Source: Candidatus Nomurabacteria bacterium (GTDB taxonomy: Bacteria > Patescibacteriota > Minisyncoccia > Phycocordibacterales > UBA9973). Taken from it: 64,000 bases of DNA. Positions 1 through 64,000 of the stretch are shown here, piece after piece. A program made the position numbers and the translations under genes. The stretch spans positions 294,606 to 358,605 of the forward strand of contig CAWHSF010000003.1 of the NCBI GenBank assembly GCA_963832025.1. Direction: 5' to 3'. The notes below the pieces were generated by a model. It was not told the DNA's origin. It searched no databases and worked only from the letters and a program-made list of their open reading frames with translations. Numbering within the stretch: position 1 is the stretch's first letter; every line of letters starts with the position of its first letter.

Positions 1-1
1 T

Positions 2-946
2 GGACACGCTGACTACATCAAGAACATGATTACCGGTGCCGCTCAAATGGACGGTGCTATCTTGGTGGTAGCTGCTACAGATGGAGCTATGCCACAGACC
101 CGTGAACACGTTTTGCTTGCAAAACAAGTGGGTGTTCCAAAGATTATTGTTTTCTTAAACAAGTGCGACATGGTTGATGACAAAGATATGATTGACCTCG
201 TCGAAGAAGAAATTCGCGAGCTTCTTACCAAGCAAGGTTTTGATGGCGCAGGCGCTCCGGTTATCCGTGGTTCTGCCCTTAAAGCTCTCGAAGCAAAATC
301 AGTTGATGACCCTTGGGCAGTAAAAGTTCTTGAACTCGTAAATGCTCTTGATACTTACATTCCTATTCCAGAACGAGATGTGAAGAAGCCTTTCCTCATG
401 CCAGTCGAAGACATCTTCTCAATTGAAGGACGAGGTACAGTTGTGACCGGTAAAATCGAAAGAGGAATGGTGAAAGTTGGCGAAGAAGTAGAAATTGTTG
501 GAATTAAGCCAACCCAAAAGACTACTGTTACTGGTATTGAAATGTTCAACAAAAATCTTCAAGAAGGTATGGCTGGCGACAATGCCGGTGTTCTCCTTCG
601 AGGTTTGAAAAAGGAAGACATTACTCGTGGACAAGTCTTGGCAAAGCCAGGAACCGTTACTCCGCACGACAACTTTACATGCGAAATTTACGTTTTGAAA
701 AAAGAGGAAGGCGGACGCCATACTCCATTCTTCAAAGGTTACAAGCCTCAGTTTTATATCCGCACTACGGATGTGACTGGCGATGTTACTTTGGCTGAAG
801 GAACCGAAATGGTTATGCCCGGAGATACAGTAAAGATTACCGTTAAGTTAGTGACCCCGGTCGCGCTGGAAGAAGCTCAGAGATTTGCTATCCGCGAAGG
901 AGGTAAGACTGTCGGTGCCGGAGTTGTCACCAAGATATTGGGATAA
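2..946 (+). CDS. tuf: elongation factor Tu, C-terminal ~315 aa (5' end outside window)
   Basis: Frame open from window edge; [28 protein letters not shown]...[15 protein letters not shown] matches EF-Tu domains I(C-term)-III. Confidence 0.95.
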
Positions 947-1006
947 GCGAAACTGAATAGATGTCCGACGTTTCTAAATAAGTATATTGTTCATTAAAAT
1001 AAATCC

Positions 1007-1435
1007 ATGCCAACAACAGAAACAAAAATAAAAAAGCCAAAGGTGGCAAAAGCTGCCGCACCGAAAGTCGTTAAAGCGACAAAGCCGGCAAAAGTTTCTC
1101 CCAAAAAAGAGAAAAATACCGGTGAAAGCAAGGTGGTGCTTCGTATCCGAGTTCGTGCTTACGAGAGCAAGATCTTAGATGCTTCTGTTAAACAAATCAT
1201 GGATACCGCCACCCGTTACGACGCAAATATTGTCGGACCAGTACCTCTACCAACTGAAATAAAAAAATATACCGTCAATCGTTCCGCTTTTATTTACAAA
1301 AACACACGAGAACAATTTGAAATAAGAGTGCACAAGAGATTGATTGATATCATAAATCCAAACGCAAAGACCGTCGAGGCTCTGACTAATCTTTCGCTAC
1401 CTTCCGGGGTAGATATCGATGTTAAGATGATGTAA
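1007..1435 (+). CDS. rpsJ: 30S ribosomal protein S10 with ~40-aa Lys/Ala-rich N-terminal extension (alternative internal GTG start near 1133 possible)
   Basis: Core VLRIRVRAYESKILD...GPVPLPTEIKKYTVNRS...IRVHKRLIDI matches S10; operon position after tuf. Confidence 0.9.
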   Translation: MPTTETKIKKPKVAKAAAPKVVKATKPAKVSPKKEKNTGESKVVLRIRVRAYESKILDASVKQIMDTATRYDANIVGPVPLPTEIKKYTVNRSAFIYKNTREQFEIRVHKRLIDIINPNAKTVEALTNLSLPSGVDIDVKMM

Positions 1436-1452
1436 TTAATTAAATTTAGCTT

Positions 1453-2067
1453 ATGAAATTTTTACTGGGAACAAAAGAAAATATGGCAGAATATTTCCGA
1501 GAAGACGGAACGGTTGTTCCGGTGACGATTGTTTCTGTGCCTTCAGTTACCGTCACCAGAATTTTTGAAAAAGCCAAAGATGGTTATGATTCAGTGCAGG
1601 TTGGTTTTGGAACTCAAAAAAAAGAACGAGTGACCAAAGGTAGCGCTGGAGCCATGAAAGGTGCTTTTTATAAAACTTTAAAAGAATTTAGACTTAAACC
1701 GGCGGACAAGAATACAGCCAAAGAGGGGGATGTGATTGACGTTACTACATTTGCTTCCGGTGAAAAAATATCAGTTGCGAGTGTTTCTAAAGGAAAAGGT
1801 TTTCAAGGAGTAGTGAAGCGTCATGGTTTTCATGGCGGTCCACGCACACACGGACAAAAACATTCCGAACGAGAGCCCGGAAGTATCGGCGGAGGGTTGC
1901 GAACACACGTGCCAAAAGGCATGAGAATGGCCGGCCGAATGGGTTCAGATAGAATTTTTCAGAAAAATTTGGAAGTTGTTTTTGTCGATAAAGAAAACAG
2001 TTTGATGTTTATAAAAGGAGCAATTGCCGGCAAGCGCGGCACTTTGGTTGAAATAGTGCAGAGATAA
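1453..2067 (+). CDS. rplC: 50S ribosomal protein L3
   Basis: GTKENMAEYFREDGTVVPVTIV...GKGFQGVVKRHGFHGGPRTHGQ L3 signature; synteny. Confidence 0.95.
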   Translation: MKFLLGTKENMAEYFREDGTVVPVTIVSVPSVTVTRIFEKAKDGYDSVQVGFGTQKKERVTKGSAGAMKGAFYKTLKEFRLKPADKNTAKEGDVIDVTTFASGEKISVASVSKGKGFQGVVKRHGFHGGPRTHGQKHSEREPGSIGGGLRTHVPKGMRMAGRMGSDRIFQKNLEVVFVDKENSLMFIKGAIAGKRGTLVEIVQR

Positions 2068-2098
2068 TACTTCGATAAACTCAGTATAAATAAATTAT

Positions 2099-2758
2099 AT
2101 GGATGCAAAGATATACAATCAAAAAGGAACGGAAGCAGGAAGCATAGCTCTCCCAGAAAAAGTTTTTAGCGCAAAATGGCGCGCAGACTTGGTGCACCAA
2201 GTGGTGGAAGGGATGAAGAGCAATAAACGTGCTGGCACAGCGGATACCAAAGACCGTGGAGAAGTTCGTGGCGGTGGTAAAAAACCTTGGAAACAAAAAG
2301 GAACCGGACGCGCTCGTCATGGCTCTACTCGCAGTCCCATTTGGGTCGGCGGAGGAGTCACTCATGGTCCACTTTCCGACAAAAATTATAAGAGAAAAGT
2401 TTCAAAGAAAATGCGTGCGCAAGCTCTCTTTTCTGTTCTTTCTAAAAAACTGAAAGATAAAGAGATAATTTTCGTTGATAGTTTGACTATGTCCGACATC
2501 AAAACAAAACGAGCAGTGGATGTGATGAAAAATTTGGCTAAAGCTTCCGGAATGAAAACTTTGGCATCCTCAAAAAAGCCGAGAGTTCTGACGGCTTTAT
2601 TTGAGAGAGATGCAAAAACCGAAAAAAGTTTCAGAAATATTCCTGCGCTAGAGATGGTTTTCTTGAAAAATTTAAATCCGATGGATGTACTTAATTATAA
2701 ATATCTTTTGATAGAAAATCCGGTCGAAAGTGTAAAATTTTTAGAATCACGCGGATAG
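2099..2758 (+). CDS. rplD: 50S ribosomal protein L4
   Basis: RAGTADTKDRGEVRGGGKKPWKQKGTGRARHGSTRSPIWVGGGVTHGP L4 motif. Confidence 0.95.
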   Translation: MDAKIYNQKGTEAGSIALPEKVFSAKWRADLVHQVVEGMKSNKRAGTADTKDRGEVRGGGKKPWKQKGTGRARHGSTRSPIWVGGGVTHGPLSDKNYKRKVSKKMRAQALFSVLSKKLKDKEIIFVDSLTMSDIKTKRAVDVMKNLAKASGMKTLASSKKPRVLTALFERDAKTEKSFRNIPALEMVFLKNLNPMDVLNYKYLLIENPVESVKFLESRG

Positions 2759-2796
2759 ACGTTGTACGCCCGTAGCAACGGATGTCCAACGTCTGG
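2757..2796. repeat. palindromic repeat family A, degenerate copy A1
   Basis: AGACGTTGtacgcccgtagcaacGGATGTCCAACGTCTGG. Confidence 0.5.
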
Positions 2797-2805
2797 AATA
2801 AAACC

Positions 2806-3075
2806 ATGAGCTCAATCATCAAAAACCCAAGAGTTACCGAAAAGGCTTCATTTGCCGCCGAACAAAATGTTTACACTTTTGATATTTCGCAATCTGCAAA
2901 CAAAAGAGAAATCAAAAAAGCTGTCTTTACTCTTTATAAAGTGCATCCAGTAAAAGTAAATGTTATGACTATTCCAAGAAAGAAAACAATGTCCCAGGGA
3001 AAGAAGGGCATGCGTGGTGGAGGAAGAAAAGCTTTTGTATATTTAAAAAAGGGAGATAAAATAGAATTTATATAA
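2806..3075 (+). CDS. rplW: 50S ribosomal protein L23 (upstream ATG at 2782 lies inside palindromic repeat, so 2806 preferred)
   Basis: SSIIKNPRVTEKASFAAEQNVYTFDISQSANKREIKKAVFTLYKV L23 signature. Confidence 0.88.
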   Translation: MSSIIKNPRVTEKASFAAEQNVYTFDISQSANKREIKKAVFTLYKVHPVKVNVMTIPRKKTMSQGKKGMRGGGRKAFVYLKKGDKIEFI

Positions 3076-3914
3076 TGAAAACATACAAACCGACAAGCAA
3101 ATCAAGAAGGCAAATGACCAATGTGAGCTACAGGGGAGTTTTGAGCAATACCACACCCACCAAATCCCTGACCCATGGTTTTAAAAGAAACGTCGGTCGC
3201 AACAGCCAAGGACGTATCACCATGCGCCACAAGGGAGCCGGACACAAGCGCTTGTATCGAGACGTCGATTTTATTTACAATAAAAAAAACATTCCTGCAA
3301 AAATAGTTTCTGTAGAATACGACCCAAATCGTTCCGCATTTATCGGTCTGGCAGTTTACAAAGACGGAGAAAAAAGATACGTCGTATTGCCGAAATCAGT
3401 CAAACCAGGCGATTCTTTTGTCGTTTCCGAAAAAGCCGAACTAAAACCGGGCAACAGACTCCCTTTGCAATTTATTCCGGTCGGAACTTTTGTTTACAAT
3501 GTTGAAATCAAACCGATGGGTGGCGCAAAGATCGGACGCTCTGCAGGAATTTTCGCCCAAGTTGTCGCAAACGCCGACGGATATACAAATATTAAAATGC
3601 CTTCTACGGAAATTCGCAAAATAAACGAAAAGTGCTGGGCTTGCGTCGGAACTGTTTCCAACGAGGAACATCACTTGGAGAATTATGGCAAGGCAGGACG
3701 CAGTCGCTGGAAAGGAATTCGTCCGACAGTTCGCGGAACAGCTATGAACCCAGTAGACCATCCATACGGCGGAGGTGAAGGACGCCAAGGGCGCGGAACC
3801 AAAAGACCAAAGACTATGTGGGGTAAAGTTACCGGCGGACGTAAAACCCGCGGACCAAAGAAATACTCGAACGTCTTTATTGTTTCTCGCCGAAAAACAG
3901 GAAAGAATAAATAG
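3075..3914 (+). CDS. rplB: 50S ribosomal protein L2
   Basis: GRNSQGRITMRHKGAGHKRLYR...GTAMNPVDHPYGGGEGRQ L2 signature. Confidence 0.95.
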   Translation: MKTYKPTSKSRRQMTNVSYRGVLSNTTPTKSLTHGFKRNVGRNSQGRITMRHKGAGHKRLYRDVDFIYNKKNIPAKIVSVEYDPNRSAFIGLAVYKDGEKRYVVLPKSVKPGDSFVVSEKAELKPGNRLPLQFIPVGTFVYNVEIKPMGGAKIGRSAGIFAQVVANADGYTNIKMPSTEIRKINEKCWACVGTVSNEEHHLENYGKAGRSRWKGIRPTVRGTAMNPVDHPYGGGEGRQGRGTKRPKTMWGKVTGGRKTRGPKKYSNVFIVSRRKTGKNK

Positions 3915-3955
3915 TTCGACGAACTCACTACAAGTAAAAAATAATAATACTTAAA

Positions 3956-4012
3956 ATTGGGACGTCGGACACCTGCTTTAGCAGATGTCCGACGTCTGGA
4001 GGTTTATGCACT
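3956..4012. repeat. palindromic repeat family A, copy A2 (island left border)
   Basis: GACGTCGGACACCTGCTTTAGCAGATGTCCGACGTCTGGAGGTTTATGCAC. Confidence 0.8.
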
Positions 4013-4098
4013 TGTGTAATTTTGCATAAATGTTATAAATGCATTCATATAGTTCTATTCATTCTGGCTTCATAATCCACTCAGAGGAGTGTTACACC

Positions 4099-4290
4099 TT
4101 GAAAGAAAGTGCCACAGTACTTCGCAACAACAACCAAAAGGCGGCCGTTGCGGCCAAGGTGTTTAAGGGGGGCGTTCAAAAACCCCAAAGACAAGATGTT
4201 GCTGCTGACATTCGTCGGCAGTGGGGCAAACCGAGTCACAGCAAAAGTCGCAACTGGCGTTGGGGAGTGGCGCTGGCTGGCATTGCATAA
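4099..4290 (+). CDS. hypothetical small basic protein (~63 aa, TTG start after GAGGAG RBS); first cassette of S10-operon island
   Basis: RBS gaggag 8 nt upstream of TTG; preceded by TTGCAT-17-nt-TATAAA promoter-like unit; followed by hairpins 4296-4360. Confidence 0.25.
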   Translation: MKESATVLRNNNQKAAVAAKVFKGGVQKPQRQDVAADIRRQWGKPSHSKSRNWRWGVALAGIA

Positions 4291-4451
4291 ATAAAGACAG
4301 CCGGAGCTGTCTAAAGAAAGGAGGGAAGGGCGTCGGGATTAACTCGGCGCCCTCTTTACATTTACTTGCATTGTCATAAATAAATGTTATAAATAAAAAC
4401 GAATTCGTAATTAGTGAGCTACGGATAGTAGCTCGCTTTGGGAGAGAAGAA

Positions 4452-4649
4452 ATGGCCAACAGAGGTTCAGCAGTTTTACCGCATCGTAAGCAAGTGAAAA
4501 CCACCATGACAACCTTGCCCCGGCAAACACAGGAACCAGATGTTGTGGAAGAGATCATCGGTCGAGTTTTTCACGGCGGACACAAGCCACAACTTTATCC
4601 ACCCAATCCACGACAACAGCAAGCAGCCGAAGAATCTGCAGAAGAGTAG
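4452..4649 (+). CDS. hypothetical 65-aa protein (second island cassette)
   Basis: ATG preceded by GGGAGAG RBS, own promoter-like TTGCAT..TATAAAT at ~4368-4398, strong terminator 4663-4715. Confidence 0.35.
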   Translation: MANRGSAVLPHRKQVKTTMTTLPRQTQEPDVVEEIIGRVFHGGHKPQLYPPNPRQQQAAEESAEE

Positions 4650-4662
4650 ATCGAATTTCAAC

Positions 4663-4715
4663 GGGCGGGGAGTCGATGTTTCGACACCCCGCCCGCATTT
4701 GCGTTTACTCGATTT
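4663..4715 (+). terminator. intrinsic terminator after 65-aa ORF
   Basis: GGGCGGGGagtcgatgtttcgacaCCCCGCCC + T-rich tail. Confidence 0.6.
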
Positions 4716-4728
4716 TAATATTTTATTT

Positions 4729-4780
4729 CCAGACGTTGGACATCTGCTAAAGCAGGTGTCCAACGTCAGTCCAACGTCTC
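4729..4780. repeat. palindromic repeat family A, copy A3
   Basis: CCAGACGTTGGACATCTGCTAAAGCAGGTGTCCAACGTCagtCCAACGTCTC. Confidence 0.8.
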
Positions 4781-4929
4781 TTCACTTTTGTATTCTTGTG
4801 TTATATTTTTTGTATGGTATAAATATAAGTAGAACTAGTTCCTGCCGCCTAGCAGGGAGGCGGTACAACCTCAAAGCAAAAAAAACAAAGTGGATGCGTA
4901 AGCACACGTAAGCCATTGAGGGTCAGGTA

Positions 4930-5109
4930 ATGCAGAAAGAAGTAAACAAAAAAGCTGATTTGTCTACGACGCCTGTCGTCAAGGTTTCCAGTAGCATCGA
5001 ACCGGTTGGAGCAGCAGAAGCAGCAGGGACATACTGCATCGTGTTCGCTCCGCCGGAAAACCGGAAACCGCGGAACTTGATCGTGTACGACAATCGAGGC
5101 CACTACTAA
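4930..5109 (+). CDS. hypothetical 59-aa peptide MQKEVNKKADLSTTPVVKVSSSIEPVGAAEAAGTYCIVFAPPENRKPRNLIVYDNRGHY (below ORF-track cutoff)
   Basis: GAGGG RBS 8 nt upstream of ATG; upstream promoter-like TGgTATAAAT ~4803-4815 and 5'UTR hairpin; intrinsic terminator 5120-5176 immediately downstream. Confidence 0.45.
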   Translation: MQKEVNKKADLSTTPVVKVSSSIEPVGAAEAAGTYCIVFAPPENRKPRNLIVYDNRGHY

Positions 5110-5119
5110 AGTGGCCACA

Positions 5120-5176
5120 GGGGTTCATCGGCAAGCCAGCTGATGAACCCCACCGTTATTTTTACCCGATTTTTTA
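5120..5176 (+). terminator. intrinsic terminator after 59-aa peptide gene
   Basis: GGGGTTCATCggcaagccagctGATGAACCCC + TTATTTTTaccCGATTTTTT. Confidence 0.65.
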
Positions 5177-5195
5177 TAATTTTAAATTGCGAAAC

Positions 5196-5223
5196 TTGCT
5201 TTTATTTTAAAGTATGTTATACT
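5196..5223 (+). promoter_or_regulatory. sigma70-like promoter TTGCTT-16-TATACT driving candidate sRNA
   Basis: -35 5196-5201, -10 5218-5223. Confidence 0.4.
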
Positions 5224-5229
5224 TTATGG

Positions 5230-5420
5230 TAGATAGCTCCTCCGTGCTTTTTGTGGAGGCCTGTCTCCTGGCAATTCGTGAGTGGCTCCTCCACTCCTCA
5301 GGAGTTGAGCGCTTTGGCAACACTCTGCGGATGCTAGGTTGTAACATTGCTCCATTTTTCTATTCTCCTTGGGTCTGAATTCGGGTTTTGCCTCCCGTAA
5401 TATCAGACCCTATTTTTTTT
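5230..5420 (+). ncRNA. candidate ~190-nt structured sRNA of unknown family inside S10-operon island
   Basis: No ORF; own promoter; multiple nested hairpins (CCTCC/GGAGG, GAGTGG-ctcct-CCACTC, CCTG..CAGG); ends in GGGTCTGA...TCAGACCC stem plus T8 terminator 5371-5420. Confidence 0.4.
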
Positions 5421-5433
5421 ACCTAATTTTTAC

Positions 5434-5511
5434 TTGACCCGGTAGTAGAACTTTGCGATATGTAAAATTTGCATCAAAGATGCGTCGCAAAGTCTCACTA
5501 CTGGGTTGACT
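5434..5511. repeat. repeat family C copy C1 (long hairpin TTGACCCGGTAGTAG...CTACTGGGTTGAC; 3' end = -35 box)
   Basis: ttgacccggtagtagaactttgcgatatgtaaaatttgcatcaaagatgcgtcgcaaagtctcactactgggttgact. Confidence 0.8.
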
Positions 5512-5533
5512 TTTCAATACTTTGTGCTATGAT
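5506..5533 (+). promoter_or_regulatory. promoter TTGACT-16-TATGAT; -35 box contributed by 3' end of repeat C1
   Basis: -35 5506-5511, -10 5528-5533, followed by GGAG RBS and ATG 5556. Confidence 0.5.
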
Positions 5534-5555
5534 ATTAGAGAAGGAGATTTGCACC

Positions 5556-5792
5556 ATGTCGACCCAAGCAACAAAGGAGCGGGTTGGCCCGTTCCTCTTA
5601 ATCGGTTCCCTGTTTGCGGTGCCGATAGGTCTAGCGTTCTTTTACGAGGGTTTCAAAATCCAGGGAGACACATTACTGTCCCCGTCAAAGCTGACATGCT
5701 TTGTAGCTGGCGGGCTAATGGCTCTCTTCGGCATCATCTTTTGCTGGAGACACAACAACGACGGGAGGTTGGACAATGAAAGGTGGCGCTAG
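5556..5792 (+). CDS. small 2-TM membrane protein (78 aa), paralog of following ORFs
   Basis: GGAG RBS; two hydrophobic helices; internal similarity CFVAGGLMALFGIIFCW ~ FWVPGSLLALVGGIYLLY in next ORF. Confidence 0.5.
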   Translation: MSTQATKERVGPFLLIGSLFAVPIGLAFFYEGFKIQGDTLLSPSKLTCFVAGGLMALFGIIFCWRHNNDGRLDNERWR

Positions 5793-5976
5793 GAGGGGTA
5801 CTAGTTTCAACGTGGGTGCTGCAGTTGCGGCGGTGGCGCTCGCGATGGTAGTTTTCATCCACGACGATGCCGCCAAAAGCGCCCCTGACTTTATCGTCAG
5901 ATTTTGGGTGCCTGGTAGCCTCCTAGCTCTTGTGGGAGGAATCTACCTGCTCTACCGCCTCATCGTTCACAAGTGA
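5776..5976 (+). CDS. small 2-TM membrane protein (66 aa), overlaps previous ORF, paralogous
   Basis: RBS-like aggagg; hydrophobic; terminator 5990-6036 downstream. Confidence 0.45.
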   Translation: MKGGARRGTSFNVGAAVAAVALAMVVFIHDDAAKSAPDFIVRFWVPGSLLALVGGIYLLYRLIVHK

Positions 5977-5989
5977 TCGTTTTCACAGA

Positions 5990-6036
5990 CCGGTACCTGC
6001 GCAAAGACGCGGGGCCGGTTTTCGCTTTTTATTTAA
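5990..6036 (+). terminator. intrinsic terminator (repeat D copy 1)
   Basis: accggtacctgcgcaaagacgcggggccggttttcgctttttattt. Confidence 0.55.
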
Positions 6037-6039
6037 TTT

Positions 6040-6067
6040 GACTTTCTTGGATTTTATGCTATGATCT
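6040..6067 (+). promoter_or_regulatory. promoter TTGACT-16-TATGAT (near-copy of 5506 promoter incl. gaggagat RBS)
   Basis: -35 6040-6045, -10 6062-6067. Confidence 0.5.
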
Positions 6068-6083
6068 TCTTGAGGAGATCTTT

Positions 6084-6551
6084 ATGACAACAACAAGGTT
6101 CGGAGGTTCTCTCTGCATCGGTAGAGAGGAACTTGTAATAGCTGCGGTGTTTGTTACCATGGGCTTGGCCTGCCGTGTATCGACAAAAAGCAGTCGTGAA
6201 GCTGCCACAATGGTAATTGTGGTGGGGGTAGTCGCATTGTTAGCCTTACTATGGCAGGGGGTGAGAAAGGCCATTTCCTCCATTCTTCTCCCAACGTGGC
6301 GTGTGGTACCCAGGTTCGCAATCGCTTCGTGGAAGTTTGCGAGGAAGGGTCCGCGATACTGGATTCAGATTGCGGCGGTTGGGCTAATCTTCATCGGGGC
6401 TTTTGTCCTTGTGAGGTTGGATTTCAGCAAAGGAACGTCACTGGCGACGCTCCTTTCTCAAGTGTTAGCGAGCTTCTCTATACTTATTGGAGCGGGTTCG
6501 TACGTTTATTGTATAGGAGTGTTCAAGTTTCCAAACAGGTCCCAAGAGTAA
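6084..6551 (+). CDS. 4-TM membrane protein (155 aa), looks like tandem fusion of the 2-TM unit
   Basis: gaggagatctttATG RBS; 4 hydrophobic helices; terminator 6570-6617 is a copy of the 5990-6036 terminator. Confidence 0.55.
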   Translation: MTTTRFGGSLCIGREELVIAAVFVTMGLACRVSTKSSREAATMVIVVGVVALLALLWQGVRKAISSILLPTWRVVPRFAIASWKFARKGPRYWIQIAAVGLIFIGAFVLVRLDFSKGTSLATLLSQVLASFSILIGAGSYVYCIGVFKFPNRSQE

Positions 6552-6569
6552 ATCGTTTCGTTTCAATTC

Positions 6570-6617
6570 GACCGGCACCCGCGCAAAGACGTGGGGCCGG
6601 TCTTCGCTTTTTATTTT
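6570..6617 (+). terminator. intrinsic terminator (repeat D copy 2)
   Basis: accggcacccgcgcaaagacgtggggccggtcttcgctttttatttt, ~90% identical to 5990-6036. Confidence 0.55.
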
Positions 6618-6736
6618 GAATATGCTATGTTTCTCAGTAGGATAGTTCTTTTGGAGAGCGGTCTCCTGACAGGAACTATCTCGTGTGATAACGGGCTCTA
6701 AGCGTTTAAGCGCGTCCGTTACCACACATTCCGCAA

Positions 6737-6780
6737 CCGGGAGCCAGCTGCTTTTGGCAGGCTCCCGGTCTTTTTATTTT
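6737..6780 (+). terminator. intrinsic terminator closing the island
   Basis: ccgggagccagctgcttttggcaggctcccgg + T-run. Confidence 0.6.
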
Positions 6781-6839
6781 ACGTGAAAAAATGGTTTTTT
6801 TATTTCAGCTTTTCGGAATAAGGGCAATATAAAATCTAG

Positions 6840-6868
6840 TTGACAATTTTTCCTTATTTGCTACTATG
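6840..6868 (+). promoter_or_regulatory. internal promoter TTGACA-17-TACTAT re-initiating the r-protein operon at rpsS
   Basis: -35 6840-6845, -10 6863-6868, 28 nt upstream of rpsS ATG. Confidence 0.5.
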
Positions 6869-6896
6869 AAACCAAGCTCGTAGCGAGCTTTTTATT

Positions 6897-7247
6897 ATGA
6901 CTCGAAGTATCAAAAAAGGATTAAATGTCGACGAAAAACTTCTCTCAAAGATTGTGGGCAAAAACCCGCTCGAGACACCAATGGTAAAAACTTGGAAAAG
7001 AGCCTGCGTCATTTCTCCGGAGATGCTGGGTTTTACTTTTGGTGTGCATAATGGCAAAACCCATGTGGAAGTTTTGGTGACCGAAGATATGGTCGGGCAC
7101 AGACTCGGAGAATTTTCCCCAACCAAGAAATTTATTAAACACGGAGGAAAGATGCAGAAAGAGCTTGAACAGAAGAAAAAAGAAGCGGAGATTACTGCTG
7201 CCAAAGGTGCGACAGCGGCTGCCGAAGATGCTAAGGGTAAAAAGTAG
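6897..7247 (+). CDS. rpsS: 30S ribosomal protein S19 with ~25-aa Lys/Glu/Ala-rich C-terminal extension
   Basis: RSIKKGLNVDEKLL...HNGKTHVEVLVTEDMVGHRLGEFSPTKKF S19 signature. Confidence 0.93.
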   Translation: MTRSIKKGLNVDEKLLSKIVGKNPLETPMVKTWKRACVISPEMLGFTFGVHNGKTHVEVLVTEDMVGHRLGEFSPTKKFIKHGGKMQKELEQKKKEAEITAAKGATAAAEDAKGKK

Positions 7248-7369
7248 AAATGAATCCCGTACGAAATCGCGGACGCATAAAATAAACAAAAATATGAAAA
7301 AGATAAAATATATTATAAATAACAAAAAGGACAACGAAGCGTAAGCGTACGCGTCCTATTTCGTACGGG
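7246..7369. repeat. repeat family B copy B1 (~120 bp: GC-rich palindromic ends around A/T-rich core), ends exactly at rplV ATG
   Basis: CCCGTACGAAATCGCGGACGCATAAAATAAA...AAAAGGACAACGAaGCGTAAGCGTACGCGTCCTATTTCGTACGGG. Confidence 0.85.
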
Positions 7370-7762
7370 ATGAAAGCATTTTTAAAAAATTACAGACAAT
7401 CACCCAGAAAAGTTCGCTTAGTGGCGAGTTTGGTTAAAGGAAAAAGTGTGGCACAAGCGATTGCCGAGCTTGATTTTTTAGCAAAACGTTCAGGATTACC
7501 GATTAAGAAACTTTTACTTTCTGCAGTGGCCAATGCAAAACAAATGGGCATTGAAAGTGAAAATTTATTTATCAAAGAATTACGAGTAGACAAAGGAATT
7601 GTGATGAAGAGGATGATGCCTGCAGCCATGGGTACCGGACACCGCATCAATAAACGCACCAGCCACATCAATATTCTTTTGGCTGAAAAAGTTGTTGCTG
7701 TTCCAAAAACCAAGGTTGCCAAAGTTAAAAACACAAAAACTAAAAAAGTAGCAAAAAAATAA
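7370..7762 (+). CDS. rplV: 50S ribosomal protein L22 (C-terminal K-rich tail)
   Basis: SPRKVRLVASLVKGKSVAQAIAELDF L22 signature; ATG directly abuts repeat B1. Confidence 0.93.
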   Translation: MKAFLKNYRQSPRKVRLVASLVKGKSVAQAIAELDFLAKRSGLPIKKLLLSAVANAKQMGIESENLFIKELRVDKGIVMKRMMPAAMGTGHRINKRTSHINILLAEKVVAVPKTKVAKVKNTKTKKVAKK

Positions 7763-7777
7763 TTTTACAAAAACAAC

Positions 7778-8500
7778 ATGAGTAAAATAGTTCACCCATA
7801 TGCGCATAGATTGATAATATTAAGAGACTGGAAATCTCGCTGGTTTGCCGACCCTAAAAAATACGTGGCTTACTTGAAGGGTGATGTTTTGATTCGTGAA
7901 TATTTGACCAAGAAATTACGTGGAATGTATATTTCCACAATTGAAATCGAGAGAAGTAGAAAAGCTACTCGTTTCATTATCAAGACTTCTCGTCCGGGTA
8001 TGATTATTGGCCGAAACGGTGAAGGGGTAACAAAACTCAAGGAAGATATCTTGAAAAAGATGGACAAGTTGGGTATTCCAAAACCGGAAGACTTCAAACT
8101 GGAAATTGTGGAAATTACCAATCCCGAAGCCGATGCCGCAATCGTTGCTTACATGATTGCCGAAGGTTTGGAGAAGAGAATGCCTTATCGTCGCGTTATC
8201 AAACAAATTATTGAGAAAGTTATGCAAGCGCACGGAGTGGAAGGTGCGAGAATCGTGCTTTCGGGCCGTTTGGGTGGAGCGGAAATTGCCCGCACGGAAG
8301 AATTGAAGCGCGGAAGTGTTCCACTTCAAAGTTTCCGCGCGGATATCGATTTCAAACGTGAACGTGCAACGCTTTCTTATGGAGTTGTCGGTATCAAGGT
8401 TTGGATTTATCGCGGTAAAATTTTTGCTGACAAAAAACCTGCTCGTGGCATGGATGGCGGAGACGGAAGCTCATTAGAAAATAAAAATAAGACGGATTAA
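7778..8500 (+). CDS. rpsC: 30S ribosomal protein S3
   Basis: KIVHPYAHRLIILRDWKSRWFA...KH domain GMIIGRNGEGV. Confidence 0.95.
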   Translation: MSKIVHPYAHRLIILRDWKSRWFADPKKYVAYLKGDVLIREYLTKKLRGMYISTIEIERSRKATRFIIKTSRPGMIIGRNGEGVTKLKEDILKKMDKLGIPKPEDFKLEIVEITNPEADAAIVAYMIAEGLEKRMPYRRVIKQIIEKVMQAHGVEGARIVLSGRLGGAEIARTEELKRGSVPLQSFRADIDFKRERATLSYGVVGIKVWIYRGKIFADKKPARGMDGGDGSSLENKNKTD

Positions 8501-8503
8501 TAT

Positions 8504-8935
8504 ATGGCATTAGTACCGAAAAAAGTAAAATTTAGAAAATGGCAAACTGGGCGGAACAATCCGAAGTCCAGAAATCCAGAAACTCGTGGCACCAAGCTTG
8601 CTTTCGGTTCTTTCGGTTTAAAATCTGAAACTCAAGCGCGAGTAAAATCAAATCAACTTGAATCCGCTCGAAAAGTAATTTCGCGCACTTTAACTAAGAC
8701 CGGTAAATATTGGATTCGTGTGTTTCCGGACCGTCCTTATACCGCTAAGGCCGCAGAAGTAGGCATGGGAAAGGGAAAAGGAGACCCGCAAGGATATTGC
8801 TTTGATGTTCTTCCGGGTAGAATTATTTTTGAAGTGGATGGAGCGGAAGAAAAAGTTGCTCGCGAAGCGCTCCGAAAAGCAGGAACAAAACTTCCTGTTA
8901 AAACCAGAATTATTTCACGAGCTCACAAGCAATAA
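8504..8935 (+). CDS. rplP: 50S ribosomal protein L16
   Basis: MALVPKKVKFRKWQTGRN...GMGKGKGDPQGYCFDVLPGRIIFEV. Confidence 0.95.
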   Translation: MALVPKKVKFRKWQTGRNNPKSRNPETRGTKLAFGSFGLKSETQARVKSNQLESARKVISRTLTKTGKYWIRVFPDRPYTAKAAEVGMGKGKGDPQGYCFDVLPGRIIFEVDGAEEKVAREALRKAGTKLPVKTRIISRAHKQ

Positions 8936-8944
8936 ATTATACCT

Positions 8945-8972
8945 GTCCCGTACTAAATTTTTGATTACGGGG
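8945..8972. repeat. mini family-B-like hairpin (rplP-rpmC spacer)
   Basis: TCCCGTACtaaatttttgatTACGGGG. Confidence 0.45.
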
Positions 8973-9012
8973 CATAAAGATAAAGATTATTAATTAAAAT
9001 TTTAGTACTGGG

Positions 9013-9225
9013 ATGGTCAAAACAAGCAAAAACACAAAAAAAAGTTTTAAAGAAATGCCCGACACAGAGCTTAAAAAAGAGTTGGTTGTTTTGAAGGAAA
9101 ATTTACGAGTAATACATTTTAAATCTGAAGGTTCAAGACCAAAAAATGTTAAAGAAGCCACAACCTTAAAAAAACAAATTGCCCGCATCATGACGGAATT
9201 AAACAATAAAAAAGTAATAAAGTAA
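9013..9225 (+). CDS. rpmC: 50S ribosomal protein L29
   Basis: [21 protein letters not shown]29-like; synteny. Confidence 0.88.
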
Positions 9226-9229
9226 TTAT

Positions 9230-9541
9230 ATGAAAACAGACAAAGAACAAGAAAAAAAACCTGCCCGCAATACTTTCAGCATAGCTGATGCAGGCGGGGA
9301 AGATGAAGCCAAAGGCAAATTCCTAAAAGGAGTGGTTACTTCCGACAAGATGGATAAAACTGTCGTGGTTTCTGTTTCTCGTTTTGTGAAGCATCCTCTT
9401 TATGGAAAATTTTACAAAGTCAGCAAGAAATACAAAGCGCACGATGAAGGCAATATATATAAAACAGGCGATAAGGTAGAAATCATGGAAACCAAGCCGA
9501 TTTCTAAAGACAAAAGATTTAAAGTAATTTCCAAAGAATAA
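9230..9541 (+). CDS. rpsQ: 30S ribosomal protein S17
   Basis: [28 protein letters not shown]17 signature. Confidence 0.93.
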
Positions 9542-9546
9542 TTTTT

Positions 9547-9918
9547 ATGATTCAAAATGAAACTTTAGTAAAAATAACAGATAATGCCGGAGGCACCGTG
9601 GGAAAGGTGTTCAAAATTTTAGGCTCTTCAAAAAAGAGATATGCTACCCTTGGGGAAGTGGTAATCATCTCCGTTAAAGTGGCGAGCCCTCGAAAGGCGG
9701 TAAAAAAGAAAGATGTTCATCAAGCTGTTGTAGTACGCACTCGTGGAGCTTATCGCCGAAAAGACGGTTCATATATTCGTTTTGATGATAACGCTGTTGT
9801 GATTTTGGAAAAAGGTAAAAAAGATCCAAAGGCAGGTCGTGTTTTCGGACCGATTCCGAGAGAGTTGGCAGAAAAAGGTTTTCAAAAAATAATTTCGTTG
9901 GCGCAGGAAGTAATATAA
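9547..9918 (+). CDS. rplN: 50S ribosomal protein L14
   Basis: MIQNETLVKITDNAGG...VVVRTRGAYRRKDGSYIRFDDNA. Confidence 0.95.
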   Translation: MIQNETLVKITDNAGGTVGKVFKILGSSKKRYATLGEVVIISVKVASPRKAVKKKDVHQAVVVRTRGAYRRKDGSYIRFDDNAVVILEKGKKDPKAGRVFGPIPRELAEKGFQKIISLAQEVI

Positions 9919-9924
9919 TAAGAA

Positions 9925-9965
9925 CAGACGTTGGATATCTGCTAAAGCAGGTGTCCAACGTCTCC
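9925..9965. repeat. palindromic repeat family A, copy A4 (rplN-rplX spacer)
   Basis: CAGACGTTGGATATCTGCTAAAGCAGGTGTCCAACGTCTCC. Confidence 0.8.
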
Positions 9966-9978
9966 AAAAATAAATTTT

Positions 9979-10197
9979 ATGAAGATGAAAAAAAATGACA
10001 ATGTGAAGATAATTACGGGCAAGGACAAAGGTAAGTCCGGTAAAATTGTGCGTGTTTTGGTGAAAGAGAATAAAGTTGTGATTGAAGGTATCAATATGAT
10101 GAAAAAACACCAACGCCCACGAAAAACAGGGGAGAAGGGGTCTATGATGAATGTGGCCATGCCGATTCACGCTTCCAACGTTAAAAAGACAGAATAG
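9979..10197 (+). CDS. rplX: 50S ribosomal protein L24 (short form)
   Basis: KKNDNVKIITGKDKGKSGKIVRV KOW motif. Confidence 0.9.
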   Translation: MKMKKNDNVKIITGKDKGKSGKIVRVLVKENKVVIEGINMMKKHQRPRKTGEKGSMMNVAMPIHASNVKKTE

Positions 10198-10233
10198 TTC
10201 GACTTCGCTCACTATAAATAAATTTAAAAACAT

Positions 10234-10806
10234 ATGGCAACAAAACATTTAACCGTAAAAAACAAAGAACAAGAGGCATTTGAAAAAATGAAAAGTATGT
10301 TTCATTATAAAAATGCTATGGCTGCGCCAAAACTAAAAAAGGTTGTTGTAAATACTGGCACTGGCACACCGATGAAAAAAGATAAAAACAAAAATACTTC
10401 TATCGCGGAACGTTTAGCAAAAATTACCGGACAAAAAGGAGCACTCCGAGGCGCAAAACAATCCATTTCATCTTTCAAGGTTCGCCAAGGTGACCCAATC
10501 GGTATCGTGGTTACTATCCGTGGAAAGAGAATGTATGCATTCTTGGAAAAACTTATAAATGTGGCTATCCCTCGCACAAAAGATTTCAGAGGAATCAATC
10601 GCACCGCTGTGGACAATATCGGCAACCTGACTATCGGCATCAAAGAACACACCATCTTCCCGGAAACAGCCGATGAAGATATTCGCGATGTATTTGGCAT
10701 GTCTATCACTTTGGTTTCCACCGCAAAAAATAAAAAAGAAGGTACCGCATTTTTTGAAATTCTAGGTATTCCTTTCAAGAAGGAAGAAGTGATTAAGAAA
10801 AAATAG
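10234..10806 (+). CDS. rplE: 50S ribosomal protein L5
   Basis: RQGDPIGIVVTIRGKRMYAFLEKLINVAIPRTKDFRG L5 signature. Confidence 0.95.
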   Translation: MATKHLTVKNKEQEAFEKMKSMFHYKNAMAAPKLKKVVVNTGTGTPMKKDKNKNTSIAERLAKITGQKGALRGAKQSISSFKVRQGDPIGIVVTIRGKRMYAFLEKLINVAIPRTKDFRGINRTAVDNIGNLTIGIKEHTIFPETADEDIRDVFGMSITLVSTAKNKKEGTAFFEILGIPFKKEEVIKKK

Positions 10807-10887
10807 GGTTTGACCCGGGTAGTGAATTTTGGCGAAGCGCAAAGCGCAATAATAAATTATCGCCAAAATCTACTACCGGGTTTGACT
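10806..10887. repeat. repeat family C copy C2 (rplE-rpsN spacer)
   Basis: gggtttgacccgggtagtgaattttggcgaagcgcaaagcgcaat...atcgccaaaatctactaccgggtttgact. Confidence 0.8.
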
Positions 10888-10910
10888 AATTTCTATAAAC
10901 CTGCTAGTAT
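10882..10910 (+). promoter_or_regulatory. promoter TTGACT-17-TAGTAT; -35 box is 3' end of repeat C2
   Basis: -35 10882-10887, -10 10905-10910 upstream of rpsN. Confidence 0.4.
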
Positions 10911-11025
10911 CACAGCAAGGGAATAGGGCTTTGCTTAATCCATTTTTCTCCTCCGACGCTCTAAAGGGTTAGAGGTTCGGAGAAAAAAAATGAGATATTG
11001 GTAGAGTAACCCCGATAAATTATTT

Positions 11026-11211
11026 ATGGCAAAAACATCAGTCAAAGCAAGAGCGAGAAAGGTACCGAAATTTTCTACTCGACAAAAAAATCGATGTTTT
11101 CGTTGCGGACGAGGCAATGCTTTTATGCGTGACTTTGGCATTTGTCGTATCTGTTTCAGAGAATTAGCAAACGAAGGAATGATGCCTGGCGTTCGAAAGT
11201 CTTCTTGGTAG
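11026..11211 (+). CDS. rpsN: 30S ribosomal protein S14 type Z (zinc-binding)
   Basis: 61 aa, [23 protein letters not shown] Cys4 motif. Confidence 0.93.
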
Positions 11212-11212
11212 T

Positions 11213-11330
11213 CCCGAACGAAATCGCGGACGCATAAAATAAATAAAAACATGACAATGACAAAATATATTAAAAATAACAAAAAGGACAACGAGGTAAG
11301 CGTAAGCGTACGCGTCCTATTTCGTACGGG
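11213..11330. repeat. repeat family B copy B2, ends exactly at rpsH ATG
   Basis: ~85% identical to 7246-7369 including both ends. Confidence 0.85.
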
Positions 11331-11717
11331 ATGGATCCAATTTCAAATATGATAATCGTGATGAAGAATGGAAGCTTGGCAGGCCTAGAGTCTGTAACTT
11401 TTCCTTATTCCAAAATGAAAAATGCTATCGGCGAATGTCTAAAAAAAGAAGGCTATGTTTCCGAAGTTTCCAAAAAAGTAAAAAAAGGCATTCCGGTGTT
11501 GGAAATAAAATTAGTGTATACAGACAAAAAACCAAAAATTACCGAAGTGGAGAGAATTTCCAAACAATCCCGCCGTGTTTATTTTGGGATGAAAGACATT
11601 CATTCTGTCCGTAATGGCTCGGGTTTACTTGTGCTTTCAACACCGAAAGGAATTTTATCCGGTAAAGAAGCAAGGAAAGAACAGGTCGGAGGAGAAGCAT
11701 TGTTTAGGTTGTGGTAA
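11331..11717 (+). CDS. rpsH: 30S ribosomal protein S8
   Basis: MDPISNMIIVMKNG...LLVLSTPKGILSGKEA; ATG directly abuts repeat B2. Confidence 0.93.
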   Translation: MDPISNMIIVMKNGSLAGLESVTFPYSKMKNAIGECLKKEGYVSEVSKKVKKGIPVLEIKLVYTDKKPKITEVERISKQSRRVYFGMKDIHSVRNGSGLLVLSTPKGILSGKEARKEQVGGEALFRLW

Positions 11718-11721
11718 TTAT

Positions 11722-12255
11722 ATGTCAAGAATAGGAAAACAAGAAATTTTAATACCAGCGGGAGTGAAAGTCGTTCAAAACGGCAACTCTTTGTCAGTGA
11801 CTGGCCCAAAAGGTACCCTAACCAGGGTTTTCCGAGATGATATAATCATTACTGTTGCTGACAAGAACGTAACTTTAAATATAAAAAGGAATGACAAGTT
11901 TTCCAAATCTTTATGGGGAGCTTATGCTTCGCATATCAAAAATATGATAAAGGGAGTTGAAACGCCTTATCAAAAGAAATTAATCTTGGAAGGTGTCGGA
12001 TTTAAATCCGAGGTCAAAGGGAAGGAATTTAATTTTGCTCTTGGATTTTCTCACCCGGTCATTGTAAAAATTCCGGAAGGGATTTCGGCTACCGCAGAGA
12101 AAAATGTCATCACTATTTCCGGTATTGATAAAGAACTTGTCGGAAGTTTTACGGCAGCCATTCGCGCATTAAAAAAGCCGGAACCATATAAAGGTAAAGG
12201 TATGCGTTACGAGGATGAAGTTATAAGACGAAAACAAGGCAAGAAAACAGTATAA
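11722..12255 (+). CDS. rplF: 50S ribosomal protein L6 (ORF-track start 11614 overlaps rpsH; 11722 preferred)
   Basis: MSRIGKQEILIPAGVKV...two L6 repeats. Confidence 0.92.
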   Translation: MSRIGKQEILIPAGVKVVQNGNSLSVTGPKGTLTRVFRDDIIITVADKNVTLNIKRNDKFSKSLWGAYASHIKNMIKGVETPYQKKLILEGVGFKSEVKGKEFNFALGFSHPVIVKIPEGISATAEKNVITISGIDKELVGSFTAAIRALKKPEPYKGKGMRYEDEVIRRKQGKKTV

Positions 12256-12263
12256 AGATAAGT

Positions 12264-12304
12264 CCAGATGTTGGACATCCGCAGAGCGGGTGCACAACAT
12301 CTGA
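12264..12304. repeat. palindromic repeat family A, variant copy A5 (rplF-rplR spacer)
   Basis: CCAGATGTTGGACATCCGCagagCGGGTGCACAACATCTG. Confidence 0.6.
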
Positions 12305-12315
12305 GCAAAAAAGAT

Positions 12316-12657
12316 ATGCAAAACAAAACAGACAAAAGAATAAGATTAAAGAAAAAGATAAGAGCCAAAATAGTGGGCACGGCAACACGTCCTAGGCTCA
12401 CGATTTTTCGCTCCAATAAATTTATCTATGCGCAGATTATTAACGACGCTACAGGCAAAACTCTAACGGAAGCCAGCGATGTTAAAATCACCAAAGGAAC
12501 AAAAACCGAACGAGCAAAAATAGTCGGGAACACTATCGCTACAAATGCGATAAAAACAAAAATCAAAAAAGTAGTTTTTGATCGCAATGGATTTAAATAT
12601 ACCGGACGAGTCAAAATAGTGGCGGACGAAGCGAGAGCTGGGGGATTAGAATTTTAA
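12316..12657 (+). CDS. rplR: 50S ribosomal protein L18 (start 12316; upstream ATG 12268 lies in repeat A5)
   Basis: RIRLKKKIRAKIVGTATRPRLTIFRSNKFIYAQIINDATGKTL. Confidence 0.92.
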   Translation: MQNKTDKRIRLKKKIRAKIVGTATRPRLTIFRSNKFIYAQIINDATGKTLTEASDVKITKGTKTERAKIVGNTIATNAIKTKIKKVVFDRNGFKYTGRVKIVADEARAGGLEF

Positions 12658-12672
12658 ATTATTTTTAATCAT

Positions 12673-13269
12673 ATGGAAAAAGGCAAAGAAAATACAAGAG
12701 AAAATACAAGTGGAGGAAAGAAACGCAATGACCGAAGAGGTTCTTCTTTTGGCAGAGTAAAACCGGAATTTGATCAAAAGATTTTAAATATTCGTCGTGT
12801 GACCAGAGTGGTCGCCGGAGGACGCAGATTTTCTTTTAGTGTGGCTCTCGTTGCAGGAGATAAAAAAGGTTCTATTGGTTTAGGTTTGGGAAAAGCCGGA
12901 GATACGGCCTTGGCCATCAACAAAGCTCTTCGCAATGCCAAGAAAAATATGATTAGATTAAAACTCACCAAGGCGATGTCCATTCCCCACGAACTTTCCG
13001 CCAAGTTTTCCAGTTCATATATTGTCTTGCGCCCAAACAAAGGACGTGGGCTTGTGGCTGGGTCAGTCATTCGCGACATAGTCAAACTCTCTGGTATGAA
13101 AGATATTACCGGGAAAATATTTTCCAACAGTAAAAATAAATTAAATAATGCCAAGGCAGTAATGTCCGCTTTGTCTCAGATTTCTTCAAAATACGCAAAG
13201 ATAGTCCCAGAAACCATTGTTGTTGCCAACAAAGAGGTTGTTGTCCCGGAAATTGAAACTGAAAAATAA
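12673..13269 (+). CDS. rpsE: 30S ribosomal protein S5 (N- and C-terminal extensions)
   Basis: RVTRVVAGGRRFSFSVALVAGDKKGSIGLGLGKAGDTALAINKALRNAKKNMIRL S5 dsRBD. Confidence 0.95.
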   Translation: MEKGKENTRENTSGGKKRNDRRGSSFGRVKPEFDQKILNIRRVTRVVAGGRRFSFSVALVAGDKKGSIGLGLGKAGDTALAINKALRNAKKNMIRLKLTKAMSIPHELSAKFSSSYIVLRPNKGRGLVAGSVIRDIVKLSGMKDITGKIFSNSKNKLNNAKAVMSALSQISSKYAKIVPETIVVANKEVVVPEIETEK

Positions 13270-13293
13270 ATTTATTCTTAATTTAAGAACATC

Positions 13294-13596
13294 ATGCAAA
13301 CACATAATCTAAAAAGAACTCACAAGAATAAAAAAGACAGAATCGTTGGCCGTGGAGGGAAACATGCGAAAACTTCTGGCCGTGGAGGCAAGGGGCAGAC
13401 AGCGCGCGCGGGGAACAAGCGTCGTCCAGAGCTTCGTGATATCATTAAGAAATTGCCAAAGAATCGTGGCTATCAATTCAAATCCAAAAAGAAGCCATTT
13501 GTCTTGAAAAAAGAAAAATTAGCTTCTCCCACGGAAAAATTTTCTGAAATCAGAAAACGCCTGGGAATAAAAGGAAAAAAGATAGTTATAAAATAG
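13294..13596 (+). CDS. rplO: 50S ribosomal protein L15 (short, 100 aa); rpmD/L30 absent between rpsE and rplO
   Basis: GRGGKHAKTSGRGGKGQTARAGNKRRPEL Gly/Arg-rich L15 N-domain; synteny before secY. Confidence 0.8.
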   Translation: MQTHNLKRTHKNKKDRIVGRGGKHAKTSGRGGKGQTARAGNKRRPELRDIIKKLPKNRGYQFKSKKKPFVLKKEKLASPTEKFSEIRKRLGIKGKKIVIK

Positions 13597-13606
13597 AAAA
13601 AAGCCA

Positions 13607-14878
13607 ATGCAAAATTTCTGGAATAAAATAAAGTTGATTTGGACAGACAAAATTCTTCGCAAAAGAGTTCTCTTTGTTTTTTTTGCTTTGATAATTTTCA
13701 GACTGCTTGCCGCTATTCCCATTCCCGGAGTGGACACCGTGCAATTAAATCAATTTTTGAATAATAACCAGTTTTTCGGGATTTTAAACATTTTCTCCGG
13801 TGGAGGACTTTCCAATCTTTCCATCATCATGCTCGGCGTCGGTCCCTATATTACCGGCTCCATCATCATGCAACTTCTCACCATCATGGTTCCTGCTTTG
13901 AAGAAAATTTATCACGAAGAAGGAGAGGCTGGTCGTAAGAAATTTGCTCAATACGGCAGATTACTCACGGTTCCTCTCGCTGCTATTCAGGGTTTCAGTC
14001 TTTTGTATATCTTGGAGAAAGAAAATATTTTAGTTAATCTGACAACTTTTGATCGCATCACCAATATCTTTATTGTCATTGCCGGAAGTGTACTTTTGAT
14101 GTGGATCGGCGAACTTGTTTCTGAATTTGGTATTGGCAACGGGGTATCACTTATAATTTTTGCCGGTATTGTCGCTCGTTTGCCTGCCTGGGTGAGTCAA
14201 CACATTTTCACTTTTGATATTTCTCAACTTCCTTTATATCTCGTGTTTCTGGTCGTGGGTGTGCTTATTTTGGCCGGCATCGTTTTGGTGACGGAAGCTG
14301 AAAGACCGATTCCTGTGACTTACGCGAAACGAGTTCGGGGTGCCAAAATGTATGGAGGCGGTTCTACCTATCTGCCATTGCGTGTAAATCAAGCAGGAGT
14401 TATTCCAATAATTTTTGCTCTTTCTATCTTGCTTTTTCCGCAAATGATTGGCGCCTTTTTATCTAGATATTCAAATGCTATTATCTCAAAAATTTCTCAT
14501 GTTTTGATTGGTTTCACGCAGACCAGTGTGCTTTACGCGGTGCTTTATTTCATCTTCGTCTTCCTGTTTACTTATTTTTACACTGCGGTAACTTTTGACC
14601 CCGAAGCTCTTTCTGAAAATCTGCAAAAAAATGGCGCATTTATCCCAGGTATTCGTCCAGGCGCTTCAACTTCTAGTTATATTTCCAACGTCTTAAATCG
14701 CATTACTCTTTTAGGTGCGGTCTTTCTGGGAATAGTGGCTATCTTGCCTCTCATTATGCAATTCGTCACCGGCAACACTTCTTTTGCGCTTGGTGGTACG
14801 TCCATCCTCATCGTCGTCTCCGTCGTTCTCGACCTGATGAAAAAAGTCGATGCGCAAATTTCAATGCGGGAATACTAG
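13607..14878 (+). CDS. secY: preprotein translocase subunit SecY
   Basis: 423 aa, 10 TM, GVDTVQLNQF...GGGLSNLSIIMLGVGPYITGSIIMQLL. Confidence 0.95.
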   Translation: MQNFWNKIKLIWTDKILRKRVLFVFFALIIFRLLAAIPIPGVDTVQLNQFLNNNQFFGILNIFSGGGLSNLSIIMLGVGPYITGSIIMQLLTIMVPALKKIYHEEGEAGRKKFAQYGRLLTVPLAAIQGFSLLYILEKENILVNLTTFDRITNIFIVIAGSVLLMWIGELVSEFGIGNGVSLIIFAGIVARLPAWVSQHIFTFDISQLPLYLVFLVVGVLILAGIVLVTEAERPIPVTYAKRVRGAKMYGGGSTYLPLRVNQAGVIPIIFALSILLFPQMIGAFLSRYSNAIISKISHVLIGFTQTSVLYAVLYFIFVFLFTYFYTAVTFDPEALSENLQKNGAFIPGIRPGASTSSYISNVLNRITLLGAVFLGIVAILPLIMQFVTGNTSFALGGTSILIVVSVVLDLMKKVDAQISMREY

Positions 14879-14919
14879 ATTTGTAGTTTTAGAAATTTTA
14901 TATATATAAAATAAAGCAC

Positions 14920-15177
14920 ATGGAAGAACTTAGTTTTAAAAGGGAAGGGAGAGAGTATAGTAAAGAATTATACCATGAGCTCGAATCTTTCATAGCTCAG
15001 GATTGTGTGTTAGTTTTACAAGACGGTAAAAAAGTAAAAGGACATTTAAATTCTCTCAGTCTCAGTGCCGATGGAATTCCACAGATTGGTTTTAAAGTAA
15101 AGGATGGAAAAATTTTTTCTCAATACAATTACAATTTAGAATTTGATAATATCAAGGACGTTGAAAGAGTGGAATAA
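14920..15177 (+). CDS. hypothetical 85-aa protein
   Basis: ORF with plausible composition in secY-adk gap; no recognisable motif. Confidence 0.4.
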   Translation: MEELSFKREGREYSKELYHELESFIAQDCVLVLQDGKKVKGHLNSLSLSADGIPQIGFKVKDGKIFSQYNYNLEFDNIKDVERVE

Positions 15178-15215
15178 TTTTTAAGCATTTTCCTCTCTCC
15201 ACTTTTTTATTCTTA

Positions 15216-16100
15216 TTAGGCAGATTCCTCTTTAGGCCTGTTCGGATTTCCTAGTCCTTTTTCGTCTACTCCAACATCAAGTAGAATAAAAGTTCCCGTG
15301 TTGAAATTGCAGAATAAATTTGCATACAAATCACCAGTATTAACACCAGCCCTTCTCAATGTGTTCTCAATTCTTTGAGCTTTTATTTTTAACTCCGCAA
15401 ACCTCATCTGGCTTGCTTCTGAACGAAAGTCATTTCTTGAAAATCCGTCTATCGAGTTTCCGTAATCATCTATGCCACCTAAGGACAAGGTGTCAAAGGG
15501 AACAAATCCTGCTTGCTCTATTTCTTGCCATTCTGAAACGTACCAGCTTTCATTTTTATCTTGATATCCCAATTTTGCCTCTACCACTTTAATAAAATTT
15601 AGATCCTTTAATGCTTCTTTGGCTTTAATTGTGCTTTCAAATTCAGTAAAACCAGGATTTATTGTAACAAAGCTCCTTTTTACAAAAAAAGAATGACCCT
15701 TAAAATTTATTTTCAAATAATCACAATCGTCAACCCTAACACTTTTTTTATTTTCTGATTCCAATTCTCTCTTTGATTTGCCTAGCATTGCAACTTCTAG
15801 GTCAGAGTTTTCATCCGTGAAAGTTTTGCCTGGTGAAATAAAAGTACCTCTTCCTTCTGTTGCGGGTTCTCCGTCTGCTTGTAACCATTGTCCACTTTCT
15901 TTGTCATATGACACTTCTGTGTTTTTTATTGCAATAGGCTGTGGTTCGTATTCTTCAGAAGCGCGGGTCGCCAGAGCAATGGCTTCTTTTATTATCCCTG
16001 GACTTTCTCGCAACATTTTTCTGAACTCTAAATCATCATAGGCGATTTTTCTACTTTCGGTTTTGATTGATCTTGTTGTTGGAGTTTTTTCAGTAGGCAT
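15216..16100 (-). CDS. hypothetical 294-aa protein, co-operonic with adk-like kinase (3-nt gap)
   Basis: Long ORF; weak GRG..x..DLE stretch but no firm family assignment. Confidence 0.55.
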   Translation of the reverse strand: MPTEKTPTTRSIKTESRKIAYDDLEFRKMLRESPGIIKEAIALATRASEEYEPQPIAIKNTEVSYDKESGQWLQADGEPATEGRGTFISPGKTFTDENSDLEVAMLGKSKRELESENKKSVRVDDCDYLKINFKGHSFFVKRSFVTINPGFTEFESTIKAKEALKDLNFIKVVEAKLGYQDKNESWYVSEWQEIEQAGFVPFDTLSLGGIDDYGNSIDGFSRNDFRSEASQMRFAELKIKAQRIENTLRRAGVNTGDLYANLFCNFNTGTFILLDVGVDEKGLGNPNRPKEESA

Positions 16101-16103
16101 GAT

Positions 16104-16715
16104 TTATTTTCCTATCTTCTTCTTATATTCCTCTATTTTTTTCAAAATATCTTTGGTAACTTTCACGATAGGCTGATTGCCGTTGATTATATTCATTTTT
16201 CCTAAACTTTGATAATATTTTACGGTTTTACCGACTTGGTCTTTGTGCCACTTGATGCGCGCAGCGATGATTTTTTTATCATCCAAAACTTTGTAAATTT
16301 CTTTCATGTTTCCTTTTTTTCTCGCGAGCGAACGTCTGTAGACTTCTTTATCCGGCAGGGTAATGTAAAAAGCTAAAAAATCTTCTTTGCGTTCAGTCAT
16401 CAATTTCTTCATTAGCTGCGCTTCGGGCTTTAACCTGCCTCCCAAAAAAAGCAAGCTTTTATTTTTTGGTTTGTTATTTATTTCTTTCACCAAAAATCTT
16501 TGCATCAGAATTGTTGGCAGAGGCTTGCCCTTACCGACAGTTTTTCTCGCCCATTCTCCGTCCTTGCTTTTTGCTTTTAAAAGCTTACGGGAAAATACTC
16601 CGGTTTCCACAAATTTTAAGGCATACTTCTTTTTCAGGATATTTGCTTGTGTTTCCTTGCCGGAAGTAATCATGCCAAGCAGAACGATATTAAATCCAAG
16701 TTTTTTCATACACAT
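16104..16715 (-). CDS. adenylate kinase-like nucleoside monophosphate kinase (divergent second Adk paralog)
   Basis: P-loop LLGMITSGKETQ, C-terminal HKDQVGKTVKYYQSLGKMNIINGNQPI resembles Adk CORE end. Confidence 0.65.
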   Translation of the reverse strand: MCMKKLGFNIVLLGMITSGKETQANILKKKYALKFVETGVFSRKLLKAKSKDGEWARKTVGKGKPLPTILMQRFLVKEINNKPKNKSLLFLGGRLKPEAQLMKKLMTERKEDFLAFYITLPDKEVYRRSLARKKGNMKEIYKVLDDKKIIAARIKWHKDQVGKTVKYYQSLGKMNIINGNQPIVKVTKDILKKIEEYKKKIGK

Positions 16716-16741
16716 ATTAAAGCACTTTTACAAATAAAATT

Positions 16742-16798
16742 CACCTCACCCGTCTTTGGCACCCTCTCCTTGGCAAGGAGAGGGGCTGGGGTGGGGTG
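16742..16798. repeat. repeat family F copy F1 (between divergent adk genes)
   Basis: cacctcacccgtctttggcaCCCTCTCCTTGGCAAGGAGAGGGgctggggtggggtg. Confidence 0.75.
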
Positions 16799-16834
16799 TT
16801 TGATTTTTGTGCCAAATTTCTGTATTGTGTATAT

Positions 16835-17422
16835 ATGACTCCACAAACGTTCGTATTTTATGGTATTGCTGGTGCTGGGAAGGGAACCCAGATTAAACTC
16901 CTAACGGAACTTCTAAAAAATAAAGGCGGACTAGAGACTGTCTATGCATCTCCTGGCAATGAATATAGAAGGATAACACAATCTGACGATTACATAGGTT
17001 CTTTAGTGAAAGGCCCTCTTTCTAGAGGTGAGCTTCTTCCAGGATTTTTAACCGATTCAATCATAGCTAATATTTTTATTTCTTTTTTAACTCCGGAAAA
17101 AAATTTAATTGCGGATGGATATCCTCGTGCAGTGGATCAATCTGTTAGTTTTGAGAAAATGATGGGATTTTTTGAAAGAAAAAATGTGAAAATTATTTAT
17201 ATTGAAATATCCAAAGAAGAAGCAATAAAGAGATTAAAACTAAGAGGAAGACATGACGACACCGACGAAGGAATAGCTAAAAGATTTGACGAATATGTAA
17301 AAAGCGTAGTTCCATCAATGAATTATTTTAAAGAGAAAGAAGGATATAAAATATATACTATTAATGGAGAGCAGAGCGTGGAGGATGTGCACAAAGAGAT
17401 TGTATCTGCTGTCGAACTTTAA
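16835..17422 (+). CDS. adk: adenylate kinase
   Basis: FVFYGIAGAGKGTQ P-loop; RGRHDDTDE LID region; canonical position after secY. Confidence 0.9.
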   Translation: MTPQTFVFYGIAGAGKGTQIKLLTELLKNKGGLETVYASPGNEYRRITQSDDYIGSLVKGPLSRGELLPGFLTDSIIANIFISFLTPEKNLIADGYPRAVDQSVSFEKMMGFFERKNVKIIYIEISKEEAIKRLKLRGRHDDTDEGIAKRFDEYVKSVVPSMNYFKEKEGYKIYTINGEQSVEDVHKEIVSAVEL

Positions 17423-18193
17423 ATGATAATAATTAAAACACCGGAACAAATAGAAAAAATTCGCGAAGGCTGTAAAAACCTCGCAATTGTTTTGCATAAG
17501 GTAAAAGAAAAAGTTGCTCCAGGAATTTCCACCAAGGACTTGGATATTTACGCGGAAAAATTAATTCGTGAAATGGGTGATACCCCTGCTTTTTTGAATT
17601 ATCGTCCGGAAGGTGCTTCCACGCCATTCCCCGCGACACTTTGTGTTTCCGTGAATGATGAAGTGGTGCACGGTATTCCTAGCAAAAATAGAATTTTTAA
17701 AGAAGGTGATATAGTTTCGCTTGATTTGGGAACCAACCATCAAGGTTTTTTTACCGATATGGCTTTGACTGTGCCGGTCGGAAAAGTGAGTGACAAGAAT
17801 TTAAAGCTCTTGGAAGTTACCGAGAAATCTTTACAAGTTGGCATAAGTGTAGCTGTCGCAGGAAATACTGTTGGCGATATCGGTTATGCAATTGAAAGTT
17901 ATATCCACTCGGAAGGGCAATATGGAATCGTGGAAGTTCTGTCTGGGCATGGTGTGGGCGTAGCTATCCATGAGGACCCTTATATTCCAAACTTTGGGAA
18001 ACCAGGTAAAGGAGCCAAGCTTTTGCCAGGAATGATTATTGCCATTGAACCGATGGTAAATTTAGGGACTAAAAATGTCACCATAGATGAAGATGATTGG
18101 ACTTTTCGTACTGCTGATAAAAAACCCTCCGCGCATTTTGAACATACTATTTTGATTACCGAAGGCGAGCCAGAAATTCTGACACAAATATAA
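17423..18193 (+). CDS. map: type I methionine aminopeptidase
   Basis: SVNDEVVHGIP...SLDLG...GHGVG..HE pita-bread metal ligands. Confidence 0.93.
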   Translation: MIIIKTPEQIEKIREGCKNLAIVLHKVKEKVAPGISTKDLDIYAEKLIREMGDTPAFLNYRPEGASTPFPATLCVSVNDEVVHGIPSKNRIFKEGDIVSLDLGTNHQGFFTDMALTVPVGKVSDKNLKLLEVTEKSLQVGISVAVAGNTVGDIGYAIESYIHSEGQYGIVEVLSGHGVGVAIHEDPYIPNFGKPGKGAKLLPGMIIAIEPMVNLGTKNVTIDEDDWTFRTADKKPSAHFEHTILITEGEPEILTQI

Positions 18194-18339
18194 AAACTCT
18201 TTCTTGGCGTACTTTTTATAAAGCAATCTATCTCCGCAAGCTTGCGGAGCGAACTGCTCGGCTACCCGCCTGTGCAAGGCTTTCTAAAAAGTACGCCTTC
18301 GACGAGTTTTTAATTTGCTTCTTTTATTGTATAATTTAG

Positions 18340-20442
18340 TTGATGGAACCATCCTTTTTTAAGGAAATGCCGAAGTTTAAGACTCCCGAGGAGGAGCTCG
18401 ATTATTTGCGCGCGCATGTGAAAGCACGTGAAGAAGAATTAATCAGCATTGGGCACATAGAAAATGCAGGAGACAATGCCGCCTCCGAAGTTATCGGCGC
18501 ATATAAAAATATACCGGCAGAGAAACTAATTCATAAAGATAATATTATAAAAGAAAAAGAAGCCAAAGGTATCGTTTTGGCTCTGCGCCCGGAGACTCAC
18601 GACAGTGTGATGGAGGAACTTTTGGGGATTGTAGTTACTAAAGGAGTTCGCAATGCTCTTTCGGTGGCAGAAGAGATGGATAATCCCCATATTGATGATG
18701 ATTTTCACAGAATTCTCATTCAATATTTAAAAACCGGACAAACCATGTTGGATTTTAAAGAAGGCTCGCCGGTTTACAAAGCTCTCAATATGACTCTTTT
18801 TGAAATTACGCTTCCGCCTCCGGCTGAAGGAGGAGATGCAGCGAAAGGTTTTAAAGAATTTATCGGCGCGATGGAACAATTTTACGCCGGCATGCAATCT
18901 ATCGGCGAAGGTAAGTATAACGAAAAAGAAAACTATTTTGTTTTGGAGGTGGGGCTTGGGATGAATACCGACGAGGTAGTGGTTTATGCGGCAATTCCAA
19001 ACAAACATCTATCTCTTTTTGAAAAACAAATCTTGGCTTTTTATCACAATGCAAAGATTCGTGAAGCGACTGACGACTACAATGTTTTCAACGAAAATGG
19101 CAATTCTGTCGGTGCTTATGCTGTCCTTTCTGAGCGTGGAGTGATGCCGATAAAAACCTATGACAATATTGACCATGACCCGATGAATCCGATTTTAAAT
19201 GTTTTTTCTCAATTAAAAACGATCGGCGAAGGTGCCGCGATTCAATTGGTGGTTGTGCCAGCCGGTGAAAAGTTTATCAATGAGTTTCATATGATTCTGG
19301 ACGATGTGAAAGATGGTTATTCGGTCAAACATGCATCCGATAATTTTTATAAGTTCAACAAAGCCTTTTTGAAAGTGGGCAAAGATTTTGTTTTTGGACA
19401 TAAAGAGAAAGAAGAAGAGCCCAAAGAAAAATATATGAAAGGCAGACGCGCGGTAGATGAGGGCGCGGCGGAAAAAATCGGCAACAAAATAAAAAGCACA
19501 ATCATGAAAGCTAATATTCGCGTGGTTGCCTCCGGGCAAACGCTCGAACGTGCCGAAGCTATTTTGCGCGAGATAGAATCTTCCTTCAATCAATTTTCGG
19601 AAGCAGCTAGCAACTCTTTTGTTTTTGAACAAATGAGAGGCAGTGAACTGAAACAACTCTTTCACGATTTTTCTTTTCGTACATTTAAGCCTGATAAGAC
19701 GTTGCCGTTAAATTTAAAAGAATTATCTTCAGTCTTTCATTTCCCAGTAGGTATTGATAGTCAACCACAATTGAAAGAAGCGAAAGCCGGTATCGCTCCG
19801 GCTCCGATAGAGATGGGGCAAACGGGAATTATACTCGGAATAAACAGCTATCGGGGCAGAGATACGGAAATTCACTTGGCGAGAGAAGACCGCATGAGAC
19901 ATTTTTATGTTATCGGTCAGACAGGTACAGGTAAAACGAATATCATGCTCAACATGATTACGCAAGATATAAAAAATGGAGATGGTTGCTGTTATATTGA
20001 CCCGCACGGTACCGATATTCAAACAATTCTTTCTCGTATACCTAAAGAGCGTATTGACGATGTGATTTATTTTGACCCAGCCTATACTGCACGACCGATG
20101 GGGCTTAACATGTTGGAATATGACCCGAGATATCCCGAACAGAAAACATTCGTGGTAAACGAAATGATGGGAATTTTCAATAAACTTTTTGATATGAAAG
20201 TGGGCGGTGGAGCGATGTTTGAACAATATTTTAGAAACAGCGCCTTTCTTGGTGATGGAAGACCCGGAATCCGGCTCAACCTTGCTGGAAATTACCCGTG
20301 TCTTGGCCGACAAAGAATTTCGCGATATGAAACTTGCCCGATGCAAGAACCCAATCATCAAACAATTTTGGATTTCTGCCGAGCAAACAACCGGAGACCA
20401 GTCGCTCGCGAACTTCGTGCCTTATATTTCTTCCAAGTTTGA
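18340..20442 (+). pseudogene. P-loop ATPase of VirB4/TraD/HerA-FtsK (AAA_10/DUF87-like) class with ~450-aa N-terminal domain; N-terminal ORF fragment of a gene interrupted by two compensating 1-nt frameshifts (~20228 +1, ~20446-20479 -1)
   Basis: Walker A HFYVIGQTGTGKTN, YIDPHGT, FDP motifs; true continuation is in frame 2 (20207-20479) then frame 1 (20467-21111). Confidence 0.7.
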
Positions 20443-20466
20443 TAACTTTATTTCAGTAACGATATT

Positions 20467-21111
20467 ATGCGTCCGGTAGTGCTTCAACAAAACTCCGTTT
20501 TCAATTTTAGAAAAATCATGGACGAGAAAAAAATTCTTTTAGTTAATCTTTCCAAAGGAAGATTGGGAGATATTAACGCAAACCTTATCGGTTTGGTATT
20601 GGTCGGCAAGATTCAAATGGCGGCGCTTTCCCGCGTGGATATGTTTGGTAAACCAATGAATGATTTTTATCTATATATCGATGAGTTCCAAAATGTCACC
20701 ACTGATTCCATCGCTTCCATTTTGTCTGAAGCAAGAAAATACAGACTCTCGTTAAATATTGCGCATCAATATATCACTCAACTCGAAGATAATATCAAGA
20801 ATGCTGTCTTTGGGAATGTCGGCTCGATGGCTGTTTTCCGTGTCGGCACCGAAGATGCGACATTTTTGGAACCAAAATTTAAACCGCAATTTACTGCGCA
20901 AGATATAACCAAGCTTGATAATTACAATGCTTATGTAAATATGCTGGTAAATGGTCAGCCAACCAAACCTTTCAATTTAAAAACTCTCGCGCCAGAGGTA
21001 GGCAATGCGGAAATCGTGGATAGTCTAAAAGAACTTTCTTATGTAAAATTTGGTCGTGACCGCGCCGAAGTCGAAGCCGAAATCATGGCGCGATATAGTA
21101 CGATGGAATAA
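20467..21111 (+). pseudogene. C-terminal fragment of the same ATPase (Walker B YIDEFQN region)
   Basis: LYIDEFQNVTTDSIASIL...LNIAHQYITQLED; contiguous with 18340-20442 after frame correction. Confidence 0.7.
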
Positions 21112-21113
21112 GA

Positions 21114-21155
21114 CCTCACCCCCGACCCCTCTCCTTGTGAAGGAGAGGGGAGAGA
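21114..21155. repeat. repeat family F copy F2 (after ATPase gene)
   Basis: acctcacccccgaCCCCTCTCCTTGTGAAGGAGAGGGGagag. Confidence 0.75.
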
Positions 21156-21198
21156 AATTAATTTTGCAAAAAGAATTTTTTCTGCTAGAATACTTGTT

Positions 21199-21783
21199 AT
21201 GAAACATCCAAAAGAAGAAAGAACATATGTCATGGTCAAGCCAGACGGAGTTCGTAAGGGTCTGACAGGGGAGATTATTAGTCGCTTTGAACAGCGAGAT
21301 TTGAAAATTGTGGCGTTGGAAATGTTTAAACCTTCGCACGACCAATTAGACAATCATTATCCAAAAGACGAGGCTTGGATTACTCGACTCGGCAAAAAAA
21401 CTCTTTCTACCTATGAAAAATATGGCTATGACGCGATGACGGATTTTGGCACAATTGACCCGGTTGTTATCGGTCCAGATATCCGCAAATGGCTGATTGA
21501 TTATATGGAATCTTCTCCATTAGTAAAGATGATTGTGCAAGGAGTTCATGCCGTAGACGTAGTCAGAAAAATTGCTGGTCCAACGATGCCTTATTTGGCA
21601 GAAGTCGGAACAATTCGCGGAGATTTTTCCATTGATAGTCCGGCTCTTGCGAATAAAGAAAAACGCGCGGTGATGAATATTGTACACTGTTCCGAAACTC
21701 CGGAAGAAGCGGAACATGAAATCAAGCACTGGTTTGGCGATATGAAAACTTTTGAATATAAACGCTTTGGAGTAGATGAGTAA
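21199..21783 (+). CDS. ndk: nucleoside diphosphate kinase with ~50-aa internal insertion (194 aa)
   Basis: RTYVMVKPDGVRKGLTGEIISRFEQRDLKIVALEM...NIVHCSE (active-site His). Confidence 0.88.
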   Translation: MKHPKEERTYVMVKPDGVRKGLTGEIISRFEQRDLKIVALEMFKPSHDQLDNHYPKDEAWITRLGKKTLSTYEKYGYDAMTDFGTIDPVVIGPDIRKWLIDYMESSPLVKMIVQGVHAVDVVRKIAGPTMPYLAEVGTIRGDFSIDSPALANKEKRAVMNIVHCSETPEEAEHEIKHWFGDMKTFEYKRFGVDE

Positions 21784-21786
21784 AAC

Positions 21787-22335
21787 ATGTACGAAGTTGA
21801 AGTAAAAGCAAGGTTAAAAAATAGGCAAGAAATTGTAAAAAAACTTGAATCTTTAGGCTGTAAATTTGGAGAAGAACTTCACCAAATTGACCATATTTAT
21901 TTTCCTGAAGGGCTTACTTTTCCTCCACCAATTGGCACTGGTATTTTGAGAGTTCGCAATCAAGGTGATAAATATTTTTTCACCTTAAAAATTTCTCAGT
22001 CTGGCAGACAGGATTCAATTGAAAGAGAATTGGAAGTAAAAGATGGAGAAATGATGATGGAAATTATAAAACTTTTAAAATATCAAGAAGCTCCAACCGT
22101 AAATAAGAAAAGAACTAAAACAAAGTACAAAGATATGGTAATTGAACTTGATACTGTGAAAGATTTGGGAGAATTCATTGAAGTGGAAAAAATTGTCACA
22201 GAAGAAAATCCTGAAGAAAGAAAAAAAATTCAGCAAGACTTAGCTGACTTTATTATTGCTCTAGGTGTTTCCAAAGAAGACCTGATGGTAAACAGCAAAT
22301 ACGATATTATGCTTTTTGAGAAAAATAAAAAATAA
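21787..22335 (+). CDS. CYTH-domain protein (triphosphate tunnel metalloenzyme / class IV adenylyl cyclase-like)
   Basis: N-terminal YEVEVKARL (ExExK), LRVRNQGDKYFFTLK, IEVEKIV motifs. Confidence 0.7.
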   Translation: MYEVEVKARLKNRQEIVKKLESLGCKFGEELHQIDHIYFPEGLTFPPPIGTGILRVRNQGDKYFFTLKISQSGRQDSIERELEVKDGEMMMEIIKLLKYQEAPTVNKKRTKTKYKDMVIELDTVKDLGEFIEVEKIVTEENPEERKKIQQDLADFIIALGVSKEDLMVNSKYDIMLFEKNKK

Positions 22336-22339
22336 ATTT

Positions 22340-22885
22340 ATGGCTGTTAAAATAACTTATTTTGTGCACGGAACAACCACGGACAACGAGAAAGACTTGT
22401 CCACGGGTTGGCTGGGAGGAGAATTATCGGCAAAAGGAATTGGACAAGCCAAAGAACTCGGAACTCTTGTGGCAGATAAACATTTTGATGTTGTGTTTTG
22501 TTCTGACTTAAAAAGAGCGGTTGATTCTGCCGAGCTTGGTTTCGGAGATAAATATGAAATTATTCCAGATGCTCGACTTCGTGAATGTAATTATGGAGAT
22601 AATAATGGGAAATCTATGTTCCTGTGGATAAATTCAAAGACTAAATTTATAGACACCCCGTTTCCTAAGGGAGAAAGTTATTTAGATGTTGAAAAGAGAA
22701 TAAAAGATTTTTTGGATTTTTTAAAAAATAATTATGATGGGAAAAGTGTTGCCATTGTTGCGCATCAAGCTCCGCAACTCGCCTTGGATGTTTTATTAAA
22801 AGGAAAAACTTGGGAACAAGCTTTTGTCGAAGATTGGCGAAACACCCACAGTTGGCAACCAGGATGGGGATATCAATTAGACTAA
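22340..22885 (+). CDS. histidine phosphatase family protein (phosphoglycerate-mutase-like)
   Basis: ITYFVHGTTTDNE (RHG-like catalytic His), RECNYG; start 22340 preferred over 22316. Confidence 0.75.
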   Translation: MAVKITYFVHGTTTDNEKDLSTGWLGGELSAKGIGQAKELGTLVADKHFDVVFCSDLKRAVDSAELGFGDKYEIIPDARLRECNYGDNNGKSMFLWINSKTKFIDTPFPKGESYLDVEKRIKDFLDFLKNNYDGKSVAIVAHQAPQLALDVLLKGKTWEQAFVEDWRNTHSWQPGWGYQLD

Positions 22886-22911
22886 ATTATAATTTCAACT
22901 ATAATCTTTTT

Positions 22912-23355
22912 ATGGATAAAAAAATTTGTGTATATTGTACTAATCCAAGCGTGAAGGAGAGAGAAATAATAAGCAACGAACTTGCGTGGGCTTTTCCGAC
23001 AAATATCCCGATTGTTCCTGGACATATTTTAATATGTCCGATAAGGTGTGTAGCCGATTTTAATGATATGACAAAAGAAGAGGTGACAGCCATCTTTGCT
23101 TTACAAAAAAAGTTAAAAAAAGCCTTGCAAGAAGCATTTAATGCCGAAGGTTTTAATTACGCTTGGAATGAAAACAAAGTGGCTGGGCAAGCAGTCCCTC
23201 ACTTTCATTTGCATATGTTGCCGAGAAAAGAAGGAGACACCGGAATTACTGAATATGATCCAAGAAAATTTCTTTACAGACCAGGGAGTCGAGAAACATC
23301 TCCCGACGAGGAATTAATTGCCGTAGTAGAAGGAATAAAAAAACATTTAGAATAA
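22912..23355 (+). CDS. HIT-family nucleotide hydrolase/transferase
   Basis: HFHLHMLPR histidine triad; start 22912 preferred (22810 start overlaps upstream gene). Confidence 0.85.
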   Translation: MDKKICVYCTNPSVKEREIISNELAWAFPTNIPIVPGHILICPIRCVADFNDMTKEEVTAIFALQKKLKKALQEAFNAEGFNYAWNENKVAGQAVPHFHLHMLPRKEGDTGITEYDPRKFLYRPGSRETSPDEELIAVVEGIKKHLE

Positions 23356-23363
23356 TTATTCTT

Positions 23364-23906
23364 ATGCAAGAAATTGAAACAAAAATTTTGGATGTTAATA
23401 CTGAAGAGATAAAAAAGAAACTAAATTCACTCGGCGCTGAGGAAATTTTAAACACTCGTCTAACGGTAGACTGGTACGGTCCCAAGGGTTTGACGCACGA
23501 CGGAGATGATCCATGGTTTTTAAGAATCAGGACAGATAGAGAGGGGAACAGCGAAGCAACTTGGAAGGGAAATCGTAATTTTAGCGGAGCTTCAAGTTCG
23601 CACAAAGAAATAAATTTGAAAGTTTTAGACAAAAATGCTCTTGGAAATATGTTTTTGGAATTCGGAATGGAGCTTTATGCGCACCAAGAGAAAGATAGAA
23701 TTTCTTTTTCATTAAAAAATTGGCGTTTTGATTTAGACCAGTATCCAGGGATGCCAGCATATCTAGAAATTGAAGGAACGAGTGAAGAAAGTGTGCAAGA
23801 AGCAATAAAATTACTTGGATTGGAAAATAAAATGGCTACACCAAAAGGCGAAAGAGCTGTGATAAAAGATGATTATAATTTGAATTGGTTTGATATGCGT
23901 TTTTAA
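23364..23906 (+). CDS. second CYTH-domain protein
   Basis: EIETKILDV (ExExK), LRIRTD, YLEIEGTSEE motifs. Confidence 0.7.
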   Translation: MQEIETKILDVNTEEIKKKLNSLGAEEILNTRLTVDWYGPKGLTHDGDDPWFLRIRTDREGNSEATWKGNRNFSGASSSHKEINLKVLDKNALGNMFLEFGMELYAHQEKDRISFSLKNWRFDLDQYPGMPAYLEIEGTSEESVQEAIKLLGLENKMATPKGERAVIKDDYNLNWFDMRF

Positions 23907-23949
23907 TTTAATTTTTTCTCAATTTCATTCCAAAACAAAAAAAATCTTT

Positions 23950-24152
23950 CGTCTAGGTTGCGGAAAAATATTAGGGGAGTATAGTTTAGGTAGGGTTATT
24001 TCTGATTATTACCTAGAACACTAATTTATGGGAGTTTCGATCGAGTTTAGCCTTGGCTCTACACGTCTAACACCCACTTAGCTATTAAGCTATGGTAATA
24101 CATCCGAGATAGTCCTAAGAAGAATTCTCCGCTTCGGTGGAGATTTTTTCTT
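23950..24152 (+). ncRNA. candidate structured RNA / 5' leader of unknown class ending in intrinsic terminator
   Basis: 250-nt gap without ORF; hairpins TAGGTA..TACCTA, TAGCT-ATTA-AGCTA; CTCCGC-TTCG-GTGGAG + T-run at 24124-24152. Confidence 0.25.
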
Positions 24153-24156
24153 TTCA

Positions 24157-25551
24157 ATGAGATATAATACAAGAATGGAAAAAGATATCGGAGGAACAGT
24201 TAAATTGACATTTTATGGAGGTACTGGCTCGGTAACGGGTGCAAATTTTCTTTTAGAAATTGATGGTAAGAGAATTTTAGTTGATTGCGGACTTACTCAA
24301 GGAGCAAAAGTGGCTGATGATATAAACTGGGACCCCTTTACGTACAATCCAAAGGAAATAGACATTCTTTTCGTAACTCACGCTCATGTGGACCATTTAG
24401 GTAGAGTGCCAAAACTGATACAAGAAGGATTTCGTGGAAAAATTTATTCCACTGAACCGACCAAAGGTCTTGCCACGCCAATGCTCGAAGACACTGCCGA
24501 GATTTTGAGCAAAAATACAGATTTGGGTTTGGATAAAATTTATTCAGCCGAAAATATAAAACTGGCATTGTCGCTCTGGCAAGGTTTTAAGTATCACGAA
24601 AATATAAATATCACTCCGAAAGTCACGGTGAACTTTTTAAATGCCGGACATATTTTAGGTTCGGCCATGGTTGAATTTATTTATAACGGAAAGAAAATTG
24701 TTTTTACCGGAGACTTGGGTAATAGTCCTTCGCCTATATTACCAGACACAGATAAGGTGACCGATGCGGATTATTTAGTTATGGAAAGTGTGTATGGCGA
24801 TAGAAATCATGAATCCAGAAATGAACGTCAAAAGTTTTTAGCAGAAACGATTCAGGATAATTATAAGAGAAAAGGAACGCTTATCATCCCGACTTTTTCC
24901 CTGGAACGTTCACAAGAACTTCTCTTTGAGCTTGATGGGCTTGTGACCAATGACCGTATTCCAGTCATGCCGATTTTTTTTGATTCTCCTTTAGCTATCC
25001 GTCTGACCGATGTTTTTAAACAATACAAAAGTTACTTCAACGAAGCGGCGCAAAACGCCATTTCTTCTAAAGAATATTTATTTAATTTCCCGGGTCTGCA
25101 TAGCACTTTGCGCTCGGAGGAATCCAAAATGATTGATACCGTACCAAATCCCAAAATAGTTATCGCCGGTTCCGGTATGTCGACCGGTGGACGTGTGGTG
25201 CATCATGAAAAACATTATTTACCGGACCCAAACAACACCTTATTGTTGACTGGCTATCAATCTGTCGGAACCCCCGGACGTTTGATTGAAGAAGGAATGA
25301 AGACTGTACGTATTTCCGGAGAAGAAGTGGTGGTTCGTTCACACGTTGTTGTAATATCTGGATATTCTGGCCATAAAGACTCTGACCACCTACTCCAATT
25401 TGTGGAAGACATGCAGGATAAAGTGAAACAAATTTTTGTGGTGATGGGAGAACCAAAATCCGAAATGTTTTTGGTACAAAAAATTCGTGACAACTTGGGT
25501 CTCAATGCTTCTGCGCCAGAGCAGGGAAGCAGTGTAATATTAAATTTCTAA
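24157..25551 (+). CDS. MBL-fold beta-CASP ribonuclease (RNase J / CPSF-like)
   Basis: FVTHAHVDHLGRVP motif 2, GDLGNSPSP, beta-CASP length ~460 aa. Confidence 0.8.
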   Translation: MRYNTRMEKDIGGTVKLTFYGGTGSVTGANFLLEIDGKRILVDCGLTQGAKVADDINWDPFTYNPKEIDILFVTHAHVDHLGRVPKLIQEGFRGKIYSTEPTKGLATPMLEDTAEILSKNTDLGLDKIYSAENIKLALSLWQGFKYHENINITPKVTVNFLNAGHILGSAMVEFIYNGKKIVFTGDLGNSPSPILPDTDKVTDADYLVMESVYGDRNHESRNERQKFLAETIQDNYKRKGTLIIPTFSLERSQELLFELDGLVTNDRIPVMPIFFDSPLAIRLTDVFKQYKSYFNEAAQNAISSKEYLFNFPGLHSTLRSEESKMIDTVPNPKIVIAGSGMSTGGRVVHHEKHYLPDPNNTLLLTGYQSVGTPGRLIEEGMKTVRISGEEVVVRSHVVVISGYSGHKDSDHLLQFVEDMQDKVKQIFVVMGEPKSEMFLVQKIRDNLGLNASAPEQGSSVILNF

Positions 25552-25648
25552 TTACAAAAAGGATAGAACATTTTAGGGCACAGATATTTTTTTGCTAAAA
25601 AATTCTTCCTGCTCGCGCCGTTGCACTGCGCAAGTCCCTAAAATGTTC
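25546..25648. repeat. 23-bp perfect inverted repeat AAAAAGGATAGAACATTTTAGGG / CCCTAAAATGTTCTATCCTTTTT around 56-nt spacer
   Basis: Read directly; overlaps stop of RNase J-like gene; no T-run. Confidence 0.6.
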
Positions 25649-25705
25649 TATCCTTTTTGCTGCAATTTTGTTGTCCGACAAGGATGTTTATGCTACACTA
25701 ACGAA

Positions 25706-26324
25706 ATGAATTTAAGTGAATTGAATAATAAACACGGACACAACCAAATCAAAATCTGTGTCTCCGGTGCAGCGGAGACGGGTCATTGCGGAATCGGAGC
25801 GTTAGACTTAGCTAAAGAACTAGGACGGGAAATTGCTCGCCAAGGCGCGGTGTTGGTGACGGGAGCAACGACAGGATTTCCTTTCTGGGCTGCGATGGGC
25901 GCCAAAGAAGAAGGCGGAATTTCCATCGGTATCTCTCCGGCAGCTTCGGAGCGTGAACACGTGGAAGTTTACAAACTCCCGATAGATTACATGGATTTGA
26001 TTATTTATACCGGCTTTGGTTACCCCGGTCGCGATCTTTTACTGACTCGTAGTTCTGATGCTGTCGTACTGCGGTTGTGGGCGAATCGGCACGATTCATG
26101 AGTTTACGGTTGCCTTTGAAGACCAAAAACCAATCGGTATATTTGAAGGTCCTTGGGAGATGAGCGCGGAACTCGAAGAAATAATAGCGAAAGGACATCG
26201 CCCGGATCCGAAAATTGTTCACAGCCCCGACCCCAAAAAACTTCTTGAAGAAGTGATTGCTTTGGTGAAGAAAGACAAAATTGAATACAAAGCTTCCAAA
26301 CCCTCTAGTTCTCCTGTGCAATAA
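25706..26324 (+). CDS. TIGR00725/LOG-like (SLOG Rossmann) protein, interrupted by 1-nt frameshift near 26068
   Basis: ICVSGAAETG...VLVTGATTGFPFWAAMGA; second frame continues CGCGRIGTIHEFTVAFEDQKPIGIFEG. Confidence 0.65.
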
Positions 26325-26384
26325 AAATCAAATAAACAACATAAAGAAAAATCCCCTAGATGGGGATTTTTCTTTATGTTGTTT

Positions 26385-26726
26385 ATTTAGCTGCTGCTAC
26401 GACTTTTGCAAATGTTTTTGGATGATGTTCGGCAAAGTCGGAAAGAATTTTTCTGTCCAGCATTATGTTTTTCTTATGTAAACCATCGATTAACTTGGAG
26501 TATGATATTCCGAGTTCTCTGGCACCAGCATTTATTTTAATATTCCAAAGTTTGCGATTATGTGATTTCTTGTCTCTGCGATGCGCGAAAGAATAACTCC
26601 GGCATGCAAGAGCGCGTCTTTTGCCTGACGTTCCTTGGTACTGCGTCCATGGCGCATTCCCTTAGTTTGCTTCAAAACACTTCTCCTTCTTTTTAATGCA
26701 TGTACTCCTTTTTTTACTCTGGTCAT
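26385..26726 (-). CDS. rplT: 50S ribosomal protein L20, reading frame broken by -1 frameshift near 26597 (GGAAG->GGAG)
   Basis: MTRVKKGVHALKRRRSVLKQTKG then frame 3 SYSFAHRRDKKSHNRKLWNIKINAGARELGISYSKLIDGL matches L20 throughout. Confidence 0.85.
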
Positions 26727-26735
26727 AAAATTCGA

Positions 26736-26791
26736 TTCACCTCACCCCTTCGCCCCTCTCCTTGGCAAGGAGAGGGGTTTGGGGAGAGGTT
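26736..26791. repeat. repeat family F copy F3 (inside infC-rpmI-rplT operon, rpmI/rplT spacer)
   Basis: ttcacctcaccccttcgCCCCTCTCCTTGGCAAGGAGAGGGGtttggggagaggtt. Confidence 0.75.
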
Positions 26792-26985
26792 TAGCTAAAT
26801 GGTAATAAATGTGATTTTGGTTTGTTCTTAATAATAAAAGTCTGGCGTTTCTTACCGGCGAGCTCAGTGGTGCGGGATTGTTTTGCGTTGAAATGATTAA
26901 AGCCTGGTTTGCGAGAAAGAACTTTACCATTTTTGGTAAGTTTCAATCTTTTACTGTATGACTTGTTTGTTTTCATTCCTTTCAT
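26791..26985 (-). CDS. rpmI: 50S ribosomal protein L35 (alt start 26976)
   Basis: MKTNKSYSKRLKLTKNGKVLSRKPGFNHF L35 signature. Confidence 0.88.
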   Translation of the reverse strand: MKGMKTNKSYSKRLKLTKNGKVLSRKPGFNHFNAKQSRTTELAGKKRQTFIIKNKPKSHLLPFS

Positions 26986-27020
26986 AAATTTATTTATTAT
27001 TTATAGTGAGCTTTGTCGAA

Positions 27021-27527
27021 CTATTTTGATTTTTCTATTGTTATGGTTAATCCCTTCGGACCTTTTTTATATGTGTCGGATACTTTATATTCTTCGGTAA
27101 TTAAATGCAAGACTCTGTCTAAGCGTTCTCTTAAAAATTTCTCATCCATGTATTTTGCGCGTCCAGCCAAGAAGAGTTCAACTTTAATTCGGTGCCCTTC
27201 CTTGAGCCACTTGGAAGCAGTTTTTGCTTTCAATTCTAAATCATGGTCTCCGGTGCCTATTTTTATTTGGATTGATTTTGTTTCGGTCTTATTGGCGCCA
27301 GCTTTTGCTTTTTTAAGCTTTTTGTTGGCCTCATATTGATACTTGCCGAAATCCATTATCTTGGCTATGGGCGGATTGCCATTTGGAGATATCTCGATTA
27401 AATCCAAACCTCTACTCTCTGCCATCTCTAGAGCATCTTTAATGCTTAAAACCCCAAGATTTTTGTTTTCGCTGTCTAAGACTCGAACTTCTCGCGCCCG
27501 TATTTGGTTGTTTATTCTTTCTCGCAA
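27021..27527 (-). CDS. infC: translation initiation factor IF-3
   Basis: INNQIRAREVRVLDSENKNLGVLSIKDALEMAESRGLDLIEISPN... Confidence 0.93.
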   Translation of the reverse strand: MRERINNQIRAREVRVLDSENKNLGVLSIKDALEMAESRGLDLIEISPNGNPPIAKIMDFGKYQYEANKKLKKAKAGANKTETKSIQIKIGTGDHDLELKAKTASKWLKEGHRIKVELFLAGRAKYMDEKFLRERLDRVLHLITEEYKVSDTYKKGPKGLTITIEKSK

Positions 27528-27638
27528 TTGATATTTTGTCTAAGTAGAAAACCCTTTGACTACAAGATAATAGCGTATTTATGGCATAAAGTCAACTTAA
27601 AATCAATATATAGACAATTAATATGATAATATGTAGAC

Positions 27639-28085
27639 ATGGCTAGTTATGCAGAAAATAGAAAAGCGAGGTTCAATTACGAAATCTTGGAGAAATACGA
27701 AACCGGTATTGAGCTTTTGGGTACGGAAGTAAAGTCGGTCCGGGCGGGGCAAATGTCGCTTGAGGGTGCTTTTGTCATCGTGCGTGGAGGTGAAGCATTT
27801 ATAATCAATGCGAATATTCCTCCATATCAGCCCAAAAATTCTCCAAAAGATTATGACCCGCTTAGAAATCGCAAACTTTTGTTAACTAAAAAAGAAATAG
27901 GGGAACTTGCAGGAAGCGAGAAAAACAAGAGTTTGACAATAGTGCCAATTTCAGTGTATAATAAAAATAGAAAAATCAAGGTAGAAATTGCGCTGGTCAA
28001 AGGCAAGAAAAAATTTGATAAACGCGAAACTATAAAAAAACGCGACACTGATCGCGAGATTAGAAGGGAATTCAAAGAGAGATAG
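27639..28085 (+). CDS. smpB: SsrA-binding protein SmpB
   Basis: NRKARFNYEILEKYETGIELLGTEVKSVR...KKRDTDREIRREF. Confidence 0.93.
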   Translation: MASYAENRKARFNYEILEKYETGIELLGTEVKSVRAGQMSLEGAFVIVRGGEAFIINANIPPYQPKNSPKDYDPLRNRKLLLTKKEIGELAGSEKNKSLTIVPISVYNKNRKIKVEIALVKGKKKFDKRETIKKRDTDREIRREFKER

Positions 28086-28100
28086 AACTTTGAAATTTGC

Positions 28101-28156
28101 GACCTCACCCGCCCTAAAGGGCACCCTCTCCTTGTGAAGGAGAGGGAAAGGAGAAG
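28101..28156. repeat. repeat family F copy F4 (smpB-ssrA spacer)
   Basis: gacctcacccgccctaaagggcaCCCTCTCCTTGTGAAGGAGAGGGaaaggagaag. Confidence 0.75.
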
Positions 28157-28173
28157 CTCCGCTACAATATTTG

Positions 28174-28563
28174 GGGATGCAAGGCATAGACAGTTGGCCT
28201 ATTTGCATTGATGCATACCGAGTATGAACATAATCTCGTAAAAATTTGTTCAACAGCTAATTGCAAAATCAGCTTTTACAGCAATGCTTTCGCCTTACTT
28301 CGGTAATTCGTTAGCTCTTGCTCCAGCTTTCGCGTAAGCCAAGGTTGGTGTCTCTCGTATAGACTTCCGATATATACGTAGAGGCATAATATTATCGGGA
28401 TAGGGAAGAAGACCGCTCTGACTTTTTTCCAAAACAAAAGAGCTCGATTAAAAAATATTTGGCTCGTTTAAGAATTTTTTAATTTAAAACAAAAAGCGAG
28501 CTACGTATGTAGACTTCTCTGCTATAACCTTCTGCACTGGGATTCAATTTCCCACATCTCCAC
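28174..28563 (+). ncRNA. ssrA: tmRNA (transfer-messenger RNA), one-piece
   Basis: Adjacent to smpB; 5' GGGGAUG pairs with 3' CAUCUCC+A (G3:U wobble = Ala identity); T-arm UGGGA-UUCAAUU-UCCCA; PK1 region GAUGCAUACCGAG...CUCGUAAAAA resembles E. coli GGUGCAUGCCGAG...CUCGUAAAAA; candidate tag ORF GCA(28263)...SLALAPAFA-UAA(28337); -10 TACAAT at 28164. Confidence 0.75.
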
Positions 28564-28609
28564 AATTTTTTTATTTTACTACCATTGTTTTTGATGGTAT
28601 TATTTTAAT

Positions 28610-29185
28610 ATGAAAAACGAGGAATGGTTAATTAGAAAGGTAGATAAAGCTCGGGCTCACTTAGTGTTAGACAATAAACCCCAGCAAGATACTACAAATC
28701 AAACTGAAATACAAAAACAGTTAGCTTCTGCTAGAGGTTTGTTAAACCATTTTTTGTACAATAGAACCGCTAACATAAAAAAAGAAAATAGCGGGTTCAC
28801 TATGACTTTTGACAATATGTTGGTCACACTTGGTTTATCACGTCTTCCTTCGGGGGTAGCACAAAACAAAATGGATGAAATAGTTTTATCTTTGCCTGGT
28901 ATCTCTAAAACAGAAACAGGATATACAGTTTCGAACGTAGATTTATTTTATGAAAATTTTGGACCTGGCGGTATAATAAAAAAAGTTACAGAACTTTTAT
29001 CAAAAAATCCAGAGAACCCCTTATCGATTAAAGAAATAGCAAATGAATTATCGGTAACTGTACAGTCTGCGGGTACTGCTACTAATGGCCTAGTCTCGAG
29101 TGGAAAGGTTGTTGTAGCTTCGGGGCAAGAAAATATCTGGAGTAGAGGAAGAAATAAGCGATATAAAATTATAGACAATAAATAA
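28610..29185 (+). CDS. hypothetical 191-aa protein
   Basis: ORF with normal composition; no motif recognised. Confidence 0.5.
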   Translation: MKNEEWLIRKVDKARAHLVLDNKPQQDTTNQTEIQKQLASARGLLNHFLYNRTANIKKENSGFTMTFDNMLVTLGLSRLPSGVAQNKMDEIVLSLPGISKTETGYTVSNVDLFYENFGPGGIIKKVTELLSKNPENPLSIKEIANELSVTVQSAGTATNGLVSSGKVVVASGQENIWSRGRNKRYKIIDNK

Positions 29186-29232
29186 ATCATTTTCCATTTC
29201 ACTTTTCTCATTTTTTGTGCTAAAGTAGCCAG

Positions 29233-31164
29233 ATGGATTTTAATTTCCTAAATCAAAAAGATCCGCAAGATAAAAGCAAAAAGAAGAAAAAACCGACGAA
29301 GTGGGGAGGCAGTTTGGCTGGAGCAATCCTTTTCTTTTTGGCTATTACCGGACTATATTTAATTGTTTCCGGAAGCGGAAAAACAGTTCCACAAGTTTCT
29401 ATTTCTGACCTCGCCAACAGCGTCATCGCTGGAAATGTGAAAACGATTGTGGTGCAGGGAGATGATTTGACTATCACTTATCAAAACGGTGATGTGAAAG
29501 ATTCTAAAAAAGAAGTTGGTTCACCACTTTCGGAAACTCTTTTTGATTACGGTGTACCTGCGACCGCTATCGCCAAGACTGATATTGAGATACAAGATCA
29601 GACAGGATTTATGTACTGGTTGTTAAATTTCTCTCCTTTGATTTTGTCCCTGCTATTTATTTTACTTTTCTTCTGGTATATCTCCAGGCAAGTCAAAGGC
29701 GCCGGCATGCAGGCATTTTCTTTCGGACAATCCAAGGCGCGAATCACCGATCCGAATGATAAAAATAATCGAGTAACATTCAAAGACGTTGCCGGATGCA
29801 AAGAAGCGAAGGAAGAATTGAAAGAGATTGTTGATTTTCTGAAAAGTCCGAAAAAGTTTTTGGACATCGGAGCGAGAATTCCGAAAGGAGTCATTCTAAC
29901 TGGTGCTCCCGGCACAGGAAAAACTTTACTGGCTCGCGCGGTGGCTGGAGAAGCAGGCGTACCATTTTTTCATCTCTCCGGAAGTGAATTTGTGGAAATG
30001 TTTGTCGGCGTCGGAGCTTCACGCGTACGTGATCTTTTCAAGATGGCTAAGCGCGCGGCGCCAGCAATTATCTTCGTGGATGAGATAGATGCGATCGGAC
30101 GCACTCGCGGAGGGGGATTTGGCGGAGGCAATGACGAACGCGAACAAACCTTAAACCAGATTTTAGTGGAAATGGACGGCTTTGAACCAAACGATAAGGT
30201 CATCGTCATGGCGGCGACAAACAGGCCGGATGTTTTGGACCCAGCCCTTGTTCGACCAGGCCGTTTTGACCGAAAAGTGATTCTAGATTTGCCAGACCGC
30301 GCAGACCGCGAAGAAATATTGAAAATTCATGCTCTAAAGAAACCTTTGGCTGAAGATATAAACTTAAAACTCATCGCCGAACGAACTCCCGGTTTCTCCG
30401 GAGCTGACTTATACTCACTCATGAATGAGGGTGCAATTTTGGCAGCCAGAGAAAATCGAAAAAAAGTTTTCCAGTTTGACTTAATTCGCGCGATTGAAAA
30501 AGTGATGCTTGGCCCTGAACGTAAAAGTCATTTGCTTTCTAAAAAAGAAAAAGAAATCACTGCGTATCATGAAGCCGGACATGCCATCGTGGCTTCTGTG
30601 CTTCCGCATGCCGACCCGGTGCACAAAGTTTCTATCATCGCGCGTGGTAATGCCGGAGGATACACTCTCAAACTTCCGCTCGAAGAAAGACGTTTGCAAT
30701 CCAAAAAAGAATTTATTGATGACATCGCCATGTCCCTCGGCGGTTATGTGGCAGAGCAAATGATTTTCGGAGATGTGACGACTGGTCCATCAAGTGACCT
30801 GCAAGTTTCTACGGGCTTGGCACGCGCGATGGTGACGAGATGGGGCATGTCTGATTTGATTGGACCAATTGCATTGGTTGATGGTGGTGGCAGACCGCAG
30901 TTTGGCGAGGTTGTGGAAAAAGAATTTTCGGAAACTGTTTCTACAAAAATTGATGCAGAAGTTTCCAGAATTATCAACGACGGACTCAAGACCGCTGAAA
31001 AAGTTTTGACCGAACACAAAAAAGCATTTACCGCCATCGCTCACAAGTTGATTGAAGTGGAAACTCTCGAACAAGAAGATTATGAAAAAATTCTTGTCGC
31101 GCACGGAATACTTTTAAAGAAAAAAGAAATTGTTGCACCGATAGAAGAAAATATTAGTTCTTAA
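29233..31164 (+). CDS. ftsH: ATP-dependent zinc metalloprotease FtsH
   Basis: [23 protein letters not shown] Walker [33 protein letters not shown] zinc motif. Confidence 0.95.
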
Positions 31165-31178
31165 TAGATAGCACACAT

Positions 31179-31252
31179 CCGTCCTTAGCTCAGCTGGTTA
31201 GAGCACAGAGCTTATACCTCTGGGGTCCTTGGTTCGAATCCAAGAGGACGGA
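31179..31252 (+). tRNA. tRNA with anticodon UAU (Ile2-type AUA decoder), C1:G72 acceptor end
   Basis: Cloverleaf: acceptor CCGUCCU/AGGACGG, D GCUC/GAGC, anticodon stem CAGAG/CUCUG loop CUUAUAC, T CUUGG-UUCGAAU-CCAAG. Confidence 0.75.
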
Positions 31253-31267
31253 CAAGCAAATAAATTT

Positions 31268-31648
31268 ATGGAAAAAGGAAGTATACAAAAAGGATTAAGT
31301 AAAAATGCGATCGAAGCCCTTCGAAACAAGAAGCTTTTATTGAATGCTGTTCCCGCAATGCAGTTTGAAGACAGGACGCAGTATTTTATGCAATTAAACC
31401 CAAACTTTCAAGCGAAAATTATTTCTTACGCTAATACAAACAAAGAAAATCCGGAAATCATAAAACTTTTATGTGAACTAATTGATAAAAGCTTTGATTT
31501 AGATAAATATATGAACGTAGCTTCGGATTTAAAACACTATCCAGAAGAAAGAAATACTTTAGAAAATTTTGATGCAGATACCTACGCATCTGGCGCTGCT
31601 ACTGCAATACTTGAATCACTCGGAGAAAAAGATCCCGACAAAAAATAG
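31268..31648 (+). CDS. hypothetical 126-aa protein (start after tRNA)
   Basis: ORF 31229 start overlaps tRNA; internal ATG 31268 used. Confidence 0.45.
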   Translation: MEKGSIQKGLSKNAIEALRNKKLLLNAVPAMQFEDRTQYFMQLNPNFQAKIISYANTNKENPEIIKLLCELIDKSFDLDKYMNVASDLKHYPEERNTLENFDADTYASGAATAILESLGEKDPDKK

Positions 31649-31901
31649 AGTATTTTTACTGAAAATTCACAAAGAAACAATAAAATTATTTTGTCAATAG
31701 ATAATTTTTTTAAAAAATCTGGAAAGTGGGAAAAATTTTTCTAAAAAAAGACTTATTTTCAAACTCAAAAATGAACAAGGGTTAAAAGTGTCTTGTTTTT
31801 ATTTTTTTCTATTGCTTAAAAACTTTTTTCAGTGGAATTTCGTAAAAAAGCAAGTTATCCACTTTACACAAATGGCCTGTTTTCGTGTATAATGACTGTC
31901 C

Positions 31902-32468
31902 ATGCAAACGACCCCCAAAAATTATCTTAAATTTTTTCTAACACTTCTTTTGTGTTTACTCGTTAGACTTATTCCGTTTCGCGCACCGAATGTGGAGCCG
32001 ATAATGGCCACGACGATGCCGATTGGTCGTGCTTACGGAGCGTTTATGGGTTTCTCTTTTGCTGTTCTTTCTATTTTACTTTTTGATGTTGTTACTCATA
32101 CTCTCGGAGTGCAAACATTTTTTACCGCGGGAGCTTATGGAGTGGTTGGTCTATGTTCTTTTTATTATTTTTCCGCCAAAGACAGCATTACTTCCGAAAA
32201 AAAGAACAGCATGTGGGGTTATGTGCGCTTTGCATTCGTCGGAACTTTGTTTTATGACGCAGTCACCGGGCTCACGGTCGGCCCACTTTTCTTTCACCAA
32301 TCTTTTTTGGCATCTTTGATTGGACAAATTCCATTCACCGCACTGCATCTCTTAGGAAATGTCACTCTCGCTTTTATTTTATCTCCCGCCATATACAAGT
32401 ATTTGATTAAGAAAAAAGAAAAACCAAAAGAAAGCAGCGTAAACATTTTTAATCCTAAAACAATTTAA
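31902..32468 (+). CDS. 6-TM membrane protein, ECF-transporter S-component-like; candidate corrinoid uptake protein by context
   Basis: 188 aa, six hydrophobic helices, immediately upstream of AdoCbl-dependent RNR; TTTACA-17-TGTATAAT promoter at ~31866-31895. Confidence 0.4.
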   Translation: MQTTPKNYLKFFLTLLLCLLVRLIPFRAPNVEPIMATTMPIGRAYGAFMGFSFAVLSILLFDVVTHTLGVQTFFTAGAYGVVGLCSFYYFSAKDSITSEKKNSMWGYVRFAFVGTLFYDAVTGLTVGPLFFHQSFLASLIGQIPFTALHLLGNVTLAFILSPAIYKYLIKKKEKPKESSVNIFNPKTI

Positions 32469-32473
32469 ATCAA

Positions 32474-34780
32474 ATGCAAACAAAAATAAAAAAAGAAAAG
32501 AAAATTTTAAAAAGTGAGTTGAAAAAAATAAAAGCAATCCGACGACGCACCGGCGAAGTTGTGCCTTTTGATTTGGATAGAATTGCGCGAGCAACTTTTA
32601 AAGCATTTGAAGTTACCGGTGAAGGTGGAGAGCTGGAGTCAAGCATGATTTCTTACAGTGTCTTCAAAAACCTTCTCGATCTTCAATCCAAATTAGAGAG
32701 CACAACCAAAGGAGCAAAATTTTTACCGACAGTGGAATTGGTGCAAGACCTCGTAGAAAAAGAATTGATGACCAAGAGTTTTACCGAGACTGCAAAAAAA
32801 TATATTCTCTACAGAAATAAACGTTCAGAATTGAGAAAAGCTTTTGGTCCGGTTTCAGAAGTTGTAAGGAAGGCAGTGGAAGAATCAAGTAAATATTTTT
32901 CTAGTCCCTACTCGGAATATATTTTCTATCAGTTTTATTCTCGCTGGGTTCCAGAGTTGGGTCGCCGTGAAACTTGGGTAGAAACAGTTGACCGCTACAT
33001 GGCTTACATGAAAGAAAACTTGGGAGAAAAATTATCTGCCAAAGAATATTCCGATGTGCGCGAAGCAATTTTGAGTCAAGATATTTGTCCTTCCATGCGC
33101 TTATTGTGGTCTTCGGGAAAAGCTTGCCGTCAGTCTAATGTCTGGGCATACAACTGTTCTTATATCGCTCCAACCTGTACGCAAGACTTGGGAGAGATTA
33201 TGTATATCTCCATGTGCGGAGCAGGGCTCGGTTTTGCCGTCGAATGGGAAAATGTGCAACAATTTCCACAAATTAAGAAACAAAACAAAGAAAAGTTGGG
33301 TACTCATGTAGTGGTAGACAGCAAAGAAGGCTGGGCGGATGCTTTTGTTCTCGGTTTGGACGCTTGGTTTGGAGGCAAAGATGTAAAATTTGATTATTCT
33401 ATGATTAGGCCAGCTGGGGCGAGATTGGAAACGGCTGGTGGAAAAGCATCCGGCCCTCAACCACTTATTGATTTGATGGATTTTGCCAGAAGAAAAATTT
33501 TATCAAAACAAGGACGCCGTTTATCAAATATAGACATGCACGACATCATTTGCCAGATAGGTTTGATCGTTGTAGCTGGAGGCGTCAGGCGTAGCGCCCT
33601 CATTTCTCTTTCCGAATTGGAAGACACAGATATGCGAGATGCTAAGAAAGGTCAATTCTATCTGACAGAAGGGCAGAGAAGCATGGCAAATAATTCAGCT
33701 GTGTATAATTATAAACCGACCGCAGAGGAATTTTTAAATGAATGGACTTCTTTAGTTAAATCTAAATCAGGAGAACGCGGAATTTTTAATCGAGGAGGCT
33801 TGGAAAAACAGTTGCCGGCTCGTAGATGGGCAGCAATCAAAGATGAAAAGCAAATCGGCTTAAATCCTTGTGGAGAAATTTATCTACGCTCAAAACAATT
33901 TTGTAATTTGACCAGCATCGTCATTCGCCCAAAGGACACTCTCGTAACACTCAAAAGAAAAATGGAGTTGGCTACACTCGTGGGCACCTATCAATCTACT
34001 TTGACCAACTTTGGTTATCTCTCCAAGAAATGGAAAGAAAATTGTGAGGCCGAAAGATTGCTTGGCGTATCCTTGACTGGTTATTATGACAACCCTCTCG
34101 TCAGAGATGACAAAGTTTTAGATACTCTTCGATTGGATTCTATTGAGACAAACAAAAAATATGCAAAACGTTTCGGAATTAATCAATCAACTGCCATCAC
34201 TTGCGTGAAGCCTCATGGAAATTCCGGTCAGCTTCTCGGCGTGGGTTCGGGTATGCATCCTTGGTTTGCTCAGTATTTTATTCGTCGTGTAAGAATTTCT
34301 CATACCGATACATTATTACAGATGGCTCGCGATCAAGGAGTTCCTTGTTTGCCGGAAATTGGTCAATCTGCCAACTCAGCTACCACTTATGTGTTGGAAT
34401 TTCCAGTGAAAGCGCCAGAAGGAGCAATTTTCAAAGACGAAGTGTCTGCCTTGGATTTGCTGAAAGAATGGAAGAGACTTAAAGAACATTTTGTAGAACA
34501 CAATCCATCGGCTACTATTTATGTCGGTCCGGAAGAGTGGTTGGCTGTCGGAAACTTTGTTTATGAAAACTGGGATTGGATTGGCGGACTTTCTTTTTTG
34601 CCTCGTTCTGACCATGTTTATCAATTGGCCCCATATGAAGCTATTACCAAAGAAGAATACGAGAGACGCTCCAAGGCTATTGGTAAGATTGATTTTTCCA
34701 AGCTTTCTCAATACGAAGCCACCGACAACACCGTCGGCGCCAAAGAACTCGCTTGTGTTTCCGGTGTCTGCGAAATATAG
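32474..34780 (+). CDS. nrdJ: class II (adenosylcobalamin-dependent) ribonucleotide reductase
   Basis: 768 aa; ATP-cone-like N-term; active-site NPCGEIYL, CNLTSIV motifs. Confidence 0.88.
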   Translation: MQTKIKKEKKILKSELKKIKAIRRRTGEVVPFDLDRIARATFKAFEVTGEGGELESSMISYSVFKNLLDLQSKLESTTKGAKFLPTVELVQDLVEKELMTKSFTETAKKYILYRNKRSELRKAFGPVSEVVRKAVEESSKYFSSPYSEYIFYQFYSRWVPELGRRETWVETVDRYMAYMKENLGEKLSAKEYSDVREAILSQDICPSMRLLWSSGKACRQSNVWAYNCSYIAPTCTQDLGEIMYISMCGAGLGFAVEWENVQQFPQIKKQNKEKLGTHVVVDSKEGWADAFVLGLDAWFGGKDVKFDYSMIRPAGARLETAGGKASGPQPLIDLMDFARRKILSKQGRRLSNIDMHDIICQIGLIVVAGGVRRSALISLSELEDTDMRDAKKGQFYLTEGQRSMANNSAVYNYKPTAEEFLNEWTSLVKSKSGERGIFNRGGLEKQLPARRWAAIKDEKQIGLNPCGEIYLRSKQFCNLTSIVIRPKDTLVTLKRKMELATLVGTYQSTLTNFGYLSKKWKENCEAERLLGVSLTGYYDNPLVRDDKVLDTLRLDSIETNKKYAKRFGINQSTAITCVKPHGNSGQLLGVGSGMHPWFAQYFIRRVRISHTDTLLQMARDQGVPCLPEIGQSANSATTYVLEFPVKAPEGAIFKDEVSALDLLKEWKRLKEHFVEHNPSATIYVGPEEWLAVGNFVYENWDWIGGLSFLPRSDHVYQLAPYEAITKEEYERRSKAIGKIDFSKLSQYEATDNTVGAKELACVSGVCEI

Positions 34781-34951
34781 ATTAAAATTCGTTGAAAATT
34801 CGTCGAAGGTGTAGTTTTTATGAAACTTTGCGCAGGTCATTCGACTCTGAGAGTCTCAGACTCGATGAGCGGGTAGCCGAGCAAAGCAAAAATTCAGCAG
34901 AATTTTATGTGTGTTGAGTAAAAACTATACCGAGAAAGAATTTTAAAACTT

Positions 34952-35509
34952 ATGCTTTACACGAGAAAAGGAGATGGTGGTACGACAAAGACATTTGGAT
35001 GCGATCAGCGTATCTCCAAGAGCTCTTCAGTTGCCGAAGCATTGGGCTCACTTGATGAAACAAATTCTTTTCTTGGCTTAGTTCGCGCCAAAACTAAAGG
35101 CATGATTTTTAAAACCGCCATAGGTGAAAATAATTTTTCCGAGATTATCTTAGAAATCCAGCAAAATTTATTTATTGTTCAAGCCGAAGTCGCTGGCTCT
35201 GCTTTAAATATTACCCCTGATAAAATAACTAGAGCCGAAAGTATTGTGGATGAGATAGAAAAAGTTTTACCACCAATAAAAAGTTTCTTCATCAGCGGGG
35301 CGACAGAAGTCGGTGCATTGTTTGATGTCGCGCGTACACTTTCACGCCGGGCGGAGAGGCGAGTGGTAGCGGTAAAAGAAGAAGGCAGAGTGAATATGAA
35401 CGAACACACGATGAAATACTTAAATCGTCTTTCCAGTTTGCTTTACGCACTTGCCAGAGTTTCTAGTCATATTGAAGGTGCAGAAGAAATAAAACCCAAT
35501 TATAAATAA
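34952..35509 (+). CDS. ATP:cob(I)alamin adenosyltransferase, PduO type
   Basis: MLYTRKGDGGTT...DETNSFLGLVRA PduO/MMAB N-terminal signature. Confidence 0.82.
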   Translation: MLYTRKGDGGTTKTFGCDQRISKSSSVAEALGSLDETNSFLGLVRAKTKGMIFKTAIGENNFSEIILEIQQNLFIVQAEVAGSALNITPDKITRAESIVDEIEKVLPPIKSFFISGATEVGALFDVARTLSRRAERRVVAVKEEGRVNMNEHTMKYLNRLSSLLYALARVSSHIEGAEEIKPNYK

Positions 35510-35522
35510 AGAATAAATAGTT

Positions 35523-37799
35523 TTATTCAAAATGAAACTCAGAAGTTTTCTCGTGAACTTTCTGCTTTAAAAGCGGACAGCTTGCAAGCTCGGGATCTTT
35601 TTCTATCAGGGCGACGGCTTCCGCACGGGCAGCTTCTACCATCTTTATATTTTTTATTGCTTCCATACCGAGGTCGGTGATACCCCATTGTTTCGTGCCT
35701 CCAAGTTCTCCTGCGCCTCGCAGGGTCAAGTCCAATTCCGCCAATTCAAAACCATTCTTAGCAGTTTTTAATGCTTTCAATCTGGCGATTGTCTTTTCGC
35801 TTTTCGCATCAGCAAAAATATAACAATAAGCTTGGTATGTGCTGCGGATGACTCGTCCGCGGAGCTGGTGCAGTTGGGCGAGTCCAAAACGCTCTGCGCC
35901 TTCAATGATGATGATGGTTGCATTTGGAACATTCACGCCGACTTCTACCACAGATGTGGCGCATAAAATATTTATTTTCCCGGCGTTAAAATCTTCCATC
36001 ACTTGTTCTTTTTTTTCTTTACTCATTTTGCTGTGCAAGATTCCTATTTCGTATTCTGGAAAGATTTCTTTTTTCAAACGTTTAGCTTCGGCGGTGACAG
36101 ATTTAATCGCTTCATCCTGAATATTTCTGTCGGCACGCATATTTTTCTGCTGAAAAATTGCTTTTCTCGCGCCGTCGCGCTGCGAAGAGCGTCCAGAAAC
36201 ATTCAGGATTTCACTCCCAGCTTCTTCCTCTGCTTCAAAGATTCTTGGGCAAATCACATAAAGCTGCCTGCCATTTTTTAGTTCTTCTTTTATTTTTTCG
36301 TATGTTTCGCTTCGCTTGTTTGGCGTAATTATTTCCGTAATGATTTCTTTGCGTCCGGCTGGCATTTCGCTTAAAAGTGATAAATCCAAATCCCCATATA
36401 TGGTGAGCGCCAGAGTGCGGGGGATGGGTGTGGCAGTCATTGAAAGTAAATGCGGGGCTATGTTGTCTTTGCGTACCAGTTTTCTTCTTTGGGCTGTGCC
36501 GAAACGGTGTTGTTCATCAATCACGACCAAGGCCAGATTTTTGAATTTTACAGTTTTCTGAATGAGCGCATGAGTTCCGATTAAAATCGGTATTTCTCCG
36601 TTCGCCACCCATTTTAAAAGTTGCGCGCGAGATATGGTGGTCCATCCGCTTGGATTTACTTTTGATGGAAATTTTCTACAGCCGCTGCCGGTTATTAGTC
36701 CCACATTGATTGGCAAATGTCTAAAATATTGTATAAAAGATTCAAAATGTTGAGCCGCCAATATTTCCGTGGGTGCCATATATGCCACTTGTAGATTTCC
36801 AAAATCTTGGCCATTCGGTCTCTGTCTTACTGTCACGTAAGAAGCTGTCGCTGCCACAGCTGTTTTCCCGGAGCCGACATCTCCTTCTAACAACCTAGAC
36901 ATCGGGAAGTTTTTTCCCATATCTTCCAAAATTGTTTTTATGGAGTTTTTTTGTGAATTAGTCGGTTCAAAAGGAAAACGTTTCAAAAAATCTTGCACAT
37001 CTCTTGCCCCTCCATTTATTTGGAAAGATTTATTTTTTCTATATTCAAACTTGTCATGCTGGCGTTCCAGTTGAATGCAAAACACTTCTTCAAAAGCAAA
37101 TCTTTTTCTGGCAGATTCGGCATCATCTTTATTTTTTGGTTTATGAATCCAAATTAATGCTGTTTTTAAACTCGGTAAATGGTATTTTTTCAAAATTTCC
37201 ACTGGAATATAATCTTCTATTTTGCTCAATGTTTTTTCTTTGAATATTTTATCTAGCGCATGGTAAAACCACTTGGAAGTGATACCACGAGTTTCCGCAT
37301 AAATTGGATACGAGAATCCTGTGTTAGAAATATTATTTCCGTCTGCCCCGACAGGTTTGGCAAAAAGTGTCTCGTGTGAATCTATCGGCATGTAAGGTAA
37401 TTTTTCAAATTCTGGGTTTGCTAAATAAACACTATTTTTACCTTGCGTAACTTTGCCGGTTAGTTTCACACTCTCGCCATCATGTAACATCTTGGCAAGA
37501 TAAGCTTGATTGAACCAAGTAATTTTAATTTTTCCGGACAAATCTTCAATTTCTCCTTCGCCCATGGAAAGTTTGGAGCGAAAAGCCTTTTTAGTTTTTA
37601 ATTTGGAAACTTTCCCATAAACCGTGGCACTAGTGCCTACGGTTAGCTCACTGATTTTCATTACCGTGCTGACATCGCTATATCGAACAGGGAAGTGGAA
37701 AAGCAAGTCTGCCACAGAAAAAATATTGAGCTTCCGTAAAGCTCTTTTTTGATTTATATCCAGGCGGAATTTATCTTCCAATTTATCATGCAATTCCAT
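35523..37799 (-). CDS. recG: ATP-dependent DNA helicase RecG
   Basis: wedge domain + GDVGSGKTAVA Walker A, DEQHRFG, helicase C motifs. Confidence 0.93.
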   Translation of the reverse strand: MELHDKLEDKFRLDINQKRALRKLNIFSVADLLFHFPVRYSDVSTVMKISELTVGTSATVYGKVSKLKTKKAFRSKLSMGEGEIEDLSGKIKITWFNQAYLAKMLHDGESVKLTGKVTQGKNSVYLANPEFEKLPYMPIDSHETLFAKPVGADGNNISNTGFSYPIYAETRGITSKWFYHALDKIFKEKTLSKIEDYIPVEILKKYHLPSLKTALIWIHKPKNKDDAESARKRFAFEEVFCIQLERQHDKFEYRKNKSFQINGGARDVQDFLKRFPFEPTNSQKNSIKTILEDMGKNFPMSRLLEGDVGSGKTAVAATASYVTVRQRPNGQDFGNLQVAYMAPTEILAAQHFESFIQYFRHLPINVGLITGSGCRKFPSKVNPSGWTTISRAQLLKWVANGEIPILIGTHALIQKTVKFKNLALVVIDEQHRFGTAQRRKLVRKDNIAPHLLSMTATPIPRTLALTIYGDLDLSLLSEMPAGRKEIITEIITPNKRSETYEKIKEELKNGRQLYVICPRIFEAEEEAGSEILNVSGRSSQRDGARKAIFQQKNMRADRNIQDEAIKSVTAEAKRLKKEIFPEYEIGILHSKMSKEKKEQVMEDFNAGKINILCATSVVEVGVNVPNATIIIIEGAERFGLAQLHQLRGRVIRSTYQAYCYIFADAKSEKTIARLKALKTAKNGFELAELDLTLRGAGELGGTKQWGITDLGMEAIKNIKMVEAARAEAVALIEKDPELASCPLLKQKVHEKTSEFHFE

Positions 37800-37836
37800 A
37801 TTTGAATTATATAACTAAAAAGAGTACAATGCAGTT

Positions 37837-38085
37837 ATGGACACATCTTCACAATCAGAGCTTTTCTTCTTTATTTCTTCAGTGGGTTTTGTTTTTCTGT
37901 GGATTTTAGTAGCTATCTTTTTGTACTACCTTATTCGCGCTGCTAGTGCGTTATCCAGAATTACCGAAAAATTTGAAAAAAATATCAACAATATCGGAGA
38001 TACGACTAGAGAACTGCTTGATGATATGAAAGACAATATAATTTTTAAATTTCTTTTTGGAAAGAAAAGAAAATCCAAAAAATAA
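37837..38085 (+). CDS. hypothetical small membrane protein
   Basis: one TM helix, 82 aa. Confidence 0.4.
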   Translation: MDTSSQSELFFFISSVGFVFLWILVAIFLYYLIRAASALSRITEKFEKNINNIGDTTRELLDDMKDNIIFKFLFGKKRKSKK

Positions 38086-38154
38086 TTTGTAATAATTCTT
38101 GTTTTAAAACGGCTAGTATTAAGAACTGAGAATAAATAATTAATAACAATAGAT

Positions 38155-38544
38155 ATGAAAAAAGTTATGAAAAAGAAAAACGGAATGACAGGGGGAAAAA
38201 TGTTGGCGACGGGAGTGGGGATGGCGCTTGGCGCCGGAGCTTATTATTTGCTCGGCCCGGAAGGGAAGAAGCACCAAAAGAAAGTTTCGGATTTAATCGG
38301 TAAGATGAAAACAGAAGTAGAAAAGGAAGTAAAAAAATCAAAAGAAATCACTGTTCCTCTTTACCATAAAGTAGTAGACAGTATTTCCGCGGAATATGCC
38401 AAGCAATACGAGATGCACGAACCAGAAATTAAAGCTTTTACGAAAAAACTAAAAAGAGAATGGAAAGGTGCCGTAAAAAAAGCAAAAACAAAGCCAGTCA
38501 AGAAACTTGCCAAAACATCCAAGAAGAAAAAAGCCGTAAAGTAA
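38155..38544 (+). CDS. hypothetical Lys-rich protein (YtxH-like?)
   Basis: N-terminal TM, K/E-rich; terminator-like palindrome 38561-38625. Confidence 0.45.
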   Translation: MKKVMKKKNGMTGGKMLATGVGMALGAGAYYLLGPEGKKHQKKVSDLIGKMKTEVEKEVKKSKEITVPLYHKVVDSISAEYAKQYEMHEPEIKAFTKKLKREWKGAVKKAKTKPVKKLAKTSKKKKAVK

Positions 38545-38650
38545 AAATAAAGCCTCATTCTTGTTACAAGAAATACATTAAAATACTATTAAGAGTATTT
38601 CTTTGTAATATTTACAATACACGTTCGTCAAGGTTACAATAGTTTATGTT

Positions 38651-39190
38651 ATGAAAATACAGAAATTAATTATTGTAAATGGGTTGCCGGCGAGTGGCAA
38701 AACCAGTTTGGCAGAAGAGCTTTCACGTGAGTTGCATATTCCGATGTTCAACAAAGATGGAGTGAAAGAAGTTTTGTCCGACAGTATGAGGGTGGTCAGC
38801 GTGCAAGGGTCTCGCAGATTTAATGATCCCAGCTGGGCGCTGCTTTTTTATATTTCTAAAACACTTTTGACACACAAGTTTTCTGTTATCATAGAAGGGA
38901 ACTTTAAACCTAGTCCCGACATGGAAGAATTCGGACTGCAATTAAAAAATTCTGGTGTGACTATCATAGAGATTTTTTGTAAAGTACCCGGAGAGATTTT
39001 AGTGGACAGATTTACAAAAAGATTGGATGGGCGGCATCCTATCCACCCTCGGGTTATACCCTTGTCTTTTGTGCGAGAACTTCGAGCTAGTAAACTCACT
39101 CCGCTTAATATTGGTAAAACTTTAGAAATAGACACTTCCGATTTCTCAAAAATTCCATATAGAAAAATAATAAAATTCATCAGGAAATAA
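38651..39190 (+). CDS. P-loop kinase/ATPase (AAA_33-like)
   Basis: IVNGLPASGKTSLAEEL Walker A. Confidence 0.65.
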   Translation: MKIQKLIIVNGLPASGKTSLAEELSRELHIPMFNKDGVKEVLSDSMRVVSVQGSRRFNDPSWALLFYISKTLLTHKFSVIIEGNFKPSPDMEEFGLQLKNSGVTIIEIFCKVPGEILVDRFTKRLDGRHPIHPRVIPLSFVRELRASKLTPLNIGKTLEIDTSDFSKIPYRKIIKFIRK

Positions 39191-39192
39191 TT

Positions 39193-39263
39193 CCTCCAGA
39201 CGTTGGATTGACGTTGGACACCCGCCAAAGGCGGATGTCCAACGTCTGGAGGTTTATCCACAA
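39193..39263. repeat. palindromic repeat family A, extended copy A6
   Basis: CCTCCAGACGTTGGAttgacgTTGGACACCCGCCaaaGGCGGATGTCCAACGTCTGGAGGTTTATCCAC. Confidence 0.8.
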
Positions 39264-39277
39264 GTAAATTTAAAGTG

Positions 39278-39364
39278 CGGAGAGAGAGGGATTCGAACCC
39301 TCGGTCCTTTTAAGGGGACGACAGTTTAGTAAACTGTTGGTTTAAACCACTCACCCATCTCTCC
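39278..39364 (-). tRNA. type-II (long variable arm) tRNA, Ser-like, anticodon loop UUACUAA (apparent ACU anticodon, atypical)
   Basis: rc: GGAGAGA-UG-GGU..ACC-A-ACAGU-UUACUAA-ACUGU-long arm-CGAGGGUUCGAAUCCCUC-UCUCUCC-G. Confidence 0.6.
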
Positions 39365-39454
39365 ATAGCCCACCAACATAAAATGAGTATAGCATATAAA
39401 AAATGGAAAAATAGCTGAAATATGCTAGAGTAATTAAGTTATAAAAAAATAAAA

Positions 39455-39543
39455 GGAGCCGTGTCAGAGCGGTCTAACGTACCTCTTTGCTAAAGAGGCA
39501 GGGGCTTCAAAACCCCTCGGCGGTTCGAATCCGCCCGGCTCCG
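39455..39543 (+). tRNA. tRNA-Ser (anticodon GCU), type II
   Basis: acceptor GGAGCCG/CGGCUCC, anticodon stem CCUCU/AGAGG loop UUGCUAA, long variable arm, T GGCGG-UUCGAAU-CCGCC; D-arm non-canonical. Confidence 0.7.
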
Positions 39544-39576
39544 CAGCTAATATTTCTTCTGTGTTATACTCAAAAG

Positions 39577-41187
39577 ATGGGATTTTTGAGACGAAATAAA
39601 TATAAATTCGTGGTTTTAGGATTTTTTATCACATTTCCCTTTTTTTCTTTTGCGGGCGGAATTAATTATGGAGATATTCTTTCTCAGGGAACTGATTCTT
39701 TTGTTTTGAAATATGGCAACACGGACAATCCGGATTATTATACATGCACGGTTAGCAGCTTGTCTTGTGTTGATGCCGGCAAAAATATTCCAACCTTGCC
39801 GGCAAGTGGCACGACCAGTGCTTCGCCGCGTTTTTCTTATTCCACCAGTTCATATTTTAAAAACAATATTCATACCAGATATCTTTATTTGACGGACAAT
39901 GTTACCGGCAAAACTTACACCCGAAGCTATCGCCTGAGTTCTTGGGATACACTGGGAGATGAAGGGACGATTGTCGCATTTTCTCCGGATTATACGCGCA
40001 TGGTTTATCAGGATGATTCCAGCGGTTATCCGGTTCTTTATTCGCTCAACCTTACGACCTTAAAGGGAAAAACTTTTAAAGGCACAAAAATTTTTACCAA
40101 ATCTATTACTGTCAACGGTTTTAATTTAACCAGCGCCAATGATTTATATTTTATTTCCAACGAGTCCGGTCCTTATGCCTGGGATTTATATAAATATGAT
40201 TTTTCGACCAAAACCACTTCTGTTATAGCTAAAAACGCTTCTTATGCTTTTAAAATAAGAAGATGGGCGGACGGAATTACTTTTTTTGTGATACAAGGTG
40301 CTTCATCTTTTCCAGAATTTTATAATGAAACGACCAATCAAATCCAAAGATTTTCCGGTTTAACGACAGACACTTCCGCTCCGGTTGCAAACAGTCAAGA
40401 CGTATCTTTTAGTGGCGGGATGCACGGAGTTTTAATGACGCCACAAAATTTTGATAAAAATTTACCACACCAACTGGTGATTTGGCTTCATGGCGGTCCA
40501 TATAGACAAACACATTTAGGCTATGATGTTTATGCGAGTTATGCTGTTTATGATTTGACATTAAATCAATTGGCGGCAAACAACGTGATTGTTTTGAAAC
40601 TAGATTATCGAGGAAGTTATGGATACGGTGGAACTTTTGCAAAAGAAATTCTAAAAAATGTCGGTAGAGGAGATGTGACCGATGTGGTAAACGCAGAAGC
40701 ATTAATCAAAAAAGATTTTTCCATTTCAGACACTTATTTGATGGGTAATAGCTATGGCGGTTACCTGGCACTCCGCAGTCTCGTAGCTTATCCGGCAAGA
40801 TTTAGCGGAGCAATTTCCATCAACGGAGTCACCGACTGGGCGACGATGCTCAAACTTTTAAAAACTTCCATATTTAATGTGGACTTCGGTGGCTTGCCAA
40901 ATAAAAGCAACGCAACCCTCTATGCCAAAGCTTCAATTCTTTCTCGTATTAGTGACTTAACCAACCAAAAAATAATTTTGATGCAATCCCAGGCTGATAG
41001 AACGGTTCCTCCTTCGCAAGCCACTTTGCTTTATAACGCCCTGCAGGCTAAAGGAAAAAATGTTCAGTTTATTCCGTATTCCGGAGAAGATCACACTTTC
41101 ACCAAAACGGCTGACATTGAGAATATCTGCCAAAATGTGTTCAACACACTTTCTATACCACTCAATGATAATTGCAGTTTTCAATAG
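39577..41187 (+). CDS. secreted S9-family (prolyl oligopeptidase/dienelactone hydrolase-type) alpha/beta hydrolase
   Basis: signal peptide; LHGGPYRQT, GNSYGGYLA (GxSxG), C-terminal D..H triad region. Confidence 0.75.
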   Translation: MGFLRRNKYKFVVLGFFITFPFFSFAGGINYGDILSQGTDSFVLKYGNTDNPDYYTCTVSSLSCVDAGKNIPTLPASGTTSASPRFSYSTSSYFKNNIHTRYLYLTDNVTGKTYTRSYRLSSWDTLGDEGTIVAFSPDYTRMVYQDDSSGYPVLYSLNLTTLKGKTFKGTKIFTKSITVNGFNLTSANDLYFISNESGPYAWDLYKYDFSTKTTSVIAKNASYAFKIRRWADGITFFVIQGASSFPEFYNETTNQIQRFSGLTTDTSAPVANSQDVSFSGGMHGVLMTPQNFDKNLPHQLVIWLHGGPYRQTHLGYDVYASYAVYDLTLNQLAANNVIVLKLDYRGSYGYGGTFAKEILKNVGRGDVTDVVNAEALIKKDFSISDTYLMGNSYGGYLALRSLVAYPARFSGAISINGVTDWATMLKLLKTSIFNVDFGGLPNKSNATLYAKASILSRISDLTNQKIILMQSQADRTVPPSQATLLYNALQAKGKNVQFIPYSGEDHTFTKTADIENICQNVFNTLSIPLNDNCSFQ

Positions 41188-42348
41188 TTAGTGCGTGTGA
41201 TGAAAATGACTTAAATCTTTTTCTTCTTTTTGCAGTTGTTCTTTTTCTAAAACTTGCTTACCTTTCGGTATGAGTATAATCACTGAAAGGATGGTAGTAA
41301 TCGGCACCGCGAGCACGAGGCCGATGCTGCCGATTAAAATTCGGATAATTTCTGTGGCAAAAACTTCGCGATTGATGATGATTGCAAAGCTGGCGTCCGC
41401 TCCGGAATAAAAAAGAAGTAAAAGCGGAAGCGATGCGCCGACGTAAGCGATGGCGAGAGTGTTTACCAAGGCGCCGATGTGTTCTCGGCCGATACGAATT
41501 GCTCTTTTATATATTGTCCATCTGCTTAAATGTTTCGCAACGTTATGCAATTCTTCTACGGCGATTGATTGTCCTATAGACACATCATAAAGCACCCCCA
41601 AAAGTCCAATCATAATTCCGCCCATCAAAAGACCAACCAAATCAATTCCACCGGTAGTATCAAAATTAAGATAAATCGATTCGTCGCCAGTGATGCCGGT
41701 AAGCTGGCTTTGGTGCACAGCATAAAATGCCATGATGCCGGTGATTATCACGGTGACAATCATTCCAATAACCGCCGACGAAGTTGTTTTATTGAATCCG
41801 TGCGTGATATAAGAACCCAAAATAATAATAATTGAAGAAACTACGATACTTACCAAAAGAGGGGAGAATCCGTGCAGAATTGCCGGAAGCAGGACAAAGG
41901 TTATGACCAGTAAACTTCCGCACAGACTGAGGAGTCCGCGCAATCCTTGTAAGCCTCCGAAAATTAACACTAGAGCAATAAATAAAATTGCGAAAAACAA
42001 AAGCACCGGAACGCGATCGGGCTCAAAGACACTATATATATAACTTCCATCCGGTTGTGCCGTGGAATTGAGATAAAAAATATCACCACTTTTTAGCATT
42101 ACGTAATCATTGTCAAAAATTACAGTTTTTCCGCTGTCTGTTCCGGAAGTTATCTGCGCTTCCAGACTTTGCGTGGGGATGGGCGTGGAGCTTCCCGGCA
42201 AAAGTTCGGTAGATGTCGTCAGCACATCCAACACCTTCGCTTTAACAATGGTCGCTTGATTTTGCGTTTGGGCATGAGCCTCGAAAGAGAAGAGAGCAAA
42301 CGCGCCGAATATGATTACAAAGAAAAATAAATATTTAAAATATCGCAT
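41188..42348 (-). CDS. polytopic membrane protein, YibE/F-like
   Basis: signal/TM + ~100-aa extracytoplasmic domain + ~8 TM helices; family call tentative. Confidence 0.45.
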   Translation of the reverse strand: MRYFKYLFFFVIIFGAFALFSFEAHAQTQNQATIVKAKVLDVLTTSTELLPGSSTPIPTQSLEAQITSGTDSGKTVIFDNDYVMLKSGDIFYLNSTAQPDGSYIYSVFEPDRVPVLLFFAILFIALVLIFGGLQGLRGLLSLCGSLLVITFVLLPAILHGFSPLLVSIVVSSIIIILGSYITHGFNKTTSSAVIGMIVTVIITGIMAFYAVHQSQLTGITGDESIYLNFDTTGGIDLVGLLMGGIMIGLLGVLYDVSIGQSIAVEELHNVAKHLSRWTIYKRAIRIGREHIGALVNTLAIAYVGASLPLLLLFYSGADASFAIIINREVFATEIIRILIGSIGLVLAVPITTILSVIILIPKGKQVLEKEQLQKEEKDLSHFHHTH

Positions 42349-42394
42349 GAACGTATATTTTACTATAACTTTCTTTGATTATCCACTTTCCTAC

Positions 42395-42423
42395 TTGCAA
42401 ATGATTTGCGTTTAGGTTATAGT
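42395..42423 (+). promoter_or_regulatory. znu promoter TTGCAA-17-TATAGT overlapped by palindromic Zur/Fur-type operator GCAAATGATTTGC
   Basis: 13-bp near-perfect palindrome 42397-42409 inside spacer; Fur-family regulator encoded at operon end. Confidence 0.5.
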
Positions 42424-42454
42424 CACATTGCGGAATTATCAATAAAAAAATAAC

Positions 42455-43378
42455 ATGAATAAAAAAATAATTATTTGGATTGTAGTCCTTTTGGTGGTGG
42501 TTGTAGGAGCGGGAATAATTTTTAGCAAAAAAGCTGCTGCTCCTTTGGCAAACAACTCCAAGGTGGTGCAGATTGTCGCGGCGGAAAATTTTTGGGGAAG
42601 TTTAATCTCGCAATTGGGTGGTATTCACGTAAACGTTGTCAGTATCGTTTCTGACCCGAATGCCGATCCGCACGAATATGAGAGCGACACCACTAACGCA
42701 CGGGAAGTGGCAAATGCTGATTACGTAATAGAAAATGGAGCTGGATATGACAGCTGGATGGATAAACTTCTTTCTGCCGGCGGGAACCCAAACCGCAAAG
42801 TTTTGAACGCAGCTCTTTTGCTTGGTAAAAAAGACGGAGACAATCCACATTTTTGGTATAACCCACAATATGTAAATCAAGTTATTTTTCAGATGAAACA
42901 AGATTTGATTGCGATTGACCCTACCAATTCTGATTATTATAATTCTCAATATACTTTATTACAGACAGCGCTAAAACCTTATCAAAATAGAGTTTTGTCC
43001 ATCAAGCAGCAATTTGGCGGCACAAACATTGCTGCCACCGAAAGCATCTTTGTTTATCCGGCTCAAGCTCTAGGACTCAATCTTGTATCACCAACTCAAT
43101 TTATGAATGCCATCGATGAAGGCAATGATCCTTCTGCGCAGAGCGTCATTCAGTTTGAAGATTTGCTGAAAAATAATCAGGTGAAAGTGTTGGTTTACAA
43201 TGAACAGACCGTTACGCCGATTACTTTGACTATGAAAAAACTAGCGGGAGATGCTAATATACCTGTTGTGGGCATAACGGAAACCATCCAACCACCAGAC
43301 GCGTCTTTTCAAGATTGGATGAACTCTGAACTTATTAATTTGGAAAATGCTCTTAATGCAAATGCGCTTGGCAAATAA
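42455..43378 (+). CDS. znuA: metal (Zn/Mn) ABC transporter substrate-binding protein, TroA/ZnuA family
   Basis: VAAENFWGSLISQLGG...DPHEYE...NPHFWYNP metal-ligand motifs. Confidence 0.85.
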   Translation: MNKKIIIWIVVLLVVVVGAGIIFSKKAAAPLANNSKVVQIVAAENFWGSLISQLGGIHVNVVSIVSDPNADPHEYESDTTNAREVANADYVIENGAGYDSWMDKLLSAGGNPNRKVLNAALLLGKKDGDNPHFWYNPQYVNQVIFQMKQDLIAIDPTNSDYYNSQYTLLQTALKPYQNRVLSIKQQFGGTNIAATESIFVYPAQALGLNLVSPTQFMNAIDEGNDPSAQSVIQFEDLLKNNQVKVLVYNEQTVTPITLTMKKLAGDANIPVVGITETIQPPDASFQDWMNSELINLENALNANALGK

Positions 43379-43383
43379 TTTTT

Positions 43384-44187
43384 ATGTTAGAAAAAGAAAA
43401 AATAATAATAGCCAAGAATCTTTCTGTGGGATACGGAGAAAAAATTGTTTGGGAAAACACCAATTTTTCTGTTACCAGGGGAGAATTTGTGGCTATTATC
43501 GGACCTAATGGTTCCGGTAAGACGACTTTGTTGCGTGTATTGCTTGGACTTCTGGGTCCGCGCTCAGGCGAAATTCTATTATTTGGAAAAAAACCAGAGA
43601 AGGGAAATAAACGAATAGGATATATTCCACAAAGACATATTGTTGACACCGGAACAACAATCGAAGCTCTTGAAATCGTTCGTCTCGGGGCATGCAACTG
43701 TCGATGGGGATTTGATTTGCCGGCGAAAGCAAAAGCTGAAAGAGACGAAGCTTTGAAAGCACTCCGCGCGGTCGGCGCCGAAGAATTTGCACACCGACCA
43801 CTGGTTTCTCTTTCTGGTGGAGAATTGCAAAGAGTTTTTTTGGCGCAAGCTTTAGTCGGAAATCCAGAGTTGTTGCTTTTAGACGAACCGCTTGCAAATC
43901 TTGACATACGTCGTGAAAATGAAATGGTTCAGTTGGTAAAAGAGATTGCGCGCTCGAGGGGTGTCACAGTCTTGCTTATTGCTCACAATATAAATCCGCT
44001 GCTTGGAGCGCTAGACACTGCCATATATGTAGCTGGCGGAAAAGTTGTCGCTGGAAAACCGGAAGAAGTTCTGACATCGGAAGCCCTTTCAAAATTATAT
44101 GGATCAGAAGTGGAAGTGCTCCGAGATTCGCGTGGTCGCGTGGCTATTTTAGGAGTAGAAAATAACGATTTACATCATCATGAATAA
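43384..44187 (+). CDS. znuC: metal ABC transporter ATP-binding protein
   Basis: GPNGSGKTTLLRVLLG, LSGGELQRVFLAQAL, LLLDEP. Confidence 0.9.
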   Translation: MLEKEKIIIAKNLSVGYGEKIVWENTNFSVTRGEFVAIIGPNGSGKTTLLRVLLGLLGPRSGEILLFGKKPEKGNKRIGYIPQRHIVDTGTTIEALEIVRLGACNCRWGFDLPAKAKAERDEALKALRAVGAEEFAHRPLVSLSGGELQRVFLAQALVGNPELLLLDEPLANLDIRRENEMVQLVKEIARSRGVTVLLIAHNINPLLGALDTAIYVAGGKVVAGKPEEVLTSEALSKLYGSEVEVLRDSRGRVAILGVENNDLHHHE

Positions 44188-45013
44188 TCCTTATTTCAGT
44201 TTTAATATCATATCTGATTTACATACCATATTCGCGTATGCTTTTATGCGCAATGCATTCCTGGCTGGAACAATTGTCGCAATTATTGCTGGAGCGGTTG
44301 GGTATTTTGTCGTCTTACGCCGTTCGTCTTTTGCGGCGCATGGTTTATCTCATGCCGGTTTTACTGGTGCGGCCGGAGCGGTGCTTTTAGGTATTAATCC
44401 GATTCTTGGGTTGCTTGTGTTTACCGTAGGAGGCGCTCTGTTAATGGGTTCTCTGGGACGACGCACAAGCAATAGAGATGTAGAGATAGGAACAGTGCTG
44501 GCCTTCATGCTTGGTCTTGGGATCCTTTTTATTAGTTTATATTCCGGGTATGCGACTGAGGCGTATTCTCTTTTGTTCGGTGAAATTCTGGGTATTAGTT
44601 CCGCCAGTGTAATCATAACGCTGATTGCTGGATGTTTTATTTTGGCAATGCTTGCCACTCTTTACCGTCCCCTCGTATTTACTTCGCTTGATGAAGATGT
44701 GGCTGAAGCAAAAGGTGTCTCAATCTCTTTAATTTCCGTCGGTTTTATGGTTTTAGTTGGTGTAGCTACTTCCATTGCGGTGCAAGTGGTCGGTGTTCTT
44801 TTGATTTTTGCTTTAATGGTTACTCCGGCCGCGATTGCGACTCGTTTTACCAAACGCCCGGCTAGCGGTATGATGTTGTCAATCACTATCGCACTTTTAG
44901 TAACATGGATTTCTTTGTTCGTCTCATTTTATTTGCCATATCCGGTAAGTTTCTTTATCACCAGCATTGTTTTTGCCACTTATCTTTTTTCACGTTTTAT
45001 TAAAACAGTTTAA
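44180..45013 (+). CDS. znuB: metal ABC transporter permease
   Basis: 277 aa, ~8 TM, ABC-3 family pattern. Confidence 0.85.
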   Translation: MNNPYFSFNIISDLHTIFAYAFMRNAFLAGTIVAIIAGAVGYFVVLRRSSFAAHGLSHAGFTGAAGAVLLGINPILGLLVFTVGGALLMGSLGRRTSNRDVEIGTVLAFMLGLGILFISLYSGYATEAYSLLFGEILGISSASVIITLIAGCFILAMLATLYRPLVFTSLDEDVAEAKGVSISLISVGFMVLVGVATSIAVQVVGVLLIFALMVTPAAIATRFTKRPASGMMLSITIALLVTWISLFVSFYLPYPVSFFITSIVFATYLFSRFIKTV

Positions 45014-45020
45014 AACTTTT

Positions 45021-45443
45021 ATGAAAACAAAACAGGACTTCAAAAAAATACTACAACAAGCTGGACTTAAAAATACAATTCCACGATTGATTATTTTGAA
45101 AACGCTTTTTGAAATTATGCATCCGGAAACGGCGCAAAAAATACACAAAAAATTAAAAAACAGTAAAATTGATTTAGTCACTTTATACCGTACCCTTGCT
45201 TCCTTTGAAAAGAACCAGTTGGTAAAAAGAATAGACTTGCACCAAGATGCAATTTACTATGAACTTGATTCAGATCATCATCACCATATCGTTTGTACAG
45301 AGTGTAATAAACTGGAACGTTTTGAAAATCCGGAAATTGAAAAAGTTCTGACTCAAATTGTCTCAAAATCCGCAAAATTCAAAAATATCAAAGAACACTC
45401 TTTGGAACTTTTTGGAGTCTGTAACGCATGTGTAAAAAATTAA
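45021..45443 (+). CDS. zur: Fur-family transcriptional regulator (likely Zur)
   Basis: winged helix + HHHHIVCTECNKLERF...GVCNAC metal sites. Confidence 0.82.
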   Translation: MKTKQDFKKILQQAGLKNTIPRLIILKTLFEIMHPETAQKIHKKLKNSKIDLVTLYRTLASFEKNQLVKRIDLHQDAIYYELDSDHHHHIVCTECNKLERFENPEIEKVLTQIVSKSAKFKNIKEHSLELFGVCNACVKN

Positions 45444-45447
45444 ATCA

Positions 45448-45960
45448 TTGTGTTATAGTAAGTGTATGGATTTTTCCGATAAGGTAAAACAAAAAACTTG
45501 GGATTTTATTTATACCTTCTTTTTGCCCACCAGACAATTTCTGCTTAAAAAAGGAATAATTTGGCATAAAAGGGGAAGACAAAAATACCATCTTGGCTGG
45601 CTGGCTCCGGGTAGAAACTTGGAAGAACTCAAACATCACCTGAATGAAAAGTGGGGATTCGGCAATCACTTCATCGCTTGGATTGACCAAGATCAAGTTT
45701 TAAGTTGGAGAAAATTAACCGATTTTCAAGACCAATATCATTTGCGCGTTTACAAGGATGGAGAAATTTGCGGACATTTTGAATATACGCCCGAAGCGCA
45801 TCCATTTGAACACATGGAAGAAAAAGGGGAGATTAATAAAACATCCGACTTCTTGAGATTCTTGGGTGATTTTGTCGTGGAGAAGAAACATATTTCTCAT
45901 CTCAAAATGGACCCAGATGCATTTAATCCAAAATCAGAACTTACCATAGAAAAAATATAA
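45448..45960 (+). CDS. hypothetical protein
   Basis: 170-aa ORF, His-rich, no family recognised. Confidence 0.45.
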   Translation: MCYSKCMDFSDKVKQKTWDFIYTFFLPTRQFLLKKGIIWHKRGRQKYHLGWLAPGRNLEELKHHLNEKWGFGNHFIAWIDQDQVLSWRKLTDFQDQYHLRVYKDGEICGHFEYTPEAHPFEHMEEKGEINKTSDFLRFLGDFVVEKKHISHLKMDPDAFNPKSELTIEKI

Positions 45961-45964
45961 ACTT

Positions 45965-46981
45965 ATGGACTTTTTTGACATTTTTGATCAAGATTTTGCC
46001 ACTGAAAAAAAATGGATAAGTATTCAATCTGAACTTGTCGGAGTGGATGGAAACAAGAAAGATATTAAATTAGAAATAATGGAAAATGGTGAACCTCGCG
46101 CAGTTGCCTTTTTTGATATTGATGGAACTCTGGCGCATCTTTCAGCCATTCACGGCAAAGCTATCACTAAACTTTTTTCGGACCAAGAGCCAAAAGAATT
46201 AGAGGAAACTTATTACAAAGGTTTTAAGTTAGGAAACTCTTTTAGAGAATTTGATAGAATGCGAGGGATTTATGTTGACGGACACACCGAATGGAAAGAC
46301 GAAGAGGTTTATTTTAAAGAACGTTTTATTCCAAATAAAAAAGAAATTGATGAACCGGGGCACTCTGCGCACAATGTAGCCGAAGCAATTCTTGAAGAAT
46401 ATGGAAAAATTGCGGCAAGAATCTGTGATGAATTATACGAAAAAAATCCTGAAGAATTTGAAAAAGCAGACATTGCTCCAATATTTAAATTAGCAGAGAT
46501 GTATTCACGTCTTGGAATTCCAATGGTTGGTTTTACTGCAAATGCAAAAGTATTTGTGGAAAAACTTGCAAAATATTTAAAGTTGTCAGATATCTTTTTA
46601 GATATTGCGACCGATGAAACTATGTCTGGAGGTGGAAAAGAAGTTGCCATACATTATTTGATAAATGAAATGGAAAAAAAGGGAATCAAAATTCCGGAAG
46701 GACGGATGATATTTGTCGGTGATTCACTGCGAGGAGACATTGGTATCAGCCTGATCGCCAGAGAAAAAAACGGAGGAATTTCCGGGCAAGGTATTTTAGT
46801 CTTGAAAGACAAAGATGCTTTAATTGAAATAGAGAAACAAATAAATGAGAATCCAGAATTGCGTAATATTGTTGATAATATAAATGTTCATGGTTTTATC
46901 GTTGATGACGTGCCACTAGATGAAAATGGCAATCAAATGATGCTTTCTAGATTCAGAGATAAATTTCTTAAAAAACTTTAA
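45965..46981 (+). CDS. HAD-superfamily hydrolase
   Basis: motif I FFDIDGTLA, motif IV FVGDSLRGD. Confidence 0.7.
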   Translation: MDFFDIFDQDFATEKKWISIQSELVGVDGNKKDIKLEIMENGEPRAVAFFDIDGTLAHLSAIHGKAITKLFSDQEPKELEETYYKGFKLGNSFREFDRMRGIYVDGHTEWKDEEVYFKERFIPNKKEIDEPGHSAHNVAEAILEEYGKIAARICDELYEKNPEEFEKADIAPIFKLAEMYSRLGIPMVGFTANAKVFVEKLAKYLKLSDIFLDIATDETMSGGGKEVAIHYLINEMEKKGIKIPEGRMIFVGDSLRGDIGISLIAREKNGGISGQGILVLKDKDALIEIEKQINENPELRNIVDNINVHGFIVDDVPLDENGNQMMLSRFRDKFLKKL

Positions 46982-46986
46982 TTTAT

Positions 46987-48210
46987 TTAAATTTTGCTTT
47001 TAGATTCGGGCAACACTAAATCCCATAGTTTGCCCGCAACATTGTTGGGCTTGCCGAACATCACATAATGGTGGAGGTCAATAAACGGCAGACTATTGCA
47101 TTCAATGATTCCACAGTGCTGTTCTTCTTTCCAAGATTTGGTAATGTCTTCAATTATAAAGTCTACGCCAATTAACGGGTCATCTAAAAACTTGGCCACA
47201 TGTTCCAACATTGCAATATTATCCGGGTGAACAATATCCGTGACTTCAGTAGTTGTTCCGCCACAGCCACGACTGGTTTTTTGGGAAAATGTTATCACTT
47301 GGCCTTTTTGGGGAATGTCTTCCAATTTTATATTTTGTCTTTCCAACTCCACTTCTGCTTCTTTGTCTATGATTATTTTGTGAAAGATGGGCCCATCGCG
47401 TTCCGGTCTTTTGTTTTCTTCATCCAACAATTCTTGCAAGGTATGCATTCCATCGCCAAGAACCTCTGGCTGGTCGCGTTTGACTACGCCAACTAATTTC
47501 TCTCCAATTAAAGTTCCACGGAAAAGATATCCACGTAGTTCTTCTTCAACCACCACAACTGGTGAAAGTTTCTTAGCTTTTTCAAAACCCACTATCAGCT
47601 TTGCGGGTGTATCTATGTGAATCATCGTGTGTCGGCTACGGGAACCCAAATTTGGTTTGGTGATAACAGATGTTTTTTGTGCTTTTTGCAAATCATTAAA
47701 AATTTTTAATGCTCCTCTTTTTGTCAAAGCGGTTCCGCCTCTTGCAACAGGCAGCCCTTCTTCCAAAAACTTTTTTTTCATGATGCCTTTATTGTCCATC
47801 CATTTAAGCGTCGGAGAATCCTTAAATCCCGGGCGAGGGAGCCCATCAAAAAAAATTGTTTTGTTTTTCCCGCCTTGGCGTGGGTCTTTATATCGAGCGA
47901 TAAAAGTATCTCTAATTGGACCAAAATGGAATTCCTGCATTTTTATGCCACGCGCAGCTGCTTCGTCCCAAAAACATCTTGCTCGCCAAGTGTCTTTTTT
48001 GTCAGGTTTATCGGTGTAATGTCCAAGTCTCAAAAAAACCATTAGTTTAAAAAACGGGATAGTCATCGCATCTGCCAGTTTTTCCGCAGAGTTACTGAAC
48101 ATCCTTTCCATCAAATCAAAGAATGGCTCATCAATATAACCCAAAACTACAGTGGTGTAAGCTACGAAGTGATTTTCTTGCGCTGGTTCACAATCCTTAC
48201 AAAATTTCAT
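46987..48210 (-). CDS. ATP-grasp domain protein (sugar-transfer-associated / RimK-like)
   Basis: ATP-grasp fold pattern; operon with GT4 and PAP2. Confidence 0.55.
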   Translation of the reverse strand: MKFCKDCEPAQENHFVAYTTVVLGYIDEPFFDLMERMFSNSAEKLADAMTIPFFKLMVFLRLGHYTDKPDKKDTWRARCFWDEAAARGIKMQEFHFGPIRDTFIARYKDPRQGGKNKTIFFDGLPRPGFKDSPTLKWMDNKGIMKKKFLEEGLPVARGGTALTKRGALKIFNDLQKAQKTSVITKPNLGSRSRHTMIHIDTPAKLIVGFEKAKKLSPVVVVEEELRGYLFRGTLIGEKLVGVVKRDQPEVLGDGMHTLQELLDEENKRPERDGPIFHKIIIDKEAEVELERQNIKLEDIPQKGQVITFSQKTSRGCGGTTTEVTDIVHPDNIAMLEHVAKFLDDPLIGVDFIIEDITKSWKEEQHCGIIECNSLPFIDLHHYVMFGKPNNVAGKLWDLVLPESKSKI

Positions 48211-48853
48211 TAATTTTTTTTGAGTTAAAAATTTTCCACTCTTTTTTATAGAAAACCTGGCAGATATGGAAAATACTATAGGTTATAAAGAAAGCCGACA
48301 AAACATCAATGGAGTAATGCAAATGTCCCAAGAGCACGACGACGGCGAACATAGCGGAAAATCCAAGAAAGGTCACTCGTAGAGTTTTGTTTTCCCAAAA
48401 AATTAAAGCGAGCAGAAACGGCAGACCGGTGTGTCCGGAAAAGAAAAGATCATTGCCGGAAAAAATTCCGTAAAAAGCTTCTTTGTTAAAAAATACCGAA
48501 TTAATGATGGCGTGAGTAGGGAATGGGCTGATGTGGGTCAAGCTGACAAAAACCGATCTGATTAAGGTAAAAGTTCCGACACTTTTCATTATAAATGGTG
48601 TACAGTTAATTTTTTTTATACAGACAAAAAGACCTACCAAAAATAGAGTCACGGATCCCCACACAAAAATTCCACCCACAGCATATACGCGAGTGTTGGA
48701 AAGTATGATATCGGTGACTGAAAAGCTTGAAGAACGGCTGACATAGCCGGTGATGAAAAATTGAGTGATTAGGCTTACTCCCAACAAAACCAAACCTTCC
48801 ATAAAAGAAACGAGAAACTTCGTATCTTTAAAATAATCTTTATAAGACCGCAT
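48197..48853 (-). CDS. PAP2-superfamily membrane phosphatase
   Basis: FFSGHTG (PSGH) and GHLHYSIDV (SRx5Hx3D) motifs; 6 TM. Confidence 0.7.
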   Translation of the reverse strand: MRSYKDYFKDTKFLVSFMEGLVLLGVSLITQFFITGYVSRSSSFSVTDIILSNTRVYAVGGIFVWGSVTLFLVGLFVCIKKINCTPFIMKSVGTFTLIRSVFVSLTHISPFPTHAIINSVFFNKEAFYGIFSGNDLFFSGHTGLPFLLALIFWENKTLRVTFLGFSAMFAVVVLLGHLHYSIDVLSAFFITYSIFHICQVFYKKEWKIFNSKKINEIL

Positions 48854-48870
48854 ACGATGATTATAGCAGA

Positions 48871-49701
48871 TTAATTACTATTCAGTAAAGATTCTTTGTT
48901 TTTTCCTAAAAATGATTCTATCGCTTCGGAGATTTCTTTGAAATTGTTGCGTGCGGAATCATGAGTGGCATTTGGAATGATGACTATTTCTGCACCTCCT
49001 ATTTTTTCTTTTAAGCGTAAGACATTCTTGACCGGCACCATTCCATCTTTTTCTCCGTGAATTATTAGGGTCGGTATGTGAACGTTTTGTAAATTATATT
49101 CTTGTTCCTTTTCGAAGGAATGTCGGAGGGTGTACATATGCGCTCGGAGTCCGGTATTGCTTATATCTGCCCAATTACGCCCTAAATCCCACTCGGACAC
49201 ATTTATGTATTTTGAATAATCTACATGTCCACGCGGTTTTGGATTCCAGGGTAGGATCGATACGATTTTTGTGATGAGCCAAAAAATCGGCCTAATTATT
49301 TTCGCCGTGGGTTCCTCGTTTAAAAATATTTCCGGTGAAGTCATTATATTTCCGAGCAGAACGTCTTGATGTTTCTCTATATATTTTAACGCTATGAGTT
49401 CTCCAAAAGAATTTGTGATTAAAATAAATTTTTTAATTTGCAGATATTTTACCAGCTCCTCCAAATCGTTCGAAAAATTTCCTATTTCGTAGTCGGAATA
49501 ATTTGGATATTTTTTTGACATTCCGTGTCCACGAATATCATATAATAAAATATTATATTTATTTTCAAATATTGGTTCGTAGTTTAGCCAAGCAGAACAA
49601 GACCCAGAAACTCCATGCACAAATACCAGAGTCAGTCTGCCTGGGACAAACTCATTGGTCCGGTAGTAGATTCTTTTGTTGTCTAAATAATATTCTTTCA
49701 T
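48871..49701 (-). CDS. alpha/beta-fold hydrolase
   Basis: FVHGVSGS, ITNSFG (GxSxG), HG..D..H triad. Confidence 0.75.
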   Translation of the reverse strand: MKEYYLDNKRIYYRTNEFVPGRLTLVFVHGVSGSCSAWLNYEPIFENKYNILLYDIRGHGMSKKYPNYSDYEIGNFSNDLEELVKYLQIKKFILITNSFGELIALKYIEKHQDVLLGNIMTSPEIFLNEEPTAKIIRPIFWLITKIVSILPWNPKPRGHVDYSKYINVSEWDLGRNWADISNTGLRAHMYTLRHSFEKEQEYNLQNVHIPTLIIHGEKDGMVPVKNVLRLKEKIGGAEIVIIPNATHDSARNNFKEISEAIESFLGKNKESLLNSN

Positions 49702-50954
49702 TTTCCTAATGCATTATGGTAAACTTCCTCTAGTTTTTTTACACTCTCGTGTATATCATATTTTTGAACCATCTTGAAGCTAACCTCACCCATCCTCTCT
49801 CTCAATTCTTTGTCTTGAATTAATTTCAAAGTTTGCTCGGCTAGGTCTTTAGGATCCAAGGTTTTAAACAAAAATCCGTTGCCATTCACAAAATAACGGG
49901 AAGCGCTCATTTTTGTATCGGAAATAATAATCGGTTTTCCACAAGCCATCGCTTCAAGCACCACCATACCTTCCAGTTCCGCGAGCGACGGCAAAATAAA
50001 AATATCGCAGGCATTAAAAGCCAAGATTTTATCTTCTTCACTGACCAATCCTAAAAAGGTGATATGTTTTCGCATTTTTAGATTGTCCACTAATTTTTCT
50101 AATTTATTTCGCAAGATTCCACCGCCCGCAATCATTAGATACACATTAGGATTTACTTTGAGTATCTCTGGTATTGCTTTGATGAGTGTATCCACGGATT
50201 TTTCCGGGAACAGACGCCCGACGAAAAGCAATTTTATTTTATCTTTCGGTATTTCAAATCTTTCGTAAAAATTTCCAATTGGAAATTTCTGAAAATGTTT
50301 CAAATTTATTCCATTGCTGATGACAATCGATGGCTGGTCACGCTTGTTTAATTTATGTAGCAGATTTTTTGCCATTTCGGAGGGATAGATTATTATTTCT
50401 GCTTTACTGTAAACCCACATCAGATATTTGTTCCATAAGCTAAATAAAATGGGCTGAATAATATGGGGGGTGTCGGCAAATAAATTTTCCGGTTGCGAGT
50501 GCGAATGCGCCACGATTTTTATATGAAGTGCTCGCGCTGCTTTGATGGCGACAACCGCTCCCGACATTGGCAGAATAATATGCACGATGTTTATTTTTTC
50601 TTCCAGAAAAACTTTTTTTAATTCATTCACTGTCGGAAAGGCTAAATGCCAGCCGTTTGATTTAGGAATAGGAATACTGCGATAATGATAAAGCCTGATG
50701 CCATCGTAATAATCGTTGTTCGCGTGTTCCTTAGAGGTTGCTCCGACAAAAATGACATGATGTCCTTGTTCTTTTAATAATTTGGAAAATCGCAAAATAG
50801 ACACAAGCACTCCGGCTTTGTCTCCGCCAATCGGGTCGCAAATCATCGCGATATTCAATTTCCCGGTAGTAGATTTTTGCAATGCAAGTTTACTTGCGCG
50901 CTCTGCGCTTTGCGAAAACTCACTACCGGGTTTTCCTCTTTTTTCTTCAGGCAT
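49698..50954 (-). CDS. GT4-family glycosyltransferase
   Basis: EGMVVLEAMACGKPIIISD (EX7E motif), two Rossmann halves. Confidence 0.85.
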   Translation of the reverse strand: MPEEKRGKPGSEFSQSAERASKLALQKSTTGKLNIAMICDPIGGDKAGVLVSILRFSKLLKEQGHHVIFVGATSKEHANNDYYDGIRLYHYRSIPIPKSNGWHLAFPTVNELKKVFLEEKINIVHIILPMSGAVVAIKAARALHIKIVAHSHSQPENLFADTPHIIQPILFSLWNKYLMWVYSKAEIIIYPSEMAKNLLHKLNKRDQPSIVISNGINLKHFQKFPIGNFYERFEIPKDKIKLLFVGRLFPEKSVDTLIKAIPEILKVNPNVYLMIAGGGILRNKLEKLVDNLKMRKHITFLGLVSEEDKILAFNACDIFILPSLAELEGMVVLEAMACGKPIIISDTKMSASRYFVNGNGFLFKTLDPKDLAEQTLKLIQDKELRERMGEVSFKMVQKYDIHESVKKLEEVYHNALGK

Positions 50955-50955
50955 T

Positions 50956-51537
50956 TTATTTTTGATCGTTGGGCGGAACTGTTCGCATATTAAATTTATA
51001 TTTTCGTAAAAAGATGACTACGAGAAAAATCAAAGCGAGAACACTGACAAATGCCGCGTAATAATTCAAATATTTGCCGATTACCACGTAAGCATGTCCG
51101 AATAAAATTCCCAACATCAACATGACAAATGATTGGATGACGGAAATCGTCGCGCATGTCTTGAAATATTTTTTATACGGCACACGGATGGCGCCGGCGG
51201 CGACTAGTCCGGTAAAGCCGATGCCGTGTACGAGTTTGCTCATGGCGATGGCTTTTTTGTGATTGTCTCGAAAATATAATTTTGCTTTTTCCAGCTTCTC
51301 GTCCGTGACCTTGAAATATTTTAAAAATCTTTTCCCCGAATAACCCATGTAATAAATCAATCCATCACCGACGATGTCACCCAAAACCATGACAACATAG
51401 ACTAAAAACGGATTGAAAAATTTCAATGTCACCAAAAATCCGCAAATGACCGTAACGATTGGTCCTTCAATAATAGACAAGGGGATTAGAATAATATATT
51501 TATAGGTCAACAACAGTTGAATCATATATGAGAACAT
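50956..51537 (-). CDS. DedA/SNARE-associated family membrane protein
   Basis: 193 aa, VLGDIVGDGLIYYMG, DedA topology. Confidence 0.8.
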   Translation of the reverse strand: MFSYMIQLLLTYKYIILIPLSIIEGPIVTVICGFLVTLKFFNPFLVYVVMVLGDIVGDGLIYYMGYSGKRFLKYFKVTDEKLEKAKLYFRDNHKKAIAMSKLVHGIGFTGLVAAGAIRVPYKKYFKTCATISVIQSFVMLMLGILFGHAYVVIGKYLNYYAAFVSVLALIFLVVIFLRKYKFNMRTVPPNDQK

Positions 51538-51565
51538 TATATGGTATTTTAATGTTTTACCTACT

Positions 51566-51593
51566 ATTGACTTTTGTCTATTTTCTGGTATAT
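51566..51593 (+). promoter_or_regulatory. promoter TTGACT-16-TATATTGTAAA (copy 1)
   Basis: -35 51566-51571, -10 51588-51593. Confidence 0.45.
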
Positions 51594-51689
51594 TGTAAAG
51601 GAATTTCAGGTTCTATCGCAAGTTTTTTGACGAGTTTCTTGACATCAACCGAGCAAATTTTGCTCTCAACCGCTTTTCAGGAGATACCC

Positions 51690-52262
51690 ATGACGCATAA
51701 CTTTTTGGAGGGAATCTTGTGGATTCTTTTCTTCCTGGGGCCGCTGGGAACTATGGCCGCTCTCTGGGTTTTGCTACTAGCCGTTCCGGTCGGTCGCCGA
51801 ATCCTCGAAGGGAAAAGCTACGATGTTTCCCTCGCCTCAAACTACGGGGATAAGGGTCTGACGCTTATTGCGCTAATTGGCGCGTACATTATTTCGTTTC
51901 ACCAACCCATCTTCGTCCCGGCTTGGTTGCGAGACGGAGATGTTCACAGCGCGATCTACTTCGTGGCATTGATGTTTTGCTTCATCATCAGCGCTTTCAC
52001 CTTCAAAAAAAGAGAAGCAAACTTTGTGGATGTGTTCCGCGACGTGGTGATTGCGCCGGTGTTCATTCTCATGATAATCGTCGTTGTGCCTGTCATTTAC
52101 CTGAACGGCACATGGTTAGAAAAATCGGTAACAGTTACCTGTCTTATGCTTTGGGGGGTGCTGGGGGTTGTTGACCTTGTGACCGGCAGATTTAACCAGC
52201 AGCAATGGATGAGACAGCAAGAACAAAAACGTCAAGATAGGAGGCACTTCATCTTTTCTTGA
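51690..52262 (+). CDS. polytopic membrane protein, paralog A (start 51690 after cAGGAGatacccATG)
   Basis: ~5 TM; shares VIAPVFILMIIVVVPVIYLNGTWLEKS block with paralog B. Confidence 0.6.
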   Translation: MTHNFLEGILWILFFLGPLGTMAALWVLLLAVPVGRRILEGKSYDVSLASNYGDKGLTLIALIGAYIISFHQPIFVPAWLRDGDVHSAIYFVALMFCFIISAFTFKKREANFVDVFRDVVIAPVFILMIIVVVPVIYLNGTWLEKSVTVTCLMLWGVLGVVDLVTGRFNQQQWMRQQEQKRQDRRHFIFS

Positions 52263-52263
52263 C

Positions 52264-52378
52264 TGGTCCAGCTAGAGAACCGAAATTTCCAGCAGCGCAT
52301 CGGGCGAGATGTAGTGAATGTCTTGCCCACGAGCCCTGAAGCAGAAATCAGCTTTCAGGGTTTTTGTTTTGCCATTTT
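52264..52378 (+). terminator. ~115-bp direct repeat E1 containing two hairpins and T-run
   Basis: CGGGCAAGA..TCTTGCCC and CCCTGAAGC..GCTTTCAGGG+TTTTTGTTTT; near-identical to 53053-53168. Confidence 0.6.
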
Positions 52379-52401
52379 TATAAATATTTTCCTGAATTAC
52401 C

Positions 52402-52430
52402 ATTGACAAATGACGTATTTTCTGCTATAT
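52402..52430 (+). promoter_or_regulatory. promoter TTGACA-17-TATATTGTAAA (copy 2)
   Basis: -35 52402-52407, -10 52425-52430. Confidence 0.45.
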
Positions 52431-52517
52431 TGTAAATGAGTGTTCTGTAACAAAAGCAGATTTTTTCTCAATCGGGAGGAAAAATTTTGCTCCACAACCT
52501 ACCTTGAAGGAGGTCCC

Positions 52518-53051
52518 ATGTTAATTTTTCGGTTGCTCACAGTGTCGCCCATCTGGATGACAGCATTTGTGTTGTATATCGGTACCATCGGCGTGCTGTT
52601 TGTCTTGCGAGATAAGTGCGAGGGACTGTATTATCAAACCTCGTACTCGGCCCAGCTCGGCGATGGCGGACTGATTGTCATCGTGCTTATGGTCGCCGAG
52701 ATTCTGAAGCAGGGCGCATCCATGCCGACATGGCTACAGAGTAATTGGTATCACGCAATGGCCATTGTCGTCGCAGTAGCACTTGGATTGGTCTGGGTGT
52801 TTCGGGGTCACCCCAAGGAGTGGGCCGACTATTACCACCATCTCGTGATAGCGCCGTTACTATGCTATTTCGGTGTTACCCTTGTGCCAGTAATTTACCT
52901 GAATGGCACAAGAGGAGAGAAAGAATCCACAATCCTTCTCGTGCTTTTCTGGGCATTGCTGTGCTGGTACGATGCGACCGCCCACCGCCTTGACCAGCGG
53001 AATTATCACTTACTGGGAGAACATCTCGATGAGATGATGCGGGAGGGCTAA
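52518..53051 (+). CDS. polytopic membrane protein, paralog B (start 52518 after GAAGGAGGtcccATG)
   Basis: shares HLVIAPLLCYFGVTLVPVIYLNGTRGEKES block with paralog A. Confidence 0.6.
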   Translation: MLIFRLLTVSPIWMTAFVLYIGTIGVLFVLRDKCEGLYYQTSYSAQLGDGGLIVIVLMVAEILKQGASMPTWLQSNWYHAMAIVVAVALGLVWVFRGHPKEWADYYHHLVIAPLLCYFGVTLVPVIYLNGTRGEKESTILLVLFWALLCWYDATAHRLDQRNYHLLGEHLDEMMREG

Positions 53052-53052
53052 A

Positions 53053-53168
53053 ACAAAGTCCAGCTGGAGACTTAGAAACATCTAGCACATCGGGCAAGAT
53101 GTAGTGAATGTCTTGCCCACGAGCCCTGAAGCAGAAATCAGCTTTCAGGGTTTTTGTTTTGCCATTTT
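53053..53168 (+). terminator. direct repeat E2 (copy of 52264-52378)
   Basis: same two hairpins + T-run. Confidence 0.6.
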
Positions 53169-53178
53169 GAAATAATTT

Positions 53179-53883
53179 CTAATGCGCCACGGTGAAAGCT
53201 ATTACTTTTCGCGCGCCGGACTTTTTCAAAGTCCGGCGCGCTTCGTTCAAGGTCGCGCCGGTGGTGGTTATATCGTCTATCAAAATTATATTTTTCTTTT
53301 TGATTAGCTCCTCATTTTTTACGGCAAACGAGCCAACGATATTTTTTAATCTTATACTTCGGTCCTTGATGCGCGCTTGATGTTCGGTGTCCTTGGGTTT
53401 AATTAAAATATTGTTTGCAAGAGTAAATGTCATATTTCGCCCCTCTCCAAAAAAGGTTTTTGGAGAGGGGTTGGGGGTGAGGTTTTGTCTTTTTGATATT
53501 CTTACCAACTCCCGACAAATCAATTCCGCTTGGTTGAACCCGCGTTCACGGTATCTCTTGGCCGAAAGGGGAATAGGAATTAAAATCGGATTATTAAAAT
53601 TCTCCATGAGAGAAAGTTCCGAAAGCTCTTGCAGAATATTTTCATAAATATTCTCCGCAAAAATATTCGCCAATCTTTTCTTACCACTATATTTTAGAAG
53701 CCACAAAGATTTTTTGATAACCGGATGGCGATAATCATACAAAGGAAAAATCCATGTCGCGCTTTCACGTTCAGCTGTTCCCACTTCGGCCAAGCAAGTG
53801 CTACATAAATTTATCCCACTTTTACCGCAAGAAATACATTTTGGCGGGAACACTATATCCAATATGGTGTTTAAAAACCGCAT
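53179..53883 (-). CDS. comF: ComF-family phosphoribosyltransferase (competence protein ComFC-like) carrying in-frame palindromic-repeat insertion
   Basis: N-terminal CxxC..CxxC double zinc ribbon, C-terminal PRTase ILIDDITTTGAT; repeat F5 at 53437-53484 encodes NLTPNPSPKTFFGEGRN. Confidence 0.8.
   Translation of the reverse strand: MRFLNTILDIVFPPKCISCGKSGINLCSTCLAEVGTAERESATWIFPLYDYRHPVIKKSLWLLKYSGKKRLANIFAENIYENILQELSELSLMENFNNPILIPIPLSAKRYRERGFNQAELICRELVRISKRQNLTPNPSPKTFFGEGRNMTFTLANNILIKPKDTEHQARIKDRSIRLKNIVGSFAVKNEELIKKKNIILIDDITTTGATLNEARRTLKKSGARKVIAFTVAH
53437..53484. repeat. repeat family F variant F5, located inside comF coding sequence (in frame)
   Basis: tcgCCCCTCTCCaaaaaaggtttttGGAGAGGGGttgggggtgaggtt. 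Confidence 0.7.
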
Positions 53884-53912
53884 TTATGGTATAATTTTAG
53901 CACAGATATTAT

Positions 53913-55052
53913 ATGAATAATAAAAATTTGCTGAAAAATCTTTTGGCGAGCTTTAATAAGGGGAAGGGCGGAGATAGTGCTGTCGGCGTTGATATAGGGT
54001 CTTCGGCAATCAAAGTAGTTGAGATAAAAAGAAAAGGAGGTAAGGCAGTGCTAGAGACTTACGGAGCGATAGAGCTCGGTCCTTATGGTGACATGGATGC
54101 TGGACGTGTTACAAATTTGCCGATTGATAAAATTGTTTTAGCTTTAAAAGAAGTTCTCAAGCAGTCCAGCGTAGAGAATACTTCTTTGGCCATGTCGATT
54201 CCCATTCAATCAAGTTTGATTTTTACTATTGAGCTTCCAGAAACCGTCGGCGATACTGAAATAGCTGCCATTGTCCCCACTGAAGCTCGCAAATATATTC
54301 CAGTTCCGATTACCGAAGTTTCAATTGATTATTTTGTGTTACCCAAAAAAGAAGCTTCTTTTTCGGAAATGAATGCTGAGCCAAGCAGTGCCGATAAAGC
54401 TAAAGCGCAGACAGAAAAAATAAATGTTTTGGTAATTGCTACGCAAAACGATGCCGTGGCAAAATATCGTTCAATTATTTCGCAGTGCAATTTTGATGCT
54501 TCCTTTTTTGAAATTGAGATTTTCTCTTCTATTCGCGCAAATTTTGAGCACGAATTATCGCCAGTCTTACTGGTGGACTTTGGCGCATCTCGCACCAAGC
54601 TTTCGATTGTTGAATTTGGTTTGGTGAAGACCTATCACACGATAGACAGAGGCGGAGCTGATATTTCCAATTCTATCGCGCAGTCTTTAAATATTTCTTT
54701 TACCGAAGCCGAAAAAATGAAAAAGGAGTTTGGGTTTTTTGAAAATCCGGCGGAAAAAAGTTTGAGTGACATCATTAAAATTCATATCAATGATATTTTT
54801 TCCGAGACCAATAATGTTTTGTTGGGATATGAAAAGAAATATAACCGCACTATCAGTAAAATCATATTCACCGGAGGAGGTTCGCTCTTAAAAGGGCTGA
54901 AAGAAGTTGCAGCCAATAATTTTCAAACAGAAATAGAAGTCGGTCGTCCATTTTCCAAAGTCGGTGCACCGGAGTTTTTGGAAAAGGTTTTAGATACCAT
55001 GGGGCCGGAATTTGCCGTTGCTCTCGGACTCGCACTACGAAAATTGCAATAA
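53913..55052 (+). CDS. pilM: type IV pilus assembly protein PilM (actin-like ATPase)
   Basis: VGVDIGSSAIKVVEI... actin fold; precedes pilN/pilO. Confidence 0.85.
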   Translation: MNNKNLLKNLLASFNKGKGGDSAVGVDIGSSAIKVVEIKRKGGKAVLETYGAIELGPYGDMDAGRVTNLPIDKIVLALKEVLKQSSVENTSLAMSIPIQSSLIFTIELPETVGDTEIAAIVPTEARKYIPVPITEVSIDYFVLPKKEASFSEMNAEPSSADKAKAQTEKINVLVIATQNDAVAKYRSIISQCNFDASFFEIEIFSSIRANFEHELSPVLLVDFGASRTKLSIVEFGLVKTYHTIDRGGADISNSIAQSLNISFTEAEKMKKEFGFFENPAEKSLSDIIKIHINDIFSETNNVLLGYEKKYNRTISKIIFTGGGSLLKGLKEVAANNFQTEIEVGRPFSKVGAPEFLEKVLDTMGPEFAVALGLALRKLQ

Positions 55053-55129
55053 GGAAGCCGGAATAACGTCGGAGTTATACACAATTTGCTTCTTTAAAAG
55101 TTGCTTTTGTTATATAATATTGGAGTAGA

Positions 55130-55732
55130 ATGGATCAAAACTTTCAAACATCATTTATACCCAAGAAGCCAATCTTAGAAGAGCGTGCTGTTTCATCTGC
55201 GCCTGTTAGTATTTTTTTTATTGCTTCTCTCTTTATTTTGTTTGTTGTCCTGTTGGGAACAGGAGGGCTTTATTTTTATAAAACAAGGGTGATAAATAAT
55301 CTCAATGTTTTACAATCGAGTCTTACTAGCGCCCAAAACAATTTTGAACCTTCCGAACTCACACAGTTGCAGACTTTAGACAAACGTTTAAAAGCAGCGT
55401 CAGAAATTTTATCCAACCACATAACGATTACTCCTGTTTTCAATGAGCTGGAGCAGATAACCATGCATACTGTTCGCTTTACTAAATTTAGTTACGATGT
55501 AAGTTCAGACTCAACTGCAGATGTAGACATTAAAATGTCTGGTGTTGCTATCGGTTACCGTTCTGTCGCACTTCAGTCGGACTTATTAGCGCAAGATAAA
55601 AATTTCATTAACCCGGTTTTTTCCAATCTAACGCTTGATAACAGTGGCAATGTCCTTTTTGACTTGGAGTTTTCGGTTCCGGCATCTTTTGTGAATTATA
55701 AACAGTCACTTTTAGCAACAACCACCAATTAA
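55130..55732 (+). CDS. pilN: PilN-like bitopic protein
   Basis: single N-terminal TM then periplasmic domain; synteny. Confidence 0.65.
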   Translation: MDQNFQTSFIPKKPILEERAVSSAPVSIFFIASLFILFVVLLGTGGLYFYKTRVINNLNVLQSSLTSAQNNFEPSELTQLQTLDKRLKAASEILSNHITITPVFNELEQITMHTVRFTKFSYDVSSDSTADVDIKMSGVAIGYRSVALQSDLLAQDKNFINPVFSNLTLDNSGNVLFDLEFSVPASFVNYKQSLLATTTN

Positions 55733-55736
55733 TTTT

Positions 55737-56375
55737 ATGATGAGATATATTATGCCAATCATTTTAATAGGAATTGCCATAACATTCTTTTTCATGGTGA
55801 CGAATCCGCTCTACAACAATGATTCGACGACCAATCCCGGTGTTGTTCAATTAGAATCGCAGGTTGCATCTTATAATAATGCGCTTAGTACTTCTAAAAC
55901 CTTGGAAAGTGAAAGAGATGCGTTAACTCAAAAATACAACAGTATTGACCCAAATAATTTAGCTGAATTACAAAAACTTTTACCGGACAATGTAAACAAC
56001 GTCCGTTTAATTCTAGAAATAGAACAGATAGCTGCGCCTTTTAATATGACTTTAACTAATATCAAATATGACAGCAATGCAGCTTCGTCAGCTACTGGCA
56101 CTACCGCTGCGCCGGTAGTGCAGGGAGGAAATGCTACAGTCAATTCGAATCAAGATTATGGCACTTTTAATTTAGAATTTTCCACATCTGGAACTTACGA
56201 TAATTTTATAAATTTCACCAAAGATTTAGAAAGTAATTTTAGAATTGTAGATATCTCTTCCATTTCATTTTCATCCGACACCTCTGCGGGCGGTGGAGGA
56301 GTCGCAGTTAAAGCTGGCGCTCCCGAAGTGTACACTTATGATTTTAAGATTCAAACTTATTGGTTAAAGAGTTAA
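55737..56375 (+). CDS. pilO: PilO-like protein
   Basis: N-terminal TM, coiled-coil; synteny. Confidence 0.65.
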   Translation: MMRYIMPIILIGIAITFFFMVTNPLYNNDSTTNPGVVQLESQVASYNNALSTSKTLESERDALTQKYNSIDPNNLAELQKLLPDNVNNVRLILEIEQIAAPFNMTLTNIKYDSNAASSATGTTAAPVVQGGNATVNSNQDYGTFNLEFSTSGTYDNFINFTKDLESNFRIVDISSISFSSDTSAGGGGVAVKAGAPEVYTYDFKIQTYWLKS

Positions 56376-56382
56376 CAAACAC

Positions 56383-56873
56383 ATGCCAAAAATTAGAAAC
56401 ATTTTAATATTTGTAGCAATCGCAGCGGTGCTTGTTTTTGCTTACATATTTTTTGCCAAACCACCATCTGCTGAACAAACTAACTTAGTGTCTTCTTCTG
56501 GGACTACAGCATCGGGTGGGCAAGCTCCAACGTAGGCACAAATACGGCAAACGGTAGTGATACTTCCGCTGTTGCCAGCAATTTTCTAACGTTGCTTTTA
56601 AGTGTAAAAACTATTCAATTAAATACGGATATTTTTTCTGATCCAGCCTTTACTAGTTTACACGATTCAAGCATTGTTCTTGTGCCAGATGCGACGACAG
56701 GCAGACCGGATCCATTTGCACAATTTGGAGTAGGAGACACGACACCCACGTCCTCCACAACGGGAACCGTCAATCCACCCACCACAGCGTCAACAGGTTC
56801 TACGGCTTCAAATACTTCTACGCCAATTCAAATGCCAGTTGTGCCACCTGCTCCGTCAGCCACTAAGTCATAA
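56383..56873 (+). pseudogene. bitopic Thr/Ser/Pro-rich protein (PilP-like?) split by 1-nt frameshift near 56530
   Basis: MPKIRNILIFVAIAAVLVF...GGQAPT* then frame 0 continues GTNTANGSDTSAVASNF... Confidence 0.45.
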
Positions 56874-56962
56874 TTAGATACGAGTCCCGTTAGAAATAAC
56901 GAAAACTTCTCAAGTAGGTTATAATAAATGAGTATTAATAATTAATATAAATTTCTAACGGG

Positions 56963-58706
56963 ATGAGTTTTTTAGAAGAATTAGCCAAAAAGGGTTTAAT
57001 AAATGGAAACCAAATAGGTGAAATTAAAAATCGCGCAAACGAAGATTTTGGTGGCGATATCGAGAAAACACTCATCGAATCCGGTGTTCCAGAAGAAAAA
57101 ATTCTTGAAACAAAAGGAGAATATTTGGGGTTGCCGGTCAAGCAAATAAATCTTCAAGGAATGTCTTTTGATGTATTGAAATATATTTCCGAAGATTCTG
57201 CTTCACATTATAATTTTGTGCCGATAGAGTTAAGAGATGGAGTGCTAGAAGTTGGAGTGATAGACCCGGAGAACATCCAAGCGATGGATGCTCTGCAATT
57301 TATTTCCAATAAAATAGGTATTCCTTTTAAAATTTTTCTTATTTCGAGGAGTGATTACGACAGTGTCATGCAGAGTTATAAAGGCTCGGCAGTCAAGTGG
57401 AGGAATCTTTAAAAGAAATAAAACAAGAAGAAAATGAAGACGTGAAAGGTGTGAACGAAGAGAGTCTTAGCAAGGAAATTAAAAATATAAAAACAAAAGA
57501 GGAGGCAAAAATTACTGAAGCTGCGCCAGTTATAAAAATTGTTGCGGTTATTTTGCGTAATGCTCTAGAAGGAGGTGCTTCGGATATACATATTGAATAT
57601 AATGGTGAAAAAGTAAAAGTGCGTTTTCGTGTGGATGGTATATTGCACACCTCTATCGTTTTACCATCAAATGTTTACAATGGAATCGTTGCTCGTATAA
57701 AAATTTTATCCAAACTTAGATTGGACGAAAAACGCAAACCGCAAGATGGTTCTTTCAGTGCCAACATTGATGATAGAAAAATTGATTTTCGTGTTTCCAC
57801 CATGCCGGCATATTATGGCGAGAAGATCGTGATGCGTATTTTGGATTCCGAAAAAGGTGTTAAACCACTGACCGAACTCGGTCTTTCCAAAGTAAATTTA
57901 GAAATTATAGAAGAGGCAATTAAAAAACCATACGGATTGATTTTGATTACTGGTCCGACCGGTTCCGGAAAATCCACTACACTTTATTCCATGATGAATG
58001 CGTTTAGATAAAGAAAAAAGTAATATCGTGTCGTTGGAAGACCCAATAGAATACCATATGTCGGACATCAACCAATCTCAAATGATGCCGGAAATTGGAT
58101 ATACTTTTGCTTCTGGACTTCGTTCAATTTTGCGTCAGGATCCGGATGTGATAATGGTGGGAGAGATCCGTGATAAAGAAACAGCTCAACTTGCCATTCA
58201 AGCAGCTTTGACCGGACACTTGGTGCTTTCCACTTTGCACACCAACTCTGCTGTCGGAGCTATTCCTCGCTTGGTGGATATGGGAGTTGACCCATACTTG
58301 ATTGCCCCAACGTTGATTGTTTCTATCGCGCAACGTCTCGCGAGACTTACTTGTCCATCGTCGAGAAAACTCATGCCGATGGATCCAACTATAAAAATTC
58401 AGATTGAAAAACAAATGGAAGATTTACCGGAACAATTTAAACCAGCAATCAGTAATGAAATGTATGACACGGTTCCATCCGGTGAATGTCCTTCCGGTAC
58501 GCGAGGTCGTATCGCAGTATTTGAAATGTTTAAAGTTGATAAAGAAATGCAAGGCAGTGATTTTAAAAAGTCCTGTGAACGGTGAAATTTACAAACTAGC
58601 TCGCAGTAAGGGAATGTTGATGATGAGAGAAGATGCAATGCTAAAATCATTACAGGGAATTATTCCTTTTACCGAAGTTTATAACTTTAACAACGAAAAT
58701 GAATAG
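56963..58706 (+). pseudogene. pilB: type IV pilus assembly ATPase PilB/GspE, fragmented into 4 ORFs by >=3 single-nt frameshifts (~57395, ~58000, ~58545)
   Basis: T2SSE_N domain, LILITGPTGSGKSTTLYSMM Walker [37 protein letters not shown] zinc motif; junctions in short homopolymers. Confidence 0.8.
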
Positions 58707-58721
58707 TGTATAATTAATTTC

Positions 58722-58762
58722 CCTATAGTAGAACTTTGTAAAAGTTTCACTACGGGGTATAA
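58722..58762. repeat. mini family-C hairpin upstream of response-regulator gene
   Basis: ccctatagtagaactttgtaaaagtttcactacgggg (same TAGTAGAACTTTG...CACTAC arms). Confidence 0.55.
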
Positions 58763-58771
58763 TATAAATAT

Positions 58772-59173
58772 ATGGAAGGAGAAAAAAGAAAAATTTTAAT
58801 AGTTGATGATGATAGCTTTCTTTTGGATATGTATGCGCTCAAGTTCAGCCAGAATAATTTTGAAGTTTATGCGGCCAGTGGCGCGCTGCAAGCTATTGAG
58901 AAACTCAAAGGGGGTTTATTGCCCGACGTTATGTTGATGGACATTATTATGCCGGAGATGAATGGTTTTGAAATGTTAGAGCAAATAAACAAAGAAAATC
59001 TTGTGTACAGATTGTCTGAAGATAGTTTTATCCAACAAGAGTCAACAGTCAGATATTGATGAAGGTAATCGCTTGGGAGTGGCGGGATATATCGTCAAAG
59101 CCAACTCTACTCCGACAGAAGTGATTGACCAGGTGGTAAATATTTTAGAAAAGAAAGCCGTGGTGCCAAAGTA
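58772..59173 (+). pseudogene. single-domain response regulator (CheY/PilH-like) with frameshift(s) near 58990-59040
   Basis: ILIVDDDSFLLDMYA...DVMLMDIIMPEMNGFEML then other frame SQQSDIDEGNRLGVAGYIVKANSTPTEVIDQV. Confidence 0.65.
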
Positions 59174-59205
59174 AAATAATTAAGAATTAATAATTAAACA
59201 AGAAA

Positions 59206-60240
59206 ATGGATTATAAAAAAGAATTTGAAAATCTTGTTTTGAATGTTATCCAAGAAAATGGTTCGGATTTGCATTTGGGCGCCGGGCGCGTGCCGGTTAT
59301 TCGAGTAACAGGAGAACTTGATTTTTCTTGTAAAACATCCGGTTTTAACCCAAGAAGACATGCTCGGATTTTTAGATGAAATTTTAGATAAAAAAAAAGT
59401 TGAAAAATTTAAAGAAGAACAAGAAGCCGATTTTTCTTATGATTTTCGTGGAGAAGCCAGATTGCGCGGCAATGCTTTTTTTCAAAAAGGTTTAATCAAT
59501 ATGGTTTTTAGATTAGTGCCAAAAGTTAAAACACTGGAAGAGTTGCATTTGCCTAAAATTTTAGCTGATTTAACTCGCAAAAAACAAGGATTTTTTCTGG
59601 TTGTCGGTCCTGTCGGACAAGGTAAATCAACTACTTTGTCCTCAATGGTTAATTTAATAAACAATGAACAGGCGCGCCATATTGTGACCATCGAAGATCC
59701 GATTGAGCATCTTTATGTTGCCAAATAAATCCATCATCAATCAACGTGAAGTCGGTATTGATACCAAAGATTTTCATATTGCTCTCAAAGAAGTTTTTCG
59801 TGAAGATGTGAATGTTATTTTAATTGGTGAAATGCGTGACGCAGAAACTATTTCTACAGCGGTGACGGCCGCGGAGACAGGACATCTCGTGCTTTCAACT
59901 TTACATACCAATACCGCTTCGCAAACAATCGATAGAATAATCAATTCTTTTCCGGGCGACTCAACAAGACCAAATTCGCAATCAGCTCGCCTCTTCACTT
60001 CTCGGTATTTTCTCTCAAAGACTTATTCCGAGAATTTCCGGCGGACTTATTCCAGCCTATGAACTTTTGTTAAACAATACCGCAGTGGCCAATTTGATTC
60101 GCGAAAAACGCACTCATGAGATAGATGTGGTCATAGAGACAGGGTCGGAACTTGGTATGGTGGACTTGAACCATTCTTTAATTGAGCTTGTGCGTGCCGG
60201 AGAGATTTCCATTGAAAATGCTTATCAGTATTCACTATAA
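59206..60240 (+). pseudogene. pilT: twitching-motility ATPase PilT, fragmented by >=3 frameshifts (first at T5 run ~59322)
   Basis: [94 protein letters not shown]. Confidence 0.8.
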
Positions 60241-60283
60241 TCCGAAAGGGTTTAGGAAACGATAAAGATTATCATAAAATATA

Positions 60284-61493
60284 ATGTTATTCAAATATAA
60301 AGCAATAGATGACAAAGGGGTAAGTAAAGAAGGGGAAATTGATGCGCCCACTCGCGATATAGCGATTGGCGGTCTTCAACGCCGAGGCTTGGTTGTTATT
60401 TCTATAAAAGAACAAGGAGAAAAAAAATCAATTTTTGACATTTCTTTTTTTGATAAAGTAAAACAAAAAGATGTCGTAGTTTTTTCGCGTCAAATCGCAA
60501 CTTTGTTTGAAGCGCAAGTTTCTGCTTTGAAAGCATTTACAATGCTGGCTGCCAATAGTGAAAATAAACTTCTCGGAGTTAAGCTCACTGAAATTGGAGA
60601 TGATTTACAAGCCGGAGTTTCCATCTCTGGTGCCTTGGCTAAACATCCAGACATATTTTCTGATTTTTATATAAATATGGTGAAAGTCGGGGAAGAGACA
60701 GGAAAACTCAATCAAACTTTCTTGCATTTGGCGGATTATTTAGATCGTCAATATGCTCTTAACCTCCAAAACTAAAAATGCACTTATTTATCCTGCTTTC
60801 GTTATTCTTACTTTTTTTGTAGTGATGACTTTGATGTTTACGATTGTTATTCCAAAATTAGCTGCAATTATTTTGGATTCTGGACAATCCGTTCCGTTTT
60901 TTACTCAAATAATTATTGATATTTCAAATCTGTTTATCAATTATGGTATTTTTATACTCATTATTTTGGTTTTTGTGGCTATTTTGGTTTGGCGTTTGGC
61001 TTCCACCGCTTCCGGAAAAGCATATCTTGATAGTTTGAAGCTTTCTACTCCGGTTGTCGGTAATTTATACAGAAAACTTTATCTCTCTAGGATAACGGAC
61101 AATTTAAACACCATGCTTTCTTCGGGTGTGCCAATCGTGCGAACACTGGATATTACTTCACAGGTTGTGGGGTCTGTGGTTTACAAAAATTTACTGGAAG
61201 AAGTGGCAGATGGTGTAAAATCCGGATTGTCTTTGTCTGTGGCTTTTGAAAAACATAAAGATTTTATTCCACCGATTTTAATTCAAATGGTAGCGGTTGG
61301 AGAGGAAACAGGTTCTCTGGGGGCGATTTTACATACCTTAACCCTGTTTTACGCGCGTGAAGTTGATGGTGCGGTCGATACGCTGGTTGGTCTTATCGAG
61401 CCGGTCATGATTGTGATTTTGGGTGTCGGTGTAGGGATATTGTGTGTTTCTGTGCTAGGGCCAATTTACAATATGTCGAGTAGTATTAGCTAA
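60284..61493 (+). pseudogene. pilC: type IV pilus platform protein PilC/GspF, split by frameshift near 60760
   Basis: two GspF repeats (INMVKVGEETGKL... / IQMVAVGEETGSL...). Confidence 0.75.
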
Positions 61494-61494
61494 T

Positions 61495-61587
61495 CACCAC
61501 CCCCTAGCCCCCTCCTCCAACAAGGAGGGGAGGAAATATTCTCCTCCTTTTGAAGGAGGAGTGCCCTAAGGGCGAGGTGGTTCCCCT
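61495..61587. repeat. repeat family F-like compound copy F6 (pilC-pilin spacer)
   Basis: caccaccccctagccCCCTCCTCCaacaaGGAGGGGAGG...CTCCTCCttttgaaGGAGGAG... Confidence 0.6.
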
Positions 61588-61718
61588 GTGGATAACTTTA
61601 TTGCTTATATATTATTGTTCCTATGATATAATGGGTATAGTAAAAAATAAGTCGAAATTATTATTATAATTTATTATTAACTTGTCCCGAGCTTGGCGAG
61701 GGATGAAAAAAGATTTTT

Positions 61719-62205
61719 ATGAAGAAAATGAATTTCAAGAAAGGTTTTACGTTAATCGAACTCTTGGTGGTCGTCGCAATCATCGGTATTTTGGCTTCTG
61801 TTGTGTTGGCATCACTCAACACTGCTCGTGCAAAAGGTGCTGATGCAGCTAGTTAAAGCAAACTTGGACAATATGAGAGCACAGGCAGCGTTAGACTATG
61901 CTGCTACCAGTTTGTATAACACAACGGTAGGTACGGCAATCACTTGTACTGTAACTAGTGCTGGTGTATTTACGCCTGCGCCTTGTACTGGCCCTTTGTT
62001 TGGTGATACGACAGTACAGTCTGCAATGTCACAAGCTGCATCAAACTCAGGTAGTACAACCTATGGAGCTACTGATACGACTGGTCAGTTGTATGCGATT
62101 GAGACACAATTAAAAAGCGTTCCAGGTGACTATTGGTGTGTAGATTCAAGTGGCAAATCTGAAGAAAAGACTGGTACCGCTGCTTCTGCTACAGCTTGTC
62201 CATAA
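61719..62205 (+). pseudogene. pilA: type IV pilin (major pilin candidate 1) with frameshift near 61850
   Basis: class III signal: KKGFTLIELLVVVAIIGILASVVLA; C-terminal Cys pair (CVDSSGKSEEKTGTAASATAC). Confidence 0.7.
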
Positions 62206-62229
62206 TTTTGGTTAAGCTTCTTATACAAA

Positions 62230-62268
62230 AACCACTCCGACCTAGGTCGGAGTGGTTTTTGTTTTATG
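62230..62268 (+). terminator. intrinsic terminator after first pilin gene
   Basis: AAAAACCACTCCGACCtaGGTCGGAGTGGTTTTTGTTTT. Confidence 0.7.
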
Positions 62269-62331
62269 CGGGGTATGATATAATTATCGGGTAAAAATGT
62301 TCCCTTATTATTAAATAAAATTATTTTTTAC

Positions 62332-62847
62332 ATGAAAAAGAACAAAGGTTTTACCCACAAGAATATTCTAAAAAAAATTTCAGGCGGATTTACATTGATT
62401 GAGCTTTTGGTTGTAGTAGCGATTATTGGCATCTTGGCTTCTGTTGTTTTGGCTGCTTTGTCTAAGGCCAATAAAAGCGGTAACGATGGGGGTATAAAGG
62501 AAAACCTTAGAAATGCAAATGCGCAAGGAGAAATTTTTTGGAATACAAATACTGCTGCTGTGAATAGTTATACCAATGTATGTAAAAATGTTGCTCAGAT
62601 AGGCGGAGCCAACACCCTTTATTTATTTATGACTACTGCTTCCAAGGACGCTGGTTTGGGTGGTACTTATACTTGGGACGGTACAGGTAGTTTGACGACG
62701 GCCACTTGTAATGATAGTTCTTCTGCTTGGGCAGGCGAAGTGCCTCTAAGTTCAGCTTCAGGTACAAATCAAATGTGGTGTGTTGATAGCACAGGAAAAT
62801 CAAAACAGGAATCAACTTCAATTGGTGCAGGAACAGCTTGTAATTAA
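62332..62847 (+). CDS. pilA: type IV pilin (intact)
   Basis: GGFTLIELLVVVAIIGILASVVLAAL; C-terminal disulfide loop CVDSTGKSKQESTSIGAGTAC; terminator 62230-62265 upstream. Confidence 0.85.
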   Translation: MKKNKGFTHKNILKKISGGFTLIELLVVVAIIGILASVVLAALSKANKSGNDGGIKENLRNANAQGEIFWNTNTAAVNSYTNVCKNVAQIGGANTLYLFMTTASKDAGLGGTYTWDGTGSLTTATCNDSSSAWAGEVPLSSASGTNQMWCVDSTGKSKQESTSIGAGTACN

Positions 62848-62851
62848 TTTT

Positions 62852-63643
62852 ATGATTATCACTTTTACTTTAATTTTCTTTGTCTTTGGTCTCATTATTG
62901 GAAGTTTCTTAAATGTGGTAATTATTCGGCTCAATACGCAAAAATCTTTCGGTGGCAGGAGTGGTTGCATGTCTTGCATGAACACGCTTTCTTGGTATGA
63001 ATTGATACCGGTCTTTAGTTTTTTGGGTTTAAGAGGAAGATGTAAAAATTGTAAAGCAAAAATCTCAATTCAATATCCAATCGTTGAGTTTCTGACAGGG
63101 TTGATTTTTGCTTTGCTTTTTCTCAAAGCTCAATATATATTTTTTTACAACACGACACCAATATTTAGCATAATTTATGCTTTTTATGCGGCTGTTTTTT
63201 CACTTCTACTCGTGATTGCTGTTTATGATTTCAAACATAAAATAATCCCTGATACGCTTTCTCTGGTTCTAGGCATTTTGACTTTTATCGGATTATTTTT
63301 ATTTAATAGTTCAGGTTTCTATCCCCATATACCTTCGGTATTAGAATTTCTTTCAGGATTAATTATTGCCGCGCCTTTTGCCTTTTTCTGGCTAGTGTCT
63401 TCTGGCAGATGGATGGGGTTGGGAGACGCCAAACTGGCTATTAGCATAGGGTGGTTCCTCGGATTATCGCGAGCGCTTTCTGCCTTAACTATTGCTGTTT
63501 GGGTTGGTGCTATTGTGGGCATACTGCTTGTGATTTTTTCCAAGAAACACGGCATGAAAAGCGAAATTCCTTTTGCGCCTTACCTGGTGCTAGCTACTGT
63601 TTTGGTATTTCTTTTTGGTATAACTTTGTTTCCGGTTTTTTAA
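62852..63643 (+). CDS. pilD: prepilin peptidase PilD (A24 family)
   Basis: N-terminal Cys4 (CMSC..CKNC), polytopic, DAKLAISIG. Confidence 0.82.
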   Translation: MIITFTLIFFVFGLIIGSFLNVVIIRLNTQKSFGGRSGCMSCMNTLSWYELIPVFSFLGLRGRCKNCKAKISIQYPIVEFLTGLIFALLFLKAQYIFFYNTTPIFSIIYAFYAAVFSLLLVIAVYDFKHKIIPDTLSLVLGILTFIGLFLFNSSGFYPHIPSVLEFLSGLIIAAPFAFFWLVSSGRWMGLGDAKLAISIGWFLGLSRALSALTIAVWVGAIVGILLVIFSKKHGMKSEIPFAPYLVLATVLVFLFGITLFPVF

Positions 63644-63649
63644 GATATT

Positions 63650-64000
63650 ATGAAAAAAAATCGCAGCTACAAATCGACAATTGGTAATTTACAAAACGGG
63701 ATGACATTGATAGAGCTCATCACCGTTCTGGCTATTTTTGCAGTCGTATCTACTGTGGTCATTTTTAACTACGGAGGTTTCCAATCTAAAGTTGATATCA
63801 CAAATTTATCCAACGATACTGCCCTACAAGTCGTTCAAGCGCAACATTCAGCCTTGGATGGTTTATTACCGACTCAAGTATACCCTCCCGCATGGAAGCC
63901 AGCTTATGGAGTTTATTTTAGTTCCACCGTTGCTCCAGCCACAGATGCCAAAGGTGCCAATAATCATAATTTTATTTATTTTGTTGATCTTAACGAACAA
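63650..64000 (+). CDS. minor pilin/pseudopilin (3' end outside window)
   Basis: GMTLIELITVLAIFAVVSTVVIF prepilin N-terminus. Confidence 0.7.
   Translation, partial: MKKNRSYKSTIGNLQNGMTLIELITVLAIFAVVSTVVIFNYGGFQSKVDITNLSNDTALQVVQAQHSALDGLLPTQVYPPAWKPAYGVYFSSTVAPATDAKGANNHNFIYFVDLNEQ

Follow-up and report, generated by a model that had tools for sequence, protein, structure and literature searches.

The two adjacent genes A and B in the 64-kb window (the whole stretch of DNA that was analyzed) probably form a resident locus of two old paralogs with flanks shared across their family, 85 nt of which were homogenized by gene conversion and which end in a cis-acting 3' RNA module. A false lead is thereby very probably removed, as the locus does not appear to be the foreign amplifying cassette of the original prediction, and raised GC content by itself says little about import here. 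Two new leads emerge. The first is a membrane protein family of approximately 310 clusters with five helices and a confident predicted fold, whose relatives are not recognized in the searched databases and whose position is fixed between an envelope/lipid gene cluster and competence/type IV pilus genes. The second is a candidate RNA motif without an Rfam match that places a pseudoknot just after the stop codons of successive cistrons. The locus also offers what would be a clear example of gene conversion limited to a non-coding regulatory module.

The gene pair and its chromosomal slot

The two genes and their neighbors are organized as follows:
50956–51537, minus strand: dedA-like gene (VTT domain), divergent neighbor and left anchor of the conserved slot
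51690–52262, plus strand: gene A, ATG at 51690, stop codon at 52260–52262, 5-helix membrane protein of 190 aa
52518–53051, plus strand: gene B, ATG at 52518, stop codon at 53049–53051, 5-helix membrane protein of 177 aa
53179–53883, minus strand: comF-like phosphoribosyltransferase gene, convergent neighbor and right anchor of the slot
53913–55052: pilM, the next gene after comF

A and B are adjacent homologous genes in the same orientation. The original prediction of two paralogous polytopic proteins with a common VIAP..VPVIYLNGT block is borne out by the alignment (30% identity over 176 residues including the block, E = 3e-22), and the proteins are thus not unrelated. The family HMM scores gene A at 187 bits, and the family motif YHH reads FRD in this gene. 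Gene B is 46–65% identical to 29 proteins; the closest relatives of gene A are P0124 (47%) and P0065 (38%), compared with 30% identity to B. The comparison of A with B shows saturation at synonymous sites (pS 0.69, third-position identity 35%). Because of this saturation and the closer relatives of A elsewhere, A and B are taken to be old paralogs and not the products of a recent amplification.

The slot occupied by gene B (dedA, gene, comF-pilM) is found at the same position in at least 10 genomes of the Paceibacterota, which are tiny CPR bacteria, and the gene is single-copy there. The family gene adjoins the comF/pilM-pilO-T2SSE cluster, and in most loci its other side faces the GT4-dedA cluster; the exceptions are L003, with a P-type ATPase upstream of the family gene, and L008, with dedA downstream of it. 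In the cross-genome comparison the identities of the neighboring genes (50–79%) track those of gene B (49–64%). The window contains two family copies only, A and B, and a second, independent tandem pair of family genes is present in L020. Orthology between A and the second L020 paralog was considered and rejected (29% identity, each with a different closest subfamily).

Judged from these comparisons, gene B is the syntenic ortholog of a single-copy Paceibacterota gene and would have been inherited vertically in the slot between dedA and comF-pilM. Gene A is on the same grounds a divergent member of a different old subfamily, one that probably evolves faster and from which the YHH motif would have been lost. 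The locus is accordingly read as resident in a Paceibacterota genome, with two old family paralogs side by side.

The family appears to consist of uncharacterized 5-helix inner-membrane proteins. No significant match to a known family or fold was found in Pfam, NCBIfam, or PDB, and a literature search returned nothing relevant. The AF2 model of gene B has a pLDDT of 92.5. The conserved polar residues (R31, D32, E35, Y39, S42, D49, D104, Y106, H107, H108, D152, R157, Q160, and R161) would lie on the predicted cytoplasmic face, where they may form a binding or catalytic site. The neighboring GT4, PAP2, and dedA genes suggest that the 5-helix protein is linked to lipids or the cell envelope.

Predicted promoters and 5' leaders

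The sequences upstream of the two genes contain the following predicted elements:
51567–51602, plus strand: promoter of A, TTGACT-16-TATATT, TG-extended, with GTAAA at the likely start site (10/12 consensus matches)
51603–51689, plus strand: 5' leader of A, approximately 88 nt, Shine–Dalgarno sequence GGAG at 51680–51683
51651–51665: leader hairpin of A, GAGCAA-AUU-UUGCUC, flanked by CAACC (51646–51650) and UCAACC (51666–51671)
52403–52439, plus strand: promoter of B, TTGACA-17-TATATT, TG-extended (11/12 consensus matches, the best in the region)
52440–52517, plus strand: 5' leader of B, approximately 79 nt, Shine–Dalgarno sequence AAGGAGG at 52507–52513
52475–52493: leader hairpin of B, followed by ACAACC (52494–52499)

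Each paralog is predicted to be its own transcription unit, with a near-consensus extended −10 sigma-70 promoter and a leader of 80–90 nt in which a conserved small hairpin between (C)AACC motifs would be followed by the Shine–Dalgarno sequence and the coding sequence. This agrees with the original prediction of a tandem pair of autonomous promoter-leader-CDS-terminator units with common flanks, each behind a near-identical TTGAC(T/A)-16/17 promoter; the two predicted promoters are the two top-scoring plus-strand sites of the region. The 21-mer TATTTTCTGSTATATTGTAAA is found only at these two promoters within the 64 kb (0.03 occurrences expected). The −35 element and spacer start of the A promoter (TTGACTTTTGT) match the A-type ortholog in L045 and its −10 tract matches B; a second short conversion tract may lie over the −10 region. 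Identity of the B promoter is 86% with the promoters of its orthologs in L010 and L020 and 81% with that of A, and the promoter start, the leader hairpin, and the 3' module recur in an A-type operon of L045/L046. The similarity behind the earlier term "copy-paste promoters" is thus real but mostly reflects family-wide conservation, and the two units appear copy-pasted because promoter, leader hairpin, and 3' module are features of the whole family.

The leaders are shorter than the 100 nt first estimated. The idea that they share a riboswitch-like structure was rejected: whole-leader fold z-scores are not significant (A −0.54, B −0.97), no Rfam family matches at E ≤ 10, and the only element common to both leaders is one small hairpin of 6–8 bp, which covaries in seven loci (98% of cells paired).

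The proposed RNA module at the 3' ends

Three predicted elements lie downstream of each gene:
52264–52293, plus strand: H-type pseudoknot of A, starting 1 nt after the stop codon (S1 UGGU/ACCG, L1 CCA, S2 GCUAGAGA/UUUCCAGC with one A-C mismatch, L3 AAA)
52302–52328, plus strand: 3' hairpin 1 of A, GGGCGAGAU / GUAGUGAAU loop / GUCUUGCCC (predicted fold)
52334–52378, plus strand: intrinsic terminator of A, stem CCCUGAAGC..GCUUUCAGGG at 52334–52360, then U5GU4 and GCCAUUUU
53056–53086, plus strand: H-type pseudoknot of B, starting 4 nt after the stop codon (S1 AAGUC/GACUU, L1 CA, S2 GCUGGA/UCUAGC, L3 AGAAACA)
53092–53118, plus strand: 3' hairpin 1 of B, GGGCAAGAU / GUAGUGAAU / GUCUUGCCC
53124–53168, plus strand: intrinsic terminator of B, separated by 11 nt from the stop codon of convergent comF

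The 3' tail would therefore be a three-part RNA module consisting of a compact H-type pseudoknot, a hairpin, and an intrinsic terminator. The "two-hairpin terminator" described earlier captured the hairpin and the terminator and missed the pseudoknot. Similarly, the direct repeats, put at about 115 bp, contain 85 near-identical nt (52294–52378 and 53084–53168; 83/85 positions match and the final 72 nt are identical), whereas the preceding 30–35 nt, which run from the stop codon through the pseudoknot, have diverged (approximately 61% identity between A and B). A 45-nt core of the repeat occurs only twice in the window. Each terminator closes its 85-nt tract and is predicted by RNAfold as a 12-bp bulged stem followed by U5GU4, as expected for an intrinsic terminator; a simple terminator scan did not list the two sites, the stems of which carry a bulge. 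The tails of A and B have fold z-scores of −3.4 and −3.7.

The structural alignments of the pseudoknot and the hairpins were fitted by hand because MAFFT alignments of the pseudoknot were inconsistent with the structure, and the N padding used favors the proposed pairs; hairpin 1 so aligned across 13 loci is paired in 100% of the cells, with changes on both sides in eight of ten pairs. The ortholog terminators have covarying stems and a UUUUCAUUUUGCC tail, and many orthologs contain hairpin 1 and the terminator only. No Rfam family matched the 3' module, either in the window or at six related loci.

A total of 12 pseudoknot instances were found in eight genomes, all on the sense strand. Eleven are located 1–11 nt after a stop codon and one overlaps its stop codon, and in related operons these instances follow nearly every cistron with a readable 3' flank. 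The pseudoknots of A and B differ from each other: S1 of B departs from the consensus CGGUC/GACCG by two compensatory changes. S2 of A is also predicted by RNAfold. In the hand-fitted alignment of 11 sequences, the two interleaved stems of an H-type pseudoknot covary (13 pairs, 98.4% of cells paired, six pairs changed on both sides), with a score that was reached by none of 500 shuffles. A pattern scan for the pseudoknot gave an enrichment of 14 against 2.7, which is partly circular as the pattern was drawn from the same sequences. The pattern was also searched in viral contigs, where the matches (at least 120) were at about the chance level for 16 specified bases and were not counted as evidence; approximately five independent matches have a fitting S2, against a rough estimate of four expected. 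In one phage group, the pattern lies directly after a stop codon.

The pseudoknot–hairpin module may be a cis-acting element of the mRNA that works where each cistron ends. A ribosome at or near the stop codon would meet the pseudoknot at its entry channel, so that termination or re-initiation, or else the stability of the preceding cistron, would be affected. We tentatively raise the further possibility that the pseudoknot and hairpin represent a new class of CPR cis-RNA at the stop codon, either a ribosome hold that couples termination to re-initiation at the following cistron for a small membrane protein or a sensor of small molecules or ions, and that the 5-helix protein and its 2-helix partners form a new membrane complex peculiar to these bacteria with reduced genomes.

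A reading of the pseudoknot, alone or together with hairpin 1, as a riboswitch that senses a ligand or as a signal for readthrough or frameshifting, and not as a termination or stability element, is improbable. Its compactness, A-rich L3, and G-C-rich S1 are reminiscent of the preQ1-I and SAM-II aptamers and of viral frameshift pseudoknots, but no Rfam family, including preQ1-I (RF00522), matches it, S2 directly abuts the 3' strand of S1 and hence leaves no L2 of the preQ1-I kind, and apart from the A-run it contains no invariant unpaired bases. The distance of 1–11 nt from the stop codon fits the geometry of a recoding signal; however, the stop codons vary (TAA, TAG, and TGA), no downstream frame or in-frame extension is conserved across the loci, and gene B would stop again after eight codons. 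In several operons the pseudoknot directly precedes the Shine–Dalgarno sequence of a small ORF, yet it is also found before a terminator with no downstream gene, and no alternative pairing between pseudoknot and terminator was found.

Origin of the near-identical tract and comparison with known systems

The identity profile of A versus B reaches 98% within the 85-nt tract and approximately 60% in all adjacent segments (flanks 59–63%), with sharp boundaries. The same 3' element is only 67–79% identical between genomes. Because the identity within the genome exceeds that between orthologs, the near-identity of the 85 nt indicates short intragenomic gene conversion, which would have homogenized hairpin and terminator between two copies that already carried the family-wide flanks. 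This conclusion is drawn from the discontinuity in identity, and the same pattern would result if the A unit had recently been inserted by recombination.

Such an insertion is unlikely but accounts for several features of the locus. The A unit, from the −35 hexamer to the terminator tail, would have been brought beside B fairly recently from another locus or a related strain, with the family-wide promoter and 3' module providing the homology, and the 85 nt would be the footprint of the insertion instead of a later conversion. The left junction lies at the −35 hexamer: the sequence upstream of TTGAC has its orthologs in the dedA-proximal spacers of L010 and L020, and the sequence downstream is A-type, as in L045. 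The subfamily members beside dedA and B also vary, with A then B in the window, B then a P0123-type gene in L020, and a P0065-type gene adjoining a 78%-identical dedA in L049; the A-type gene of L045 has different neighbors on the available sequence. These comparisons all involve short contigs, however, and neither a donor copy, a circular intermediate, nor a recombinase was found. A single-crossover integration at the 3' module would put the insert downstream of B and not upstream, and the pseudoknot and leader of A are not B-like, leaving a very short visible exchange.

A recent tandem duplication in which one coding sequence diverged extremely fast, while strong purifying selection held the promoter and the 3' module, is quite improbable. 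In its favor, the genes lie next to each other on one strand with matching unit boundaries, and A-like genes are fast-evolving, with 38% identity between genomes in which dedA is 78% identical. Nevertheless, the saturated synonymous sites and the greater similarity of A to genes in other genomes than to B argue against a recent origin, and selection does not hold the 3' element at 98%, as its divergence among orthologs demonstrates. The pseudoknot, presumably functional as well, is not conserved between A and B.

The original prediction of a mobile, foreign, GC-rich cassette that amplifies in the genome and is related to the S10-operon island is highly improbable. It drew on base composition and on autonomous units with repeated flanks. 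The GC content, stated as 52–55%, was measured as 48.9% for A and 51.5% for B (window 39.7%), and GC3 is 0.60 and 0.62, respectively, against a window mean of 0.365 (sd 0.07). The raised GC recurs in the syntenic orthologs within their own genomes, where the family gene remains steady at approximately 0.43–0.57 while the host loci span 0.32–0.64, a steadiness that could itself be taken to favor a foreign source. Because GC3 is just as atypical in the orthologs, raised GC is not evidence of recent import and the comparison speaks against such import; on the same comparison, the raised GC3 would be a trait of the family. Two causes of the GC3 excess were considered and rejected, namely high-expression codon bias (GC3 0.29–0.43 in the EF-Tu and ribosomal-protein genes of the window) and hydrophobicity (0.34–0.47 in other membrane ORFs). 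Pure vertical descent leaves the excess without an explanation, which is a point against the preferred reading of a resident locus, and its persistence across orthologs raises the question of whether the locus is a recombination hotspot.

The claim of foreignness is contradicted by the conserved dedA and comF slot, in which divergence follows that of the neighbors, and by the lack of any phage or plasmid match for the A/B family, of PADLOC and PHROGs matches, of an integrase or transposase beside the pair, and of attC-like or terminal-repeat features; the claim of amplification fails on the presence of two copies only, with saturated coding sequences. The proposed kinship with the S10-operon island, which likewise holds small, GC-rich membrane genes that have individual promoters and a recurring terminator, holds for the similar unit layout and not for descent: the island genes have no homology to the A/B pair or to the small-ORF partners, and no pseudoknot was found in the island.

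An assembly artefact, with two strains or alleles joined at the 85-nt repeat, is exceedingly improbable even though the source is a metagenome-assembled contig and the A side, as assembled independently in Logan, breaks off within the repeat: the upstream flank of B contains a terminator-tail end followed by a unique 20-nt junction and B is therefore preceded by a family-type 3' module in real DNA, A-repeat-junction-B-repeat-comF is the sole linear path that uses all segments, each repeat copy retains its own state at the two SNPs of its 5' end, and the tandem pair in L020 is independent.

The resident locus preferred here shares features with four known systems. As in integron attC cassettes, small ORFs stand in series, each with a repeated structured element of approximately 60–120 nt. 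Integron cassettes are promoterless, whereas the A/B units have strong predicted promoters (10/12 and 11/12 matches), and unlike attC the repeat lies on the transcribed strand as an RNA module that folds as a hairpin and a terminator with a U-tract; the position is syntenic across genomes and has no integrase beside it. The pseudoknot resembles preQ1-I (RF00522) and the viral or IS −1 frameshift/readthrough pseudoknots in its length of about 30 nt, its two stems, its short L1, and its L3, which is A-rich and might be positioned along S1, and it shares with recoding pseudoknots a position just downstream of a codon where the ribosome would pause. It differs from preQ1-I in a longer S2 (6–8 bp), the absence of an L2 with a ligand-reading C, and a position 3' of the gene, and from frameshift and readthrough pseudoknots in having neither a slippery site nor a conserved extended ORF.

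REP/BIME elements, such as that of E. coli malE-malF, are intercistronic or 3' stem-loops that stabilize the upstream mRNA. Like these, the module lies just after stop codons and recurs after successive cistrons, with a terminator at the end of the operon. REP elements are dispersed genome-wide and contain no H-type pseudoknot, whereas the module is confined to the operons of one gene family and includes one, and a stabilizing role is only a candidate function here. Short-tract concerted evolution of bacterial tandem paralogs is known from tufA/tufB and from duplicated rRNA operon segments. A and B likewise are same-strand paralogs with one segment that is far more similar than the remainder (98% vs. 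approximately 60%), but in contrast to conversion of the tufA/tufB type the 85-nt tract is non-coding, the coding sequences are saturated, and the two copies belong to different old subfamilies.

Two autonomous units of old paralogs

The interval between dedA (50956-51537, minus strand) and comF (53179-53883, minus strand, followed by pilM) contains two autonomous units, each built around one gene of a tandem pair encoding five-helix membrane proteins:

51690-52262, plus strand: gene A, ATG at 51690, stop codon at 52260-52262, 190 aa, good Shine-Dalgarno site
52518-53051, plus strand: gene B, ATG at 52518, stop codon at 53049-53051, 177 aa, good Shine-Dalgarno site

The original prediction of tandem paralogs with a common sequence block was confirmed by an alignment of 176 residues that includes the block (30% identity, E=3e-22). 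A and B are old paralogs whose synonymous sites are saturated, given a pS of 0.69 and 35% identity at third codon positions. A word-indexed search with A found no close homolog, and A is more similar to the family representatives P0124 (47% identity) and P0065 (38%) than to B (only 30%). The near-invariant YHH of the family reads FRD in A, and D32 is also lost. The closest relative (L020) contains a second, independent tandem pair in which a B-type gene precedes a paralog that has a promoter of its own; the identity of this paralog is 29% with A, 36% with B and 47% with the representative P0123. On contig L049, where dedA is 78% identical to that of the window, the gene adjoining dedA is another A-like member (38%). 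These arrangements indicate that several subfamilies coexist and are variously arranged beside dedA or B.

A profile search of 1.84 billion representatives assigned 310 clusters, nearly all of 140-250 aa, to this uncharacterised membrane-protein family. The five-helix protein has no sequence match in Pfam, NCBIfam or the PDB, and its AlphaFold2 model (pLDDT 92.5 from a 31-sequence alignment; five long helices and a C-terminal amphipathic helix) has no fold match in the PDB or BFVD. Invariant or near-invariant polar residues are located in loops 1-2 and 3-4 and after helix 5, regions that would all lie on the cytoplasmic face according to the positive-inside rule. As leads only, these residues point to a binding or catalytic site and the gene neighbourhood to an envelope or lipid connection.

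A resident locus with raised GC3

Homologs of B comprise 29 unnamed proteins (46-65% identical), and those with organism names belong to the Paceibacterota or Patescibacteria. In every longer contig the family gene is present as a single copy and adjoins a comF-like phosphoribosyltransferase followed by pilM-pilO-T2SSE, and most of these contigs carry the PAP2_C-hydrolase-GT4-dedA block on the other side, as in the window. The identities of the neighbours to the window proteins track that of B (in L010, GT4 78%, DedA 76%, B 60% and ComF 65%), and searches of phage collections, plasmid collections, PADLOC and PHROGs returned no match. The locus is resident and syntenic, and the foreign, amplifying cassette that had been proposed is not supported.

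The GC content is 48.9% in A and 51.5% in B rather than the predicted ~52-55%, but the anomaly is real (GC3 0.60 in A and 0.62 in B; window mean 0.365, sd 0.07). In almost all of the syntenic orthologs (L001-L042), the family gene has a GC3 about 0.07-0.4 higher than its neighbours, and comparisons with the respective genomes gave 0.39 versus 0.22 (L001), 0.45 versus 0.28 (L005) and 0.62 versus 0.23 (L034); the GC content of the gene is ~0.43-0.57 across orthologs and that of the host loci 0.32-0.64. Because the raised GC3 recurs in orthologs, it represents a property of the family and not the mark of a recent import. Neither hydrophobicity nor high expression accounts for it; one idea is GC-biased gene conversion at a recombination-prone locus.

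The pair had also been likened to an island (3915-6896, GC ~0.5) between rplB (3075-3914) and rpsS (6897-7247) in the S10 operon, which contains small membrane ORFs:

ending at 5792: small membrane ORF
5776-5976: small membrane ORF, 66 aa
6084-6551: small membrane ORF, 155 aa

Its unit layout is similar, but neither homology to the five-helix family or to the small-ORF partners of that family nor a pseudoknot was found in the island. Promoter-like sites (TTGACT..TATGAT), read from the sequence, precede its first ORF and the ORF at 6084, and two copies of the terminator GACCGGYACCYGCGCAAAGACGYGGGGCCGGT lie at 5988-6019 and 6570-6601.

Two further repeats touch comF. A small palindrome (CCTCTCC..GGAGAGG; five copies, at 16763, 21128, 26755, 28125 and 53442, none expected by chance) has the appearance of a dispersed element of the REP or MITE type; the copy at 53442-53468 lies inside comF (minus strand), where the translation reads PNPSP..GEG. 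A perfect 14-nt inverted repeat (GCGCGCCGGACTTT/AAAGTCCGGCGCGC) is found at 53211-53241, in the 3'-terminal part of the comF coding sequence.

Promoters, leaders and an 85-nt near-identical tract

The predicted promoters are present before each gene (TTGACT-16-TATATT at 51567 and TTGACA-17-TATATT at 52403, both TG-extended) and are the two best-scoring plus-strand promoter-like sites within 50900-54000. Both contain the 21-mer TATTTTCTGSTATATTGTAAA, which occurs nowhere else in the window (0.03 expected), and orthologs share the elements TTGACAAAT..TATTTTCTGCTATAnT. The promoter of B shares 86% identity with the L010 and L020 promoters and 81% with that of A. The -35 element and spacer start of A (TTGACTTTTGT) are the same as in the A-type ortholog of L045, and the -10 tract of A resembles that of B, possibly as the result of a small exchange. 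Measuring about 88 nt (A) and 79 nt (B) instead of ~100 nt, the leaders share one 6-8-bp hairpin ~25-40 nt upstream of the start codon, preceded by (C)AACC in several loci and followed by (A)CAAC(C), that covaries in 7 loci. A shared riboswitch-like fold was not borne out, as the whole leaders fold no better than shuffled sequences (z=-0.5 and -1.0) and have no match among the Rfam models; a hairpin with a protein-binding or stabilising role is the simpler interpretation.

Each gene is followed by a 3' tail of three elements, an H-type pseudoknot, hairpin 1 and an intrinsic terminator:

52264-52293, plus strand: H-type pseudoknot of A
52302-52328, plus strand: hairpin 1 of A
53056-53086, plus strand: H-type pseudoknot of B
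53092-53118, plus strand: hairpin 1 of B

This non-coding architecture is conserved across the family, and the similarity between the flanks of A and B reflects mostly family-wide conservation. The ~115-bp near-identical repeat that had been described is reduced to 85 nt: 83 of 85 positions are the same in 52294-52378 and 53084-53168, but the first 30-35 nt of the repeat as described are only ~61% identical. The repeat core occurs only twice in the 64 kb. The near-identity is abrupt, in that every adjoining segment is only 59-63% identical between A and B and the pseudoknots directly upstream differ in both stems. This hairpin-plus-terminator tract is 98% identical between A and B and 67-79% identical between genomes, orthologs included. 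Such a pattern of identities is most readily accounted for by gene conversion over a short intragenomic tract. The short contigs compared leave, as an alternative, a recent recombination event that introduced the A unit via the conserved flanks. An assembly error is unlikely, although an independent assembly breaks inside the repeat, because the last part of a terminator tail is present in the upstream flank of B itself, only one path leads through the repeat and each of two SNPs remains linked to its copy. Selection alone is excluded by the between-genome values. Tandem paralogy with conversion is in itself ordinary.

The pseudoknot-hairpin module

The pseudoknot consists of S1 (consensus CGGUC/GACCG), L1 (1-3 nt), S2 (GCUnnnn/nnnnAGC, 6-8 bp) and an A-rich L3 (3-8 nt), L2 being absent; S1 of B (AAGUC/GACUU) carries two compensatory changes. 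A scan pattern derived from the same data identified 12 instances in 8 genomes, all on the sense strand, of which 11 start 1-11 nt past the stop codon and one overlaps it. When 11 instances were aligned by hand with N padding, pairing was seen in 98.4% of cells and 6 of 13 pairs change on both sides, a level of pairing reached by none of 500 shuffles (slid controls 22-43%). For hairpin 1, likewise aligned by hand, all cells pair across 13 loci and both sides changed in 8 of 10 pairs; its loop GUARUGAAU is kept in the closest relatives. Covariation among orthologs is seen in the stem of the terminator, and the terminator tail UUUUCAUUUUGCC is conserved. Whole 3' tails fold with z=-3.4 and -3.7 and match no Rfam family, here or in six related loci; gathering-level Rfam matches in the window are restricted to a tmRNA gene (28173-28565, 122 bits) and tRNA genes (31179-31252 and 39278-39364).

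Many orthologs carry hairpin 1 and the terminator only. In many orthologs, the loop of the terminator hairpin (stem CCCUAAC..GUUAGGG) includes a perfect Shine-Dalgarno-like AAAGGAGGUGAU, and AUG or GUG often comes next (L015, L016, L033 at 1411-1450, L039, L040, L020 at about 2620-2650 and L026 at about 1452-1490); the terminators of A and B lack it. Related operons carry one or two small membrane-protein ORFs downstream of the family gene, most of them 55-75 aa long with two predicted helices:

L001, 4579-4776
L026, 1077-1304
L033, 1178-1345
L045, 779-973
L046, 983-1210
L049, 1370 to contig end

Weak similarity links three of these partners (E=7e-7 to 4e-4), and the A and B units are without such ORFs. 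Within these operons a pseudoknot follows nearly every cistron with a readable 3' flank, in some cases with hairpin 1 alongside, and the operon terminator follows the last cistron (L026, L033, L045/L046 and L049). A phage contig group (L063 at 4615-4650 and about 8 near-identical IMG/VR contigs) contains a pseudoknot-like sequence of the same design directly after a TGA stop codon (CGGUC-C-GCUGCCC-GACCG-AAAA-GGGACAGC); it is regarded as a single anecdote because the whole scan is consistent with chance.

The module would act in cis at the end of each cistron. Because the pseudoknot would lie at the entry channel of a ribosome positioned at or near the stop codon, the module may affect termination or re-initiation, or may protect the upstream cistron. 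It is an undescribed candidate cis-RNA motif: it resembles REP-type intercistronic stabilisers in placement and preQ1-I or frameshift pseudoknots in shape, but on the membership tests it belongs to none of these classes.
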